Shown: positions 1-44,194 of the stretch, in pieces
Layout of the letters: every line of letters starts with the position of its first letter
How positions within the stretch are numbered: the stretch's first letter is position 1
From: a virus
Taxonomy: Duplodnaviria > Heunggongvirae > Uroviricota > Caudoviricetes
Reading direction: 5' to 3' (one strand)
DNA length: 44,194 nucleotides
IMG/VR virus record: IMGVR_UViG_2541047949_000001
Program-made: the position numbers and the translations under genes
The notes under the pieces: generated by a model
Databases searched by the model: none
Told to the model about the DNA's origin: nothing
What the model saw: only the letters and a program-made list of their open reading frames with translations

Positions 1-1143
1 CTATGCTGTTTTGATATCTACGATAATCCAGTCTTTACCACGATCATCATTGTATCGGTCGGTCATTTTTCTGGATTTATGGCCTAACAACTTTTGCGTA
101 TCCAGACCCTGTTCCCGATATAACCGTTCTGACAGAGATCGCTGCTCATGAAATGTGGGCGCAGTTCCTTGCTCCCATTTTATGCCACATTTTTCCCGGG
201 CCTTTTTAAAAGCCGTTGTCAGAGTATTCGCAGAAACCTGGTCTCCTCTGTTTGCTTGAGAGGTAGTGTGACGGTAATGGACCAGATATTTACTAACAAC
301 AGCATCCCTGCACTGAGATATAACTTCACGAAGGGTAATATTCAGAGCATCGCATTTCAGGTTAAGCGGAATAGCAAGTTTTGAACCGGTTTTTTCCTGA
401 GTAATGTGCAACATGTCGTCCCATATATCAGAGAATTTCAAATTGCAGATATCGCCTAAACGTTGTCCAGTAACAAGAGCAAGTAGCATGCCGCATTTTA
501 AATAGGGCTGCCGTCTGCTTACGCTGTCAAATATTGCCTGCCATTCGGGCAGTGACAATCTTTGGCGGTTTACTCGATTTCGTGGTTGTTTTGTTGCCTG
601 CGCTGGGTTAAATCCTGGCGGAACATGTCCTGCGTGTTGTGCTTCTTTGAAGACGTCGATCAACACCATTCTCACGACTTGCGCCATCCTGTTATGACCT
701 TCAGCCTTTACAGCATCAATTATTTCGGCAATATCAAGTGCGGTAATATCCTTGAGGTGTTGCATTCCACAATGCTCACGGAAAAGACGAATGGGTTTGC
801 CTTTTTGCCGATAGGAGTTGGGTCTTAGTTCATTATGTTGCAGCCTGTCCTCTTGGATAGAAATATATTTATCAAGCCATTCTGTCACCGTAATGTCTGA
901 GCGCCTGCCTTTCATTCTTTCCAGACGCTCATTGACGCTTAATATTTGTCTGGTACGTTGTTCAGCAATAATGGTATTTGCTTCAGTAGCAACTTGTTTT
1001 GCTTCATTCTCATCAGTTCCTAAGCTATGAAAACGACCGGATAGTGGATGTTTGTATTGCCAATATACCTTTCCGGTTCGCTTATCTAATTTGCAATATA
1101 AATTGGGTATAGAGATTTTGTGAGATCGGGGTCTAGCAGCCAT
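1..1143 (-). CDS. int: Phage integrase (tyrosine recombinase, lambda-Int family)
   Basis: 380-aa ORF; C-terminal catalytic region (TFHEQRSLSERLY...LLGHKS...YNDDRG) resembles lambda Int; window starts at its stop codon, so att lies outside the window. Confidence 0.9.
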   Translation of the reverse strand: MAARPRSHKISIPNLYCKLDKRTGKVYWQYKHPLSGRFHSLGTDENEAKQVATEANTIIAEQRTRQILSVNERLERMKGRRSDITVTEWLDKYISIQEDRLQHNELRPNSYRQKGKPIRLFREHCGMQHLKDITALDIAEIIDAVKAEGHNRMAQVVRMVLIDVFKEAQHAGHVPPGFNPAQATKQPRNRVNRQRLSLPEWQAIFDSVSRRQPYLKCGMLLALVTGQRLGDICNLKFSDIWDDMLHITQEKTGSKLAIPLNLKCDALNITLREVISQCRDAVVSKYLVHYRHTTSQANRGDQVSANTLTTAFKKAREKCGIKWEQGTAPTFHEQRSLSERLYREQGLDTQKLLGHKSRKMTDRYNDDRGKDWIIVDIKTA

Positions 1144-1369
1144 CAGCGATTATCCTTTGGAGTTTTGGGTTTGCGTTTATTGGGAGTTGCGGTTCTGCAA
1201 GCGTTCCTACAAAACGGGAATTTCGGTCAATCATCCAGTAGCGACCAACTTTTATAGCGGGTGGGGCCATCATTTTCCCTTGCGCGTATTTTTTCAGAAC
1301 TCGCTCACTTGGTGCTAAGTCCCCAAATTCTTCTTTAGCCCAGTCCTGTAAAGTGATTAGTCGAGACAT
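1133..1369 (-). CDS. xis: Putative excisionase / small DNA-binding protein
   Basis: 78-aa ORF immediately upstream of int and overlapping its start by 11 nt, the typical xis-int arrangement. Confidence 0.55.
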   Translation of the reverse strand: MSRLITLQDWAKEEFGDLAPSERVLKKYAQGKMMAPPAIKVGRYWMIDRNSRFVGTLAEPQLPINANPKLQRIIADGC

Positions 1370-1508
1370 TTGTCCTCCTCTTAGCTGCTGAGGGAGTTTG
1401 TGACCGATATATCTGACATGATATTAAGCTCATGGCAGGTACATCTCTTGACTGGTCATAGAGATAAATTTAATGCTGAGAAATGCAGTATTGAATTTAT
1501 CAATTTTT

Positions 1509-1748
1509 CTATTTCCTGCGCATGTCACGTAACTTCTTAATGTGTTCTGCCGTTTCGATCTCTTCTGCTATCCGATCTGCATCAGCTTTATTCACAGGTT
1601 CAAAGTCATGATTAAAGCGGAACATGCTGGCGATACATGTTCTGCCTTTTCGGATGTAGTGAACTTTGTTGTGGGTAGAACGCAGGATTTTGCAGGGAGT
1701 GCCGTGGTGGTCGACGTACCAGGTGTTAGGGTCAATCACTCTGAACAT
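1509..1748 (-). CDS. Hypothetical early-left protein (79 aa)
   Basis: ORF in the ea/b-like accessory region, overlaps next gene by 17 nt; no family recognised. Confidence 0.4.
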   Translation of the reverse strand: MFRVIDPNTWYVDHHGTPCKILRSTHNKVHYIRKGRTCIASMFRFNHDFEPVNKADADRIAEEIETAEHIKKLRDMRRK

Positions 1749-2061
1749 TCTTGACCTTGTGTTGTGCGGATTGATATTCAGTGCTGATATTCACCTTTAT
1801 AGCGAACACCTTTACCGGTTTATCGCCAAAGTGCGGATGTGTGATTGTCTTCACTTCATATCCGTCATACGGAACATCAATTCTGCGACTGGAATCGTCG
1901 CGCTTCGGATATCCCTTTGTGATAATCAGGCGGTCATATTCCCGGAACATAATTCGCTTATTCCAGTAGTCATTACACAAGCGATACTCTTCCGTTTTCT
2001 CTCCGCGAATCATGGCATCGAAGTATTCACTTTTAACAGCAAGTTGCAGGTTAGCCATCAC
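1732..2061 (-). CDS. ASCH-like (PUA-fold) domain protein
   Basis: 109-aa ORF; N-terminal pattern AVKSEYFDAMIRGEKTEEYR resembles ASCH domain proteins. Confidence 0.45.
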   Translation of the reverse strand: MMANLQLAVKSEYFDAMIRGEKTEEYRLCNDYWNKRIMFREYDRLIITKGYPKRDDSSRRIDVPYDGYEVKTITHPHFGDKPVKVFAIKVNISTEYQSAQHKVKNVQSD

Positions 2062-2279
2062 TTAATCCCCCTTTGTTTGCGGATAAGCTCCAGATCTTGC
2101 TGGCAACTGGCGCAAGTCCGACAACCCTGAACGGCCAGGCGTCTTCGTTCATCTATCGGATCGCCACACTCACAACAATGAGTGGCAGATACAGCCAGGT
2201 AGTTCAGGCGGCGCATTTTTATTGCTGTGTTGCGCTGTAATTCTTCTATTTCTGATGCTGAATCAATGATGTCTGCCAT
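2058..2279 (-). CDS. TraR/DksA-family C4 zinc-finger protein
   Basis: 73-aa ORF with CxxC...CxxC motif (CCECGDPIDERRRLAVQGCRTCASCQ) typical of phage TraR-like proteins. Confidence 0.7.
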   Translation of the reverse strand: MADIIDSASEIEELQRNTAIKMRRLNYLAVSATHCCECGDPIDERRRLAVQGCRTCASCQQDLELIRKQRGIK

Positions 2280-2334
2280 CTTTCATTAATCCCTGAACTG
2301 TTGGTTAATACGCTTGAGGGTGAATGCGAACAAT

Positions 2335-2356
2335 AAAAAAGGAGCCTGTAGCTCCC
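2335..2356 (-). terminator. Rho-independent terminator candidate in early-left operon
   Basis: Minus-strand hairpin GGAGCtacagGCTCC followed by TTTTTT (plus-strand A-run 2335..2340). Confidence 0.5.
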
Positions 2357-2665
2357 TGATAATTTTGCTTTTCATGTTCATCGTTCCTTAAAGACGCCGT
2401 TTAACATGCCGATTGCCAGGCTTAAATGAGTCGGTGTGAATCCCTTCAGCGTTACCGTTTCGCGGTGCTTCTTCAGTACGCTACGGCAAATGTCATTGAC
2501 GTTTTTGGAAACTGCTGTCTGACTTTTTTGATTTCAGAATTAGCCTGACGGGCAATGCTGCGAAGGGCGTTTTCTTGCTGAGGTGTCACTGAACAAGCCC
2601 CATGTCGGCAAGCATAAGCACACAGAATATGAAGCCCGCTGCCAGAAAAATGCATTCAGTGGTTG

Positions 2666-2857
2666 TCATACCTGGTCTCTCTCATCTGCTTCTGCTTTCG
2701 CCACCATCATTTCCAGCTTTTGTGAAAGGGATGTGGCTAACGTATGAAATTCTTCGTCTGTTTCTGCTGGTATTGGCACAAACCTGACTCCAATTTGAGC
2801 AAGGCTATGTGCCAAATCAATACTCGTTCTTAACTCAACAGGAGATGCTTTGTGCAT
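2666..2857 (-). CDS. Lambda orf63-like hypothetical protein
   Basis: 63-aa ORF at the position of lambda orf63 upstream of exo; sequence recalled as lambda-like. Confidence 0.5.
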   Translation of the reverse strand: MHKASPVELRTSIDLAHSLAQIGVRFVPIPAETDEEFHTLATSLSQKLEMMVAKAEADERDQV

Positions 2858-3018
2858 ACCGCCCCCCGTTTATTATTTATCTCCTCAGCCAGCCGCTGGG
2901 CTTTCAGCGGATTTCGGATAACAGAAAGACCGTGAAATACCCAGCCTCGCTTTGTAACGGAGTAGACGAAAGTGATCGCGCCTACCCGGATATTATCGTG
3001 AGGATGGGTCATCGCCAT
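2830..3018 (-). CDS. Lambda orf60a-like hypothetical protein
   Basis: 62-aa ORF ([20 protein letters not shown]...) directly upstream of and overlapping exo. Confidence 0.5.
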
Positions 3019-3689
3019 TGCTCTCCAAATACAAAACCAATTTCAGCCAGTGCTTCGTCCATTTTTTCGATGAACTCCGGCACCATCTCGTCAAAACTCG
3101 CCATGTACTTTTCATCCCGCTCAACCACGACATAATGCAGGCCTTCACGCTTCATTCGTGGGTCATAGTTGGCAAAGTACCAGGCATCTTTTCGTGTCAC
3201 CCACATGCTGTACTGCACCTGGGCCATGTAAGCCGACTTTATGGCCTCGAAACCACCGAGCCGGAACTTCATGAAATCCCGGGAGGTAAACGGGCATTTC
3301 AGCTCAAGGCCATTGCCGTCACTGCATAAACCATCGGGAGAGCAGGCGGTGCGCATACTTTCGTCGCGATAGATGATCGGGGATTCAGTAACATTCACGC
3401 CGGAAGTGAATTCAAACAGGGTTCTGGCGTCGTTCTCGTACTGTTTTCCCCACGCCAGCGCCTTAGCATTAACTTCCGGAGCCACACCGGTGCAAACCTC
3501 AGCCAGCAGGGTGTGGAAGTAGGACATTTTCATGTCAGGCCACTTCTTTCCTGAGCGGGGCTTTGCTATCACGTTGTGAACTTCTGAAGCGGTGATGACG
3601 CCGAGCCGTAATTTGTGCCATGCATCATCCCCCTGTTCGACAGCTCTCACGTCGATCCCGGTACGCTGCAGGATAATGTCCGGTGTCAT
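3009..3689 (-). CDS. exo: Lambda exonuclease (Red alpha)
   Basis: 226-aa ORF matching my recollection of lambda Exo ([40 protein letters not shown]...). Confidence 0.95.
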
Positions 3690-4471
3690 GCTGCCACCTT
3701 CTGCTCAGTGGCTTTCTGTTTCAGGAATCCAAGAGCTTTCACTGCTTCGGCCTGTGTCAGTTCTGACGATGCGCGAATGTCGCGGCGAAATATCTGGGAA
3801 CAGAGCGGCAATAAGTCGTCATCCCATGTTTTGTCCAGGGCAATCAGCAGAGTGTTAATCTCCTGCATGGTTTCATCGTTAACCGGAGTGATGTCGCGTT
3901 CCGGCTGACGTTCTGCAGTGTATGCGGTATTTTCGACAATGCGCTCGGCTTCATCCTTGTCATAGATACCAGCAAATCCGAAGGCCAGACGGGCACACTG
4001 AATCATGGCTTTATGCCGTAACATCCGTTTGGGATGCGACTGCCACGGCCCCGTGATTTCTCTGCCTTCGCGGGTTTTGAATGGTTCGCGGCGGCATTCA
4101 TCCATCCACTCGGTAACGCAGATCGGATGATTGCGGTCTTTGCGGTAAATCCGGCATGTACATGATTCATTGTCCTGCTCAAAGTCCATACCATCAAACT
4201 GCTGGTTTTCATTGATGATGCGGGACCAGCCATCAACGCCCACCACCGGAACAATGCCGTTCTGCTTATCAGGGAAGGCGTAAATTTCTTTCGTCCACGG
4301 ATTAAGGCCGTACTGGTTGGCGACGATCAACAATGCGATGAACTGCGCATCGCTGGCATCACCTTTAAATGCCGTCTGGCGAAGAGTGGTGATCAGTTCC
4401 TGTGGGTCGACAGAATCCATGCCGACACGTTCAGCCAGCTTCCCTGCCAGCGTTGCGAGTGCTGTACTCAT
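3686..4471 (-). CDS. bet: Recombination protein Bet (Red beta)
   Basis: 261-aa ORF matching lambda Bet; 4-nt overlap with exo. Confidence 0.95.
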
Positions 4472-4476
4472 CCGTT

Positions 4477-4773
4477 TTATACCTCTGAATCAATATCAGC
4501 CTGATGGTGAGCAATGGTTTCAACTATGTACCGGATGTGTTCTGCCATGCGCTCCTGAAACTCAACATCGTCATCAAACGCACGGGTAATGGCTTTTTTG
4601 CTGGCCCCGTGGCGTTGTAAATGATCGATGCATAGCGATTCAAACAGGTGCTGGGGCAGGCCTTTTTCCATGTCGTCTGCCAGTTCTGCCTCTTTCTCTT
4701 CACGGGCGATCTGCTGGTAGTGACGCGCCCAGCTCTGAGCCTCAAGACGATCCTGAATGTAATAAGCGTTCAT
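4477..4773 (-). CDS. gam: Host-nuclease inhibitor Gam (short form, GamS)
   Basis: 98-aa [24 protein letters not shown]... matches lambda GamS. Confidence 0.9.
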
Positions 4774-4848
4774 GGCTGAACTCCTGAAAATGGCTGTGAA
4801 AATATCGCCCGCGAAATGCCAGGCTGATTAGGAAAACAGGAAAGGGGG

Positions 4849-4992
4849 TTAGTGAATGCTTTTGCTTGATCTCAGTTTCAGTATTAATATCCATTTTTTA
4901 TAAGCGTCGACGGCCTCACGAAACATCTTTTCATCGCCAATAAAAGTGGCGATAGTGAATTTAGTCTGGATAGCCATAATTGTTTGATCCAT
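4849..4992 (-). CDS. kil: Kil (host cell-division inhibitor)
   Basis: Internal ATG of the 89-aa ORF gives a 47-aa product [47 protein letters not shown], lambda Kil-like. Confidence 0.7.
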
Positions 4993-5125
4993 TTTTTGGG
5001 ACTCCTGGCTGATTAAGTATGTCGATAAGGCGTTTCCATCCGTCACGTAATTTACGGGTGATTCGTTCAAGTAAAGATTCGGAAGGGCAGCCAGCAACAG
5101 GCCACCCTGCAATGGCATATTGCAT
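4961..5125 (-). CDS. cIII: CIII (FtsH inhibitor, stabilises CII)
   Basis: Manual translation gives 54 aa [54 protein letters not shown], lambda CIII-like; absent from ORF track because under 60 aa. Confidence 0.75.
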   Translation of the reverse strand: MQYAIAGWPVAGCPSESLLERITRKLRDGWKRLIDILNQPGVPKNGSNNYGYPD

Positions 5126-5197
5126 GGTGTGCTCCTTATTTATACATAACGAAAAACGCCTCGAGTGAAGCGTAATTGGTATGCGGTAACGCCGCGC

Positions 5198-5491
5198 TCA
5201 GGCGGCCTTGATAGTCATATCATCTGAATCAAATATTCCTGATGTATCGATATCGGTAATTCTTATTCCTTCACTACCATCCATTGGAGGCCATCCTTCC
5301 TGACCATTTCCATCATTCCAGTCGAACTCACACACAACACCATATGCATTTAAGTCGCTTGAAATTGCTATAAGCAGAGCATGTTGCGCCAGCATGATTA
5401 ATACAGCATTTAATACAGAGCCGTGTTTATTGAGTCGGTATTCAGAGTCTGACCAGAAATTATTAATCTGGTGAAGTTTTTCCTCTGTCAT
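5198..5491 (-). pseudogene. ea10: ea10, C-terminal 97 codons, separated from its 5' part by the IS insertion
   Basis: ORF begins at an ATG that is the target-site-duplication triplet (CAT on plus strand) abutting the IS left end; no Shine-Dalgarno upstream. Confidence 0.6.
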
Positions 5492-5527
5492 TGAAGTGGT
5501 TTACTGAATTTGGCCACCTGAACAGAG

Positions 5528-6711
<1,184 letters not shown>

Positions 6712-6741
6712 CTCGGTGGCCAGTTTTTGTTGACCACTTCA

Positions 6742-6819
6742 CATTACGTCATGGTCAATTTCAATTTCTATTGATGCTTTCCAGTCGTAATCAATGATGT
6801 ATTTTTTGATGTTTGACAT
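6742..6819 (-). pseudogene. ea10: ea10, N-terminal 26 codons, separated from its 3' part by the IS insertion
   Basis: Reverse strand reads SD(GAGGA)-ATG TCA AAC...GTA ATG then runs into the IS end (TGA); joining with 5198..5491 across the duplicated ATG reconstructs a 122-aa ORF. Confidence 0.6.
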
Positions 6820-6836
6820 CTATTCATATCCTCATA

Positions 6837-6864
6837 GATAAAAAATCGCCCTCACACTGGAGGG
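6837..6864 (-). terminator. Rho-independent terminator candidate
   Basis: Minus-strand hairpin GCCCTC-cagtgt-GAGGGC followed by a T-run (plus-strand ATAAAAAAT). Confidence 0.5.
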
Positions 6865-7001
6865 CAAAGAAGATTTCCAATAATCAGAACAAGTCGGCTC
6901 CTGTTTAGTTACGAGCGACATTGCTCCGTGTATTCACTCGTTGGAATGAATACACAGTGCAGTGTTTATTCTGTTATTTATGCCAAAAATAAAGGCCACT
7001 A

Positions 7002-7202
7002 TCAGGCAGCTTTGTTGTTCTGTTTACCAAGTTCTCTGGCAATCATTGCCGTCGTTCGTATTGCCCATTTATCGACATATTTCCCATCTTCCATTACAGG
7101 AAACATTTCTTCAGGCTTAACCATGCATTCCGATTGCAGCTTGCATCCATTGCATCGTTTGAATTGTCCACACCATTGATTTGTATCAATAGTCGTAGTC
7201 AT
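7002..7202 (-). CDS. ral: Ral (restriction alleviation)
   Basis: 66-aa ORF MTTTIDTNQWCGQFKRCNGCKLQSECMVKPEEMFPVMEDGKYVDKWAIRTTAMIARELGKQNNKAA, lambda Ral-like. Confidence 0.8.
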   Translation of the reverse strand: MTTTIDTNQWCGQFKRCNGCKLQSECMVKPEEMFPVMEDGKYVDKWAIRTTAMIARELGKQNNKAA

Positions 7203-7272
7203 ACGGATAGTCCTGGTATTGTTCCATCACATCTTGAGGATGCTCTTCGAACTCTTCAAATTCTTCTTCCAT
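7186..7272 (-). CDS. Lambda orf28-like acidic peptide
   Basis: Manual translation: MEEEFEEFEEHPQDVMEQYQDYPYDYDY (28 aa), overlapping ral start. Confidence 0.45.
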   Translation of the reverse strand: MEEEFEEFEEHPQDVMEQYQDYPYDYDY

Positions 7273-7415
7273 ATATCACCTTAAATAGTGGATTGCGGTA
7301 GTAAAGATTGTGCCTGTCTTTTAACCACATCAGGCTCGGTGGTTCTCGTGTACCCCTACAACGAGAAATCGGATAAACTCTATTCACCCCTACAGAGAGC
7401 AAAAGAGAAACGCCG

Positions 7416-7997
7416 ATGAACAACTCATGGTGGCAGGAACTAATGCATTTTTTCCTGCAAGGAATGACACTTAAACAGTTGATTCATATGCTAATCATCC
7501 TGATCATATTGATTATTGTTATGCCGGTAAGCGTAAAAGAATGGATAAACCTGCATAATCCAGAAATCCTTCCTCATTACTGGATGTATTACATCCTGTT
7601 GTTTTGCGTTAGCTATGTGCTTAACGGCGTTGTTAATTCCGCTTATCACGCTGTGACTGAAAGAATTGAGGTATTCGCTGCTCAGAAGCGCAAATCTAAA
7701 GAAGAAAAATATGTGCAAGATTTGTTTGATTCGTTAACTCTTGGAGAAAGAGCGTATTTGGCATTCGCTGTAGCCGCTAATAACCAGCTACAAACGGAAA
7801 AGGGCGCTCATGAATCAATTTCATTGCTCAAAAAAGGACTCCTCGTTCGAAGGCCTCCTGCTGTTGGATATCCTGATACCGACCGTTTCGTTATCCCTGA
7901 AAGCTATAGACATGAGTGCTACATTAGGTTTGCCGGGAAGGCAGACAGCCTTATGGATGAACTTATCGCTCAGGATAAGCATGGCAAAAACAAGTAA
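7416..7997 (+). CDS. sieB: Superinfection exclusion protein B
   Basis: 193-aa ORF with hydrophobic N-terminal segment, lambda SieB-like, transcribed opposite to the early-left operon. Confidence 0.85.
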   Translation: MNNSWWQELMHFFLQGMTLKQLIHMLIILIILIIVMPVSVKEWINLHNPEILPHYWMYYILLFCVSYVLNGVVNSAYHAVTERIEVFAAQKRKSKEEKYVQDLFDSLTLGERAYLAFAVAANNQLQTEKGAHESISLLKKGLLVRRPPAVGYPDTDRFVIPESYRHECYIRFAGKADSLMDELIAQDKHGKNK

Positions 7998-8013
7998 TTA
8001 GCAAATGAATTTA

Positions 8014-8286
8014 TCATCTCGCCGTCAGTTGTTTTGATTTCCGGTAGCCTGCCGCGTAAAGAGCTACGTTCGGAAGACAAGTTGAACCTTCATATTTTCT
8101 GGTCAACGTTGTCAGAGTTATCACTTCTGCTCTCATTGCTGGTTTGAGCTTGCATTGCAAGACCACTCGTGAAGGGGTTGGCCTGTGTAGCTTGTCGGAG
8201 CTGATCGCCTCCTGACTTTGCAGATTTGCGCGACGAGCTCTACGGCGAGAAGCTGCGGTGCCTTTAAATTCTGTTTTTCTGGACAT
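8014..8286 (-). CDS. N: Antitermination protein N (P22/21-type arginine-rich motif)
   Basis: Start chosen at ATG with GGGAGG 5 nt upstream; N-terminal ARM GTAASRRRARRA; C-terminus ...LPNVALYAAGYRKSKQLTAR resembles P22 gp24. Confidence 0.7.
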   Translation of the reverse strand: MSRKTEFKGTAASRRRARRANLQSQEAISSDKLHRPTPSRVVLQCKLKPAMRAEVITLTTLTRKYEGSTCLPNVALYAAGYRKSKQLTAR

Positions 8287-8384
8287 GGATTCCTCCCGAA
8301 TAAACTTTGGCGATGCAATCTCGAAGCTCCTCCTGAGACGGTTGCTTCGGCATTGCATCCCACAGCTTATGTGGTTGGGTGATC

Positions 8385-8430
8385 TGGCTTTTCAGCCACG
8401 TAGTCGAGAGTCGACGTTGTTTAAAGAGCC
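8385..8430 (-). promoter_or_regulatory. nutL (boxA GGCTCTTTA, 23-nt spacer, boxB UGGCUGAAAAGCCA)
   Basis: Minus-strand boxA-like nonamer and 5-bp-stem GAAA-loop hairpin upstream of N; same architecture as the nutR candidate. Confidence 0.5.
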
Positions 8431-8439
8431 TGCCAGTCT

Positions 8440-8520
8440 GTTCCATTTGGCTTCCAGCGTCCTGCTGACGGTTAAATAGTACGATATGTACTTTACAAGA
8501 TTAATACAATTTGTTGTAAG
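8440..8520 (-). promoter_or_regulatory. pL / OL region
   Basis: AT-rich region upstream of nutL with near-palindrome AGTACgatatGTACT (8478..8492) resembling GTAC-arm repeats in the cI-cro intergenic region. Confidence 0.4.
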
Positions 8521-8700
8521 TTGGCGTGGTTTTTTATAACGCTTTGTATTTAATAGTGTTGTTTTTTAGCGTGGATGTATTGCCTCGGCGATGTAAGGAG
8601 AGATCAGAATTGCGTGGTTTAGTGGGTTGCATCTATTTATTTTTCAATAAATATAATTGGTTATGTGTTTTTAGGTGGGCGAACGTGAGGCAAAGAAAAC

Positions 8701-8718
8701 CCGGCGCTGAGGCCGGGT
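8701..8718 (-). terminator. Rho-independent terminator ending the cI operon
   Basis: Minus-strand hairpin CCCGGCctcagcGCCGGG followed by TTTTCTTTG, immediately downstream of the 250-aa ORF. Confidence 0.6.
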
Positions 8719-8722
8719 TGTA

Positions 8723-9475
8723 TTATGCTGCAAGTCTCTTAACCCAAGTCTCTCTTTTGGAGAATGGTAGAACTTGGCTTGATTCATGGAAGAGTAAGGA
8801 GAGTTGTTGCATTTGATCACCAATTGCTTCGCTGTCTATAACAACAAATCTGTTGTTATACTCCTCACTTGAAGCTTTAAGATCAATTAGTTTCCCAAGC
8901 AATGAGTAAGCACTATTCCAGCTTCCTCCGTGTTTCACGCTTGATGTAAAAACGTATTTAGGTATGTCGGTTTTTATTGTTACAGGGACGGTAATTTGAT
9001 GTCCACTCAAGCCATATACGTTTTCACGAAGAGAAAGTGCGTCTCTAAGCTCTGTGTGATATAGATAATCAATAACCATACTTTCAAACTTTTCAGCTTG
9101 AACTGGCTGATACCAGTCTAACGACAAAGTTGATGCGAGTATACCAGCTCTAATTATGTTCGATGTAATCGCACCGACATCCTTTTCTGTTGCCCAAGCA
9201 ATGATTTCTCCTCGAGCATTGAGTTCTGCGCCTTCTTTAAGCAGTAATTGTCGTATCTCATCAAGTCGTTTTTTGGTAAGCGAGATCCCTCTTGCCTCCA
9301 TATTCATTAAGGCATCGCATCTGTCACTAACTAAATACCTACCATTGACTTCACGGATAAAGGCACCGACATGCTCTCCATCATCACAGTAAGTGAATGG
9401 ACTGATAATTCTCAAGGTCTTGCCTATTGGATGGCATTCGAAACCTAGTTGTGAGATCACTGTTGAGCACATCAT
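8723..9475 (-). CDS. Uncharacterised protein (250 aa), second gene of immunity-region accessory operon
   Basis: ORF with start overlapping upstream gene stop (ATGA); AT-rich relative to neighbours; no recognised catalytic motif. Confidence 0.6.
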   Translation of the reverse strand: MMCSTVISQLGFECHPIGKTLRIISPFTYCDDGEHVGAFIREVNGRYLVSDRCDALMNMEARGISLTKKRLDEIRQLLLKEGAELNARGEIIAWATEKDVGAITSNIIRAGILASTLSLDWYQPVQAEKFESMVIDYLYHTELRDALSLRENVYGLSGHQITVPVTIKTDIPKYVFTSSVKHGGSWNSAYSLLGKLIDLKASSEEYNNRFVVIDSEAIGDQMQQLSLLFHESSQVLPFSKRETWVKRLAA

Positions 9476-10029
9476 ATTCCAAACCCCATTTGCCCCGACT
9501 CATCTTCAAGCGGTAAAGGTATTCTCCCAGAGTAAGTTATGTTCAGATGTTTACAGAAGTAATTCCAATACCCTACCAGGTCATCTGGGTTTATGTCATC
9601 TTCGATTGGAAACGCTATTCTATCACTATAGTATCCAGCTTCTTCATAGTATACATGGTAGTGAGCACCGTAAATGATATCTTGGTACTTCGGATGATCG
9701 ACCTTGTAACTATTCGTGTGTTTGTCAAAGTGATAGGTATCTACCGCGAAAACCCTCTTGTTATGATAGAAAGCAATAATATTTATTTTAGGGTAAGAAA
9801 TCGGGTCATCAGGTTCTGAATCCTGATCTGGTTTCCATTTCAGTTCAAACTTTAGCCCTTGTATAGGTATACAATCCTCATCCAAGGGGATGATATGGGC
9901 TTGTAGCCACATATCAGAGCGACTTGGTTTCTGTTTCCATTTAACGCCAGAAAAGTTAACTATTTTTTTACAATAAAGTACTTTATCAACTTCTACTTGG
10001 CTTGGCTGATAATCATCTATTTTTGCCAA
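9472..10029 (-). CDS. Uncharacterised Tyr/His/Asp-rich protein (185 aa), first gene of immunity-region accessory operon
   Basis: ORF 39 bp downstream of cI stop on same strand; no transmembrane segment or known motif recognised. Confidence 0.6.
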   Translation of the reverse strand: MAKIDDYQPSQVEVDKVLYCKKIVNFSGVKWKQKPSRSDMWLQAHIIPLDEDCIPIQGLKFELKWKPDQDSEPDDPISYPKINIIAFYHNKRVFAVDTYHFDKHTNSYKVDHPKYQDIIYGAHYHVYYEEAGYYSDRIAFPIEDDINPDDLVGYWNYFCKHLNITYSGRIPLPLEDESGQMGFGI

Positions 10030-10068
10030 TGTTTACCGCCCTGTAAATTGTAGATAAAAGTGGTTTCA

Positions 10069-10722
10069 TCACCCAAACGTCTCTTCAGGCCATTGGCTGG
10101 CGATAACTTTCCCCACAACGGAACAACTCTCATTGCATGGGATCATTGGGTATTGTGGGTTTAGTGGCTGTAGAAACACCTGACCGCTATCCCTGATCAG
10201 TTTCTTGAAGGTAAATTCATCACCACCAAGTCTGGCTATGCAGAAATCGCCGGGCTCAACAGCTTGCTCAGGGTCAACCAGAATTAACATCCCGTCAGGA
10301 AAGCTGGGTTTGGAACCTGTTGGTGCGGTCATTGAGTTACCTTCAACCTCAAGCCAGAATGCAGAGTCACTGGCTTTTTTGGTTGTGCTTACCAATCTCT
10401 CCGCATCGCCTTTGGTAAAGGTTCTGAGTTCTGGAGAGAACATCCCAGCCTGAACATGAGAAAAAACAGGGTACTCATATTGTTTTTTAACTGGGGCCGA
10501 TGAGTATTCGCCAACAGGTGAAAATGTCCCGTCGTGGTTGAATGATATGTTATCAATACCAAGGTATTTAAACACCACACCAATATCACTAAGAGATGGA
10601 TGACGAGATCCGCGCAACCAGTGTCCAATCCCACCCTGCGTCATACCTAGCTCTTCGGCTAACTTCTCTTGAGTTATGCCGAGCTCTTTCATTCTGGATC
10701 TAGCCAGTTCATACCATTTCAT
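10069..10722 (-). CDS. cI: CI-type repressor (HTH plus LexA/S24-like autocleavage domain)
   Basis: N-terminal HTH ([23 protein letters not shown]), C-terminal S24 motifs (GNSM, FKKL); start taken at second ATG with AAGGA 7 nt upstream. Confidence 0.85.
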
Positions 10723-10839
10723 TTTCATGTCCTTATTATTACGCTCTGTACTGGAACCATCCATGCACAATGTGTATTTTTACTTGTATTCGCAAAGTAC
10801 ATATTGTATTTTTTTATTCGTGTTTACTATGGAGGGCAT
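10723..10839. promoter_or_regulatory. OR / pRM-pR divergent promoter region
   Basis: 117-bp cI-cro intergenic region with repeated GTAC-arm elements (TGTACT 10747..10752; TTGTATTcgcaaAGTACA 10784..10801; AGTACatattGTATT 10796..10810). Confidence 0.5.
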
Positions 10840-11055
10840 ATGAGCAACCTACGAAAATATCGAGAGTCACTGAATATCTCTCAAACAACACTTGCTAAGG
10901 CAGTTGGATGCACACAGGGAGCTATCGGACATTGGGAATCTGGTCGTCGCTTCCCAGACCTTAAAACATGCCGTGCTCTTGTTGCGTGCCTAAACAAGTT
11001 AGGCGCAAAAGTCAGTCTTGATGACGTGTTCCCGCCGGAACACAAAGCCGCTTAA
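10840..11055 (+). CDS. cro: Cro-like repressor (XRE-family HTH)
   Basis: 71-aa ORF from ATG preceded by GGAGGG; HTH ISQTTLAKAVGCTQGAIGHWESG; divergent from cI. Confidence 0.8.
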   Translation: MSNLRKYRESLNISQTTLAKAVGCTQGAIGHWESGRRFPDLKTCRALVACLNKLGAKVSLDDVFPPEHKAA

Positions 11056-11065
11056 TAAGCGGATC

Positions 11066-11111
11066 CGCTCTTTGTAACAACGGACATTCGTCCTACGTCG
11101 CTGAAAAGCGA
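11066..11111 (+). promoter_or_regulatory. nutR (boxA CGCTCTTTG, 23-nt spacer, boxB UCGCUGAAAAGCGA)
   Basis: boxA consensus-like nonamer 11 nt after cro stop followed by a GAAA-loop hairpin. Confidence 0.55.
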
Positions 11112-11196
11112 GTTCCAAGATATCTGACCAACTAAGGCCATATGCGTTTCCACGCATACCTTTCAACTAACTATTCACTATTGGAAATCTTAAGAA

Positions 11197-11493
11197 ATGG
11201 AAAGAACAAGTTACAGCAAACTATCACAGCGTGACGTTGATCGCGCAGAAACAGATTTACTTATCAATCTGTCAGCTATTACCCAGCGCGGTCTGGCAAA
11301 GATGATTGGCTGTCATGAATCGAAGATAAGCAGAACGGACTGGAGATTTATTGCTTCGGTCTTGTGTGCTTTCGGAATGGCATCAGACATCAGTCCGATT
11401 AGCAGGGCTTTTAAGTATGCGCTTGATGGACTCACCAATAAAAAACGCCCGGCGGCAACCGAGCGTTCTGAACAAATCCAGATGGAATTCTGA
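11197..11493 (+). CDS. cII: CII transcriptional activator (chimeric: divergent N-terminus, lambda-identical C-terminus)
   Basis: 98 aa; HTH TQRGLAKMIGCHESKISR; last 21 residues LTNKKRPAATERSEQIQMEF as I recall lambda CII. Confidence 0.8.
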   Translation: MERTSYSKLSQRDVDRAETDLLINLSAITQRGLAKMIGCHESKISRTDWRFIASVLCAFGMASDISPISRAFKYALDGLTNKKRPAATERSEQIQMEF

Positions 11494-11525
11494 GGTCATT
11501 ACTGGATCAATCCACAGGAGTCATT

Positions 11526-12425
11526 ATGACAAATACAGCAAAAATACTCAACTTCTGCAGAGGTAACTTTGCCAAACAGGAGCGTAATGTGGCAGATCTC
11601 GATGATGGTTACGCCAGACTATCAAATATGCTGCTTGAGGCTTATTCAGGCGCAGATCTGACCAAGCGACAGTTTAAAGTGCTGCTTGCCATTCTGCGTA
11701 AAACCTATGGATGGAATAAACCAATGGACAGAATCACCGATTCTCAACTTAGCGAGATTACAAAGTTACCCGTCAAACGGTGCAATGAAGCCAAGTTAGA
11801 ACTCGTCAGAATGAATATTATCAAGCAGCAAGGCGGCATGTTTGGACCAAATAAAAACATCTCAGAATGGTGTATCCCTCAAAACGAGGGAAAATCCCCT
11901 AAAACGAGGGATAAAACATCCCTCAAATTGGGGGATTGCTATCCCTCAAAACAGGGGGACACAAAAGACACTATTACAAAAGAAAAAAGAAAAGATTATT
12001 CGTCAGAGAATTCTGGCGAATCCTCTGACCAGCCAGAAAACGACCTTTCTGTGGTGAAACCGGATGCTGCAATTCAGAGCGGCAGCAAGTGGGGGACAGC
12101 AGAAGACCTGACCGCCGCAGAATGGATGTTTGACATGGTGAAGACCATCGCGCCATCAGCCAGAAAACCGAATTTTGCAGGGTGGGCTAACGATATCCGC
12201 CTGATGCGTGAACGTGACGGACGTAACCATCGCGACATGTGTGTACTGTTCCGCTGGGCATGCCAGGACAACTTCTGGTCCGGTAACGTGCTGAGCCCGG
12301 CCAAACTCCGCGACAAGTGGACCCAGCTCGAAATCAACCGTAACAAGCAACAGGCAGGTGTGACAGCCTGCAAACCAAAACTCGACCTGACAAACACTGA
12401 CTGGATTTACGGGGTGGATTTATGA
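11526..12425 (+). CDS. O: Replication initiator O
   Basis: 299-aa ORF, lambda O-like (MTNTAKILNF...); contains ori iterons. Confidence 0.95.
   Translation: MTNTAKILNFCRGNFAKQERNVADLDDGYARLSNMLLEAYSGADLTKRQFKVLLAILRKTYGWNKPMDRITDSQLSEITKLPVKRCNEAKLELVRMNIIKQQGGMFGPNKNISEWCIPQNEGKSPKTRDKTSLKLGDCYPSKQGDTKDTITKEKRKDYSSENSGESSDQPENDLSVVKPDAAIQSGSKWGTAEDLTAAEWMFDMVKTIAPSARKPNFAGWANDIRLMRERDGRNHRDMCVLFRWACQDNFWSGNVLSPAKLRDKWTQLEINRNKQQAGVTACKPKLDLTNTDWIYGVDL
11873..12000. repeat. ori-lambda: four 18-19-bp iterons plus AT-rich region inside O
   Basis: ATCCCTCAAAACGAGGGA-type iterons at 11873, 11893, 11917 and 11940, then AT-rich 11959..12000. Confidence 0.85.
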
Positions 12426-13123
12426 AAAACATCGCCGCACAGATGGTTAATTTTGACCGTGAGCAGATGCGTCGGATCGCCAACAACATGCCGGAACAGT
12501 ACGACGAAAAGCCGCAGGTACAGCAGGTAGCGCAGATCATCAACGGTGTGTTCAGCCAGTTACTGGCAACTTTCCCGGCGAGTCTGGCTAACCGTGACCA
12601 GAACGAACTGAACGAAATCCGCCGCCAGTGGGTTCTGGCTTTCCGGGAAAACGGGATCACCACAATGGAACAGGTTAACGCAGGAATGCGCGTAGCCCGT
12701 CGGCAGAATCGACCATTTCTGCCATCACCCGGGCAGTTTGTTGCATGGTGCCGGGAAGAAGCATCCGTTATCGCCGGACTGCCAAACGTCAGCGAGCTGG
12801 TTGATATGGTTTACGAGTATTGCCGGAAGCGAGGCCTGTATCCGGATGCAGAGTCTTATCCGTGGAAATCGAACGCGCACTACTGGCTGGTTACCAACCT
12901 GTACCAGAACATGCGGGCCAATGCGCTGACTGACGCGGAATTACGACGCAAGGCTGCCGATGAACTGACCTGTATGACAGCGCGAATTAACCGTGGTGAG
13001 ACGATACCTGAACCAGTAAAACAACTTCCTGTCATGGGCGGCAGACCTCTAAATCGTGTTCAGGCGCTGGCGAAGATCGCAGAAATTAAAGCTAAGTTAG
13101 GACTGAAAGGAGCAAGTGTATGA
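12422..13123 (+). CDS. P: Replication protein P (DnaB helicase loader)
   Basis: 233-aa ORF, lambda P-like; start overlaps O stop. Confidence 0.95.
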   Translation: MKNIAAQMVNFDREQMRRIANNMPEQYDEKPQVQQVAQIINGVFSQLLATFPASLANRDQNELNEIRRQWVLAFRENGITTMEQVNAGMRVARRQNRPFLPSPGQFVAWCREEASVIAGLPNVSELVDMVYEYCRKRGLYPDAESYPWKSNAHYWLVTNLYQNMRANALTDAELRRKAADELTCMTARINRGETIPEPVKQLPVMGGRPLNRVQALAKIAEIKAKLGLKGASV

Positions 13124-13410
13124 CGGGCAAAGAGGCAATTATTCATTACCTGGGGACGCATAATAGCTTCTGTGCGCCGGACGTTGCCGCGCTAACAGGC
13201 GCAACAGTAACCAGCATAAATCAGGCCGCGGCTAAAATGGCACGGGCAGGTCTTCTGGTTATCGAAGGTAAGGTCTGGCGAACGGTGTATTACCGGTTTG
13301 CTACCAAGGAAGAACGGGAAGGAAAGATGAGCACGAACCTGATTTTTAAGGAGTGTCGCCAGAGTGCCACGATGAAACGGATATTGGCGGTATATGGAGT
13401 TAAAAGATGA
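13120..13410 (+). CDS. ren: Ren
   Basis: 96-aa ORF, lambda Ren-like, overlapping P stop. Confidence 0.9.
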   Translation: MTGKEAIIHYLGTHNSFCAPDVAALTGATVTSINQAAAKMARAGLLVIEGKVWRTVYYRFATKEEREGKMSTNLIFKECRQSATMKRILAVYGVKR

Positions 13411-13434
13411 CCATCTACATCACTGAGCTAATAA

Positions 13435-13466
13435 CAGGCCTGCAGGTAATCGCAGGCCTTTTTATT
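13435..13466 (+). terminator. tR2-like rho-independent terminator
   Basis: Hairpin CAGGCCTGCaggtaatcGCAGGCCTG followed by TTTTTATTT between ren and ninB. Confidence 0.7.
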
Positions 13467-13483
13467 TGGGGGAGAGGGAAGTC

Positions 13484-13924
13484 ATGAAAAAACTAACCTT
13501 TGAAATTCGATCTCCGGCACATCAGCAAAACGCTATTCACGCAGTACAGCAAATCCTTCCAGACCCAACCAAACCAATCGTAGTAACCATTCAGGAACGC
13601 AACCGCAGCTTAGACCAAAACAGGAAGCTATGGGCCTGCTTAGGTGACGTCTCTCGTCAGGTTGAATGGCATGGTCGCTGGCTGGATGCAGAAAGCTGGA
13701 AGTGTGTGTTTACCGCAGCATTAAAGCAGCAGGATGTTGTTCCTAACCTTGCCGGGAATGGCTTTGTGGTAATAGGCCAGTCAACCAGCAGGATGCGTGT
13801 AAGCGAATTTGCGGAGCTATTAGAGCTTATACAGGCATTCGGTACAGAGCGTGGCGTTAAGTGGTCAGACGAAGCGCGACTGGCTCTCGAATGGAAAGCG
13901 CGATGGGGAGATCGGGCTGCATGA
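13484..13924 (+). CDS. ninB: NinB (Orf recombination mediator)
   Basis: 146 aa from MKKLTFEIRSP..., lambda NinB-like. Confidence 0.9.
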   Translation: MKKLTFEIRSPAHQQNAIHAVQQILPDPTKPIVVTIQERNRSLDQNRKLWACLGDVSRQVEWHGRWLDAESWKCVFTAALKQQDVVPNLAGNGFVVIGQSTSRMRVSEFAELLELIQAFGTERGVKWSDEARLALEWKARWGDRAA

Positions 13925-14448
13925 CTATCAAATCAAATACGCCAGCACACGACAAGGACTGCTGGCAAACGCCGCTTTGGCTTTTTGATGCACTGGATAT
14001 TGAGTTTGGATTCTGGCTGGATTCGGCAGCGAGCGACAAAAATGCTCTGTGCGCTCACTGGCTAACTGAGGACGACGACGCGCTCAATTCTGAGTGGGTA
14101 AGCCACGGTGCAATCTGGAATAACCCACCGTACAGCAATATCAGGCCGTGGGTGGAAAAAGCCGCTGAGCAGTGTATACAACAGCGACAGACGGTAGTGA
14201 TGCTTGTGCCAGAGGATATGTCTGTCGGATGGTTCAGCAAGGCTCTGGAGAGTGTTGACGAAGTTCGTATTATCACTGATGGACGGATTAATTTTATCGA
14301 ACCATCGACAGGGCTGGAGAAGAAGGGAAACAGCAAAGGCTCCATGCTGCTGATTTGGCGACCGTTCATCAGTCCTCGACGGATGTTTACTACCGTATCC
14401 AAAGCGGCATTGATGGCGATCGGGCAGGGCGTCAGGAGGGCTGCATGA
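13921..14448 (+). CDS. Phage DNA N6-adenine methyltransferase (Dam-like)
   Basis: 175 aa with NPPY motif ([10 protein letters not shown]); start overlaps ninB stop (ATGA). Confidence 0.8.
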
Positions 14449-14621
14449 GACGACAGCGACGAAGCATCACCGACATAATCTGCGAAAACTGCAAATACCT
14501 TCCAACGAAACGCTCCAGAAATAAACTCAAGCTAATCCCAAAAGAATCTGACGTAAAAACCTTCAATTACACAGCCCACCTGTGGGATATCCGGTGGCTA
14601 AGATATCGTGCGAGGAAATGA
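14445..14621 (+). CDS. ninE: NinE
   Basis: 58 aa [27 protein letters not shown]..., lambda/DLP12 NinE-like. Confidence 0.8.
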
Positions 14622-14965
14622 CAATGGATTATTCACAGTTAAGTGATTTTGAAATTAACAGAATGGTAGGAGACATAATTTTTAAAGGCCTTTGGGCAAG
14701 TAAACCGGAAACATCAGGGAATAACACCAACAAATGGTATTACGGAAATGCTGATACAACTTTTGAGCCATTAAATCATTTGCCTGACTACTGCAATGAT
14801 CCGAGCGCTTCATGGCCGATTATTGAGAAATACAGGATTTCTATCTTAGACCAGTTAACTGAATGGTGTGTGGATGCAAAAGGCGTAAGCCCAATATTTG
14901 ATACCAGACCTCTCCGCGCCGCCATGATTGTCTTTCTCCTGATGCAGGAGGCCAATAATGCTTAG
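14618..14965 (+). CDS. Hypothetical nin-region protein
   Basis: 115-aa ORF overlapping ninE stop; no family confidently recognised. Confidence 0.5.
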
Positions 14966-15175
14966 CCCATCTCAATCCCTTCAATACCTGAAAGAAAGCA
15001 TAGAGCGGGCTTCAATGTGCACAGAGTGGATTCTATCTAGGTTTAGCGCATACAGAAGATTGCCGGTAAAGGGCATGCCAAGCAAGTCGATGCTGCATAT
15101 GCAAAAGAATGCGCGCTGGAAGGTATGGCGAGAACACAGGTTATGTGGCTGAAAGAGGGGGTTATTAAGGCGTGA
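14958..15175 (+). pseudogene. Chimeric ninF-like 5' segment joined out of frame to a ybcO-like 3' segment
   Basis: Frame 0 opens with [10 protein letters not shown] (NinF-like) then diverges; frame 2 from 15047 encodes ...[29 protein letters not shown], overlapping rusA start by 4 nt as ybcO does in DLP12. Confidence 0.4.
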
Positions 15176-15534
15176 ATACCTACAGCATCACATTACCCTG
15201 GCCTCCGAGCAATAATCGCTATTACCGCCATAATCGCGGGCGCACGCACGTCAGCGCAGAGGGGCAGGCATACCGCGATAACGTCGCCCGAATCATTAAA
15301 AACGCAATGCTGGATATCGGCCTGGCTATGCCTGTGAAAATCCGCATTGAGTGCCACATGCCGGATCGCCGTCGCCGTGACCTGGATAATCTGCAAAAAG
15401 CCGCTTTTGACGCACTCACTAAAGCAGGTTTCTGGCTGGATGATGCTCAGGTCGTTGATTACCGCGTTGTGAAGATGCCTGTTACCAAAGGTGGGAGGCT
15501 GGAACTGACCATCACCGAAATGGGGAATGAATGA
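15172..15534 (+). CDS. rusA: Holliday-junction resolvase RusA
   Basis: 120 aa, GTG start, sequence as I recall DLP12 RusA ([23 protein letters not shown]...). Confidence 0.95.
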
Positions 15535-15671
15535 TGTTTGAGTTTAATATGGCAGAACTTCTTCGCCACCGCTGGGGGCGTCTGCGCTTATATCGTTTCC
15601 TCGGTTCTGTTTTGACCGATTACCGAATACTGAAGAATTACGCCAAAACCCTGACAGGAACAGGAGTATGA
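15531..15671 (+). CDS. ylcG: YlcG-like small protein
   Basis: Manual translation: 46 aa [46 protein letters not shown], overlapping rusA stop. Confidence 0.6.
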
Positions 15672-15756
15672 AGTCAGAGATAACAATCAACTAATACTGT
15701 TTTGTTGATTTTTGCTTGTAATTGGCGTTCTGGTCTGATTTTTGTGGAGTAAGTTG

Positions 15757-16140
15757 ATGCGTGATATTCAGATGGTTCTTGAGCGTTGGGGTGCGTGGGC
15801 GGCTAATAATCATGAAGATGTGACCTGGTCGTCCATTGCCGCCGGTTTTAAGGGATTAATTCCTTCAAAAGTAAAATCTCGCCCGCAATGTTGTGACGAT
15901 GACGCGATGATCATTTGCGGGTGCATGGCCCGTCTGAAAAAGAACAACAGCGATTTACACGATTTATTAGTAGATTATTATGTATGTGGTATGACATTCA
16001 TGTCACTGGCAAGTAAGCATTGCTGCTCGGATGGTTATATCGGGAAAAGGTTACAGAAGGCTGAGGGCATAATTGAAGGGATGTTAATGGCATTAGATAT
16101 CCGGTTAGATATGGATATCGTTGCTAATAATTCTAATTGA
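15757..16140 (+). CDS. Q: Late-gene antiterminator Q (phage 82/DLP12 QuuD type)
   Basis: 127 aa from [27 protein letters not shown]... (ORF track start is an upstream TTG). Confidence 0.85.
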
Positions 16141-16172
16141 TATGCAATTGTTTACTAAAAGTTATTAAAAAT

Positions 16173-16318
16173 GGGGCGTGGAAACGCCCCCAAAATAAAG
16201 GGTAATATATAACAGAAGGTTTATATAGTAAGAAGCAAGGTAGTGCTTCTAAAGGAAGTGGCTTGAGGGCTCCACTTATATGTTGCGGAGGCAAAGCCTC
16301 CCGCAACATATCTTTTTC
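16173..16318 (+). promoter_or_regulatory. Candidate pR'/qut region with tR'-like terminator
   Basis: Hairpin GGGGCGtggaaaCGCCCC (16173..16190), AT-rich TATATA-containing stretch, then hairpin ATGTTGCGGAGGCaaaGCCTCCCGCAACAT plus TCTTTTTC (16280..16318). Confidence 0.45.
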
Positions 16319-16328
16319 GTAAGTCAGA

Positions 16329-17411
16329 TTAGAACTGATAAACCAGACCTACAGCGACGATGTCGTCGGTATCAATACCAGCTGTTTTGGTAAACTTACT
16401 ATCGTCAATTAAGTTGATTTTGTAATCAACAAAAGTGGACATGTTTTTATTAAAGTAGTAAGTAGCACCGACATCGACATACTTGACTAAGTCTCGGTCA
16501 CCATGAACACCAAGGTCTTTACCTTTTGACTGAAGGTAAGCAACAGATGGACGCAGACCGAAGTCAAACTGATATTGTGCTACTGCTTCAAAGTTTTGTG
16601 CTTTGTTTGCAATATGGTTATTACCAAAAACGGTCATATTCTGAGTTTCAGAATATGTGGTAGCCAGATAGATATTGTTCGCATCATATTTCAGGCCTGC
16701 AGCCCATACTTCCGCATTTTTGCCGGAGGCATTGAATTTGCTCTTACCATAGGCGACCTGACCGTCAGTGCGATCTGATTTAGCATAGGTTGCACCCACG
16801 CCGAATCCTTCATACTCATAAGTAGTGGAGAAACCGAAACCATCACCATTGGCTTCAGTTACGTCAGTGCGGTCATTTTTACCCTGATACTGAGCAGCAA
16901 AGTTCAGGCCATCGACCAGACCAAAGAAGTCGTTGTTACGATAAGTTGCAACACCAGTAGTGCGACCAGTCATGAACACATCTGTTTGGGTCCAGGTATC
17001 ACCACCGAATTCTGGCAGAACGTCAGTCCACGCACCGATGTCGTATGCTACACCGTAGTTACGGCCGTAATCGATTGAGCCGTAATCACCAAATTTCAGG
17101 CCTGCAAATGCAAGACGGGTTTTGTCTTTGGAAGAACCTTGAGATTCAGCACGGTTGCCTTTGAATTCATATTCCCACTGACCGAAACCAGTCAGTTGAT
17201 CGTTGATTTGGGTTTCACCTTTGAAGCCAAGACGGGCATAAGTAGTATCACCATCATCTGCATCATTAGAGGAGAAGTAGTGCTTGGCATTAACTTTCCC
17301 GTATAGATCCAGCTTGTTACTGTCTTTATTATAAATTTCAGCTGCCTGAGCAGACATCGCCATCAGTACTGATGCAGCTACAGCAGAAATTGCCACTGTT
17401 AATTTTTTCAT
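16329..17411 (-). CDS. nmpC: Outer-membrane porin NmpC/Lc (OmpC family), apparently intact
   Basis: Signal peptide [23 protein letters not shown]; beta-barrel porin ending ...VAVGLVYQF. Confidence 0.9.
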
Positions 17412-17837
17412 TGTACGCCCTTTTTTTGAACTATTATTAAAAAATGATGTCACTGCGCGATAAATATTCATCTAATCAATGTGATTATTTCAAGATGTAA
17501 GTTTTAGTTTCTCATTTAATTTGTGAAGTAGATCTCTATTTTTATCTGAACCTTTTCTATCTAATCCTATTCATGGCTCTTGTCTGAACAAAAATAAATC
17601 TATTAGCTAATTTATATTAATGGCACTTATTTATAAGTGCTCTATAATTCTTTAGCTTAATTTAAACAAACTAAAAATAACATTGGAAATTATTAACTGG
17701 TTATTTGTTGAAGTTTTCTTATGCATTTGTGGTGGTGTTTTGAACACTCGGTGGCATTCTCACAAATATCATTTAGTAGTTTACGTACGTAAAAAATTGG
17801 TTATGCTGTTAAGAGTGGTTACTTCGTCACACAGCTT

Positions 17838-17861
17838 AAACCCGCCGTCGAGCGGGTTTTT
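17838..17861 (+). terminator. Rho-independent terminator upstream of lysis genes
   Basis: Hairpin AAACCCGCcgtcgaGCGGGTTT followed by TTCCATTTTTT. Confidence 0.55.
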
Positions 17862-17999
17862 CCATTTTTTGAGTCTCGATATTAGCTGATAACCCAATAC
17901 CTGAGTTATTCACTGACTCCGAATCTGTTACGTTTCTGCCTTTATTGCGATACGTAGTATCCCCTTAATTTACACCCGCTTTGTCTGCGAGGTGGGGTT

Positions 18000-18215
18000 A
18001 TGAAATCCATGGATAAGTTAACAACGGGTGTCGCCTATGGTACCTCAGCAGGTAGTGCCGGGTACTGGTTTTTACAGTTGCTCGATAAAGTCACGCCCTC
18101 ACAGTGGGCGGCAATAGGTGTGCTGGGTAGCCTGGTATTTGGCCTGCTGACGTACCTGACAAACCTTTATTTCAAGATTAAAGAAGATAAGCGCAAGGCT
18201 GCGAGAGGTGAATAA
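18000..18215 (+). CDS. essD: Holin (phage 21 S / EssD type)
   Basis: 71-aa small membrane protein with charged C-terminus, first gene of lysis cassette. Confidence 0.85.
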
Positions 18216-18712
18216 TGCCTCCATCATTACGAAAAGCCGTTGCTGCTGCTATTGGTGGCGGAGCAATTGCTATAGCATCAGTGTTAATCACTGGCCCAAG
18301 TGGTAACGATGGTCTGGAAGGTGTCAGCTACATACCATACAAAGATATTGTTGGTGTATGGACTGTATGTCACGGGCATACAGGAAAAGACATCATGCTC
18401 GGTAAAACGTATACCAAAGCAGAATGCAAAGCCCTCCTGAATAAAGACCTTGCCACGGTCGCCAGACAAATTAACCCGTACATCAAAGTCGATATACCGG
18501 AAACAATGCGCGGCGCTCTTTACTCATTCGTTTACAACGTGGGTGCTGGCAATTTCAGAACATCGACGCTTCTTCGCAAAATAAACCAGGGCGATATCAA
18601 AGGCGCATGTGATCAGCTACGTCGCTGGACATATGCTGGCGGTAAGCAATGGAAAGGTCTCATGACTCGTCGTGAGATTGAGCGTGAAATCTGTTTGTGG
18701 GGTCAGCAATGA
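18215..18712 (+). CDS. rrrD: SAR-endolysin (lysozyme, phage 21 R / RrrD type)
   Basis: 165 aa; N-terminal Gly/Ala-rich signal-anchor-release segment; start overlaps holin stop. Confidence 0.9.
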
Positions 18713-19170
18713 ACAGAGTAACCGCGATTATCTCCGCTCTGGTTATCTGCATCATCGTCTGCCTGTCATGGGCTGTTAATCATTACCGTGATAACGCCAT
18801 TACCTACAAAGCCCAGCGCGACAAAAATGCCAGAGAACTGACGCTGGCGAACGCGGTAATTACTGACATACAGATGCGTCAGCGTGATGTTGCTGCGCTC
18901 GATGCAAAATACACGAAGGAGTTAGCTGATGCGAAAGCTGAAAATGATGCTCTGCGTGATGATGTTGCCGCTGGTCGTCGTCGGTTGCACATCAAAGCAG
19001 TCTGTCAGTCAGTGCGTGAAGCCACCACCGCCTCCGGCGTGGATAATGCAGCCTCCCCCCGACTGGCAGACACCGCTGAACGGGATTATTTCACCCTCAG
19101 AGAGAGGCTGATCACTATGCAAAAACAACTGGAAGGAACCCAGAAGTATATTAATGAGCAGTGCAGATAG
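18709..19170 (+). CDS. rzpD: Spanin inner-membrane subunit Rz
   Basis: From [17 protein letters not shown]..., lambda Rz-like; start overlaps endolysin stop (ATGA). Confidence 0.85.
18929..19111 (+). CDS. rzoD: Spanin outer-membrane lipoprotein Rz1 (embedded in Rz, +1 frame)
   Basis: 60 aa with lipobox LVVVGC and proline-rich segment, nested inside Rz. Confidence 0.75.
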
Positions 19171-19201
19171 AGCTGCCCATATCGATGGGCAACTCATGCA
19201 A

Positions 19202-19495
19202 TTATTGTGAGCAATACACACGCGCTTCCAGCGGAGTATAAATGCCTAAAGTAATAAAACCGAGCAATCCATTTACGAATGTTTGCTGGGTTTCTGTTTT
19301 AACAACATTTTCTGCACCACCACAAATTTTTGCTGCATCGACAGTTTTCTTCTGCCCAATTCCCGAAACGAAGAAATGATGGGTGATGGTTTCCTTTGGT
19401 GTTACTGCTGTAGGTTTGTTTCCAACAGTAAACGTCTGTTGAGCACATCCTGTAATAAGCATTGCCAGAGCGGCAGAAAACAACATTTTTTTCAT
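19202..19495 (-). CDS. bor: Bor lipoprotein (serum-resistance)
   Basis: 97 aa from MKKMLFSAALAMLITGC...; lambda Bor-like. Confidence 0.85.
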   Translation of the reverse strand: MKKMLFSAALAMLITGCAQQTFTVGNKPTAVTPKETITHHFFVSGIGQKKTVDAAKICGGAENVVKTETQQTFVNGLLGFITLGIYTPLEARVYCSQ

Positions 19496-19975
19496 CTTAT
19501 TATCCTGCATTGTTAAAAACGGCAGAATCCTATGTGACAACAATTAAACGATAGTTAAATGGATTGATGAAAATTAAAACTACACAGGTGGGCTCAGACT
19601 ATTGGAGGAAGTTGGGGACACTCAGAATCCTGTGGAATGAAATAAACCGGTCTATCCGTCCATTACCCTTTTAGCTGCGCTGTATCGTCGCCGTATTCCC
19701 GCATTAACCATGACCGTAGCCCGACGGGGAATTCCTTCTGCGTGAGTGTGCGGGAATAATTAAAAACGATGCACACCGGGTTTTTACCGCGTTAATGATT
19801 CGCGGGTTTATCCCGGTGCGATGGTGGAAGAAACAGGAAGCTGTATTACAGAAAGTGCTACTACTGTATCCCGATGCGATGTATGTAATGTGAGTCAGAT
19901 AATGGCACAGGATGTGGTGATGTGGCAGTCTGGAACACAGGATATATTGTCAGAATAAGACCCGTAGGAATAAAA

Positions 19976-20302
19976 ATGAAAAGACGCCTTTTACTACTTT
20001 TTCTGTTATCTGTCCTGGCAGTGGGATGCTCGCAGCAAAAAGCTGATGAGCCCCGGCAATTAGTGACGGTGTATCCACGATATCCGGAATATGCTGCAGC
20101 AAATTATATCAAGGGGCTGGTTGAGGTTAAGTTCGATATTGGTGCTGATGGGACTGTGACACGGATCGTTTTTCTCCGCTCAGAGCCTCATAATTTGTTT
20201 CGTGATGAAGTGGTGAAGGCCATGGCGAAATGGCGATTTGAAAAGAATCGCCCCTGTCAGGGAGTGAAGAGACAATTTATCTTTACGCCGTCACGTCCTT
20301 GA
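19976..20302 (+). CDS. Lipoprotein with TonB C-terminal-like domain
   Basis: Signal plus lipobox MKRRLLLLFLLSVLAVGC; body YPRYPEYAAANYIKGLVEVKFDIGADGTV...AMAKWRF fits the TonB_C fold pattern. Confidence 0.6.
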   Translation: MKRRLLLLFLLSVLAVGCSQQKADEPRQLVTVYPRYPEYAAANYIKGLVEVKFDIGADGTVTRIVFLRSEPHNLFRDEVVKAMAKWRFEKNRPCQGVKRQFIFTPSRP

Positions 20303-20408
20303 TGCTTCCAGGTAGAGAGGGGCTGGAAGCAGGAGAAAAATGAAAGAGCCAGCGGTTATATTTTTGTCATGGTGAAGTGGTTTACTGAATTTGGCCACCT
20401 GAACAGAG

Positions 20409-21592
<1,184 letters not shown>

Positions 21593-21918
21593 CTCGGTGG
21601 CCAGTTTTTGTTGACCACTTCATGGCTGACGAGGAATGATGGAAGAAGGCGTTGTATGCCACACAACGCCTCACTGTTCATTTCTTCTTTTTCTCTGGTG
21701 GAACCCGATGAATAAGAGTTGCACTGGTTTCCGATGAGATGGCGATATACTCGGGCAAAGTATGCTGGCAGTTTTCCAACTGGTCAAAAATACCTGCTCT
21801 CGTCTGTTGCAATGCCTGCAGCATGCGGCGGCAATGCGCCTTGCTTTTACTAACCATCTTTCCTTCCTCTATCAGTCGCTGCGTGAACTCATCATGGAAT
21901 ACCAGGTAAATGCGGATG

Positions 21919-22170
21919 TTATCGGTTTTGGCTACGCAGCATAGTACAAAACGGACAGGTGCATCCCGGGACGGGGGAGGCGTCACATGTCCCTGTGATG
22001 GTTGTTCCGGGTAATGTACTGTGTGGGGCATAAAAATGTCCGATAATTTTACTTTCTACCGCAGTTAGTTGATTCGTTGGTCCTGGTAGCACATTGGGCG
22101 AGGATTTAAATGCCAGGCAACTGAAGGATGATGTCGCAAGGGAGATAGCGAGAATATTTCTGATTTTCAT
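21919..22170 (-). CDS. Small secreted Cys-rich protein (hypothetical)
   Basis: 83 aa from MKIRNILAISLATSSFSCLA (signal-peptide-like) with GAGG 8 nt upstream; six Cys in mature part. Confidence 0.4.
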   Translation of the reverse strand: MKIRNILAISLATSSFSCLAFKSSPNVLPGPTNQLTAVESKIIGHFYAPHSTLPGTTITGTCDASPVPGCTCPFCTMLRSQNR

Positions 22171-22318
22171 TTGATGATGCCTCTGTGTGAAATGACGGTA
22201 AACGACGCACTTGTGCCGGCACATAATAGCAAGCACCATAATAGATCAGATTCGATTCTTGCTGTAAGTGATAATTATTCTCGTTTTCGGGTCCTTTCCG
22301 TCGATCCAACAGGTTACG

Positions 22319-22500
22319 GGGCGGCGACCTCGCGGTTTTTCACTATTTATGAAAATTTTTCAGGGAAAATCGTGTCGGTACTTCTCGAATATAACTTTTT
22401 GTTTTTTTTAATATTGCATCCGTAAAGGTCCGACATGAAAGTGTCCGAAAATGCCTTTTTCTGGCGTTTTCATGTCGGGCCTTGTATTTGATAATGGGTT
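22319..22500. other. cos site: cosN (GGGCGGCGACCT cohesive-end sequence) and cosB with inverted CATGTCGG elements
   Basis: ACGGGGCGGCGACCTCGCGGTTTTTCACTATTTATGAAAATTTT matches lambda cosN from memory; lies just upstream of nu1. Confidence 0.75.
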
Positions 22501-22506
22501 GTTTTC

Positions 22507-23055
22507 ATGAAGGTTAATAAAAAGAGGCTTGCCGAAATTTTCAACGTGGACCCGCGGACGATTGAACGCTGGCAGTCTCAGGGACTCCCTTGCGCCTCCA
22601 AAGGTAGTAAGGGCATTGAATCTGTATTTGATACTGCCATGGCAATTCAGTGGTATGCGCAGAGGGAAACTGATATCGAAAACGAAAAGCTCCGCAAAGA
22701 ACTGGCCGATTTGCGTGCGGCAGCGGAGTCAGATTTACAACCCGGCACCATTGACTATGAACGCTACCGGCTCACAAAAGCGCAGGCAGATGCGCAGGAA
22801 CTGAAAAATGCCCGTGAAGACGGAGTAGTGCTGGAAACTGAACTGTTTACCTTCATTCTGCAACGTGTGGCACAGGAGATTTCGGGGATACTTGTGCGTG
22901 TGCCGTTGACATTACAGCGTAAATATCCGGACATTTCACCATCACACCTTGATGTGGTGAAAACTGAAATCGCGAAAGCCTCCAATGTTGCAGCTAAGGC
23001 CGGTGAAAACGTGGGCGGGTGGATCGATGATTTCAGACGCGCAGAAGGCAGCTAA
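22507..23055 (+). CDS. nu1: Terminase small subunit Nu1
   Basis: [28 protein letters not shown]... lambda Nu1-like. Confidence 0.9.
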
Positions 23056-24955
23056 TGCAGCCGGTGCGATAGCTACAGGGCTTTTATCTCTCATTATTCC
23101 TGTTCCACTGACGACAGTTCAGTGGGCCAATAAACATTATTACCTTCCTAAAGAGTCGTCTTATACCCCGGGGCGATGGGAAACACTGCCGTTTCAGGTT
23201 GGCATCATGAACTGTATGGGCAACGATCTGATTCGCACGGTTAACCTGATTAAATCTGCCCGTGTTGGTTATACAAAGATGTTGCTGGGAGTGGAGGCTT
23301 ATTTTATTGAGCATAAATCACGCAACAGCCTTCTTTTTCAGCCCACGGACTCAGCTGCTGAAGATTTTATGAAATCTCATGTTGAGCCAACGATAAGGGA
23401 TGTTCCTGCATTGCTGGAGCTGGCTCCATGGTTCGGAAGAAAACACCGCGATAATACGCTCACCCTGAAGCGTTTTTCCTCCGGTGTGGGGTTCTGGTGT
23501 CTGGGTGGTGCGGCAGCAAAAAACTACCGTGAAAAATCCGTGGATGTGGTCTGTTATGACGAGCTTTCCTCGTTCGAACCGGATGTTGAAAAAGAGGGTT
23601 CGCCAACCCTGCTGGGGGATAAACGTATTGAGGGCTCTGTATGGCCAAAATCCATTCGCGGCTCGACGCCTAAAATCAAAGGCTCCTGCCAGATCGAAAA
23701 AGCCGCTAACGAGTCGGCACACTTCATGCGTTTTTATGTGCCCTGTCCGCACTGTGGGGAGGAGCAGTATCTGAAATTTGGCGATGATGCCTCGCCTTTC
23801 GGTCTTAAGTGGGAGAAGAATAAGCCAGAAAGTGTTTTCTACCTTTGTGAGCATCATGGCTGTGTGATCCATCAGTCTGAGCTTGACCAGAGTAACGGGC
23901 GGTGGATCTGTGAAAACACGGGCATGTGGACTCGTGACGGTCTGACATTTTTCAGCGCCGCGGATAATGAAATTCCGCCGCCGCGCTCCATCACTTTCCA
24001 TATCTGGACGGCGTACAGTCCGTTCACCACCTGGGTACAGATTGTCTATGACTGGCTGGATGCACTGAAAGATCCCAACGGCCTGAAAACCTTTGTGAAC
24101 ACCACGCTGGGCGAGACCTGGGAAGAGGCTGTGGGCGAAAAACTCGATCACCAGGTGCTGATGGATAAGGTTGTGCGTTACACGGCGGCGGTGCCTGCCC
24201 GGGTGGTTTATCTGACGGCGGGCATTGACTCGCAGCGAAACCGTTTTGAGATGTATGTCTGGGGATGGGCTCCGGGAGAGGAAGCCTTTCTGGTGGATAA
24301 AATCATCATTATGGGGCGTCCCGATGAGGAAGAGACGCTGTTACGTGTGGATGCGGCGATCAACAAAAAATACCGCCATGCAGACGGAACCGAAATGACC
24401 ATTTCCCGTGTCTGCTGGGACATCGGGGGGATCGATGGCGAAATCGTTTATCAGAGGTCAAAAAAACACGGTGTTTTCCGGGTGCTGCCGGTAAAAGGCG
24501 CATCTGTCTATGGCAAGCCGGTGATCACCATGCCAAAAACCCGCAATCAGCGGGGCGTGTATCTGTGTGAAGTGGGGACGGACACCGCAAAAGAAATTCT
24601 CTATGCCCGTATGAAAGCCGATCCCACGCCTGTGGATGAAGCCACGTCGTATGCTATCCGTTTTCCTGATGATCCGGAGATTTTTTCGCAGACAGAGGCG
24701 CAGCAACTGGTCGCGGAAGAGCTTGTGGAGAAGTGGGAAAAAGGAAAGATGCGTCTGCTGTGGGATAACAAAAAGCGGCGTAACGAAGCGCTGGACTGCC
24801 TGGTGTATGCCTACGCGGCATTACGTGTGTCCGTGCAACGCTGGCAGCTTGATCTGGCTGTACTGGCAAAATCCCGGGAAGAAGAGACGACCCGGCCAAC
24901 CCTTAAAGAACTGGCAGCGAAGCTGTCCGGAGGAGTGAATGGTTACAGTCGCTGA
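23027..24955 (+). CDS. A: Terminase large subunit A
   Basis: Start at ATG overlapping nu1 3' end, as in lambda; lambda A-like throughout. Confidence 0.9.
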
Positions 24956-25145
24956 ACTGCAGGCGCTGCGTCAGGCGCGCCTTGATTTATTAACCGGTAA
25001 ACGGGTGGTGTCTGTCCAGAAAGATGGTCGCAGAATTGAATATACGGCGGCTTCTCTGGATGAGCTTAACCGGGCGATCAATGATGCGGAGTCGGTACTG
25101 GGGACAACCCGGTGTCGCCGTCGTCCGCTGGGAGTGAGGTTATGA
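24939..25145 (+). CDS. W: Head-tail joining protein W
   Basis: 68 aa, lambda gpW-like. Confidence 0.9.
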   Translation: MVTVAELQALRQARLDLLTGKRVVSVQKDGRRIEYTAASLDELNRAINDAESVLGTTRCRRRPLGVRL

Positions 25146-26734
25146 AACGAACGCCTGTCCTGATTGATGTGAACGGCGTTCCGCTTCGTGAGAGTCTCAG
25201 CTACAACGGGGGCGGTGCAGGATTTGGCGGGCAAATGGCTGAGTGGTTGCCACCGGCGCAGAGTGCCGATGCGGCCCTGCTGCCCGCGTTGCGTCTGGGG
25301 AATGCCCGGGCAGATGATCTGGTGCGCAATAACGGAATAGCGGCTAATGCGGTGGCTCTGCATAAGGATCACATTGTCGGGCATATGTTTCTGATCAGCT
25401 ACCGTCCGAACTGGCGCTGGCTGGGGATGCGGGAGACCGCAGCAAAAAGCTTTGTCGATGAGGTGGAGGCGGCCTGGTCGGAATACGCCGAAGGGATGTT
25501 TGGCGAGATCGACGTGGAAGGAAAACGCACGTTCACGGAATTTATCCGTGAAGGTGTGGGCGTTCATGCGTTTAACGGCGAAATCTTTGTGCAGCCGGTC
25601 TGGGATACGGAAACCACGCAGTTATTCCGTACGCGTTTTAAAGCCGTGAGTCCGAAACGGGTGGACACGCCTGGACACGGTATGGGGAACCGTTTTCTGC
25701 GGGCCGGTGTGGAGGTCGATCGATATGGCCGTGCCGTCGCGTACCATATCTGTGAGGATGATTTTCCGTTCTCTGGTAGTGGACGATGGGAACGGATCCC
25801 GCGTGAACTTCCCACCGGGCGTCCGGCCATGCTGCATATTTTCGAGCCGGTGGAGGACGGGCAGACCCGTGGGGCTAATCAGTTTTACAGCGTCATGGAA
25901 CGGCTGAAGATGCTCGATTCCCTGCAGGCAACACAGCTTCAGTCGGCCATAGTGAAGGCGATGTATGCAGCGACGATTGAAAGTGAACTTGATACCGAAA
26001 AGGCCTTTGAATATATCGCCGGCGCGCCACAGGAGCAGAAGGATAATCCGCTTATTAATATTCTGGAGAAGTTTTCCAGCTGGTATGACACGAATAACGT
26101 GACACTGGGCGGTGTCAAAATTCCGCACCTTTTCCCTGGTGATGATCTGAAACTACAGACTGCGCAGGATTCAGACAATGGATTTTCTGCGCTTGAACAG
26201 GCGCTGCTGCGGTATATCGCCGCCGGTCTTGGCGTTTCCTACGAACAGTTGTCCCGTGATTACTCGAAGGTCAGTTACTCAAGTGCCCGCGCCTCCGCCA
26301 ATGAGTCGTGGCGCTATTTTATGGGGCGGCGAAAATTTATTGCGGCCCGGCTGGCCACGCAGATGTTTTCCTGCTGGCTGGAAGAGGCACTTCTTCGGGG
26401 GATTATTCGTCCGCCACGGGCACGTTTTGATTTTTATCAGGCGCGATCAGCCTGGTCACGGGCAGAGTGGATTGGTGCCGGAAGAATGGCCATTGACGGG
26501 CTCAAGGAAGTCCAGGAATCAGTGATGCGCATTGAGGCCGGACTGAGCACGTATGAGAAAGAGCTGGCGCTGATGGGCGAGGATTATCAGGACATTTTCC
26601 GCCAGCAGGTCAGGGAATCTGCTGAGCGGCAAAAAGCCGGACTCTCACGTCCGGTGTGGATAGAGCAGGCGTATCAGCAGCAGATAGCGGAGAGTCGCAG
26701 GCCGGAAGAGGAGACAACACCACGTGAGACGTAA
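25142..26734 (+). CDS. B: Portal protein B
   Basis: From MKRTPVLIDVNG...; lambda gpB-like; start overlaps W stop. Confidence 0.95.
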   Translation: MKRTPVLIDVNGVPLRESLSYNGGGAGFGGQMAEWLPPAQSADAALLPALRLGNARADDLVRNNGIAANAVALHKDHIVGHMFLISYRPNWRWLGMRETAAKSFVDEVEAAWSEYAEGMFGEIDVEGKRTFTEFIREGVGVHAFNGEIFVQPVWDTETTQLFRTRFKAVSPKRVDTPGHGMGNRFLRAGVEVDRYGRAVAYHICEDDFPFSGSGRWERIPRELPTGRPAMLHIFEPVEDGQTRGANQFYSVMERLKMLDSLQATQLQSAIVKAMYAATIESELDTEKAFEYIAGAPQEQKDNPLINILEKFSSWYDTNNVTLGGVKIPHLFPGDDLKLQTAQDSDNGFSALEQALLRYIAAGLGVSYEQLSRDYSKVSYSSARASANESWRYFMGRRKFIAARLATQMFSCWLEEALLRGIIRPPRARFDFYQARSAWSRAEWIGAGRMAIDGLKEVQESVMRIEAGLSTYEKELALMGEDYQDIFRQQVRESAERQKAGLSRPVWIEQAYQQQIAESRRPEEETTPRET

Positions 26735-28229
26735 TCTTTCACACATTATTGCCGCAGCATTCAATGAACCGCTGCTTCTGGAGCCCGCCTATGCGCGGGT
26801 TTTCTTTTGCGCGCTCGGGCGCGAGATGGGGGCAGCAAGTCTTTCGGTACCACAACAGCAGGTACAGTTTGATGCTCCCGGAATGCTGGCTGAAACGGAC
26901 GAGTACATGGCCGGAGGTAAACGACCGGCCCGTGTTTACCGGGTGGTGAACGGTATTGCTGTACTGCCGGTGACCGGCACGCTGGTGCACCGGCTGGGTG
27001 GTATGCGGCCATTTTCCGGAATGACAGGCTATGACGGCATTGTCGCCTGTCTTCAGCAGGCAATGGCGGATAGCCAGGTGCGGGGCGTACTGCTGGACAT
27101 TGACAGTCCGGGCGGGCAGGCCGCCGGCGCGTTTGACTGCGCTGACATGATTTACCGCCTCCGTCAGCAGAAGCCGGTCTGGGCACTGTGCAATGACACG
27201 GCCTGTTCTGCAGCCATGCTGCTGGCGTCGGCCTGCTCCCGACGGCTGGTTACCCAGACATCCCGTATCGGCTCCATTGGCGTGATGATGAGCCATGTCA
27301 GCTATGCCGGTCATCTGGCGCAGGCCGGTGTGGATATCACGCTGATTTACTCAGGGGCGCACAAGGTGGATGGCAATCAGTTTGAAGCGTTGCCGGCAGA
27401 GGTTCGCCAGGACATGCAGCAGCGGATTGATGCGGCGCGCCGGATGTTTGCCGAAAAAGTGGCGATGTATACCGGTCTGTCTGTTGATGCCGTCACGGGA
27501 ACAGAGGCTGCCGTTTTTGAAGGTCAGTCCGGCATTGAGGCCGGGCTGGCGGATGAATTAATCAATGCGTCGGATGCCATCAGTGTGATGGCCACGGCGC
27601 TGAACAGTAATGTCAGAGGAGGCACTATGCCGCAATTAACTGCAACGGAAGCCGCCGCGCAGGAGAACCAGCGAGTGATGGGGATCCTGACATGCCAGGA
27701 AGCGAAAGGACGTGAACAGCTTGCCACGATGCTGGCAGGACAACAGGGCATGAGCGTTGAACAGGCCCGGGCGATTCTGGCCGCGGCGGCACCGCAGCAG
27801 CCGGTGGCATCCACGCAGAGTGAAGCCGATCGCATTATGGTGTGTGAAGAAGCGAACGGTCGTGAACAACTGGCGGCAACGCTGGCGGCGATGCCGGAGA
27901 TGACGGTGGAAAAAGCCCGCCCGATCCTGGCTGCTTCACCGCAGGCGGATGCCGGACCATCACTCCGTGATCAGATCATGGCACTGGATGAGGCAAAAGG
28001 GGCTGAGGCGCAGGCTGAACAGCTGGCTGCCTGCCCGGGAATGACAGTGGAGAGCGCCCGGGCTGTGCTGGCTGCGGGATCAGGTAAGGCAGAACCGGTC
28101 TCTGCATCCACAACCGCCATGTTTGAACATTTCATGGCGAACCATTCACCGGCAGCGGTACAGGGTGGCGTGGCACAGACGTCAGCAGACGGTGATGCGG
28201 ACGTGAAAATGCTCATGGCCATGCCATGA
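26724..28229 (+). CDS. C: Head maturation protease C (S49-like) with nested scaffold (Nu3) region
   Basis: 501 aa; lambda gpC-like N-terminal protease domain; C-terminal part contains three tandem ~45-aa repeats. Confidence 0.9.
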   Translation: MRRNLSHIIAAAFNEPLLLEPAYARVFFCALGREMGAASLSVPQQQVQFDAPGMLAETDEYMAGGKRPARVYRVVNGIAVLPVTGTLVHRLGGMRPFSGMTGYDGIVACLQQAMADSQVRGVLLDIDSPGGQAAGAFDCADMIYRLRQQKPVWALCNDTACSAAMLLASACSRRLVTQTSRIGSIGVMMSHVSYAGHLAQAGVDITLIYSGAHKVDGNQFEALPAEVRQDMQQRIDAARRMFAEKVAMYTGLSVDAVTGTEAAVFEGQSGIEAGLADELINASDAISVMATALNSNVRGGTMPQLTATEAAAQENQRVMGILTCQEAKGREQLATMLAGQQGMSVEQARAILAAAAPQQPVASTQSEADRIMVCEEANGREQLAATLAAMPEMTVEKARPILAASPQADAGPSLRDQIMALDEAKGAEAQAEQLAACPGMTVESARAVLAAGSGKAEPVSASTTAMFEHFMANHSPAAVQGGVAQTSADGDADVKMLMAMP

Positions 28230-28265
28230 AGTCAGTGCTGACCATCAATAGGAGGTTTTTACAAT

Positions 28266-28613
28266 ATGGTGACGAAAACCATCACTGAACAGCGTGCGGA
28301 AGTACGTATTTTTGCCGGTAATGATCCGGCTCATACCGCCACAGGCAGCAGCGGGATTTCCTCGCCAACACCGGCACTGACGCCCCTGATGCTGGATGAA
28401 GCCACCGGGAAACTGGTGGTCTGGGACGGACAGAAAGCCGGTAGTGCGGTTGGCATACTGGTACTGCCGCTTGAAGGCACAGAGACGGCGCTGACGTATT
28501 ACAAGTCGGGAACCTTTGCGACGGAGGCAATCCACTGGCCTGAAAGTGTGGATGAACACAAAAAGGCCAACGCCTTTGCTGGCAGTGCCCTGAGTCACGC
28601 GGCGCTGCCGTAA
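28266..28613 (+). CDS. D: Head decoration protein D
   Basis: 115 aa, lambda gpD-like (…DPAHTATG…AMTPLMLD…WDG…); AGGAGG upstream. Confidence 0.85.
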   Translation: MVTKTITEQRAEVRIFAGNDPAHTATGSSGISSPTPALTPLMLDEATGKLVVWDGQKAGSAVGILVLPLEGTETALTYYKSGTFATEAIHWPESVDEHKKANAFAGSALSHAALP

Positions 28614-28670
28614 CACGTTATCAGGCCACCGCGGTGGCCTGACTGATTTCTGAATGAAAGGAACTGATTT

Positions 28671-29699
28671 ATGGGATTGTTTACGACCCGCCAGTTACTC
28701 GGTTATACCGAACAAAAAGTTAAATTTCGTGCGCTGTTTCTGGAGCTGTTTTTCCGCCGTACGGTGAATTTCCATACCGAAGAGGTGATGCTGGACAAAA
28801 TTACCGGAAAAACGCCGGTGGCGGCCTATGTCTCCCCGGTTGTTGAAGGAAAAGTGCTGCGTCATCGTGGTGGTGAAACCCGCGTGTTGCGTCCGGGCTA
28901 CGTCAAGCCGAAACACGAATTTAATTACCAGCAGGCGGTTGAGCGCCTTCCTGGTGAAGATCCATCTCAACTGAATGATCCGGCTTACCGCCGTCTGCGT
29001 ATCATTACCGATAACCTCAAACAGGAAGAGCACGCGATTGTCCAGGTGGAAGAAATGCAGGCGGTAAATGCTGTGTTGTATGGCAAATACACCATGGAAG
29101 GAGACCAGTTCGAGAAAATTGAGGTCGATTTTGGCAGGTCGACGAAGAATAACATCACTCAGGGTAGTGGTAAGGAGTGGTCAAAACAGGATCGTGACAC
29201 GTTCGATCCTACACATGATATTGACCTCTACTGCGACCTGGCCAGCGGTCTTGTGAATATTGCCATTATGGACGGTACCGTCTGGCGTCTTCTGAATGGT
29301 TTTAAGCTGTTCCGCGAAAAACTGGATACCCGTCGCGGTTCAAATTCTCAACTCGAAACGGCAGTGAAAGATCTGGGCGCAGTGGTGTCCTTCAAGGGGT
29401 ATTACGGCGATCTGGCCATTGTGGTGGCGAAAACGTCTTATATAGCAGAAGACGGTACCGAAAAACGTTATCTTCCAGATGGCATGCTGGTTCTGGGGAA
29501 TACTGCTGCAGATGGGATCCGTTGTTACGGTGCCATTCAGGATGCTCAGGCGTTGTCCGAAGGTGTGGTGGCCTCTTCCCGTTATCCGAAACACTGGCTG
29601 ACGGTAGGGGATCCCGCCCGTGAATTTACCATGACGCAGTCCGCGCCGCTGATGGTGTTGCCGGACCCGGATGAGTTTGTGGTGGTACAGGTGAAATAA
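28671..29699 (+). CDS. E: Major capsid protein E
   Basis: 342 aa, lambda gpE-like. Confidence 0.95.
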   Translation: MGLFTTRQLLGYTEQKVKFRALFLELFFRRTVNFHTEEVMLDKITGKTPVAAYVSPVVEGKVLRHRGGETRVLRPGYVKPKHEFNYQQAVERLPGEDPSQLNDPAYRRLRIITDNLKQEEHAIVQVEEMQAVNAVLYGKYTMEGDQFEKIEVDFGRSTKNNITQGSGKEWSKQDRDTFDPTHDIDLYCDLASGLVNIAIMDGTVWRLLNGFKLFREKLDTRRGSNSQLETAVKDLGAVVSFKGYYGDLAIVVAKTSYIAEDGTEKRYLPDGMLVLGNTAADGIRCYGAIQDAQALSEGVVASSRYPKHWLTVGDPAREFTMTQSAPLMVLPDPDEFVVVQVK

Positions 29700-29750
29700 T
29701 CCGTGAGCGGGGGCGAAATGCCCCCGTGTCTTTTTTCACAGGGGGCTGAT

Positions 29751-30125
29751 ATGGCAACGAAAGAGCAAAATCTGAAACGGCTTGATGAACTGGCCCTGAT
29801 TCTGGGGCGTGAGCCGGATATATCCGGGAGTGCCGCAGAGATAGCGCAGCGGGTGGCAGAATGGGAAGAGGAAATGCAGTCATCCGGCGATGATGTACAG
29901 GTTATGAATATGGATATCCGGGAGCGGGAAACCGCGGCTCATGATGTTCGTGAGGAAACATCCGGCGCGTTAACGCGCATCAGAGTTCTGACCTGCCTCC
30001 ATCTCTGTGGCGTTGATGGTGAAACGGGGGAATCCGTTGAGCTTGCGGATGTTGGTCGGGTGATTCTGATTATGTCCTCAGATGCAAAAACACACGTTGA
30101 TGGTGGAATGGCTGTTTATGCGTGA
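29751..30125 (+). CDS. FI: DNA-packaging / head completion protein FI
   Basis: Acidic protein in the FI position between E and FII; start assigned at internal ATG. Confidence 0.65.
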   Translation: MATKEQNLKRLDELALILGREPDISGSAAEIAQRVAEWEEEMQSSGDDVQVMNMDIRERETAAHDVREETSGALTRIRVLTCLHLCGVDGETGESVELADVGRVILIMSSDAKTHVDGGMAVYA

Positions 30126-30471
30126 TTTTCAGAATGCCTTTGATGCCGCCCTTGCCGGGGTGGACAGTACGATTGTTGAAGTGATGGGCATCAGTGCGCA
30201 GTTCACCTCCGGTGCACAGCGTGGCGGCGAGGTTCATGGCGTTTTTGACGATCCGGAGTCGCTGGGTTTTGCCAGTAGTGGGATCCGTATTGAAGGAAGT
30301 AACCCGTCATTATTTGTGCTTACGGATACGGTTTGTGCTGTACGGCGTGGTGACACGCTGACCATTAACGGCGAGATGTTCTGGGTGGACCGTGTTTCTC
30401 CGGATGACGGAGGGAGTTGTTATCTCTGGCTCAACCGGGGGCAACCACCTGCCGCCAGCCGTCGCCGCTGA
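30118..30471 (+). CDS. FII: Head-tail connector protein FII
   Basis: 117 aa from MRDFQNAFDAAL...; lambda gpFII-like. Confidence 0.85.
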   Translation: MRDFQNAFDAALAGVDSTIVEVMGISAQFTSGAQRGGEVHGVFDDPESLGFASSGIRIEGSNPSLFVLTDTVCAVRRGDTLTINGEMFWVDRVSPDDGGSCYLWLNRGQPPAASRRR

Positions 30472-30482
30472 AAGGGGGATGT

Positions 30483-31061
30483 ATGGCCATAAAAGGTCTT
30501 GAGCAGGCCGTTGAAAACCTCAGCCGTATCAGCAAAACGGCAGTGCCTGGTGCCGCCGCAATGGCCATTAACCGCGTTGCTTCATCCGCGATATCGCAGT
30601 CGGCGTCACTGGTTGCCCGTGAGACAAAGGTACGCCGGAAACTGGTAAAGGAAAGGGCCAGGCTGAAAAGGGCCACGGTCAAAAATCCGCAGGCCAGAAT
30701 CAAAGTTAACCGGGGGGATTTGCCCGTAATCAGGCTGGGTAACGCGCGGGTTGTCCTGTCCCGACGCAGGCGTCGTAAAAAGGGGCAGCGTTCATCCCTG
30801 AAAGGTGGCGGCAGCGTGCTTGTGGTGGGAAACCGTCGTATTCCCGGCGCGTTTATTCAGCAACTGAAAAATGGCCGGTGGCATGTCATGCAGCGTGTGG
30901 CCGGGAAAAACCGTTACCCCATTGATGTGGTGAAAATCCCGATGGCGGTGCCGCTGACCACGGCGTTTAAACAGAATATTGAGCGGATACGGCGTGAGCG
31001 TCTTCCGAAAGAGCTGGGCTATGCGCTGCAGCATCAACTGAGAATGGTAATAAAGCGATGA
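30483..31061 (+). CDS. Z: Tail completion protein Z
   Basis: 192 aa from MAIKGLEQAVENLSRISK...; lambda gpZ-like. Confidence 0.9.
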   Translation: MAIKGLEQAVENLSRISKTAVPGAAAMAINRVASSAISQSASLVARETKVRRKLVKERARLKRATVKNPQARIKVNRGDLPVIRLGNARVVLSRRRRRKKGQRSSLKGGGSVLVVGNRRIPGAFIQQLKNGRWHVMQRVAGKNRYPIDVVKIPMAVPLTTAFKQNIERIRRERLPKELGYALQHQLRMVIKR

Positions 31062-31453
31062 AACATACTGAACTCCGTGCAGCCGTACTGGATGCACTGG
31101 AGAAGCATGACACCGGGGCGACGCTTTTTGATGGTCGCCCTGCTGTTTTTGATGAGGAAGATTTTCCGGCAATTGCCGTTTATCTCACCGGCGCTGAATA
31201 CACGGGCGAAGAGCTGGACAGCGATACCTGGCAGGCGGAGCTGCATATTGAAGTTTTCCTGCCTGCTCAGGTGCCGGATTCAGAGCTGGATTCGTGGATG
31301 GAGTCCCGGATTTATCCGGTGATGAGCGATATCCCGGCACTGTCAGATTTGATCACCAGTATGGTGGCCAGTGGCTATGACTACCGGCGCGACGATGATG
31401 CGGGCCTGTGGAGTTCAGCCGATCTGACTTATGTCATTACCTATGAAATGTGA
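31058..31453 (+). CDS. U: Tail terminator protein U
   Basis: 131 aa lambda gpU-like. Confidence 0.9.
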
Positions 31454-31460
31454 GGACGAT

Positions 31461-32201
31461 ATGCCAACACCAAATCCTCTGGCACCGGTGAAAGGGGCCG
31501 GGACCACACTGTGGGTTTATAACGGGAGCGGCGACCCTTATGCAAACCCGCTTTCAGACAATGACTGGTCGCGTCTGGCAAAAATTAAAGACCTGACGCC
31601 CGGCGAACTGACCGCTGAGTCCTATGACGACAGTTATCTCGATGATGAAGATGCGGACTGGACCGCGACCGGGCAGGGGCAGAAATCCGCCGGAGATACC
31701 AGCTTCACGCTGGCGTGGATGCCCGGAGAGCAGGGGCAGCAGGCGCTGCTGGCGTGGTTTAATGAAGGTGATACCCGTGCCTATAAAATCCGCTTCCCGA
31801 ACGGCACGGTCGATGTGTTCCGTGGCTGGGTCAGCAGTATCGGTAAGGCGGTGACGGCGAAGGAAGTGATCACCCGTACGGTGAAGGTCACCAATGTGGG
31901 CCGTCCGTCAATGGCAGAAGATCGCAGTACGGTGACGGCGGCAACCGGTATGACCGTGACGCCTGCCAGCTCCTCGGTGGTGAAAGGGCAGAGCACCACG
32001 CTGACCGTGGCCTTCCAGCCGGAGGGCGCAACTGACAAGAGCTTCCGTGCGGTGTCAGCGGATAAAACAAAAGCCACCGTGTCGGTCAGTGGTATGACCA
32101 TCACCGTGAACGGCGTTGCTGCAGGCAAGGTCAACATTCCGGTTGTATCCGGTAATGGTGAACTTGCTGCGGTTGCAGAAATCACTGTCACCGACAGTTA
32201 A
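31461..32201 (+). CDS. V: Major tail tube protein V
   Basis: From [20 protein letters not shown]...; lambda gpV-like including C-terminal Ig-like domain. Confidence 0.9.
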
Positions 32202-32216
32202 TCCGGAGAGTCAGCG

Positions 32217-32639
32217 ATGTTCCTGAAAACCGAATCATTTGAACATAACGGCGTGACCGTCACGCTTTCTGAACTGTCAGCCCTGCAGCGTATTGAGCAT
32301 CTCGCCCTGATGAAACAGCAGGCAGAACAGGCGGAGTCAGACAGCAACCGGCAGGTTACTGTGGAAGACGCCATCAGAACCGGTGCTTTTGTGGTGGCGA
32401 TGTCCCTGTGGCATAACCATCCGCAGAAGACAAAGCAGCCTTCCATGAATGAAGCCGTTAAACAGATTGAGCAGGAAGTGCTTACCACCTGGCCCGCGGA
32501 GGCAATTTCTCATGCTGAAAACGTGGTGTACCGGCTGTCCGGTATGTATGGGTTTGTGGTGAATGATGCCCCTGACCAGGCAGAGGACTCCGGGCCTGCA
32601 GAGCCTGTTTCTGCGGGAAAGTGTTCGACGGTGAGCTGA
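32217..32639 (+). CDS. G: Tail assembly chaperone G
   Basis: 140 aa lambda gpG-like; slippery GGGAAAG at 32615..32621. Confidence 0.9.
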   Translation: MFLKTESFEHNGVTVTLSELSALQRIEHLALMKQQAEQAESDSNRQVTVEDAIRTGAFVVAMSLWHNHPQKTKQPSMNEAVKQIEQEVLTTWPAEAISHAENVVYRLSGMYGFVVNDAPDQAEDSGPAEPVSAGKCSTVS

Positions 32640-33055
32640 GTTTTGCCCTGAAACTGGCGCGAGAGATGGGGCGACCTGACTGGCGCGCCATGCTTGCCGG
32701 GATGTCATCCACGGAGTATGCCGACTGGCACCGCTTTTACAGTACCCATTATTTTCATGATGTTCTGCTGAATATGCACTTTTCCGGGCTGACGTACACT
32801 GTGCTCAGCCTGTTTTTCAGCGATCCGGATATGCATCCGCTGGATTTCAGTTTGCTGAACCGGCGTGAGGATGACGAAGAGCCTGAAGATGATGTGCTGA
32901 TGCAGAAAGCGGCAGGGCTTACCGGAGGCGTCCGCTTTGACCCGGACGGAAATGAAGTTATCCCCGCTTCCCCGGATATGGCGGGCATGACGGAGGATGA
33001 CGTAATGCTGATGACAGTATCAGAAGGGATCGCAGGAGGAGTCCGGTATGGCTGA
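32621..33055 (+). CDS. T: T segment of tail assembly chaperone G-T (made by -1 frameshift from G)
   Basis: 144-aa -1-frame ORF overlapping G 3' end at the slippery heptamer, as in lambda. Confidence 0.85.
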   Translation: MFDGELSFALKLAREMGRPDWRAMLAGMSSTEYADWHRFYSTHYFHDVLLNMHFSGLTYTVLSLFFSDPDMHPLDFSLLNRREDDEEPEDDVLMQKAAGLTGGVRFDPDGNEVIPASPDMAGMTEDDVMLMTVSEGIAGGVRYG

Positions 33056-35609
33056 ACCGGTAGGCGATCTGGTCGTTGATTTAAGTCTGGATGCGGCCAG
33101 ATTTGACGAGCAGATGGCCAGAGTCAGGCGTCATTTTTCCGGTACGGAAAGTGATGCGAAAAAAACAGCGGCAGTCGTTGAACAGTCGCTGAGCCGACAG
33201 GCGCTGGCTGCACAGAAAGCGGGGATTTCCGTCGGGCAGTATAAAGCCGCCATGCGTATGCTGCCTGCACAGTTCACCGACGTGGCCACGCAGCTTGCAG
33301 GCGGGCAAAGCCCGTGGCTGATCCTGCTGCAACAGGGTGGTCAGGTTAAGGACTCCTTCGGCGGGATGATCCCCATGTTCCGGGGGCTTGCCGGTGCGAT
33401 CACCCTGCCGATGGTCGGGGCCACCTCGCTGGCGGTGGCGACCGGTGCGCTGGCGTATGCCTGGTATCAGGGTAACTCAACCCTGTCCGATTTCAACAAA
33501 ACGCTGGTCCTTTCCGGCAATCAGTCGGGTCTGACGGCAGATCGTATGCTGGTCCTGTCCAGAGCCGGGCAGGCGGCAGGGCTGACGTTTAACCAGACCA
33601 GCGAGTCACTCAGCGCACTGGTTAAGGCGGGAGTAAGCGGTGAGGCTCAGATTGCATCCATCAGCCAGAGTGTGGCGCGTTTCTCCTCTGCATCCGGCGT
33701 GGAGGTGGACAAGGTCGCTGAAGCCTTCGGGAAGCTGACCACTGACCCGACGTCGGGGCTGACGGCGATGGCGCGCCAGTTCCATAACGTAACGGCGGAG
33801 CAGATTGCGTATGTTGCTCAGTTGCAGCGTTCCGGCGATGAATCCGGGGCATTGCAGGCGGCGAACGAGGCCGCAACGAAAGGGTTTGATGACCAGACCC
33901 GACGCCTGAAAGAGAACATGGGCACGCTGGAAACCTGGGCAGACAGGACAGCACGGGCATTCAAATCCATGTGGGATGCGGTGCTGGATATTGGTCGTCC
34001 TGATACCGCTCAGGAGATGCTGATTAAGGCAGAGGCTGCGTTTAAGAAAGCGGACGACATCTGGAATCTGCGCAAGGATGATTATTTTGTTAACGATGAA
34101 GCGCGGGCGCGTTACTGGGATGATCGTGAAAAGGCCCGTCTTGCGCTTGAAGCCGCCCGAAAGAAGGCTGAACAGCAGAGTCAACAGGACAAAAATGCGC
34201 AGCAGCAGAGCGATACCGAAGCATCACGGCTGAAATATACCGAAGAGGCGCAGAAGGCTTACGAACGGCTGCAGACACCGCTGGAGAAATATACCGCCCG
34301 TCAGGAAGAACTGAACAAGGCACTGAAAGACGGGAAAATCCTGCAGGCAGATTACAACACGCTGATGGCGGCGGCGAAAAAGGATTATGAAGCGACGCTG
34401 AAAAAGCCGAAACAGTCCGGCGTGAAGGTGTCTGCGGGCGATCGTCAGGAAGACAGTGCTCATGCTGCCCTGCTGACGCTTCAGGCTGAACTCCGGACGC
34501 TGGAGAAGCATGCCGGAGCAAATGAGAAAATCAGCCAGCAGCGCCGGGATTTGTGGAAGGCGGAGAGTCAGTTCGCGGTACTGGAGGAGGCGGCGCAACG
34601 TCGCCAGCTGTCTGCACAGGAGAAATCCCTGCTGGCGCATAAAGATGAGACGCTGGAGTACAAACGCCAGCTGGCTGCACTTGGCGACAAGGTTACGTAT
34701 CAGGAGCGCCTGAACGCGCTGGCGCAGCAGGCGGATAAATTCGCACAGCAGCAACGGGCAAAACGGGCCGCTATTGATGCGAAAAGCCGGGGGCTGACTG
34801 ACCGGCAGGCAGAACGGGAAGCCACGGAACAGCGCCTGAAGGAACAGTATGGCGATAATCCTCTGGCGCTGAATAACGTCATGTCAGAGCAGAAAAAGAC
34901 CTGGGCGGCTGAAGACCTGCTTCGCGGGAACTGGATGGCAGGCCTGAAGTCCGGCTGGAGTGAGTGGGAAGAGAGTGCCACGGACAGTATGTCGCAGGTT
35001 AAAAGTGCTGCCACGCAGACCTTTGATGGTATTGCGCAGAATATGGCGGCGATGCTGACCGGCAGTGAACAGAACTGGCGCAGCTTCACCCGTTCCGTGC
35101 TGTCCATGATGACAGAAATTCTGCTTAAGCAGGCAATGGTGGGGATTGTCGGGAGTATCGGCAGCGCTATTGGCGGGGCTGTTGGTGGCGGCGCATCCGC
35201 GTCAGGCGGTACAGCCATTCAGGCCGCTGCGGCGAAACTCCATTTTGCAACCGGAGGATTTACGGGAACCGGCGGCAAATATGAGCCAGCGGGGATTGTT
35301 CACCGTGGTGAATTTGTCTTCACGAAGGAGGCAACCAGCCGGATTGGCGTGGGAAATCTCTACCGGCTGATGCGCGGCTATGCCACCGGCGGTTATGTCG
35401 GTGGCACCGGAAGTCCGGCGCAAATGCGGCGTTCAGAGGGTATCAGGTTTGAGCAGAACAACAACGTGGTGATTCAGAACGACGGTACGAATGGTCTGCC
35501 AGGTCCACAGATGATGAAGGCGGTGTATGACATGGCCCGCAAGGGTGCCCGTGATGAAATCCAGGCACAGATGCGCGATGGTGGTCTGTTCTCCGGAGGT
35601 GGACGATGA
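33048..35609 (+). CDS. H: Tail tape-measure protein H
   Basis: 853 aa, same length as lambda gpH. Confidence 0.95.
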   Translation: MAEPVGDLVVDLSLDAARFDEQMARVRRHFSGTESDAKKTAAVVEQSLSRQALAAQKAGISVGQYKAAMRMLPAQFTDVATQLAGGQSPWLILLQQGGQVKDSFGGMIPMFRGLAGAITLPMVGATSLAVATGALAYAWYQGNSTLSDFNKTLVLSGNQSGLTADRMLVLSRAGQAAGLTFNQTSESLSALVKAGVSGEAQIASISQSVARFSSASGVEVDKVAEAFGKLTTDPTSGLTAMARQFHNVTAEQIAYVAQLQRSGDESGALQAANEAATKGFDDQTRRLKENMGTLETWADRTARAFKSMWDAVLDIGRPDTAQEMLIKAEAAFKKADDIWNLRKDDYFVNDEARARYWDDREKARLALEAARKKAEQQSQQDKNAQQQSDTEASRLKYTEEAQKAYERLQTPLEKYTARQEELNKALKDGKILQADYNTLMAAAKKDYEATLKKPKQSGVKVSAGDRQEDSAHAALLTLQAELRTLEKHAGANEKISQQRRDLWKAESQFAVLEEAAQRRQLSAQEKSLLAHKDETLEYKRQLAALGDKVTYQERLNALAQQADKFAQQQRAKRAAIDAKSRGLTDRQAEREATEQRLKEQYGDNPLALNNVMSEQKKTWAAEDLLRGNWMAGLKSGWSEWEESATDSMSQVKSAATQTFDGIAQNMAAMLTGSEQNWRSFTRSVLSMMTEILLKQAMVGIVGSIGSAIGGAVGGGASASGGTAIQAAAAKLHFATGGFTGTGGKYEPAGIVHRGEFVFTKEATSRIGVGNLYRLMRGYATGGYVGGTGSPAQMRRSEGIRFEQNNNVVIQNDGTNGLPGPQMMKAVYDMARKGARDEIQAQMRDGGLFSGGGR

Positions 35610-35935
35610 AAACCTTCCGCTGGAAAGTGAAACCCGGGATGGATGTGACATCGGCTCCTTCCGTCAGGGAGGTGCGCTTTGGTGATGGCTATTCCCAGCG
35701 TGCGCCTGCCGGGCTGAACGCTGACCTGAAAACGTACAGCGTGACGCTGTCTGTCTCCCGTGAGGAGGCCACGGCGCTGGAGTCGTTTCTGGCTGAGCAC
35801 GGGGGCTGGAAGGCCTTTCTGTGGACGCCGCCTTATGGTTACAGGCAGATAAAGGTGACCTGCGCAAAATGGTCGTCGCGGGTCAGTATGCTGCGTGTTG
35901 AGTTCAGCGCAGAGTTTGAACAGGTGGTGAACTGA
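35606..35935 (+). CDS. M: Tail tip protein M
   Basis: 109 aa lambda gpM-like. Confidence 0.9.
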   Translation: MKTFRWKVKPGMDVTSAPSVREVRFGDGYSQRAPAGLNADLKTYSVTLSVSREEATALESFLAEHGGWKAFLWTPPYGYRQIKVTCAKWSSRVSMLRVEFSAEFEQVVN

Positions 35936-36633
35936 TGCAGGATATCCGGCAGGAAACATTGAATGAATGCACCCGTGCGGAGCAGTCGGCCAGCGTGGTG
36001 CTCTGGGAAATCGATCTGACAGAGGTCGGTGGAGAACGTTATTTTTTCTGTAATGAGCAGAACGAAAAAGGTGAGCCGGTCACCTGGCAGGGGCGACAGT
36101 ATCAGCCGTATCCCATTCAGGGGAGTAGTTTTGAACTGAATGGCAAAGGCACCAGTACGCGCCCCACGCTGACGGTTTCTAACCTGTACGGTATGGTCAC
36201 CGGGATGGTGGAAGATCTGCAGAGTCTGGTCGGCGGAACGGTGGTCAGGCGTAAGGTTTACGCCCGTTTTCTGGATGCGGTGAACTTCGTCAACGGAAAC
36301 AGCGACGCCGATCCGGAGCAGGAGGTGATCAGCCGCTGGCGCATCGAGCAGTGCAGCGAACTGAGTGCGGTCAGTGCCTCCTTTGTACTGTCCACACCGA
36401 CGGAAACGGATGGTGCCGTTTTTCCGGGGCGCATCATGCTGGCTAATACCTGCACCTGGACCTATCGCGGTGATGAGTGCGGTTATCACGGTCCGGCGGT
36501 CGCGGATGAATATGATCAGCCGACTTCCGATATCACGAAGGATAAATGCAGCAAATGCCTGAGCGGCTGTAAGTTTCGCAATAACGTCGGCAACTTTGGC
36601 GGCTTCCTTTCCATTAACAAACTTTCGCAGTAA
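35935..36633 (+). CDS. L: Tail tip protein L
   Basis: 232 aa lambda gpL-like. Confidence 0.9.
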   Translation: MQDIRQETLNECTRAEQSASVVLWEIDLTEVGGERYFFCNEQNEKGEPVTWQGRQYQPYPIQGSSFELNGKGTSTRPTLTVSNLYGMVTGMVEDLQSLVGGTVVRRKVYARFLDAVNFVNGNSDADPEQEVISRWRIEQCSELSAVSASFVLSTPTETDGAVFPGRIMLANTCTWTYRGDECGYHGPAVADEYDQPTSDITKDKCSKCLSGCKFRNNVGNFGGFLSINKLSQ

Positions 36634-36638
36634 ATCCC

Positions 36639-37382
36639 ATGACAGAGACAGAATCAGCGATTCTGGCGCATGCCCGGCGATGTGCGCCAGCGGAGTCGTG
36701 CGGCTTCGTGGTGAGAGCGCCGGAGGGGGAAAGATATTTTCCCTGCGTGAATATCTCCGGTGAGCCGGAGGCGTATTTCCGGATGGCTCCGGAGGACTGG
36801 CTGCAGGCAGAGATGCAGGGTGAGATTGTGGCGCTGGTCCACAGTCATCCCGGTGGTCTGCCCTGGCTGAGTGAGGCCGACCGGCGGCTGCAGGTGCAGA
36901 GTGATTTGCCGTGGTGGCTGGTCTGCCGGGGGGCGATTCATAAGTTCCGCTGTGTGCCGCATCTCACCGGGCGGCGCTTTGAGCACGGGGTGACGGACTG
37001 TTACACGCTGTTCCGGGACGCTTACCATCTGGCGGGGATTGAGATGCCGGACTTTCATCGTGAGGATGACTGGTGGCGTAACGGCCAGAATCTCTATCTT
37101 GATAATCTGGAGGCCACAGGGCTGTATCAGGTGCCGTTGTCAGCGGCGCAGCCGGGCGATGTGCTGCTGTGCTGCTTTGGTTCATCGGTGCCGAATCATG
37201 CCGCTATTTACTGTGGTGACGGCGAGCTGCTGCACCATATTCCTGAACAACTGAGTAAACGAGAGAGGTATACCGACAAATGGCAGCGACGCACACACTC
37301 CCTCTGGCGTCACCGGGCATGGCGCGCATCTGCCTTTACGGGGATTTACAACGATTTGGCCGCCGCATCGACCTTCGTGTGA
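36639..37382 (+). CDS. K: Tail tip assembly protein K (JAMM/MPN plus NlpC/P60-like)
   Basis: 247-aa continuous ORF with HSHPGGLPWLSEAD (HxHx7Sx2D) motif; classical lambda annotation would start at the ATG at 36783 (199 aa). Confidence 0.8.
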   Translation: MTETESAILAHARRCAPAESCGFVVRAPEGERYFPCVNISGEPEAYFRMAPEDWLQAEMQGEIVALVHSHPGGLPWLSEADRRLQVQSDLPWWLVCRGAIHKFRCVPHLTGRRFEHGVTDCYTLFRDAYHLAGIEMPDFHREDDWWRNGQNLYLDNLEATGLYQVPLSAAQPGDVLLCCFGSSVPNHAAIYCGDGELLHHIPEQLSKRERYTDKWQRRTHSLWRHRAWRASAFTGIYNDLAAASTFV

Positions 37383-37951
37383 AAACGGGGGCTGAAGCCA
37401 TCCGCGCACTGGCCACACAGCTCCCGGTGTTTCGTCAGAAACTGAGCGACGGCTGGTATCAGGTACGGATTGCCGGGCGGGACGTCAGCACGTCCGGGTT
37501 AACGGCGCAGTTACATGAGACTCTGCCTGATGGCGCTGTGATTCATATTGTTCCCAGAGTCGCCGGGGCCAAGTCAGGTGGCGTATTCCAGATTGTCCTG
37601 GGGGCTGCCGCCATTGCCGGATCATTCTTTACCGCCGGAGCCACCCTTGCAGCATGGGGGGCAGCCATTGGGGCCGGTGGTATGACCGGCATCCTGTTTT
37701 CTCTCGGTGCCAGTATGGTGCTCGGTGGTGTGGCGCAGATGCTGGCACCGAAAGCCAGAACTCCCCGTACACAGACAACGGATAACGGCAAACAGAACAC
37801 CTATTTCTCCTCACTGGATAACATGGTTGCCCAGGGCAATGTTCTGCCGGTTCTGTACGGTGAAATGCGCGTGGGGTCACGCGTGGTTTCTCAGGAGATC
37901 AGCACGGCAGACGAAGGGGATGGTGGTCAGGTTGTGGTGATTGGTCGCTGA
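37280..37951 (+). CDS. I: Tail tip assembly protein I
   Basis: 223 aa lambda gpI-like, overlapping K 3' end by 103 nt in another frame. Confidence 0.85.
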   Translation: MAATHTLPLASPGMARICLYGDLQRFGRRIDLRVKTGAEAIRALATQLPVFRQKLSDGWYQVRIAGRDVSTSGLTAQLHETLPDGAVIHIVPRVAGAKSGGVFQIVLGAAAIAGSFFTAGATLAAWGAAIGAGGMTGILFSLGASMVLGGVAQMLAPKARTPRTQTTDNGKQNTYFSSLDNMVAQGNVLPVLYGEMRVGSRVVSQEISTADEGDGGQVVVIGR

Positions 37952-37969
37952 TGCAAAATGTTTTATGTG

Positions 37970-37990
37970 AAACCGCCTCCGGGCGGTTTT
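37970..37990 (+). terminator. Hairpin between I and J (possible attenuator)
   Basis: AACCGCCtccgGGCGGTT followed by TTTATCGTTT. Confidence 0.35.
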
Positions 37991-38011
37991 ATCGTTTATG
38001 GAGCATGAGGA

Positions 38012-41000
38012 ATGGGTAAAGGCAGCAGTAAGGGGCATACCCCGCGCGAAGCGAAGGACAACCTGAAATCATCCCAGATGCTGAGCGTGATAGACGCCAT
38101 CAGCGAAGGGCCGGTTGAAGGTCCGGTGGATGGATTAAAAAGCGTGCTGCTGAACAGTACGCCGGTGCTGGACAGTGAGGGGAATACCAATATATTCGGC
38201 GTCACGGTGGTGTTCCGGGCCGGTGAGCAGGAGCAGACTCCGCCGGAGGGATTTGAATCCTCCGGCTCCGAGACGGTGCTCGGTACAGAAGTGAAATATG
38301 ACACGCCGATCACCCGGACCATCACGTCGGCAAACATTGACCGTCTGCGTTTTACTTTCGGCGTGCAGGCACTGGTGGAAACCACCTCAAAGGGGGACAG
38401 GAATCCATCGGAAGTCCGCCTGCTGGTTCAGATTCAACGTAACGGTGGCTGGGTGACGGAAAAAGACATCACCATTAAGGGCAAAACCACGTCGCAGTAT
38501 CTGGCCTCGGTGGTGGTGGATAACCTGCCGCCGCGCCCGTTTAATATCCGGATGCGCAGGATGACGCCGGACAGCACCACAGACCAGTTGCAGAACAAAA
38601 CGCTCTGGTCGTCATACACCGAAATCATCGATGTGAAACAGTGCTACCCGAACACGGCACTGGTCGGCGTACAGGTGGACTCGGAGCAGTTCGGCAGCCA
38701 GCAGGTGAGCCGTAATTATCATCTTCGCGGGCGCATTCTGCAGGTGCCGTCGAACTATAACCCGCAGACGCGGCAATACAGCGGTATCTGGGACGGAACG
38801 TTTAAGCCAGCATACAGCAACAACATGGCCTGGTGTCTGTGGGATATGCTGACCCATCCGCGCTACGGCATGGGGAAACGTCTTGGTGCGGCAGATGTGG
38901 ATAAATGGGCGCTGTATGTCATCGGCCAGAATTGCGACCAGTCAGTGCCGGACGGCTTTGGCGGCACGGAGCCGCGCATCACCTGTAATGCGTACCTGAC
39001 CACACAGCGCAAGGCGTGGGATGTGCTCAGTGATTTTTGCTCGGCGATGCGCTGTATGCCGGTATGGAACGGGCAGACGCTGACATTCGTGCAGGACCGA
39101 CCGTCGGATAAGGTGTGGACCTATAACCGCAGTAATGTGGTGATGCCGGATGATGGCGCGCCGTTCCGCTACAGCTTCAGCGCCCTGAAAGACCGCCATA
39201 ATGCCGTTGAGGTGAACTGGATTGACCCGGATAACGGCTGGGAGACGGCGACAGAGCTTGTGGAGGACACGCAGGCCATTGCCCGTTACGGTCGTAACGT
39301 CACGAAGATGGATGCCTTTGGCTGTACCAGCCGGGGGCAGGCACACCGCGCCGGGCTGTGGCTGATTAAAACGGAGCTGCTGGAAACGCAGACCGTGGAC
39401 TTCAGCGTGGGTGCAGAAGGGCTTCGCCATGTACCGGGCGATGTCATTGAAATCTGTGATGATGACTATGCGGGGATCAGCATCGGCGGGCGCGTGCTGG
39501 CGGTGAACAACCAGACGCGGACACTGACGCTCGACCGTGAAATCACGCTGCCATCCTCCGGCACCACGCTGATAAGCCTGGCTGACGGACAGGGGAATCC
39601 GGTCAGCGTGGAGGTCCAGTCCGTCACCGACGGCGTGAAGGTAAAAGTGAGCCGTGTTCCTGACGGCGTTGCAGAATACAGCGTGTGGGGGCTGAAGTTG
39701 CCAACGTTGCGCCAGCGCCTGTTCCGCTGTGTGAGTATCCGTGAGAACGATGACGGCACGTATGCCATCACTGCCGTGCAGCATGTACCGGAAAAAGAGG
39801 CCATCGTGGATAACGGGGCGCACTTTGACGGCGACCAGAGCGGCACGGTGAATGGTGTCACGCCGCCAGCGGTGCAGCACCTGACTGCCGAAGTCACCGC
39901 AGACAGCGGGGAATATCAGGTGCTGGCGCGCTGGGACACGCCGAAGGTGGTGAAGGGGGTGAGCTTTATGCTTCGCCTGACCGTGGCAGCGGATGACGGC
40001 AGTGAGCGGCTGGTCAGCACGGCCCGGACGACGGAAACCACATACCGCTTCAGGCAACTGGCGCTGGGGAACTACAGGCTGACAGTCCGGGCGGTAAATG
40101 CGTGGGGGCAGCAGGGCGATCCGGCATCGGTATCGTTCCGGATTGCCGCACCGGCAGCGCCGTCGCAGATTGAGCTGACACCGGGGTATTTTCAGATAAC
40201 CGCCACGCCGCATCTTGCGGTTTATGATCCGACGGTACAGTTTGAGTTCTGGTTCTCGGAAAAGCGGATTGCGGATATCAGGCAGGTTGAAACCACAGCA
40301 CGCTATCTTGGCACGGCGCTGTACTGGATAGCCGCCAGTATCAATATCAAACCGGGCCATGATTATTATTTTTACATCCGCAGTGTGAACACCGTTGGCA
40401 AATCGGCATTTGTGGAGGCTGTTGGCCAGCCGAGTGATGATGCATCCGGCTATCTGAATTTTTTCAAAGGAGAGATAGGGAAAACCCATCTGGCTCAGGA
40501 GTTGTGGACGCAGATTGATAACGGTCAGCTTGCGCCTGACCTGGCTGAAATCAGGACGTCCATTACGGGTGTCAGCAATGAAATCACGCAGACCGTCAAT
40601 AAGAAACTGGAAGACCAGAGTGCAGCGATCCAGCAGATACAGAAGGTTCAGGTTGATACAAATAATAACCTGAACAGCATGTGGGCTGTGAAGCTGCAGC
40701 AGATGCAGGACGGACGCCTTTATATCGCGGGTATTGGTGCCGGTGTTGAGAATACTCCTGACGGTATGCAGAGTCAGGTGCTGCTGGCGGCGGACAGGAT
40801 TGCGATGATTAATCCTGCGAATGGCAACACAAAGCCGATGTTTGTTGGGCAGGGCGATCAGATATTCATGAACGAAGTGTTCCTGAAATATCTGACGGCT
40901 CCCACCATTACCAGCGGTGGCAATCCCCCAACGTTTTCACTGACACCTGATGGTCGACTTTCTGCGAAAAATGCGGATATCAGCGGTAACGTGAACGCGA

Positions 41001-41494
41001 ACTCCGGGACGCTCAACAACGTCACGATTAATCAGAACTGTCGGATTCTGGGAAAACTGTCAGCTAACCAGATTGAAGGTGATATTGTCAAAACGGTGGG
41101 AAAAGCCTTTCCGAGAAATGGCAGTTATGCCAGCGGTACAATAACGGTCACTGTGTACGATGACCAGGCTTTTGACCGTCAGATAGTAGTCCCCCCCGTT
41201 CTGTTTCGTGGGGGTAAGCATGAAAACTTCAACAGCAACAACCAACAGTCATACTGGTATTCAACCTGTAAGCTGCAGGTACTGAAGAACGGACAGGAAA
41301 TCTTTCAGCAACCCGCGACGGATGTCAGCAGGGTATTTTCATCAGTCATTGATATGCCTGCCGGACACGGCCATGTCACCCTGACTTTCAATGTTTCTTC
41401 ATATGGTGCTAATAACTGGACGCCAACGACCAGTATCAGCGACCTTCTTGTTGTTGTGATGAAGAAATCTACAGCCGGTATCAGTATCAGTTGA
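38012..41494 (+). CDS. J: Central tail fibre / host-specificity protein J
   Basis: 1160 aa, lambda gpJ-like over most of its length. Confidence 0.95.
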
Positions 41495-41513
41495 ATTTTA
41501 TAACCCAGATACG

Positions 41514-41537
41514 GGCGCCAGAAATGGCGCCTTTTTT
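41514..41537 (+). terminator. Rho-independent terminator after J
   Basis: Hairpin GGCGCCagaaatGGCGCC followed by TTTTTT. Confidence 0.7.
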
Positions 41538-41552
41538 ATTTGTGGAGTGAAT

Positions 41553-43613
41553 ATGGCAGTACAGATTTCAGGCGTGCTGAAAGACGGTGCAGGAAAACCG
41601 ATACAGAACTGCACCATTCAGCTCAAAGCAAAACGTAACAGCACCACGGTTGTGGTGAACACGGTGGCCTCAGAAAATCCGGATGAAGCCGGACGTTACA
41701 GCATGGATGTCGAGTATGGCCAGTACAGCGTTATCCTGCTGGTTGAAGGTTTTCCGCCTTCACATGCCGGGGCCATCACCGTGTATGAGGATTCTAAGCC
41801 GGGGACATTGAATGATTTTCTGGGCGCTGCAACAGAAGATGATGTTCGTCCGGAGGCACTGTATCGTTTTGAAAAGATGGTGGAAGAGGTGGCACGCAAC
41901 GCTGAAGCCGCCTCTCAGAGCGCAGCGGCAGCAAAGAAATCAGAAACAGCAGCGGCATCGTCCAGGAATGCGGCGAAAACATCAGAGACGAATGCAGGTA
42001 ACAGCGCGAAAGCGGCAGCTTCTTCAAAAACAGCCGCACAAAACGCAGCAACAGCGGCAGAACGTTCAGAGACAAATGCCCGTGCGTCAGAAGAAGCCTC
42101 CGCAGACAGTGAAGAGGCTTCCCGCCGTAATGCAGAGTCAGCCGCTGAAAATGCCGGAGTCGCCACCACAAAAGCGCGGGAGGCCGCAGCAGACGCAACA
42201 AAGGCCGGGCAGAAAAAGGATGAGGCTCTGTCGGCAGCGACACGGGCTGAAAAGGCGGCAGACCGCGCAGAAGTCGCAGCGGAAGTGACTGCAGAGCCCT
42301 ATGCGAATATAGTGCCGCCGCTGCCTGATGTGTGGATACCGTTTAACGATTCACTGGATATGATTGCGGGTTTTTCTCCGGGCTATAAAAAAATAGCTAT
42401 TGGTGACGATGTGGTTCAGGTCGCCAGTGATAAACAGGTTAATTTCAGTCGCGCATCAACGGCAACATATATCAACAAATCTGGCGAACTGAAAACGGCG
42501 GAAATTAATGAGCCGCGATTTGAGTGTGATGGCCTGCTTATTGAGGGACAAAGAACGAACTACATGCTCAATTCGGAAAGTCCAGCCAGCTGGGGGAAGT
42601 CATCAAACATGGATGTGCCCGAAACCGGGACAGATAGTTTTGGTTTTACTTATGGAAAGTTTGTCTGCAACGATTCTCTGGTTGGGCAAACTTCGGCTAT
42701 TAATATGGCATCAATTGCTGCAACAAAGTCAGTTGATGTCTCAGGCGATAACAAGTACGTGACAACCTCATGCCGTTTTAAAACAGAACGACAGGTAAGG
42801 TTACGTATACGGTTTGATAAGTATGATGGTAGTGCAACAACTTTTCTTGGCGATGCGTACATTGATACGCAAACGCTTGAAATTAATATGACAGGTGGGG
42901 CTGCCGGCAGAATTACGGCACGAGTCAGGAAGGATAAGACCACAGGCTGGATTTTTGCAGAGGCAACGATTCAGGCAATTGATGGTGAGTTAAAAATAGG
43001 CTCTCAGATACAGTATTCTCCTGAGCGGGGTGGGGCAACAGTATCTGGTGACTATATTTATCTTGCCACCCCACAAGTAGAGAATGGGCCGTGTGTATCA
43101 TCATTTATTATTTCAGGAGGCAGCGCAACGACAAGAGCCAGTGATTTGGTTAGTATCCCCACCAGAAATAATCTTTATAAGTTACCATTTACTTTTTTAC
43201 TTGAGATTCATAAAAACTGGGATATTGCACCAAACGCCGCACCCCGCGTGTGGGATATAGCAGCAGCCAATACCGGGCAATCAGCAATTGCAGCAATCAA
43301 CAGAGGTAGTGGTAAGTTATATATGAGTCTGTCAAACCCTTCAGGCTTGTATGTTAATAGCGCAGCGACAGATGTATTTGCAGAGAAAACCACATTTGGA
43401 TGTATTGCAAAAGCTGATGGTCACTTTCATGTGGTGACAAATGGTAAAGCGGTTAATGAAGTTTATTGTGAATATAATGGTGTGACCGCTGATAAAAATA
43501 TCCGATTTGGAGGGCAGACGAATACTGGAGAACGACATCTGTTTGGCCATATTCGCAATTTCCGCATATGGCATAAAGAATTAAATGACAGGCAATTAAA
43601 AGAGGTCGTATGA
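41553..43613 (+). CDS. stf: Side tail fibre-like protein (Stf-type N-terminus, Ala/Ser-rich central region, distinct C-terminal domain)
   Basis: ATG with GGAG 5 nt upstream; N-terminus MAVQISGVLKDGAGKPIQNCTIQLKAKRNSTTVVVNTV... as lambda Stf; C-terminus ends ...HIRNFRIWHKELNDRQLKEV, reminiscent of a LamG/ConA-like fold. Confidence 0.75.
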   Translation: MAVQISGVLKDGAGKPIQNCTIQLKAKRNSTTVVVNTVASENPDEAGRYSMDVEYGQYSVILLVEGFPPSHAGAITVYEDSKPGTLNDFLGAATEDDVRPEALYRFEKMVEEVARNAEAASQSAAAAKKSETAAASSRNAAKTSETNAGNSAKAAASSKTAAQNAATAAERSETNARASEEASADSEEASRRNAESAAENAGVATTKAREAAADATKAGQKKDEALSAATRAEKAADRAEVAAEVTAEPYANIVPPLPDVWIPFNDSLDMIAGFSPGYKKIAIGDDVVQVASDKQVNFSRASTATYINKSGELKTAEINEPRFECDGLLIEGQRTNYMLNSESPASWGKSSNMDVPETGTDSFGFTYGKFVCNDSLVGQTSAINMASIAATKSVDVSGDNKYVTTSCRFKTERQVRLRIRFDKYDGSATTFLGDAYIDTQTLEINMTGGAAGRITARVRKDKTTGWIFAEATIQAIDGELKIGSQIQYSPERGGATVSGDYIYLATPQVENGPCVSSFIISGGSATTRASDLVSIPTRNNLYKLPFTFLLEIHKNWDIAPNAAPRVWDIAAANTGQSAIAAINRGSGKLYMSLSNPSGLYVNSAATDVFAEKTTFGCIAKADGHFHVVTNGKAVNEVYCEYNGVTADKNIRFGGQTNTGERHLFGHIRNFRIWHKELNDRQLKEVV

Positions 43614-43888
43614 AAGATTTAACTTTGAAGTTTCATGACAAACTGCAGTTTAAGGCCTTCCTGTCATCTCTTGACTGGGAGGAGGATGAAGACCTCCAGA
43701 ATAAACTGTTAGTCGATGAAATTGGTTTCACCTACACAGAAACAGGGGTAACAGAAGAGGGAGAACCTGTCTGTGTCCGGAATGACGGTTATTTTGTCAA
43801 CATTCGCATTCTTGATGACTTGTTTGATGTTTCTGTATTCTCTGATTATGTCGTGGAGCTGGAAACACCGCTTCGGGAATGGAGCTGA
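43610..43888 (+). CDS. Small acidic protein translationally coupled to the tail fibre gene (possible fibre chaperone)
   Basis: 92-aa ORF whose ATG overlaps the stf stop (ATGA); no family recognised. Confidence 0.4.
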   Translation: MKDLTLKFHDKLQFKAFLSSLDWEEDEDLQNKLLVDEIGFTYTETGVTEEGEPVCVRNDGYFVNIRILDDLFDVSVFSDYVVELETPLREWS

Positions 43889-43900
43889 AAGGAGGAAATA

Positions 43901-44194
43901 ATGGATATAAGCCCCTTACTTCATGCGCTTTGTGCTGTGGCTGCGCAGATACTGGTTGGTCTTTTTACCGGAAACTGGGCTTACGGAGCGATAGCCGGTT
44001 GTACGTTCTTCATTGCGCGTGAACATACCCAGGCAGAATATCGCTGGATTGAAATGTTCGGGCATGGCAAGCGAATGAATATGCCGTGGTGGGGCGGTTT
44101 TGATCCGCGAGCTTGGGATGTGGCAAGCCTGATGGATTTTGCTGTGCCGGTGGTGGCGTGTCTGCTGGTCTGGCTGTTGGTTAATCGTGGGTGA
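43901..44194 (+). CDS. Hypothetical membrane protein
   Basis: 97-aa ORF with hydrophobic segments at both ends; GGAGG upstream; window ends at its stop codon. Confidence 0.4.
   Translation: MDISPLLHALCAVAAQILVGLFTGNWAYGAIAGCTFFIAREHTQAEYRWIEMFGHGKRMNMPWWGGFDPRAWDVASLMDFAVPVVACLLVWLLVNRG

What the first reader, a model, noticed from the sequence alone, without database searches (positions are those of the whole stretch)
8723..10029. Uncharacterised two-gene operon in the rexAB position of the immunity region: candidate anti-phage defence or exclusion module
Two overlapping ORFs (185 aa, then 250 aa, ATGA junction) lie 39 bp downstream of cI on the same strand and end at a rho-independent terminator (8701..8718), the arrangement lambda uses for cI-rexA-rexB. 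The segment is clearly AT-rich (about 35% GC in a sampled 60-nt stretch) compared with neighbouring phage genes, suggesting separate acquisition. I could not match either protein to any family I know (no P-loop, HEPN, obvious nuclease or transmembrane signature). Lysogen-expressed cargo at this site is classically abortive-infection or exclusion machinery.
Basis: partly seen in the sequence, partly recalled or inferred. Interest (0 to 1): 0.85.

Follow-up and report, generated by a model that had tools for sequence, protein, structure and literature searches.

The report
Untested prophage defence pair replacing rexAB
Two overlapping, well-conserved genes sit exactly where phage lambda keeps its rexAB exclusion genes, and belong to a widespread gene pair that temperate phages carry next to their repressor; two published computer screens flag the pair as phage defence, but I found no record of an experimental test.

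Summary
Gene A (9472-10029, 185 aa, TTG start) and gene B (8723-9475, 250 aa) overlap by ATGA. They start 39 nt after cI and end at a terminator (8698-8719) homologous to lambda t_imm, so the pair replaces rexAB exactly. GC is 39.6% against 50.4% for the window.

The proteins do match known families. B is DUF1828 (YbjN/T3SS-chaperone-like fold) plus a DUF1829-like PD-(D/E)xK-fold domain that lacks the canonical catalytic motif. A is a remote DUF6978 member with an invariant D/H/N/H/H cluster and no recognisable fold. Together they match PADLOC candidate system PDC-M24.

The exact proteins (WP_001062368, WP_000968518) are listed as "predicted novel defense gene" in DefensePredictor (Science 2026) but are absent from its screened and validated tables.

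The pair always co-occurs. It lies downstream of unrelated repressors in E. coli, Salmonella, Klebsiella, Aeromonas, Photorhabdus, Thorsellia and Pseudomonas phages. Canonical versions lie in Lactobacillus, Staphylococcus and Streptococcus phage lysogeny modules. Both genes are under strong purifying selection.

Best reading: a lysogen-expressed, soluble two-protein anti-phage system with an unknown mechanism that differs from RexAB. The lead is real and testable, but others have already flagged it, so interest is moderate.

The parts
10069..10764 (-). cI-type (LexA/S24 family) prophage repressor, first gene of the presumed pRM operon
   Evidence: ORF. Annotated 'cI' in phage PhiR57_1 and 'LexA family protein' in Nissle 1917, with divergent cro at 10840-11055.
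10030..10068 (-). 39-nt cI-A spacer with a GGGCGG Shine-Dalgarno-like element 6 nt before the TTG start; no terminator
   Evidence: Sequence. The terminator scan found nothing here; only a weak 9/12 promoter-like match at 10047-10019.
9472..10029 (-). Gene A: 185-aa soluble acidic protein, a remote DUF6978 / PDC-M24A relative. It has an invariant cluster D97, H104, N106, H123, H125 (plus W31, R92, F158, N163) and a conserved, low-confidence C-terminal tail (..SGQMGFGI).
   Evidence: 11 of 14 orthologues hit DUF6978 and PDC-M24A at about 1e-4. Alignment with canonical DUF6978. AF2 model pLDDT 82. No fold match in PDB or BFVD. The non-ATG start is conserved.
8723..9475 (-). Gene B: 250-aa soluble protein. 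The N-domain (~1-122) is DUF1828 with a YbjN/T3SS-chaperone-like fold. The C-domain (~125-250) is DUF1829-like with a PD-(D/E)xK restriction-endonuclease fold but no canonical D..(D/E)xK. Family-conserved residues are D51, F130, G155-x-S157, D/E198.
9472..9475 (-). ATGA stop/start overlap (translational coupling of A and B)
   Evidence: The ATGATG junction is the same in Salmonella, Klebsiella and Aeromonas. Of the 73 loci where my adjacency filter scored the A/B junction, the overlap is 4 nt in 52 and 13 nt in 21 (ORF-start artefact).
8698..8719 (-). Intrinsic terminator, homologue of lambda t_imm; left boundary of the cassette
   Evidence: 8-bp stem, 6 GC pairs, T-run. Alignment to lambda 35.7-35.8 kb just after rexB. 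The region 8600-8719 is shared with lambda and about 150 lambdoid phages.

Best explanation
The segment is a lysogen-expressed, two-protein anti-phage (superinfection exclusion or abortive infection) module. It is an enterobacterial branch of the DUF6978 + DUF1828/DUF1829 pair that PADLOC lists as candidate system PDC-M24. Here it occupies the exact slot lambda uses for rexAB.

Shown:
- The operon anatomy is cI, 39 nt, A, ATGA overlap, B, t_imm.
- A and B are strictly linked, with a conserved overlap and a conserved weak (GTG/TTG) start on A.
- Both genes are under purifying selection.
- Both proteins are soluble.
- B combines a chaperone-like domain with a PD-(D/E)xK-fold domain that lacks the canonical catalytic triad.
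- A carries an invariant Asp/His/Asn/His/His cluster on beta-strands.

Inferred:
- The pair is read through from pRM with cI in the lysogen.
- A and B form a complex. One possibility is that A's conserved disordered C-terminal tail docks on B's peptide-binding, chaperone-like domain.
- A component of a superinfecting phage perturbs the complex.
- This releases an enzymatic activity, more likely A's putative metal centre than B's degenerate nuclease-like domain, which may instead bind DNA or act as sensor. That activity blocks phage replication or arrests the cell.

Rough odds: defence function about 0.6. Given defence, 'A is effector and B is sensor/regulator' about 0.3, and 'B is an atypical nuclease effector' about 0.2.
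For: - Position: cI, A, B and terminator lie on one strand, and the terminator is homologous to lambda t_imm.
- Conserved synteny behind unrelated repressors (S24-type of 224-282 aa, and short HTH proteins of 121-158 aa) and unrelated replication modules. Seen in Salmonella, Klebsiella, Aeromonas, Thorsellia, Photorhabdus, two metagenomic prophages at about 25% identity, and a Pseudomonas D3-like phage.
- Canonical DUF6978 + DUF1828/DUF1829 pairs lie between repressor and integrase, on the repressor strand, in Lactobacillus Lj965 and Staphylococcus phage 37. Streptococcus Javan249 has a DUF1828/DUF1829-type homologue in the same position, preceded by an unannotated A-like ORF that was not scanned against Pfam.
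- No terminator lies between repressor and A in the Salmonella and Aeromonas loci, and a strong terminator follows B in Aeromonas.
- All 93 loci with B also carry A. Of 32 distinct A proteins with the conserved M(A/G/T)K start, 31 use GTG or TTG.
- Purifying selection on both genes.
- PADLOC hits to both PDC-M24 components. PDC systems were defined by being embedded inside BREX, DISARM or type I RM loci.
- DefensePredictor lists both exact proteins above its stringent cutoff, in one operon, with no homology to known defence proteins.
- DUF1829 occurs in the validated system DS-6/HipAD.
- The module is retained at >=99% identity in 239 of 5426 complete E. coli genomes, including the non-inducible, IS-disrupted Nissle 1917 prophage 3. 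Nissle's full lambda/Stx-phage resistance has an unidentified prophage factor.
Against: - I found no experimental data. The pair is absent from DefensePredictor's screened and validated tables S6-S8, and the PDC systems are explicitly untested.
- Both computational predictors partly use genomic context, so they are not fully independent of the synteny argument.
- B's nuclease-like domain lacks a conserved D..(D/E)xK.
- A has no recognisable fold or enzymatic family.
- A's link to DUF6978 / PDC-M24A is weak for single sequences (E about 1e-4, below the Pfam gathering score).
- Co-transcription from pRM, A-B complex formation and the trigger are all inferred.
- The DefensePredictor validation rate at this log-odds range was well below 100% (45% overall).
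Confidence: 0.6

Rival explanations
1. A toxin-antitoxin-like addiction or stabilisation cassette. Its selected role is to keep the prophage (or its immunity region) in the genome, with no direct anti-phage effect.
For: The two genes are tightly coupled and small to mid-sized, with a 4-nt overlap and a conserved weak start codon on the first gene. The pair is retained in decaying, IS-ridden prophages. The family also occurs on plasmids. The validated DUF1829-containing DS-6/HipAD is interpreted as TA-like.
Against: No known toxin or antitoxin family, HTH or RHH domain was detected in either protein. The pair sits in the repressor operon, with no consensus sigma-70-like promoter match upstream of A in the Salmonella and Aeromonas loci, rather than behind its own autoregulated promoter. 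TA and defence roles are not mutually exclusive.
Confidence: 0.12
2. Accessory regulators of the lysis-lysogeny switch or of induction, comparable to the reported modulatory role of RexA (my own knowledge, not checked here). They would act on the prophage's own circuitry rather than on foreign phages.
For: The pair is invariably linked to the repressor gene, on the same strand, across very different phages. B has a DNA-enzyme-like fold that may simply bind DNA.
Against: The same pair accompanies at least four unrelated repressor and operator types, so it cannot be tuned to one switch. Family members were found embedded in BREX, DISARM or RM loci, on plasmids, and in one metagenomic contig next to tgt-yajC-secDF. 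All of these lie outside any phage switch.
Confidence: 0.1
3. A lysogenic-conversion moron with some other host-benefit function, such as stress tolerance or metabolism of a small molecule by A's putative metal site, unrelated to phages.
For: Foreign base composition and a moron-like position with its own terminator. A's HxH/H/D cluster could be any metalloenzyme site. The window's prophage carries other conversion genes, for example a porin-like ORF at 16329-17471.
Against: Distribution is almost exclusively in lysogeny modules and defence loci. Two defence predictors flag it. No metabolic or virulence family was hit.
Confidence: 0.08

Closest known systems
Lambda RexA-RexB exclusion system
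   Same: Identical genomic slot: directly after cI, on the same strand, ending at the homologous t_imm terminator. Both are two genes and both are presumed to be expressed in the lysogen.
   Different: No sequence match to RexA or RexB families. No membrane component: RexB is a polytopic membrane protein (my own knowledge), whereas A and B are soluble. Sizes and folds differ. The mechanism cannot be the Rex-type membrane depolarisation.
PADLOC candidate system PDC-M24 (DUF6978 + DUF1828/DUF1829; Payne et al. 2024 bioRxiv, guilt-by-embedding)
   Same: Same gene order (small A, then ~250-aa B) and the same 4-nt overlap as a canonical pair (L096). B aligns end to end with the PDC-M24B HMM. A shares the invariant R/D/H-x-N/H-x-H/F/N positions with bona fide DUF6978 proteins.
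   Different: The enterobacterial A is about 35 aa longer at the N-terminus and matches only the C-terminal third of the HMMs at E about 1e-4. B's C-domain falls below hmmscan detection for DUF1829. The family itself is untested.
DS-6 / HipAD (DefensePredictor, Science 2026; Brenes & Laub 2025)
   Same: A validated two-gene E. coli defence system whose non-kinase partner contains a DUF1829 (PDDEXK-clan) domain, predicted to bind its partner and DNA.
   Different: DS-6 has a HipA-family kinase effector and DUF3037 in place of DUF1828. No kinase and no DUF3037 are present here.
Repressor-adjacent prophage defences such as BstA (Owen et al. 2021)
   Same: Prophage-encoded and placed next to the repressor. 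The concept is the same: a lysogen-expressed Abi or exclusion function (paper listed; gene placement is from my own knowledge).
   Different: No hit to any PADLOC model other than PDC-M24. This is a two-component system with different folds.
Type II restriction endonucleases and CRISPR ancillary nuclease Can2 (PD-(D/E)xK fold)
   Different: Sequence identity is 6-12%. The catalytic D..(D/E)xK is not conserved in the family. There is no methyltransferase partner and no CARF domain.
YbjN / type III secretion chaperone-like fold (DUF2170, SicP, CesT, AmyR)
   Different: Fold-level resemblance only. There is no secretion-system context.

Membership tests
Lambda RexAB | Located between cI and t_imm, same strand as cI | tested here: met
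Lambda RexAB | Sequence homology to RexA and RexB | tested here: not met
   Pfam, PADLOC, PHROG and NCBIfam scans returned only DUF6978, DUF1828, PDC-M24 and unknown-function PHROGs.
Lambda RexAB | One component is an integral membrane protein (RexB) | tested here: not met
   Maximum 19-residue Kyte-Doolittle hydropathy is 0.45 (A) and 1.19 (B), against 3.03 for SieB.
PADLOC PDC-M24 (DUF6978 + DUF1828/DUF1829) | B component matches the PDC-M24B HMM and has the DUF1828 + DUF1829 architecture | tested here: met
PADLOC PDC-M24 (DUF6978 + DUF1828/DUF1829) | A component matches PDC-M24A / DUF6978 | tested here: inconclusive
   E 4.8e-4 and 2.2e-4, C-terminal part only, below the Pfam gathering score. 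The match is consistent in 11 of 14 orthologues, and the invariant residues are shared with canonical DUF6978.
PADLOC PDC-M24 (DUF6978 + DUF1828/DUF1829) | Adjacent, co-directional, A upstream of B | tested here: met
PADLOC PDC-M24 (DUF6978 + DUF1828/DUF1829) | Confers phage resistance | not testable with these tools
   PDCs are described as untested. The pair is not in the DefensePredictor screening tables.
PD-(D/E)xK nuclease superfamily (B C-domain) | Alpha-beta-beta-beta-alpha-beta core fold | tested here: met
PD-(D/E)xK nuclease superfamily (B C-domain) | Conserved catalytic D ... (D/E)xK residues | tested here: not met
   Family-wide conserved residues are G155-x-S157-(G)-(H159), W186, K195 and D/E198. 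K173 and K181 are not conserved, and no acidic residue sits at the start of beta2.
Type II toxin-antitoxin module | Recognisable toxin fold plus a DNA-binding antitoxin that autoregulates its own promoter | tested here: inconclusive
   No TA family, HTH or RHH hit. No consensus promoter upstream of A in three genera. Toxicity is not testable here.
DS-6 / HipAD | HipA-family kinase partner | tested here: not met
   No kinase domain in A or B. Only the DUF1829-type domain is shared.

The most novel reading that the evidence does not exclude
DUF6978 + DUF1828/DUF1829 could be a mechanistically new and unusually widespread class of lysogeny-module immunity, riding with the repressor in temperate phages of both Proteobacteria and Firmicutes. 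In this reading a protein of novel fold with a His/Asp metal centre (A) is the effector. It is controlled by a chaperone-like sensor fused to a catalytically degenerate nuclease fold (B). The system would also be the missing factor behind the complete lambda and Stx-phage resistance of probiotic E. coli Nissle 1917.
Probability: 0.3. Interest if true: 0.7.

Novelty: new member of a known kind. Interest (0 to 1): 0.45.

Why it matters
If the pair defends, it would turn a purely computational candidate (PDC-M24 and a DefensePredictor hit) into a characterised system with two structurally unsolved domains of unknown function.

It would also show that the cI-t_imm slot of lambdoid phages is an exchangeable defence cassette site, with the cassette boundary at the terminator.

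It offers a concrete candidate for the unidentified prophage-3 factor in Nissle 1917's resistance to lambda and Stx phages. That matters for the safety and use of a probiotic in the presence of EHEC.

The cross-phylum linkage to repressor genes found here is a simple rule that could be used to mine other lysogen-expressed immunity genes.

Tried and rejected
- **PDB sequence searches.** Single proteins and three profiles gave nothing credible. The 8pjr hit (E 4e-6) is a designed Kelch-type repeat protein with zero passing stretches, so I treat it as compositional.
- **Canonical nuclease motif in B.** An SxK (S179-V-K181) plus helix-acid arrangement like Cfr10I/NgoMIV (motif recalled from my own knowledge) looked attractive in E. 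coli. K181 and K173 are not conserved in wider alignments, so it is rejected.
- **Third word-indexed homologue search**, run with a divergent profile, recovered almost only close relatives.
- **Literature.** There is nothing functional on DUF1828, DUF6978 or PDC-M24. The DUF1829 search led to DefensePredictor. The Nissle 'phage repressor' study did not test this pair.
- **Open caveat.** Brenes & Laub 2025 (Cell Host Microbe) could not be read. I infer from the GenBank accession series and the ECOR13 host that it is the source of phages PhiR57_1 and PhiR63_2. I cannot exclude that it tested this pair.
- **Other negatives.** No P-loop, RxxxxH or TM segments.

Full report
**1. Observation**

The window is a lambdoid prophage. 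On the minus strand the order is as follows:
- cI at 10069-10764.
- A 39-nt spacer.
- Gene A at 9472-10029 (185 aa, TTG start preceded by GGGCGG).
- A 4-nt ATGA overlap.
- Gene B at 8723-9475 (250 aa).
- A hairpin plus T-run terminator at 8719-8698.

N (8014-8286) and sieB (7416-7997, plus strand) follow. cro (10840-11055) diverges from cI, as annotated in the identical regions of phage PhiR57_1 and E. coli Nissle 1917.

Aligned with lambda, homology starts exactly at the terminator hairpin that follows the rexB stop codon, and continues towards pL. The pair therefore replaces rexA-rexB precisely between cI and t_imm.

The pair is 39.6% GC (GC3 0.34-0.36) against 50.4% for the window. That places it in the lowest 0.5% of same-length windows.

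Compared with the Salmonella orthologues, synonymous sites are saturated while non-synonymous divergence is low. For B, pN is 0.088 against pS 0.744. For A, pN is 0.158 against pS 0.877. Both are therefore genuine, constrained genes. The only adjustments are that the composition is about 40% GC rather than 35%, and the terminator coordinates are 8698-8719.

**2. What the proteins are**

*Protein B*
- B hits Pfam DUF1828 (E 5e-8, residues 26-110) and PHROG 1960.
- Its AlphaFold2 model (pLDDT 84) has two domains.
- A published HHblits annotation of the identical RefSeq protein assigns residues 155-241 to DUF1829 (98.8%), in Pfam clan PDDEXK.
- The catalytic signature is missing. In alignments reaching 19% identity, the conserved residues are D51 (invariant), D32, P26, F130, G155-x-S157, D/E198, and less strictly H159, W186, K195 and R209. 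No D..(D/E)xK is conserved.

*Protein A*
- It weakly but consistently matches the C-terminal part of DUF6978 and PADLOC PDC-M24A (E about 1e-4; 11 of 14 orthologues).
- Aligned with bona fide DUF6978 proteins, the invariant positions are W31, R92, D97, H104, N106, H123, H125, F158 and N163. An HxH on a strand, with a nearby His/Asn and an Asp, suggests a metal site. This is inference.
- The C-terminal tail (..SGQMGFGI) is modelled with low confidence yet is conserved as far as Pseudomonas.

Both proteins are acidic and soluble, with no TM segment, Walker A or RxxxxH motif.

**3. Family and context**

B's profile finds only 229 cluster representatives among 1.84 billion proteins, almost all about 250 aa with the same architecture.

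All 93 loci collected with B (including the window itself) also carry A. The 4-nt ATGATG junction is the same in the Salmonella, Klebsiella and Aeromonas loci checked by hand. Of 32 distinct A proteins with the conserved M(A/G/T)K start, 28 begin at GTG, 3 at TTG and 1 at ATG. This points to deliberately weak translation initiation on A, with B translationally coupled.

The position is very consistent. The pair follows the repressor on the same strand in these cases:
- Aeromonas, with an S24 repressor of 224 aa.
- Salmonella and Klebsiella, with short HTH repressors of 128-131 aa.
- Thorsellia, with an S24 repressor of 276 aa.
- Photorhabdus, with a 121-aa repressor.
- Two metagenomic prophages at about 25% identity.
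- A Pseudomonas D3-like phage, where the A gene is unannotated.

Canonical DUF6978 + DUF1828/DUF1829 pairs lie in the lysogeny modules, between repressor and integrase, of Lactobacillus prophage Lj965 and Staphylococcus phage 37. Streptococcus Javan249 has a B homologue in the same position, preceded by an unannotated 157-aa A-like ORF that I did not scan against Pfam. Relatives also occur on plasmids and, in one metagenomic contig, next to tgt-yajC-secDF.

In the Salmonella and Aeromonas loci no terminator separates the repressor from A, and in Aeromonas a strong terminator follows B.

In E. coli the module is >=99% identical in 239 of 5426 complete genomes, including Nissle 1917, ATCC 25922 and the type strain. 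It is also present in five sequenced phages: ev017, ev207, PhiR57_1, PhiR63_2 and an Stx1a phage.

**4. What others have said**

PADLOC's PDC-M24 is cassette CAS_00098 (FAM_00129>>FAM_00065). It is one of 145 'phage defence candidates' defined by being embedded within BREX, DISARM or type I RM loci, and these candidates are explicitly untested.

DefensePredictor (Science 2026) lists the exact proteins as 'Predicted novel defense gene': WP_000968518.1 (B) at log-odds 5.64, and WP_001062368.1 (A) at 4.90 and 5.42. They are assigned to one operon, with no HHblits or Foldseek similarity to any known defence protein. Neither the accessions nor the contig appear in Tables S6-S8, which cover the screened and validated units. 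Overall validation in that study was 45%.

DUF1829 is present in their validated DS-6B/HipAD partner protein.

I found no functional literature on DUF1828, DUF6978 or PDC-M24. I could not access Brenes & Laub 2025, so prior testing there cannot be excluded.

**5. Mechanism**

The best-supported reading (about 0.6) is a lysogen-expressed two-protein anti-phage system.

Shown:
- Operon anatomy.
- Strict A-B linkage and coupling.
- Purifying selection.
- Repressor linkage across phyla.
- The domain folds.
- Solubility of both proteins.

Inferred:
- pRM read-through.
- An A-B complex, possibly with A's conserved tail on B's chaperone-like domain.
- A phage-derived trigger.
- An enzymatic effector, more likely A's putative metal centre than B's degenerate nuclease-like domain, which may bind DNA or act as sensor.

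It works like RexAB only in genomic logic. It cannot work like RexAB mechanistically, because there is no membrane component.

Rivals are a TA-type addiction cassette (0.12), an accessory of the lysis-lysogeny switch (0.10), and an unrelated lysogenic-conversion function (0.08). The switch idea is weakened because the pair accompanies at least four unrelated repressor types and also occurs outside phages.

**6. Novelty and verdict**

The pair is not family-less, however, and two published in-silico screens have already flagged it.

What is added here:
- The exact t_imm boundary.
- The cross-phylum rule of riding with the repressor.
- The conserved non-ATG start on A.
- Structure-based domain assignment, including the absent nuclease motif.
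- The invariant residues to mutate.

I classify it as a new (divergent, enterobacterial) member of a known but uncharacterised candidate kind. Interest is 0.45.

Noticed in passing
window 11151-11521 (ORF 11197-11493, +): The Nissle 1917 'phage repressor (pr, EcN_1294)' that Bury et al. 2018 cloned gave about 215-243-fold lower plating of lambda and Stx phages. Their cloning primers map to 11151-11169 and 11500-11519. The insert is therefore the gene RefSeq annotates as 'CII family transcriptional regulator', not the cI repressor and not the A/B pair.
   Followed up: yes
window 10027-10029; loci L003, L006, L009 and 93 related loci: Gene A almost always starts at a non-ATG codon: GTG in 28, TTG in 3 and ATG in 1 of 32 distinct proteins with the conserved M(A/G/T)K start. 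B starts at ATG inside the ATGA overlap. This suggests selection for weak A translation.
   Followed up: partly
L101 3483-4004 (PP083311.1, Pseudomonas phage VB_PaD_phPA-G); L104 3001-3474 (MK448716.1, Streptococcus phage Javan249): A-like ORFs just upstream of the DUF1828 gene are not annotated in these GenBank records. In the Pseudomonas phage the A-like ORF overlaps the DUF1828 gene by 4 nt. In Javan249 it ends 17 nt upstream of the GTG-start DUF1828 ORF called. The Pseudomonas phage also has an extra 216-aa gene (weak SHOCT-like hit) between cI and the pair.
   Followed up: partly
window 5492-6741 and 20373-21622: Two identical 1250-bp IS3-family copies lie in direct orientation. They bracket about 13.6 kb that holds sieB, N, the A/B pair, cI, cro, cII, O, P, the nin region and a porin gene. 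The arrangement resembles a composite transposon, could mobilise or delete the immunity region, and suggests a decaying prophage.
   Followed up: partly
window 16329-17471 (-): A 380-aa ORF with a signal peptide and an OmpC/NmpC-like N-terminus ([30 protein letters not shown]...) sits inside the prophage. It is a likely lysogenic-conversion porin.
   Followed up: no
window 10019-10047 (-): A weak sigma-70-like match (TTTACA-17-AAAAAT, 9/12) overlaps the start of gene A. It might give cI-independent transcription, but the number of such matches in the region is no higher than in shuffled sequence.
   Followed up: no
window 8600-8719: The 120 nt downstream of the pair (the t_imm-to-pL side) are shared at 90-97% with about 150 lambdoid phages that carry quite different cargo in the slot (rexAB, others, or nothing). 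This marks a recombination boundary for cassette exchange.
   Followed up: partly

What the first reader, a model, noticed from the sequence alone, without database searches (positions are those of the whole stretch)
19544..20372. Lipoprotein with a TonB C-terminal-like domain next to bor: possible receptor-blocking exclusion factor
A 108-aa predicted lipoprotein (lipobox AVGC) shows the sequence pattern of the TonB C-terminal domain. A periplasm-facing TonB_C mimic could bind TonB boxes of outer-membrane receptors and block TonB-dependent phages or colicins, analogous in outcome to Cor or Llp. The 430-bp region upstream (19544..19975) is non-coding and contains inverted repeats (TATTCCCGCA 19697..19706 and TGCGGGAATA 19749..19758) that may be regulatory. 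The gene sits in the moron position beside bor.
Basis: inference. Interest (0 to 1): 0.6.

Follow-up and report, generated by a model that had tools for sequence, protein, structure and literature searches.

The report
Prophage lipoprotein mimicking TonB C-terminal domain
A phage-21-type prophage carries a small outer-membrane lipoprotein that is a stand-alone copy of the receptor-docking end of the host TonB protein; the gene is already annotated and known to be switched on in lysogens, but its likely job, jamming TonB-dependent entry of rival phages and colicins, has never been tested.

Summary
Window 19976..20302 (+) encodes a 108-aa prolipoprotein (lipobox LAVG|C18, Ser at +2). After an ~8-residue tether, the mature part is a complete TonB C-terminal domain: Pfam TonB_C 7e-13, ~40% identity to E. 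coli TonB 150-230, and an AlphaFold model at 1.0 A from TonB in the BtuB complex. It has no membrane anchor and no proline-rich rod, so it cannot transduce energy. The gene is not new as an object. The identical protein is gene 73 of classic phage 21 and the 'TonB fragment' moron of prophage Perceval, which is transcribed in lysogens. 814 of 5426 complete E. coli genomes carry the region. Diverged alleles show dN/dS of 0.10-0.19. Its function is untested. The decoy idea (tethered competitor for TonB boxes) is plausible and has precedent in engineered periplasmic TonB fragments and in T5 Llp. It is not self-exclusion, because phage 21 uses LamB. It is one helix of a ~165-190-nt structured RNA element shared by lambdoid late operons whatever gene follows it, and that element is absent from Rfam. 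It is therefore not a regulator specific to this gene.

The parts
19976..20302 (+). CDS of the 108-aa TonB_C lipoprotein. It is identical to phage 21 CPT_21_73, Perceval LF82_160 and RefSeq WP_000830178.1.
   Evidence: ORF. Pfam, NCBIfam and PDB matches. Identical protein in phage 21, Perceval and ev017. RefSeq annotation. dN/dS 0.10-0.19.
19976..20029 (+). Signal peptide and lipobox (residues 1-18, LAVG|C18). Ser19 at +2 predicts sorting to the outer membrane.
   Evidence: Read directly from the sequence. The Cys and the lipobox are kept in all E. coli alleles and in the Salmonella, Klebsiella, Raoultella, Gibbsiella, Rahnella and Erwinia relatives. Acylation and localisation are inferred.
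20051..20290 (+). TonB C-terminal domain (residues 26-105): short helix, beta1, beta2, helix, beta3.
   Evidence: AlphaFold2 with a 25-sequence alignment gives mean pLDDT 86 and 95-98 for the ten-residue blocks 31-100. Foldseek matches: 2gsk_B rmsd 1.0 A over 81 columns (TM 0.94), 2grx_C rmsd 0.8 A. The residues aligned with TonB Y163, P164, F180, G186, F202, W213 and F230 are identical, and Y215 becomes F (alignment).
19202..19495 (-). iss/bor lipoprotein gene, the divergently oriented neighbour.
   Evidence: Pfam Lambda_Bor 1.1e-30. RefSeq annotates it as 'increased serum survival lipoprotein Iss'.
19677..19840 (+). Conserved structured RNA-like element. It is not specific to this gene.
   Evidence: 77 distinct versions were aligned. 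For 46 pairs in 8 helices, 96.4% of cells pair, against 30-58% in slid controls. 10 pairs and 78 cells carry compensatory changes. There are 421 G.U cells against 20 A.C cells, which places the structure on the + strand. No Rfam match.
19948..19956 (+). Possible extended -10 (TGtCAGAAT) of the gene's own promoter.
   Evidence: Inference only. The motif TGn-[C/T]A[G/A]AAT is kept about 20-40 nt upstream of the ATG in all five alleles, although the surrounding sequence has diverged. The consensus scan found no full sigma-70 site on this strand. A promoter somewhere in 19496-19975 is implied by lysogen transcription.
20304..20330 (+). Perfect 8-bp hairpin (GCTTCCAG...CTGGAAGC) starting 2 nt after the stop codon, with no T-run after it.
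   Evidence: Read from the sequence. The terminator scan did not call it.
20376..21619 (+). IS3-family (ISEc52-like) insertion downstream of the gene. It is not part of the system and does not touch the CDS.
   Evidence: Homology to uninterrupted prophages stops at 20375 and resumes at about 21620. RefSeq annotates an IS3-like ISEc52 transposase.

Best explanation
The gene encodes an outer-membrane lipoprotein that faces the periplasm. Its whole mature part is a TonB C-terminal domain on a tether of about 8 residues. It has no transmembrane anchor and no proline-rich rod, so it cannot couple to ExbB/ExbD.

The prophage expresses it during lysogeny from its own promoter. It would also be read in the late transcript, because it lies in late-operon sense.

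The most likely mechanism is a tethered competitive decoy. The edge of its beta3 strand would pair, by beta augmentation, with TonB boxes exposed by ligand-loaded TonB-dependent transporters, and possibly with the TonB boxes of incoming group B colicins. This would reduce productive engagement by the real TonB. Lysogens would then be less sensitive to TonB-dependent phages (T1, phi80 type), colicins and microcins, at some cost in siderophore and B12 uptake.

Shown here: domain identity, fold, lipobox, transcription in the lysogen, purifying selection, and a conserved position after the lysis cassette in three phage lineages. Inferred: acylation and outer-membrane localisation, binding to TonB boxes, and the protective phenotype.
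For: - Domain and fold. The model superposes on TonB as bound to BtuB and FhuA at 0.8-1.0 A. The beta3 strand (residues 94-103) and the aligned aromatic and Gly positions are kept.
- It is not a working TonB: TonB equivalog models score 45-69 bits against cut-offs of 265-448, and only the C-terminal ~80 residues align.
- It is a real gene under selection: dN/dS is 0.10-0.19 between alleles with dS up to 2.2. The region is present in 814 of 5426 complete E. coli genomes.
- Expression in the lysogen: the identical LF82_160 is 8-fold above prophage background. It reads log2 5.0-6.6 in all conditions, while the flanking Rz and terminase genes are at about 2.3-4.3. That is a level similar to host tonB at 4.2-7.2.
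- Precedent for dominance: exported TonB fragments 33-239, 103-239 and 122-239 inhibit TonB-dependent transport.
- Mechanistic plausibility: the TonB box pairs with beta3, and its activity depends more on secondary structure than on side chains. It projects 20-30 A into the periplasm.
- Precedent for the architecture: T5 Llp is an inner-leaflet outer-membrane lipoprotein that acts on the periplasmic face of FhuA, and it needs acylation for 2D confinement.
- Position: the gene lies directly after holin-endolysin-spanin in phage 21/Perceval, in Stx1a/JLK-2012 phages (72% identity) and in a Klebsiella phage (41% identity).
Against: - There is no binding or phenotype data.
- No PADLOC family matches.
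- Phage 21 uses LamB, so there is no self-exclusion logic.
- The carriers are often ExPEC or Nissle-type strains that depend on TonB-dependent siderophore uptake, so a strong dominant-negative would be costly.
- Positions aligned with TonB R158, Q160 and R166, which are implicated in contacts with the TonB box and cork (Q160; R158 and R166 from my own knowledge of the 2006 complex structures), are T, Y and Y here. The beta3 strand is also more basic (VKRQFIF).
- Related small TonB_C proteins in Serratia, Raoultella, Klebsiella and Erwinia sit among housekeeping genes, with no phage or transporter neighbours. Some have an ordinary signal peptide instead of a lipobox. The family may therefore have a general envelope role.
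- Transcript level is modest and does not respond to the macrophage condition.
- No Fur box lies upstream.
Confidence: 0.4

Rival explanations
1. It is an anti-TonB factor that acts on the energiser and not on the transporters. The tethered domain would bind the host TonB C-terminal domain, or the ExbD periplasmic domain, and hold it in an unproductive state. TonB is far scarcer than its transporters, so this would need fewer copies.
For: Transcript level is similar to that of host tonB. Work on exported TonB fragments raises the ExbD-TonB interaction as a possible alternative target of the inhibition. The model resembles the 92-residue TonB fragment 1u07, whose entry holds two chains.
Against: A paper title in the library states that the dimeric TonB crystal forms do not exist in vivo (PMC3005593, listed, not read). 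A domain on an ~8-residue outer-membrane tether is badly placed to reach ExbD at the inner membrane. This is inference.
Confidence: 0.12
2. It is an envelope or virulence moron that has nothing to do with TonB boxes. The TonB_C fold would serve as a generic periplasmic (or surface) binding module, for example for peptidoglycan or another envelope or host component. It would contribute to outer-membrane stability or host interaction, alongside the neighbouring Iss/Bor and the prophage porin.
For: It sits among other outer-membrane morons: the porin at 16329-17471 and iss. Chromosomal relatives lie in housekeeping contexts with no transporter link. Several positions implicated in TonB-box contact are changed.
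Against: Sequence and fold are closest to true enterobacterial TonB C-terminal domains in their receptor-bound conformation. There is no other domain. The gene is not co-regulated with bor in macrophages.
Confidence: 0.2
3. It has a late-infection or lysis-associated function. Because it lies directly after the spanin genes in late-operon sense in three phage lineages, it would act at the end of the lytic cycle. It might shut down TonB-dependent traffic, or affect the outer membrane or progeny release, with lysogen expression being incidental.
For: The position after holin-endolysin-spanin is conserved. PHROG phrog_1267 (full-length match, 5e-43) carries the label 'Rz-like spanin'.
Against: The window already has a canonical Rz/Rz1 pair (18697-19170, with Rz1 embedded at 18929-19111). 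The protein has no Rz1-like proline-rich region and no Pfam Rz1 hit. It is transcribed when the late genes are silent. The PHROG label most likely reflects annotation by neighbourhood.
Confidence: 0.1
4. It is an inert captured fragment of a tonB gene, as the labels 'TonB fragment', 'partial' and 'truncated TonB-like' imply.
For: Database labels. [quoted passage not shown]
Against: It has acquired a full lipoprotein signal peptide. It is intact in hundreds of genomes. Alleles at 67-85% identity keep the frame, length and lipobox, with dN/dS 0.10-0.19. It is transcribed. It belongs to a wider family of small secreted TonB_C proteins.
Confidence: 0.03

Closest known systems
C-terminal domain of E. 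coli TonB (PDB 1u07, 2gsk, 2grx; Pfam PF03544)
   Same: About 40% identity over 80 residues. The fold is the same at 0.8-1.4 A rmsd. The YP motif, the core aromatic residues and the beta3 strand that pairs with TonB boxes are kept.
   Different: There is no N-terminal transmembrane helix and no proline-rich spacer, so it is not connected to ExbB/ExbD. It is anchored to the other membrane through a lipobox. The residues aligned with R158, Q160 and R166 are changed, and the last ~4 residues of TonB are missing.
Engineered periplasmic TonB fragments (residues 33-239, 103-239, 122-239 exported with a signal peptide)
   Same: They have the same logic as proposed here. A TonB C-terminal region placed in the periplasm without energy coupling inhibits TonB-dependent transport.
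   Different: They are laboratory constructs, soluble, overexpressed and longer. The window protein is natural, minimal, lipid-anchored and expressed at about the tonB level. Its inhibitory activity is untested.
Llp of phage T5 (and Cor of phi80/N15)
   Same: They are small phage lipoproteins of the outer-membrane inner leaflet that act on a TonB-dependent transporter from the periplasmic side to exclude phages and colicin M. Llp needs acylation.
   Different: There is no sequence or fold relationship: Pfam and PHROGs give only TonB_C and phrog_1267. Llp and Cor are specific to FhuA, which is the receptor of the phage that encodes them, and they work allosterically. This protein would target the universal TonB box, and its phage uses LamB.
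Bor/Iss lipoprotein
   Same: It is the neighbouring moron, an outer-membrane lipoprotein expressed in lysogens.
   Different: The fold is unrelated. It is on the opposite strand and is regulated differently: bor is induced about 140-fold in macrophages, and this gene is not.
Small secreted TonB_C-only proteins of Enterobacterales (Salmonella 110 aa, Klebsiella 122 aa, Raoultella, Gibbsiella, Rahnella, Erwinia/Pantoea, Serratia), all uncharacterised
   Same: They have the same architecture (signal or lipobox plus a single TonB_C domain, 107-133 aa), 31-46% identity, and a shared signature SEPxxLFD...KWRFE..KP.
   Different: Those inspected are chromosomal, among housekeeping genes, not in prophages. 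Some have a signal peptidase I site instead of a lipobox.

Membership tests
TonB_C domain family (Pfam PF03544 / TIGR01352) | Profile score above the curated cut-off | tested here: met
   PF03544 scores 49.2 bits against 24.6. TIGR01352 scores 47.4 against 27.1.
TonB_C domain family (Pfam PF03544 / TIGR01352) | Three-stranded sheet packed against helices, as in solved TonB C-terminal domains | tested here: met
   The AlphaFold2 model has pLDDT 86. Foldseek top hits are all TonB, FusB or TonB2 C-terminal domains, with rmsd 0.8-1.6 A for the closest (ranks 1-8) and TM up to 0.94.
TonB energy transducer (NCBIfam PRK10819 equivalogs) | Whole-protein score above the equivalog cut-off | tested here: not met
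   Scores are 45-69 bits against cut-offs of 265-448. Only profile positions ~150-240 align.
TonB energy transducer (NCBIfam PRK10819 equivalogs) | N-terminal transmembrane anchor that couples to ExbB/ExbD, and a proline-rich periplasmic spacer | tested here: not met
   The N-terminus is a cleavable lipoprotein signal. Only ~8 residues separate Cys18 from the domain (sequence).
Bacterial lipoproteins (signal peptidase II substrates) | Lipobox with an invariant Cys after a positively charged, hydrophobic signal peptide | tested here: met
   MKRRLLLLFLLSVLAVG|C fits the PS51257 pattern as I recall it, applied by eye, not by a tool. The Cys is conserved in all full-length alleles.
Bacterial lipoproteins (signal peptidase II substrates) | Acylation and Lol-dependent sorting to the outer membrane | not testable with these tools
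   The only basis is the +2 rule: Ser, Thr or Ala at +2, and never Asp, in any allele.
Receptor-inactivating exclusion lipoproteins (Cor, Llp) | Homology to Cor or Llp | tested here: not met
   Pfam, PHROGs and PADLOC return only TonB_C and phrog_1267, or nothing.
Receptor-inactivating exclusion lipoproteins (Cor, Llp) | Blocks the receptor used by the encoding phage | tested here: not met
   The native receptor of phage 21 is LamB, which is not a TonB-dependent transporter. This window's own J protein was not typed.
Receptor-inactivating exclusion lipoproteins (Cor, Llp) | Confers resistance to phages or colicins that use a TonB-dependent transporter | not testable with these tools
   This needs plating and killing assays.
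o-spanin (Rz1-like), the label of phrog_1267 | Short proline-rich outer-membrane lipoprotein, paired with or embedded in an i-spanin gene | tested here: not met
   There is no Pfam Rz1 hit. The mature part is a globular TonB_C domain. A canonical Rz/Rz1 pair lies at 18697-19170 / 18929-19111.

The most novel reading that the evidence does not exclude
The protein founds an undescribed class of prophage-encoded, broad-spectrum exclusion factor. It would be a lipid-tethered 'anti-TonB' decoy that occupies the universal TonB box instead of one receptor. A single 91-residue protein would then blunt every TonB-dependent invader (phages, group B colicins, siderophore-microcins, sideromycins). Expression matched to tonB would tune the trade-off with iron uptake.
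Probability: 0.35. Interest if true: 0.75.

Novelty: new variant of a known kind. Interest (0 to 1): 0.55.

Why it matters
If the decoy mechanism is right, lysogens of a classic model phage (21), of ExPEC and AIEC strains and of the probiotic Nissle 1917 carry a built-in modulator of the TonB system. That would affect three things: susceptibility to therapeutic phages that need TonB, sensitivity to colicins and microcins in gut competition, and uptake of siderophore-conjugated antibiotics. It would also be a natural, minimal TonB-box binder that could serve as a tool or as an inhibitor scaffold.

The test is cheap: a deletion or plasmid construct, plating and killing assays, and uptake assays. 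If the idea is wrong, the gene remains an ordinary, already annotated moron.

Separately, the structured element upstream looks like an uncatalogued RNA motif. It is present in more than half of complete E. coli genomes and deserves its own study.

Tried and rejected
- PMC7724020 (prophage phiv142-3 orf6/orf10 and iron acquisition) looked relevant, but orf6 is a tail-fibre protein and the paper never mentions TonB. Dropped.
- The first AlphaFold run, with 6 near-identical sequences, gave pLDDT 61. It was not used and was replaced by a run with a 25-sequence alignment.
- The search for related loci with the broad alignment A3 failed because no block was conserved enough. It was rerun with A4.
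- I looked for guilt by association around the chromosomal relatives. There were no lambdoid genes and no transporter or iron genes.
- Fur regulation: the best match upstream of the window gene is 11 of 19 positions, which equals background. The Stx-type allele reaches 13 of 19, which is not unusual.
- PADLOC gave no hit. BFVD gave no viral structure with this fold.
- Rfam gave nothing for the upstream element in the window or in four other phages.
- Alternative helix for the element, CACCGGG (19774-80) with CCCGGTG (19812-18), which is repeat I1: rejected. The variable column 173 covaries with column 195, not with the invariant column 115.
- Short ORFs in the intergenic region are not conserved. 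These include the 45-aa CPT_21_72 equivalent and a possible 10-codon ORF at the 5' edge of the element. Indels are not in multiples of three, there is a stop in 933W, and the window version has no ATG.
- Literature searches for a described phage TonB-like decoy found none.
Full report
**What is there.** The window is a lambdoid prophage integrated next to icd. It has the pinholin S21, SAR endolysin, Rz/Rz1 lysis cassette of phage 21 and lambda-like head and tail genes. Between the lysis cassette and the terminase genes lie iss/bor (19202..19495, minus strand; Pfam Lambda_Bor 1e-30) and, on the plus strand, the ORF of the finding at 19976..20302 (108 aa, ATG start). An IS3-family element (ISEc52-like) is inserted from about 20376 to about 21619. 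It lies downstream of the ORF and leaves it intact.

- The N-terminus MKRRLLLLFLLSVLAVGC is a textbook lipoprotein signal: basic residues, a hydrophobic core, and the lipobox L-A-V-G-C with Cys18. Residue +2 is Ser, which by the +2 rule sends the protein to the outer membrane.
- The rest of the protein matches TonB_C well above the curated cut-offs (PF03544 49.2 against 24.6 bits; TIGR01352 47.4 against 27.1).
- It aligns to E. coli TonB residues 150-230 with no gaps at about 40% identity (phmmer against PDB 1.4e-14).
- With an alignment of 25 family members, AlphaFold2 gives mean pLDDT 86, with 95-98 for the ten-residue blocks 31-100.
- Foldseek returns only TonB-type C-terminal domains at the top. 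The match to TonB in the BtuB complex is 1.0 A over 81 columns (TM 0.94), and the match to TonB in the FhuA complex is 0.8 A.
Bor starts at 19495, so the intergenic region is 480 nt (19496..19975). The left arm of the inverted repeat is 19694..19703.

**What it is not.**
- It is not a TonB. The TonB equivalog models score 45-69 bits against cut-offs of 265-448, and only their C-terminal ~80 positions align. There is no transmembrane anchor and no proline-rich spacer.
- It is not a spanin, despite the label on phrog_1267 (full-length match 5e-43). A canonical Rz/Rz1 pair lies just upstream, and the protein is a globular domain.
- It is not a dead fragment, despite labels such as 'TonB fragment' or 'partial tonB-like'. 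Five alleles at 67-98% protein identity keep length, frame and lipobox. Pairwise dN/dS is 0.10-0.19 while dS reaches 0.35-2.2.

**It is already known as an object.**
- The identical protein is gene CPT_21_73 of classic phage 21, annotated 'TonB C-terminal domain protein'. It is also found in phage Perceval of AIEC LF82, in ev017 and in several PhiR phages.
- RefSeq calls it 'TonB family protein' (WP_000830178.1) in Nissle 1917, ATCC 11775 and many ExPEC strains. 814 of 5426 complete E. coli genomes carry at least 80% of 19500-20400.
- A 72%-identical allele sits in Stx1a phages and JLK-2012. A 41%-identical 122-aa relative sits in a Klebsiella phage. In every case the gene lies right after holin, endolysin and spanin and before the terminase, in late-operon sense.
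- It is still rare cargo. Only 15 of 50,697 phage records encode a homologue, and no BFVD viral structure has this fold at E <= 1e-3.

**Expression.**
- The LF82 study lists the identical gene (LF82_160) as a moron, 8-fold above prophage background.
- In that paper's supplementary tables the gene reads log2 5.0-6.6 in every condition. The flanking Rz gene (2.3-3.7) and the terminase small-subunit gene (2.3-4.3) sit near the floor of the table. Host tonB reads 4.2-7.2.
- The gene does not respond to the macrophage condition (log2FC 0.26), whereas bor is induced (log2FC 7.1).
- The gene therefore has its own promoter, and its transcript level is similar to that of tonB. All alleles keep a TGn-[C/T]A[G/A]AAT motif about 20-40 nt upstream of the ATG (window 19948-19956) in otherwise diverged sequence. 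I offer that only as a candidate extended -10.
- There is no Fur box.

**Wider family.**
- An exhaustive phmmer search found 2795 relatives at E <= 1e-3 but only 4 at E <= 1e-30.
- After its own alleles, the closest relatives include (besides one 513-aa protein with several TonB_C stretches) small proteins of 107-133 aa with a signal peptide or lipobox and a single TonB_C domain. They come from Salmonella (a 139-member cluster, with individual members seen on up to about 1000 contigs), Klebsiella, Raoultella, Gibbsiella, Rahnella, Erwinia/Pantoea and Serratia. All are unnamed beyond 'TonB family protein'.
- The chromosomal loci I inspected lie among housekeeping genes (dsbB and minCDE, araA, lacZ-like). 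They have no phage, transporter or iron genes nearby.
- Some members have an ordinary signal peptidase I site, so the lipid anchor is not universal.

**Mechanism.**
The protein would be a periplasm-facing, lipid-tethered TonB C-terminal domain that cannot pull but can still dock.
- In the solved complexes the TonB box forms a parallel strand against beta3 of TonB. Its activity depends on secondary structure more than on side chains, and the ligand-loaded transporter projects it 20-30 A into the periplasm.
- The window protein keeps beta3 (residues 94-103) and the residues aligned with TonB Y163, P164, F180, G186, F202, W213, Y215 (here F) and F230.
- Exported TonB fragments inhibit TonB-dependent transport.
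- T5 Llp shows that an acylated phage protein in the inner leaflet can act on the periplasmic face of a TonB-dependent transporter. There, acylation restricts diffusion to two dimensions.
- By inference, an ~8-residue tether puts the domain where TonB boxes emerge.
- The expected benefit is protection from TonB-dependent phages, colicins and microcins.

**Caveats.**
- Phage 21 uses LamB, so this is not the self-receptor logic of Cor and Llp.
- The positions aligned with TonB R158, Q160 and R166 are T, Y and Y here, and beta3 is more basic.
- ExPEC strains need TonB-dependent iron uptake.
- The chromosomal relatives hint at a more general envelope role.
- Nothing here measures binding or phenotype.
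- I put the decoy mechanism at about 0.4. The rivals are: action on TonB or ExbD itself (0.12), an unrelated envelope or virulence role (0.2), a late or lysis-linked role (0.1), and an inert fragment (0.03).

**The upstream region.**
- The first 289 nt after bor (19496-19784) are shared with lambda, 434, 933W and many Stx phages.
- Aligning the regions upstream of the different TonB_C alleles showed a block that is much better conserved than the coding sequence.
- Using the anchor AAAAACGATRCACACCGGG I collected more than 120 IMG/VR contigs and aligned 77 distinct versions.
- The block has sharp edges (window 19677 to about 19840). Its flanks are unrelated among phages.
- It lies between the lysis cassette (with or without bor, KilA-N or ant) and the packaging genes, whatever follows it. 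The TonB_C gene follows here. In 933W the terminase follows almost directly. In lambda there is a reverse-strand gene, and lambda keeps only the 5' half of the block.
- For a structure of 46 pairs in 8 helices, including an H-type pseudoknot at the 3' end, 96.4% of cells pair, against 30-58% when partners are slid. 10 pairs and 78 cells carry compensatory changes, and 0 of 500 shuffles reach the observed covariation.
- Wobble pairs are strongly one-sided: 421 G.U cells against 20 A.C cells. The constraint therefore acts on the plus strand, in the sense of the late transcript.
- No Rfam 15 family matches it in the window or in four other phages.
- It occurs in 432 of 50,697 phage records and in 3080 of 5426 complete E. 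coli genomes, and it is unannotated in nearly all the records listed; two phage records place a 'hypothetical protein' over it.
- The repeat is therefore real and functional-looking. It is not a regulator specific to this gene, and its function remains unknown.

**Verdict.** The gene is an already annotated, lysogen-expressed moron with a very clear domain identity and no tested function. The decoy hypothesis is specific, has precedent and is cheap to test. I classify it as a new variant of a known kind (a TonB_C domain in a lipoprotein-only, phage-borne architecture), with interest 0.55.

Noticed in passing
window 19677-19840 (+); also L018:3169-3354, L022:1500-1686, L024:1497-1682 and about 120 IMG/VR loci: A ~165-190-nt conserved element with sharp boundaries lies between the lysis cassette and the packaging genes of lambdoid phages. 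It has 8 helices, including a 3' pseudoknot, with compensatory changes and a strong excess of G.U over A.C pairs, which places the constraint on the + strand. It has no Rfam match and is unannotated. It occurs in 432 phage records and 3080 of 5426 E. coli genomes. Lambda and 434 carry only the 5' half. In the few complete phage records where I read the coordinates it lies about 0.1-1.5 kb from the right end of the record. Its function is unknown.
   Followed up: partly
IMG/VR loci such as L029, L033, L045, L046 (immediately 3' of the element); not in the window: In many phages the element is followed directly by a near-perfect palindrome, ATGATAAYNATTATCATT. It resembles a Fur box, and there are 56 copies among the fetched loci. 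In at least one case a terminase-small-subunit-like ORF starts about 160 nt further on. The palindrome could therefore be a packaging (cos-related) site or a regulatory site instead of a Fur box.
   Followed up: no
window ~20376-21619: An IS3-family (ISEc52-like) element is inserted between the TonB_C gene and the small hypothetical gene that precedes the terminase. Only two listed genomes (SF-088, PE144) share this junction.
   Followed up: partly
window 16329-17471 (-): A porin gene (annotated ompC, NmpC-like) lies between the Q antiterminator and the lysis cassette. It is also a lysogen-expressed moron in LF82 (10-fold above background). This prophage therefore carries three outer-membrane morons within 4 kb: the porin, Iss/Bor and the TonB_C lipoprotein.
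   Followed up: no
PHROGs family phrog_1267: The family that holds this protein (full-length match, 5e-43) is labelled 'Rz-like spanin' in the lysis category. This looks like a mislabel derived from gene neighbourhood. Pipelines that annotate from PHROGs will propagate it.
   Followed up: partly
window 20057-20077 (protein residues 27-33, RQLVTVY): The segment between the lipid anchor and the domain has the alternating hydrophobic pattern of a TonB box (compare DTLVVTA, ETLTV, recalled from memory). The AlphaFold model predicts residues 28-30 as a short strand. I could not see which strand it pairs with. If it pairs with beta3, the protein could cap its own binding edge.
   Followed up: no
proteins P0085, P0097, P0242, P0244-P0248 (Serratia, Erwinia): Some members of the small TonB_C family have an ordinary cleavable signal peptide (…ALA|, …ASA|Q) instead of a lipobox. 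They would be soluble periplasmic TonB C-terminal domains, natural counterparts of the engineered inhibitory TonB fragments.
   Followed up: no
window 20304-20330: A perfect 8-bp hairpin starts 2 nt after the stop codon of the TonB_C gene. It has no T-run and was not called as a terminator.
   Followed up: no

What the first reader, a model, noticed from the sequence alone, without database searches (positions are those of the whole stretch)
41553..44194. Side tail fibre with lambda-Stf-like N-terminus but a different distal domain, followed by two small coupled ORFs
The 687-aa protein begins like lambda Stf and then carries an Ala/Ser-rich low-complexity segment and a C-terminal region ending in a motif reminiscent of LamG/ConA-like lectin folds. 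This suggests a swapped receptor-binding module. The next ORF (92 aa, acidic) overlaps the stop codon and may be a fibre chaperone, followed by a 97-aa membrane protein. Together they are likely host-range determinants.
Basis: partly seen in the sequence, partly recalled or inferred. Interest (0 to 1): 0.45.

Follow-up and report, generated by a model that had tools for sequence, protein, structure and literature searches.

The report
Phage 21-type side tail fibre cassette
This is the ordinary, already deposited side-tail-fibre locus of a phage-21-like lambdoid prophage: a fibre with a lambda-type base and a swappable, probably sugar-binding head, followed by two small conserved genes whose functions are still untested.

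Summary
Window 41553-43613 encodes a 686-aa side tail fibre (not 687). 43610-43888 encodes a 92-aa acidic protein whose ATG overlaps the fibre's TGA. 43901-44194 encodes a 97-aa membrane protein.

The stretch is 100% identical to the annotated fibre locus of coliphage 21. Matches occur in 1909 of 5426 complete E. coli genomes, so it is ordinary.

Residues 1-158 are 74% identical to lambda Stf. The rest is unrelated to lambda Stf or Tfa. A confident AlphaFold model (pLDDT 93) shows two β-sandwich regions in the last ~430 aa. One lies in the region matching the 'GTA head-spike-fibre' domain family, the other in the weak LamG match. The best structural matches are non-catalytic sugar-binding modules.

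The same head sits on P2-type and other fibre bases, and on lateral fibres of T1-, T5- and rV5-like phages. Between sister phages, only residues ~271-686 are exchanged. It is a swapped receptor-binding module, probably a glycan lectin.

The 92-aa gene followed this head in every locus inspected, even in Aeromonas at 30% head identity. It is probably an assembly factor or accessory. This is unproven, and it is not Tfa-like.

The 97-aa family is not tied to this head. It follows receptor-binding genes of many kinds, including in a virulent phage. Its function is unknown.

The parts
41513..41542 (+). Intrinsic-terminator-like hairpin (GGGCGCC-AGAAAT-GGCGCC plus a T-run) between J and stf. A GGAG ribosome-binding site follows at 41544-41547.
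   Evidence: L001 5114-5133 corresponds to window 41513-41532; sequence. The phage 21 record annotates it as a terminator.
41553..43613 (+). Side tail fibre gene (stf), 686 aa.
   Evidence: 100% identical to phage 21 CPT_21_22 'side tail fiber'. phrog_1419 'tail protein', 1103 bits.
41553..41945 (+). Stf residues 1-131: lambda-Stf-type N-terminal (tail attachment) domain.
   Evidence: PF08400 E 9.8e-69. 74% identity to lambda orf-401 over residues 1-158.
41880..42317 (+). Stf residues ~110-255: Ala/Ser/Thr-rich shaft with SETNA motifs. Its length varies between relatives (fibres of 673-798 aa).
   Evidence: Length variants.
42318..42572 (+). Stf residues 256-340: highly conserved joint (PLPDVWIPFNDSL...NEPRFE..GLLIEGQRTN). 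It includes the left recombination junction of the swapped block, at about residue 270.
   Evidence: Conservation profiles. Junction. Many distant relatives match only this stretch.
42537..43139 (+). Stf residues 329-529: first jelly-roll domain, a member of the 'GTA head spike fiber' domain family.
   Evidence: NCBIfam NF048003, 55.3 bits against a cut-off of 36. phmmer hit to RcGTA Rcc01080, E 6.6e-10. β-sandwich in the AF2 model.
43188..43610 (+). Stf residues 546-686: second jelly-roll domain (LamG/ConA-like). It is the most variable part between alleles (residues 570-650) and has a conserved C-terminal strand/helix (650-686).
43610..43888 (+). orf92: 92-aa acidic soluble protein (phrog_1361), translationally coupled to stf by an ATGA overlap. 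It shares the low G+C (43%) of the distal head.
   Evidence: Linkage to the head.
43901..44194 (+). orf97: 97-aa inner-membrane protein (phrog_1443) with a conserved polar Trp-rich loop (AREHTQAEYRWI ... NMPWWGGFD). It is the last gene of the late operon.
   Evidence: Contexts.

Best explanation
The stretch is the 3' end of the late (tail) operon of a phage-21-like lambdoid prophage.

(1) The 686-aa protein is a side tail fibre built from modules. In order they are a lambda-Stf-type N-terminal domain that anchors it to the tail, an Ala/Ser-rich shaft, a conserved joint, and a distal head. The head has two β-sandwich regions of the ConA/LamG lectin type; one lies in the stretch that matches the 'GTA head-spike-fibre' domain family.

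The head most likely binds a surface glycan (O-antigen, LPS or capsule) without cleaving it. That would give reversible first-contact adsorption, while J does the irreversible step. The head is a horizontally exchanged cassette, so it sets the fibre's specificity.

(2) orf92 is the constant companion gene of this head. It is most likely an assembly factor (a dedicated chaperone) or a small structural accessory of the head.

(3) orf97 is an independent small inner-membrane protein of a family that recurrently sits directly after receptor-binding-protein genes. My best guess is that it acts on the cell envelope late in infection, for example in superinfection exclusion or in protecting progeny from re-adsorption.

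Shown: gene structures, domain family membership, predicted fold, modular exchange and gene linkage. Inferred: glycan binding, the chaperone role and the envelope role.
For: Identity and architecture:
- 100% identical to phage 21 and ev017.
- PF08400 plus 74% identity to the lambda Stf N-half.
- NF048003 above its cut-off, and a hit to RcGTA head spike fibre Rcc01080, E 6.6e-10.
- That RcGTA fibre mediates attachment to capsular polysaccharide (PMC7296036, read; PMC10218006).

Fold:
- AF2 model with pLDDT 93.4 and pTM 0.90.
- No GH16-type E-x-D-x-x-E motif.

Exchange:
- Same head on P2-type and PF03406-type bases.
- Same head in T1-, T5-, Dhillon-, Queuo- and rV5-like phages.
- The block at residues ~271-686 is swapped relative to Lambda_2E9 with 98-100% identical flanks.
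- Head and orf92 have 43% G+C, against 52-59% in the rest of stf and 56% in J.
- The homologous IrisVonRoten Gp22 was described as a proximal lateral fibre with a C-terminal 'galectin-like' possible receptor-binding domain. That phage infects O16-expressing K-12 (PMC11990801).

orf92 linkage:
- 160 phage records hold a homologue, against 228 with the head.
- It lies directly downstream in every locus inspected. This includes Aeromonas, where the head is 30% identical and the orf92 homologue scores BLASTP E 8e-10, and rV5-like EmilHeitz.

orf97 independence:
-.
- No promoter-like site in front of it.
Against: - The AF2 model is a monomer. The oligomeric state of the head is unknown.
- orf92 shows no similarity to any known chaperone.
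- orf92 does not co-vary with the head. 93%-identical orf92 pairs with heads that are 43% or 100% identical.
- In many cassettes orf92 lies between the head-bearing fibre and a second fibre gene, which fits an adaptor role as well.
- Nothing supports any specific activity for orf97. Its presence in a virulent Ackermannviridae genome argues against a purely lysogenic-conversion role.
Confidence: 0.7

Rival explanations
1. The distal head is an enzyme (a glycan depolymerase or lyase with a ConA-like fold) rather than a passive lectin. The fibre would then drill through O-antigen or capsule.
Confidence: 0.12
2. orf92 is not a chaperone. It is a structural adaptor that docks a second, distal fibre onto the head-bearing proximal fibre (a branched fibre). 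In this prophage the second fibre gene has been lost and orf92 is a leftover.
For: Many cassettes have the order head-fibre, orf92, second fibre.
- Lambdoid variants carry a 227-346-aa Peptidase_S74 fibre.
- IrisVonRoten has Gp22-Gp23-Gp24.
- tunus and a phage-plasmid show the same order.
- The N-terminal peptide of the second fibre is conserved between lambdoid and T5-like phages (MVTKTVIP.DIT.LK).
- RefSeq names IrisVonRoten Gp23 'tail fiber protein'.
- Branched lateral fibres are established in T5-like phages (PMC4728585).
Against: orf92 is retained intact, with a strong ribosome-binding site and ATGA coupling, in cassettes without a second fibre: phage 21 and relatives, the Dhillonvirus 'rolling', and a P2-like prophage. 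It is highly conserved there. The predicted IrisVonRoten complex attaches Gp24 to the proximal fibre itself.
Confidence: 0.25
3. orf97 has nothing to do with adsorption. It is a hitch-hiking moron, or a lysis or membrane-stress gene, that accumulates at recombination-prone 3' ends of receptor-binding genes.
For: It does not co-vary with the head. Stand-alone chromosomal and mobile-element copies exist. Its G+C (53%) differs from the head and orf92 (43%). 3' ends of fibre genes are classic moron sites (general knowledge).
Against: The same family lies directly after the last receptor-binding gene in 10 of 12 independent contexts. These span siphoviruses, myoviruses, a podovirus and a virulent phage, often with overlapping stop and start codons. 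Conservation is extreme, 57-60% identity between gamma- and beta-proteobacteria. Both argue for a selected, receptor-binding-linked function.
Confidence: 0.3
4. The fibre is a dispensable or decaying relic, like the frameshifted stf of laboratory lambda, and does not contribute to infection.
For: Viable relatives carry insertion sequences that truncate the 3' end of stf: Lambda_4C10, 4A7, 1W and 3W. So the fibre is not essential on laboratory hosts.
Against: The ORF is intact and identical in the viable phage 21. The exact protein stands for a cluster of 2232 sequences. Allelic diversification confined to the head is the signature of selection on receptor binding.
Confidence: 0.05

Closest known systems
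Lambda side tail fibre Stf with its chaperone Tfa
   Same: Same position after J. Same N-terminal domain (PF08400; 74% identity over 158 aa) and the same kind of Ala/Ser-rich SETNA shaft. A small gene is translationally coupled downstream.
   Different: The distal half is unrelated to lambda orf-314. orf92 is unrelated to Tfa/Caudo_TAP. There is no lom between J and stf.
Phage 21 CPT_21_22/23/24 (OL657228) and Jouyvirus relatives (ev017, ev207, mEp460, PhiR63_2)
   Same: 100% (phage 21, ev017) to 96-99% nucleotide identity over the whole stretch. Annotated as side tail fiber, hypothetical protein and putative membrane protein.
   Different: Nothing of substance. In those records sitABCD follows on the other strand, whereas the window stops at the orf97 stop codon.
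RcGTA head spike fibre GhsB (Rcc01080) of Rhodobacter capsulatus
   Same: Shares the NF048003 domain (phmmer E 6.6e-10). It is a flexible fibre that mediates attachment to capsular polysaccharide.
   Different: It is attached to capsid vertices through an N-terminal Leu-Gly repeat, not to the tail, and is present as a single subunit per spike. Only residues 2-10 are resolved in the PDB entries, so there is no solved structure of the shared domain. It is 325 aa, and the match covers only fragment residues 48-294; whether it has a counterpart of the C-terminal LamG-like region was not tested.
Lateral tail fibre cassette of T5-like IrisVonRoten (Gp22-Gp23-Gp24) and of T1-like, Dhillonvirus and rV5-like coliphages (BASEL collection)
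   Same: Gp22 carries the same head (52% identity) and Gp23 is an orf92 homologue with the same 4-nt overlap. The head was described as a 'galectin-like' possible extra receptor-binding domain on a proximal fibre.
   Different: These are virulent phages with different N-terminal anchors. Most carry a second distal fibre gene after orf92. No orf97 is annotated in the four loci inspected.
Branched LtfA/LtfB fibres of T5-like DT57C and DT571/2
   Same: The logic of a proximal fibre that carries its own receptor-binding domain and also holds a second fibre. The lambdoid variant cassettes with an S74 fibre after orf92 look analogous.
   Different: LtfA and LtfB end in Peptidase_S74 intramolecular chaperones, not in a ConA-like head. 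No second fibre is present in this window.
Small envelope proteins encoded next to receptor-binding genes: Cor (phi80, N15), Llp (T5), HK97 gp15, T4 Imm (from general knowledge)
   Same: orf97 is a small envelope protein encoded directly after the receptor-binding gene, which is the position and size class of these exclusion factors.
   Different: There is no sequence relationship, and PADLOC, Pfam and PDB searches are negative. Cor and Llp are outer-membrane lipoproteins specific for FhuA. orf97 is a 2-3-helix inner-membrane protein found with receptor-binding proteins of any specificity.

Membership tests
Lambda-type side tail fibre (Stf) | N-terminal 'prophage tail fibre N-terminal' domain (PF08400), encoded after J | tested here: met
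   PF08400 E 9.8e-69, 230 bits against a cut-off of 26.6. 74% identity to lambda orf-401 residues 1-158. The gene starts 59 nt after J.
Lambda-type side tail fibre (Stf) | Distal half homologous to lambda orf-314 (T4 gp37-like tip) and dependent on a Tfa (Caudo_TAP) chaperone encoded downstream | tested here: not met
   No alignment to orf-314; best E 1.2. orf92 against Tfa gives no alignment. No PF02413 hit.
GTA head spike fibre domain family (NCBIfam NF048003) | Score above the curated cut-off of the domain model | tested here: met
   55.3 bits against a cut-off of 36, residues 329-529, covering 1-181 of 182 model positions. Direct phmmer hit to Rcc01080, E 6.6e-10. PGAP names the E. coli copies 'phage head spike fiber domain-containing protein'.
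GTA head spike fibre domain family (NCBIfam NF048003) | Binds capsular or extracellular polysaccharide | not testable with these tools
   Known only for RcGTA. No data exist for the coliphage head.
Concanavalin A-like lectin / LamG superfamily (Pfam PF13385 Laminin_G_3) | Sequence score above Pfam's gathering threshold | tested here: not met
   23.9 bits against 27.6, residues 560-681. Some homologues carry the precomputed PF13385 hit (P0073, P0087).
Concanavalin A-like lectin / LamG superfamily (Pfam PF13385 Laminin_G_3) | Curved β-sandwich jelly-roll fold | tested here: met
Tail fibre assembly chaperones (Tfa/Caudo_TAP, PF02413), considered for orf92 | Homology to PF02413 or to lambda Tfa | tested here: not met
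   No Pfam hit. No BLASTP alignment. In a P2-like locus a separate Caudo_TAP remnant lies after the cassette.
Tail fibre assembly chaperones (functional class), considered for orf92 | Required for folding or assembly of the fibre encoded just upstream | not testable with these tools
   Only linkage is shown: translational coupling and constant co-occurrence with the head.
Cor/Llp-type exclusion lipoproteins, considered for orf97 | Sec/SPII signal peptide with a basic n-region and a lipobox Cys at about position 15-25 | tested here: inconclusive
   A lipobox-like [LIVAT][LIVA][GA]C at 31-34 with invariant Cys34 is present in all aligned homologues. However, there is no basic n-region, the Cys is unusually far in, and invariant polar residues (D2, H8, Q16) lie inside the would-be signal peptide. 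The phage 21 record notes a SignalP signal of 29 aa and 2 TMDs.
Known anti-phage defence or exclusion proteins (PADLOC-DB), considered for orf92 and orf97 | Match to any PADLOC model | tested here: not met
   No hits at E up to 1.

The most novel reading that the evidence does not exclude
The 97-aa protein belongs to an uncharacterised, very strongly conserved family of small inner-membrane proteins (phrog_1443). Phages of all three tail morphotypes, temperate and virulent, place it directly after their last receptor-binding-protein gene, whatever that protein's fold or specificity. The family could be a new, general accessory function of adsorption. One example would be a late-expressed envelope factor that masks or depletes surface glycan receptors, or blocks DNA entry, so that progeny and lysogens are protected. 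The family has a conserved target or enzymatic loop (AREHTQAEYRWI...NMPWWGGFD). In parallel, orf92 (phrog_1361/18574) would be a new family of dedicated assembly factors for ConA-like 'head-spike-fibre' heads.
Probability: 0.3. Interest if true: 0.55.

Novelty: already known. Interest (0 to 1): 0.27.

Why it matters
The fibre itself adds little. The locus is identical to the one deposited for phage 21, it matches a third of complete E. coli genomes, and the lectin-like head has already been noted in BASEL phages.

It is nevertheless a clean natural example of head swapping with defined junctions, at about residue 270 and at the stf stop / orf92 start. That is directly useful for engineering lambda-based particles with new host ranges. 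Any such design should carry orf92 along.

The open questions are the two small genes. orf92 is the invariable partner of a very common fibre head. orf97 is a conserved membrane protein that tracks receptor-binding genes across unrelated phages. Neither has a known function, and both are cheap to test.

Tried and rejected
- First AF2 run with 18 close homologues failed (pLDDT 45). It was repeated with 61 sequences including 50%-cluster representatives.
- The search for related loci with the 61-sequence alignment had no conserved stretch. The genome scan with the 18-sequence alignment gave only 6 loci.
- PDB profile searches for orf92 and orf97 returned only noise, with E of 0.6 or more.
- Pfam scans of all aligned members of both small families returned only sub-threshold noise.
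- NCBIfam and PADLOC had nothing for the small ORFs.
- The solved RcGTA entries cannot serve as a structural template. Only residues 2-10 of Rcc01080 are resolved.
- The depolymerase reading was considered and down-weighted: there is no GH16 motif and the lectin modules rank first.
- The lipoprotein (Cor/Llp-like) reading of orf97 was considered and left inconclusive.
- A lysogenic-conversion-only reading of orf97 was weakened by its presence in a virulent Ackermannviridae genome and by the lack of its own promoter.
- Literature searches for phage 21 Stf and for Jouyvirus found nothing on these genes.
- Minus-strand ORFs inside stf (up to 149 aa) lie in the Ala-rich repeat. They have no support and were ignored.
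- One context look-up (P0111) was not on record.
Full report
**What is there**

The window is a lambdoid prophage laid out from int (1-1143, minus strand) to the tail genes. J ends at 41494. A terminator-like hairpin follows at 41513-41542, then GGAG, then the ATG of the fibre gene at 41553.

The fibre ORF ends with TGA at 43611-43613 and encodes 686 aa.

The ATG of a 92-aa ORF overlaps that stop (ATGA, with AAAGAGG upstream). Twelve bases after its stop, behind AAGGAGG, a 97-aa ORF starts. Its stop codon is the last base of the window.

orf92 is acidic, with pI 4.1. orf97 has two strongly hydrophobic segments (3-24 and 74-97), a weaker Gly/Ala-rich one (25-39) and a polar loop at 40-73.

**It is a deposited, annotated locus**

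Window 41400-44194 is 100% identical to Escherichia phage 21 (OL657228) and to ev017. It is 96-99.9% identical to other Jouyvirus phages. Phage 21 annotates the three genes as side tail fiber, hypothetical protein, and putative membrane protein with 2 TMDs. sitABCD follows on the opposite strand.

Many IMG/VR prophage predictions end exactly at the orf97 stop, as this window does. The window is therefore probably a gene-boundary-trimmed prophage call.

Matches to 42300-44194 occur in 1909 of 5426 complete E. coli genomes. In 453 of them the match covers at least 80% of the query, including the type strain. PGAP names the fibre 'phage head spike fiber domain-containing protein'.

**Architecture of the fibre**

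- Residues 1-131 are the PF08400 prophage tail-fibre N-terminal domain, E 1e-68.
- Residues 1-158 are 74% identical to the N-half of lambda Stf (orf-401).
- The Ala/Ser/Thr-rich shaft (54% A+S+T, SETNA motifs) weakly matches the lambda shaft.
- Nothing aligns to the lambda distal half (orf-314).
- NCBIfam places residues 329-529 in the 'GTA head spike fiber' domain family, at 55 bits against a cut-off of 36.
- The only PDB sequence relative is the Rhodobacter capsulatus GTA head spike fibre Rcc01080, E 6.6e-10.
- Pfam Laminin_G_3 matches 560-681 just below its threshold.

A first AlphaFold run with close homologues failed (pLDDT 45). A run with 61 sequences, including 50%-cluster representatives, gave a confident model with pLDDT 93.4 and pTM 0.90. 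DSSP on that model shows two long runs of β-strands, at fragment residues 104-261 and 297-424, after a β-rich joint.

- Pa193 baseplate gp46;
- a cyanophage tailspike;

The solved RcGTA entries resolve only residues 2-10 of Rcc01080, so no experimental structure of this domain exists. Functionally, that fibre mediates binding to the capsular polysaccharide.

**The head is an exchangeable module**

The same ~430-residue head is fused to several bases:
- 88% identity, on a P2-type fibre base (PF12571);
- 73% identity, on a PF03406-type base in a myovirus-like phage-plasmid;
- on lambda-type bases of different shaft length.

tblastn finds it in 228 phage records. These include lateral fibres of T1-like, Dhillonvirus, Queuovirinae, T5-like and rV5-like virulent coliphages.

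Against the sister phage Lambda_2E9, nucleotide identity is 97-100% up to Stf residue ~270. It falls to 28-73% through residue ~660 and returns to 88-100% from the start of orf92 onward.

Among 47 distinct alleles next to near-identical orf97 genes, the joint (residues 260-340) and the last ~35 residues are conserved. The second domain (570-650) is the most variable. The head and orf92 have 43% G+C, against 52-59% for the rest of stf and 56% for J.

This is the expected signature of a horizontally swapped receptor-binding module. The homologous IrisVonRoten Gp22 (52% identity) has been described as a proximal lateral fibre with a protruding 'galectin-like' domain that may be an extra receptor-binding domain. 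That phage can infect K-12 with restored O16 antigen (PMC11990801).

I infer, but cannot show, that the head binds a surface glycan for reversible primary adsorption.

**orf92**

The family (phrog_1361, with the Aeromonas branch phrog_18574) has no Pfam, NCBIfam, PADLOC or PDB relative. It has no similarity to lambda Tfa.

Its linkage to the head is very tight. It lay directly downstream in every locus inspected:
- lambdoid phages;
- a P2-like prophage, where a Caudo_TAP remnant sits after the cassette;
- a phage-plasmid;
- T5-like IrisVonRoten;
- T1-like tunus;
- the Dhillonvirus 'rolling';
- rV5-like EmilHeitz;
- Aeromonas prophages, where the head is only 30% identical and the orf92 homologue scores BLASTP E 8e-10.

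160 phage records have a detectable homologue. It shares the head's low G+C.

It does not co-vary with the variable part of the head. A 93%-identical orf92 serves heads that are 43% and 100% identical. If it binds the fibre, it binds conserved parts.

In many cassettes a second fibre gene follows orf92. In the lambdoid variants this is a 227-346-aa Peptidase_S74 fibre, whose N-terminal peptide (M.T.TVIP.DI..LK) also begins IrisVonRoten Gp24. The tunus and phage-plasmid genes are unannotated or carry other domains, and their N-termini were not examined. An adaptor role in a branched fibre is therefore a live rival.

Retention of orf92 where no second fibre exists (this window, 'rolling', the P2-like prophage) favours an assembly or accessory role for the head itself.

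**orf97**

The family (phrog_1443; 577 clusters at 90% identity) reaches Salmonella, Leclercia, Citrobacter, Aeromonas, Halomonas and Comamonas. Identity to the query is still 57-60% in Aeromonas, Citrobacter and Comamonas, and the motifs AREHTQAEYRWI and MPWWGGFD are nearly invariant.

It stays at least 95% identical while the head upstream varies from 35 to 100%. No copy is annotated in the four virulent-phage cassettes inspected that carry the head. It is not part of the head module.

Yet in 10 of 12 independent contexts it is the gene directly after the last receptor-binding gene, whatever the type:

| Receptor-binding gene upstream | Locus or phage |
|---|---|
| P2-like fibres | L006, L099-101 |
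| HP1-like S74 fibres | Leclercia, A. salmonicida |
| P22-like tailspike | JEP4 |
| Pectate-lyase side spike after GpJ | Citrobacter |
| Giant GpJ | Comamonas |
| Tail-fibre assembly gene | phiHAP-1 |
| Stf-orf92 pair | phage-plasmid PhiR41_1 |
| Between two tailspikes of a virulent Ackermannviridae genome | L097 |

The exceptions are a chromosomal copy in Aeromonas rivipollensis and a copy next to toxin-antitoxin genes.

There is no promoter-like site in front of it, so it reads as the last late gene. A lipobox-like motif with invariant Cys34 is conserved. The N-terminus does not look like a signal peptide, though.

I can offer only a low-confidence guess. It may be an envelope-acting accessory of adsorption, such as exclusion or protection of progeny, by analogy of position and size with Cor, Llp, HK97 gp15 and T4 Imm. 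No homology supports this.

**Verdict**

The chaperone idea for orf92 is plausible but untested. Grouping orf97 with the fibre as a host-range determinant is not supported.

The locus is ordinary and already deposited. The only leads worth a bench test are the functions of the two small conserved gene families.

Noticed in passing
L054 5286-5990; L056 4918-5958; L065 5307-5990 (IMG/VR relatives): Variant lambdoid cassettes carry an extra gene between orf92 and orf97. It encodes a 227-346-aa second fibre with a Peptidase_S74 intramolecular-chaperone domain. Its conserved N-terminal peptide (MATSTVIPDDIKTLK / MVTKTVIPGDITTLK) also begins Gp24 of T5-like IrisVonRoten. This suggests branched side fibres in lambdoid prophages.
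   Followed up: partly
L096 5185-5415; L095 5218-5496 (Aeromonas prophages): Between the ConA-like fibre and the orf92 homologue lies a 76-92-aa gene (phrog_6098). It has a phospholipase-A2-like CCxxHDxDYG motif and a C-terminal hydrophobic helix, and a weak hit to a 'tail assembly chaperone' PHROG (E 8e-5).
   Followed up: partly
L003 6079-8748 (Lambda_4C10; also 4A7, 1W, 3W, D2); H216/H217 in E. coli genomes: Insertion sequences (three 'mobile element protein' genes in the phage loci; IS3 family in the two E. coli genomes) interrupt the last ~45 codons of stf in several viable phages and chromosomes. The fibre is therefore dispensable on the isolation hosts. orf92 and orf97 remain intact downstream.
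   Followed up: partly
window 1 and 44194: The window begins at the stop codon of int (minus strand) and ends at the stop codon of orf97. About 30 of the 80 IMG/VR contigs retrieved end at the same point. In complete phage genomes sitABCD (a manganese/iron transporter moron) follows on the opposite strand, 92 nt downstream.
   Followed up: partly
L006 8612-8836 (P2-like prophage): A 74-aa Caudo_TAP fragment lies just after the head-orf92-orf97 cassette. It looks like the scar of a replaced H-G (fibre-chaperone) pair.
   Followed up: no
window 42318-43885 against its flanks: G+C drops to 43% in the distal head and orf92. The stf N-terminus and shaft are at 52-59%, J at 56% and orf97 at 53%. This is consistent with acquisition of head and orf92 from lower-G+C (virulent-phage-like) DNA.
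   Followed up: yes
window 43991-44002 (orf97 residues 31-34): A lipobox-like [LIVAT][LIVA][GA]C with invariant Cys34 is conserved in all 20 aligned homologues. The N-terminus lacks a basic n-region and contains invariant polar residues.
   Followed up: partly
L099 and L101 5391-5957; L100 5390-5632 (E. coli P2-like prophages): There the orf97 homologue is followed by a resolvase/invertase gene, as at Mu/P1-type invertible fibre segments. It is preceded by a 75-aa ORF in place of orf92.
   Followed up: no
L109 3501-3662 (virulent phage HC6; also ST1UNAM, ZCEC08, PBM-2, PBM-3): An unannotated partial homologue of the conserved orf97 loop (43% identity over residues 41-94) lies right after an 859-aa hypothetical, probably fibre, gene.
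   Followed up: no
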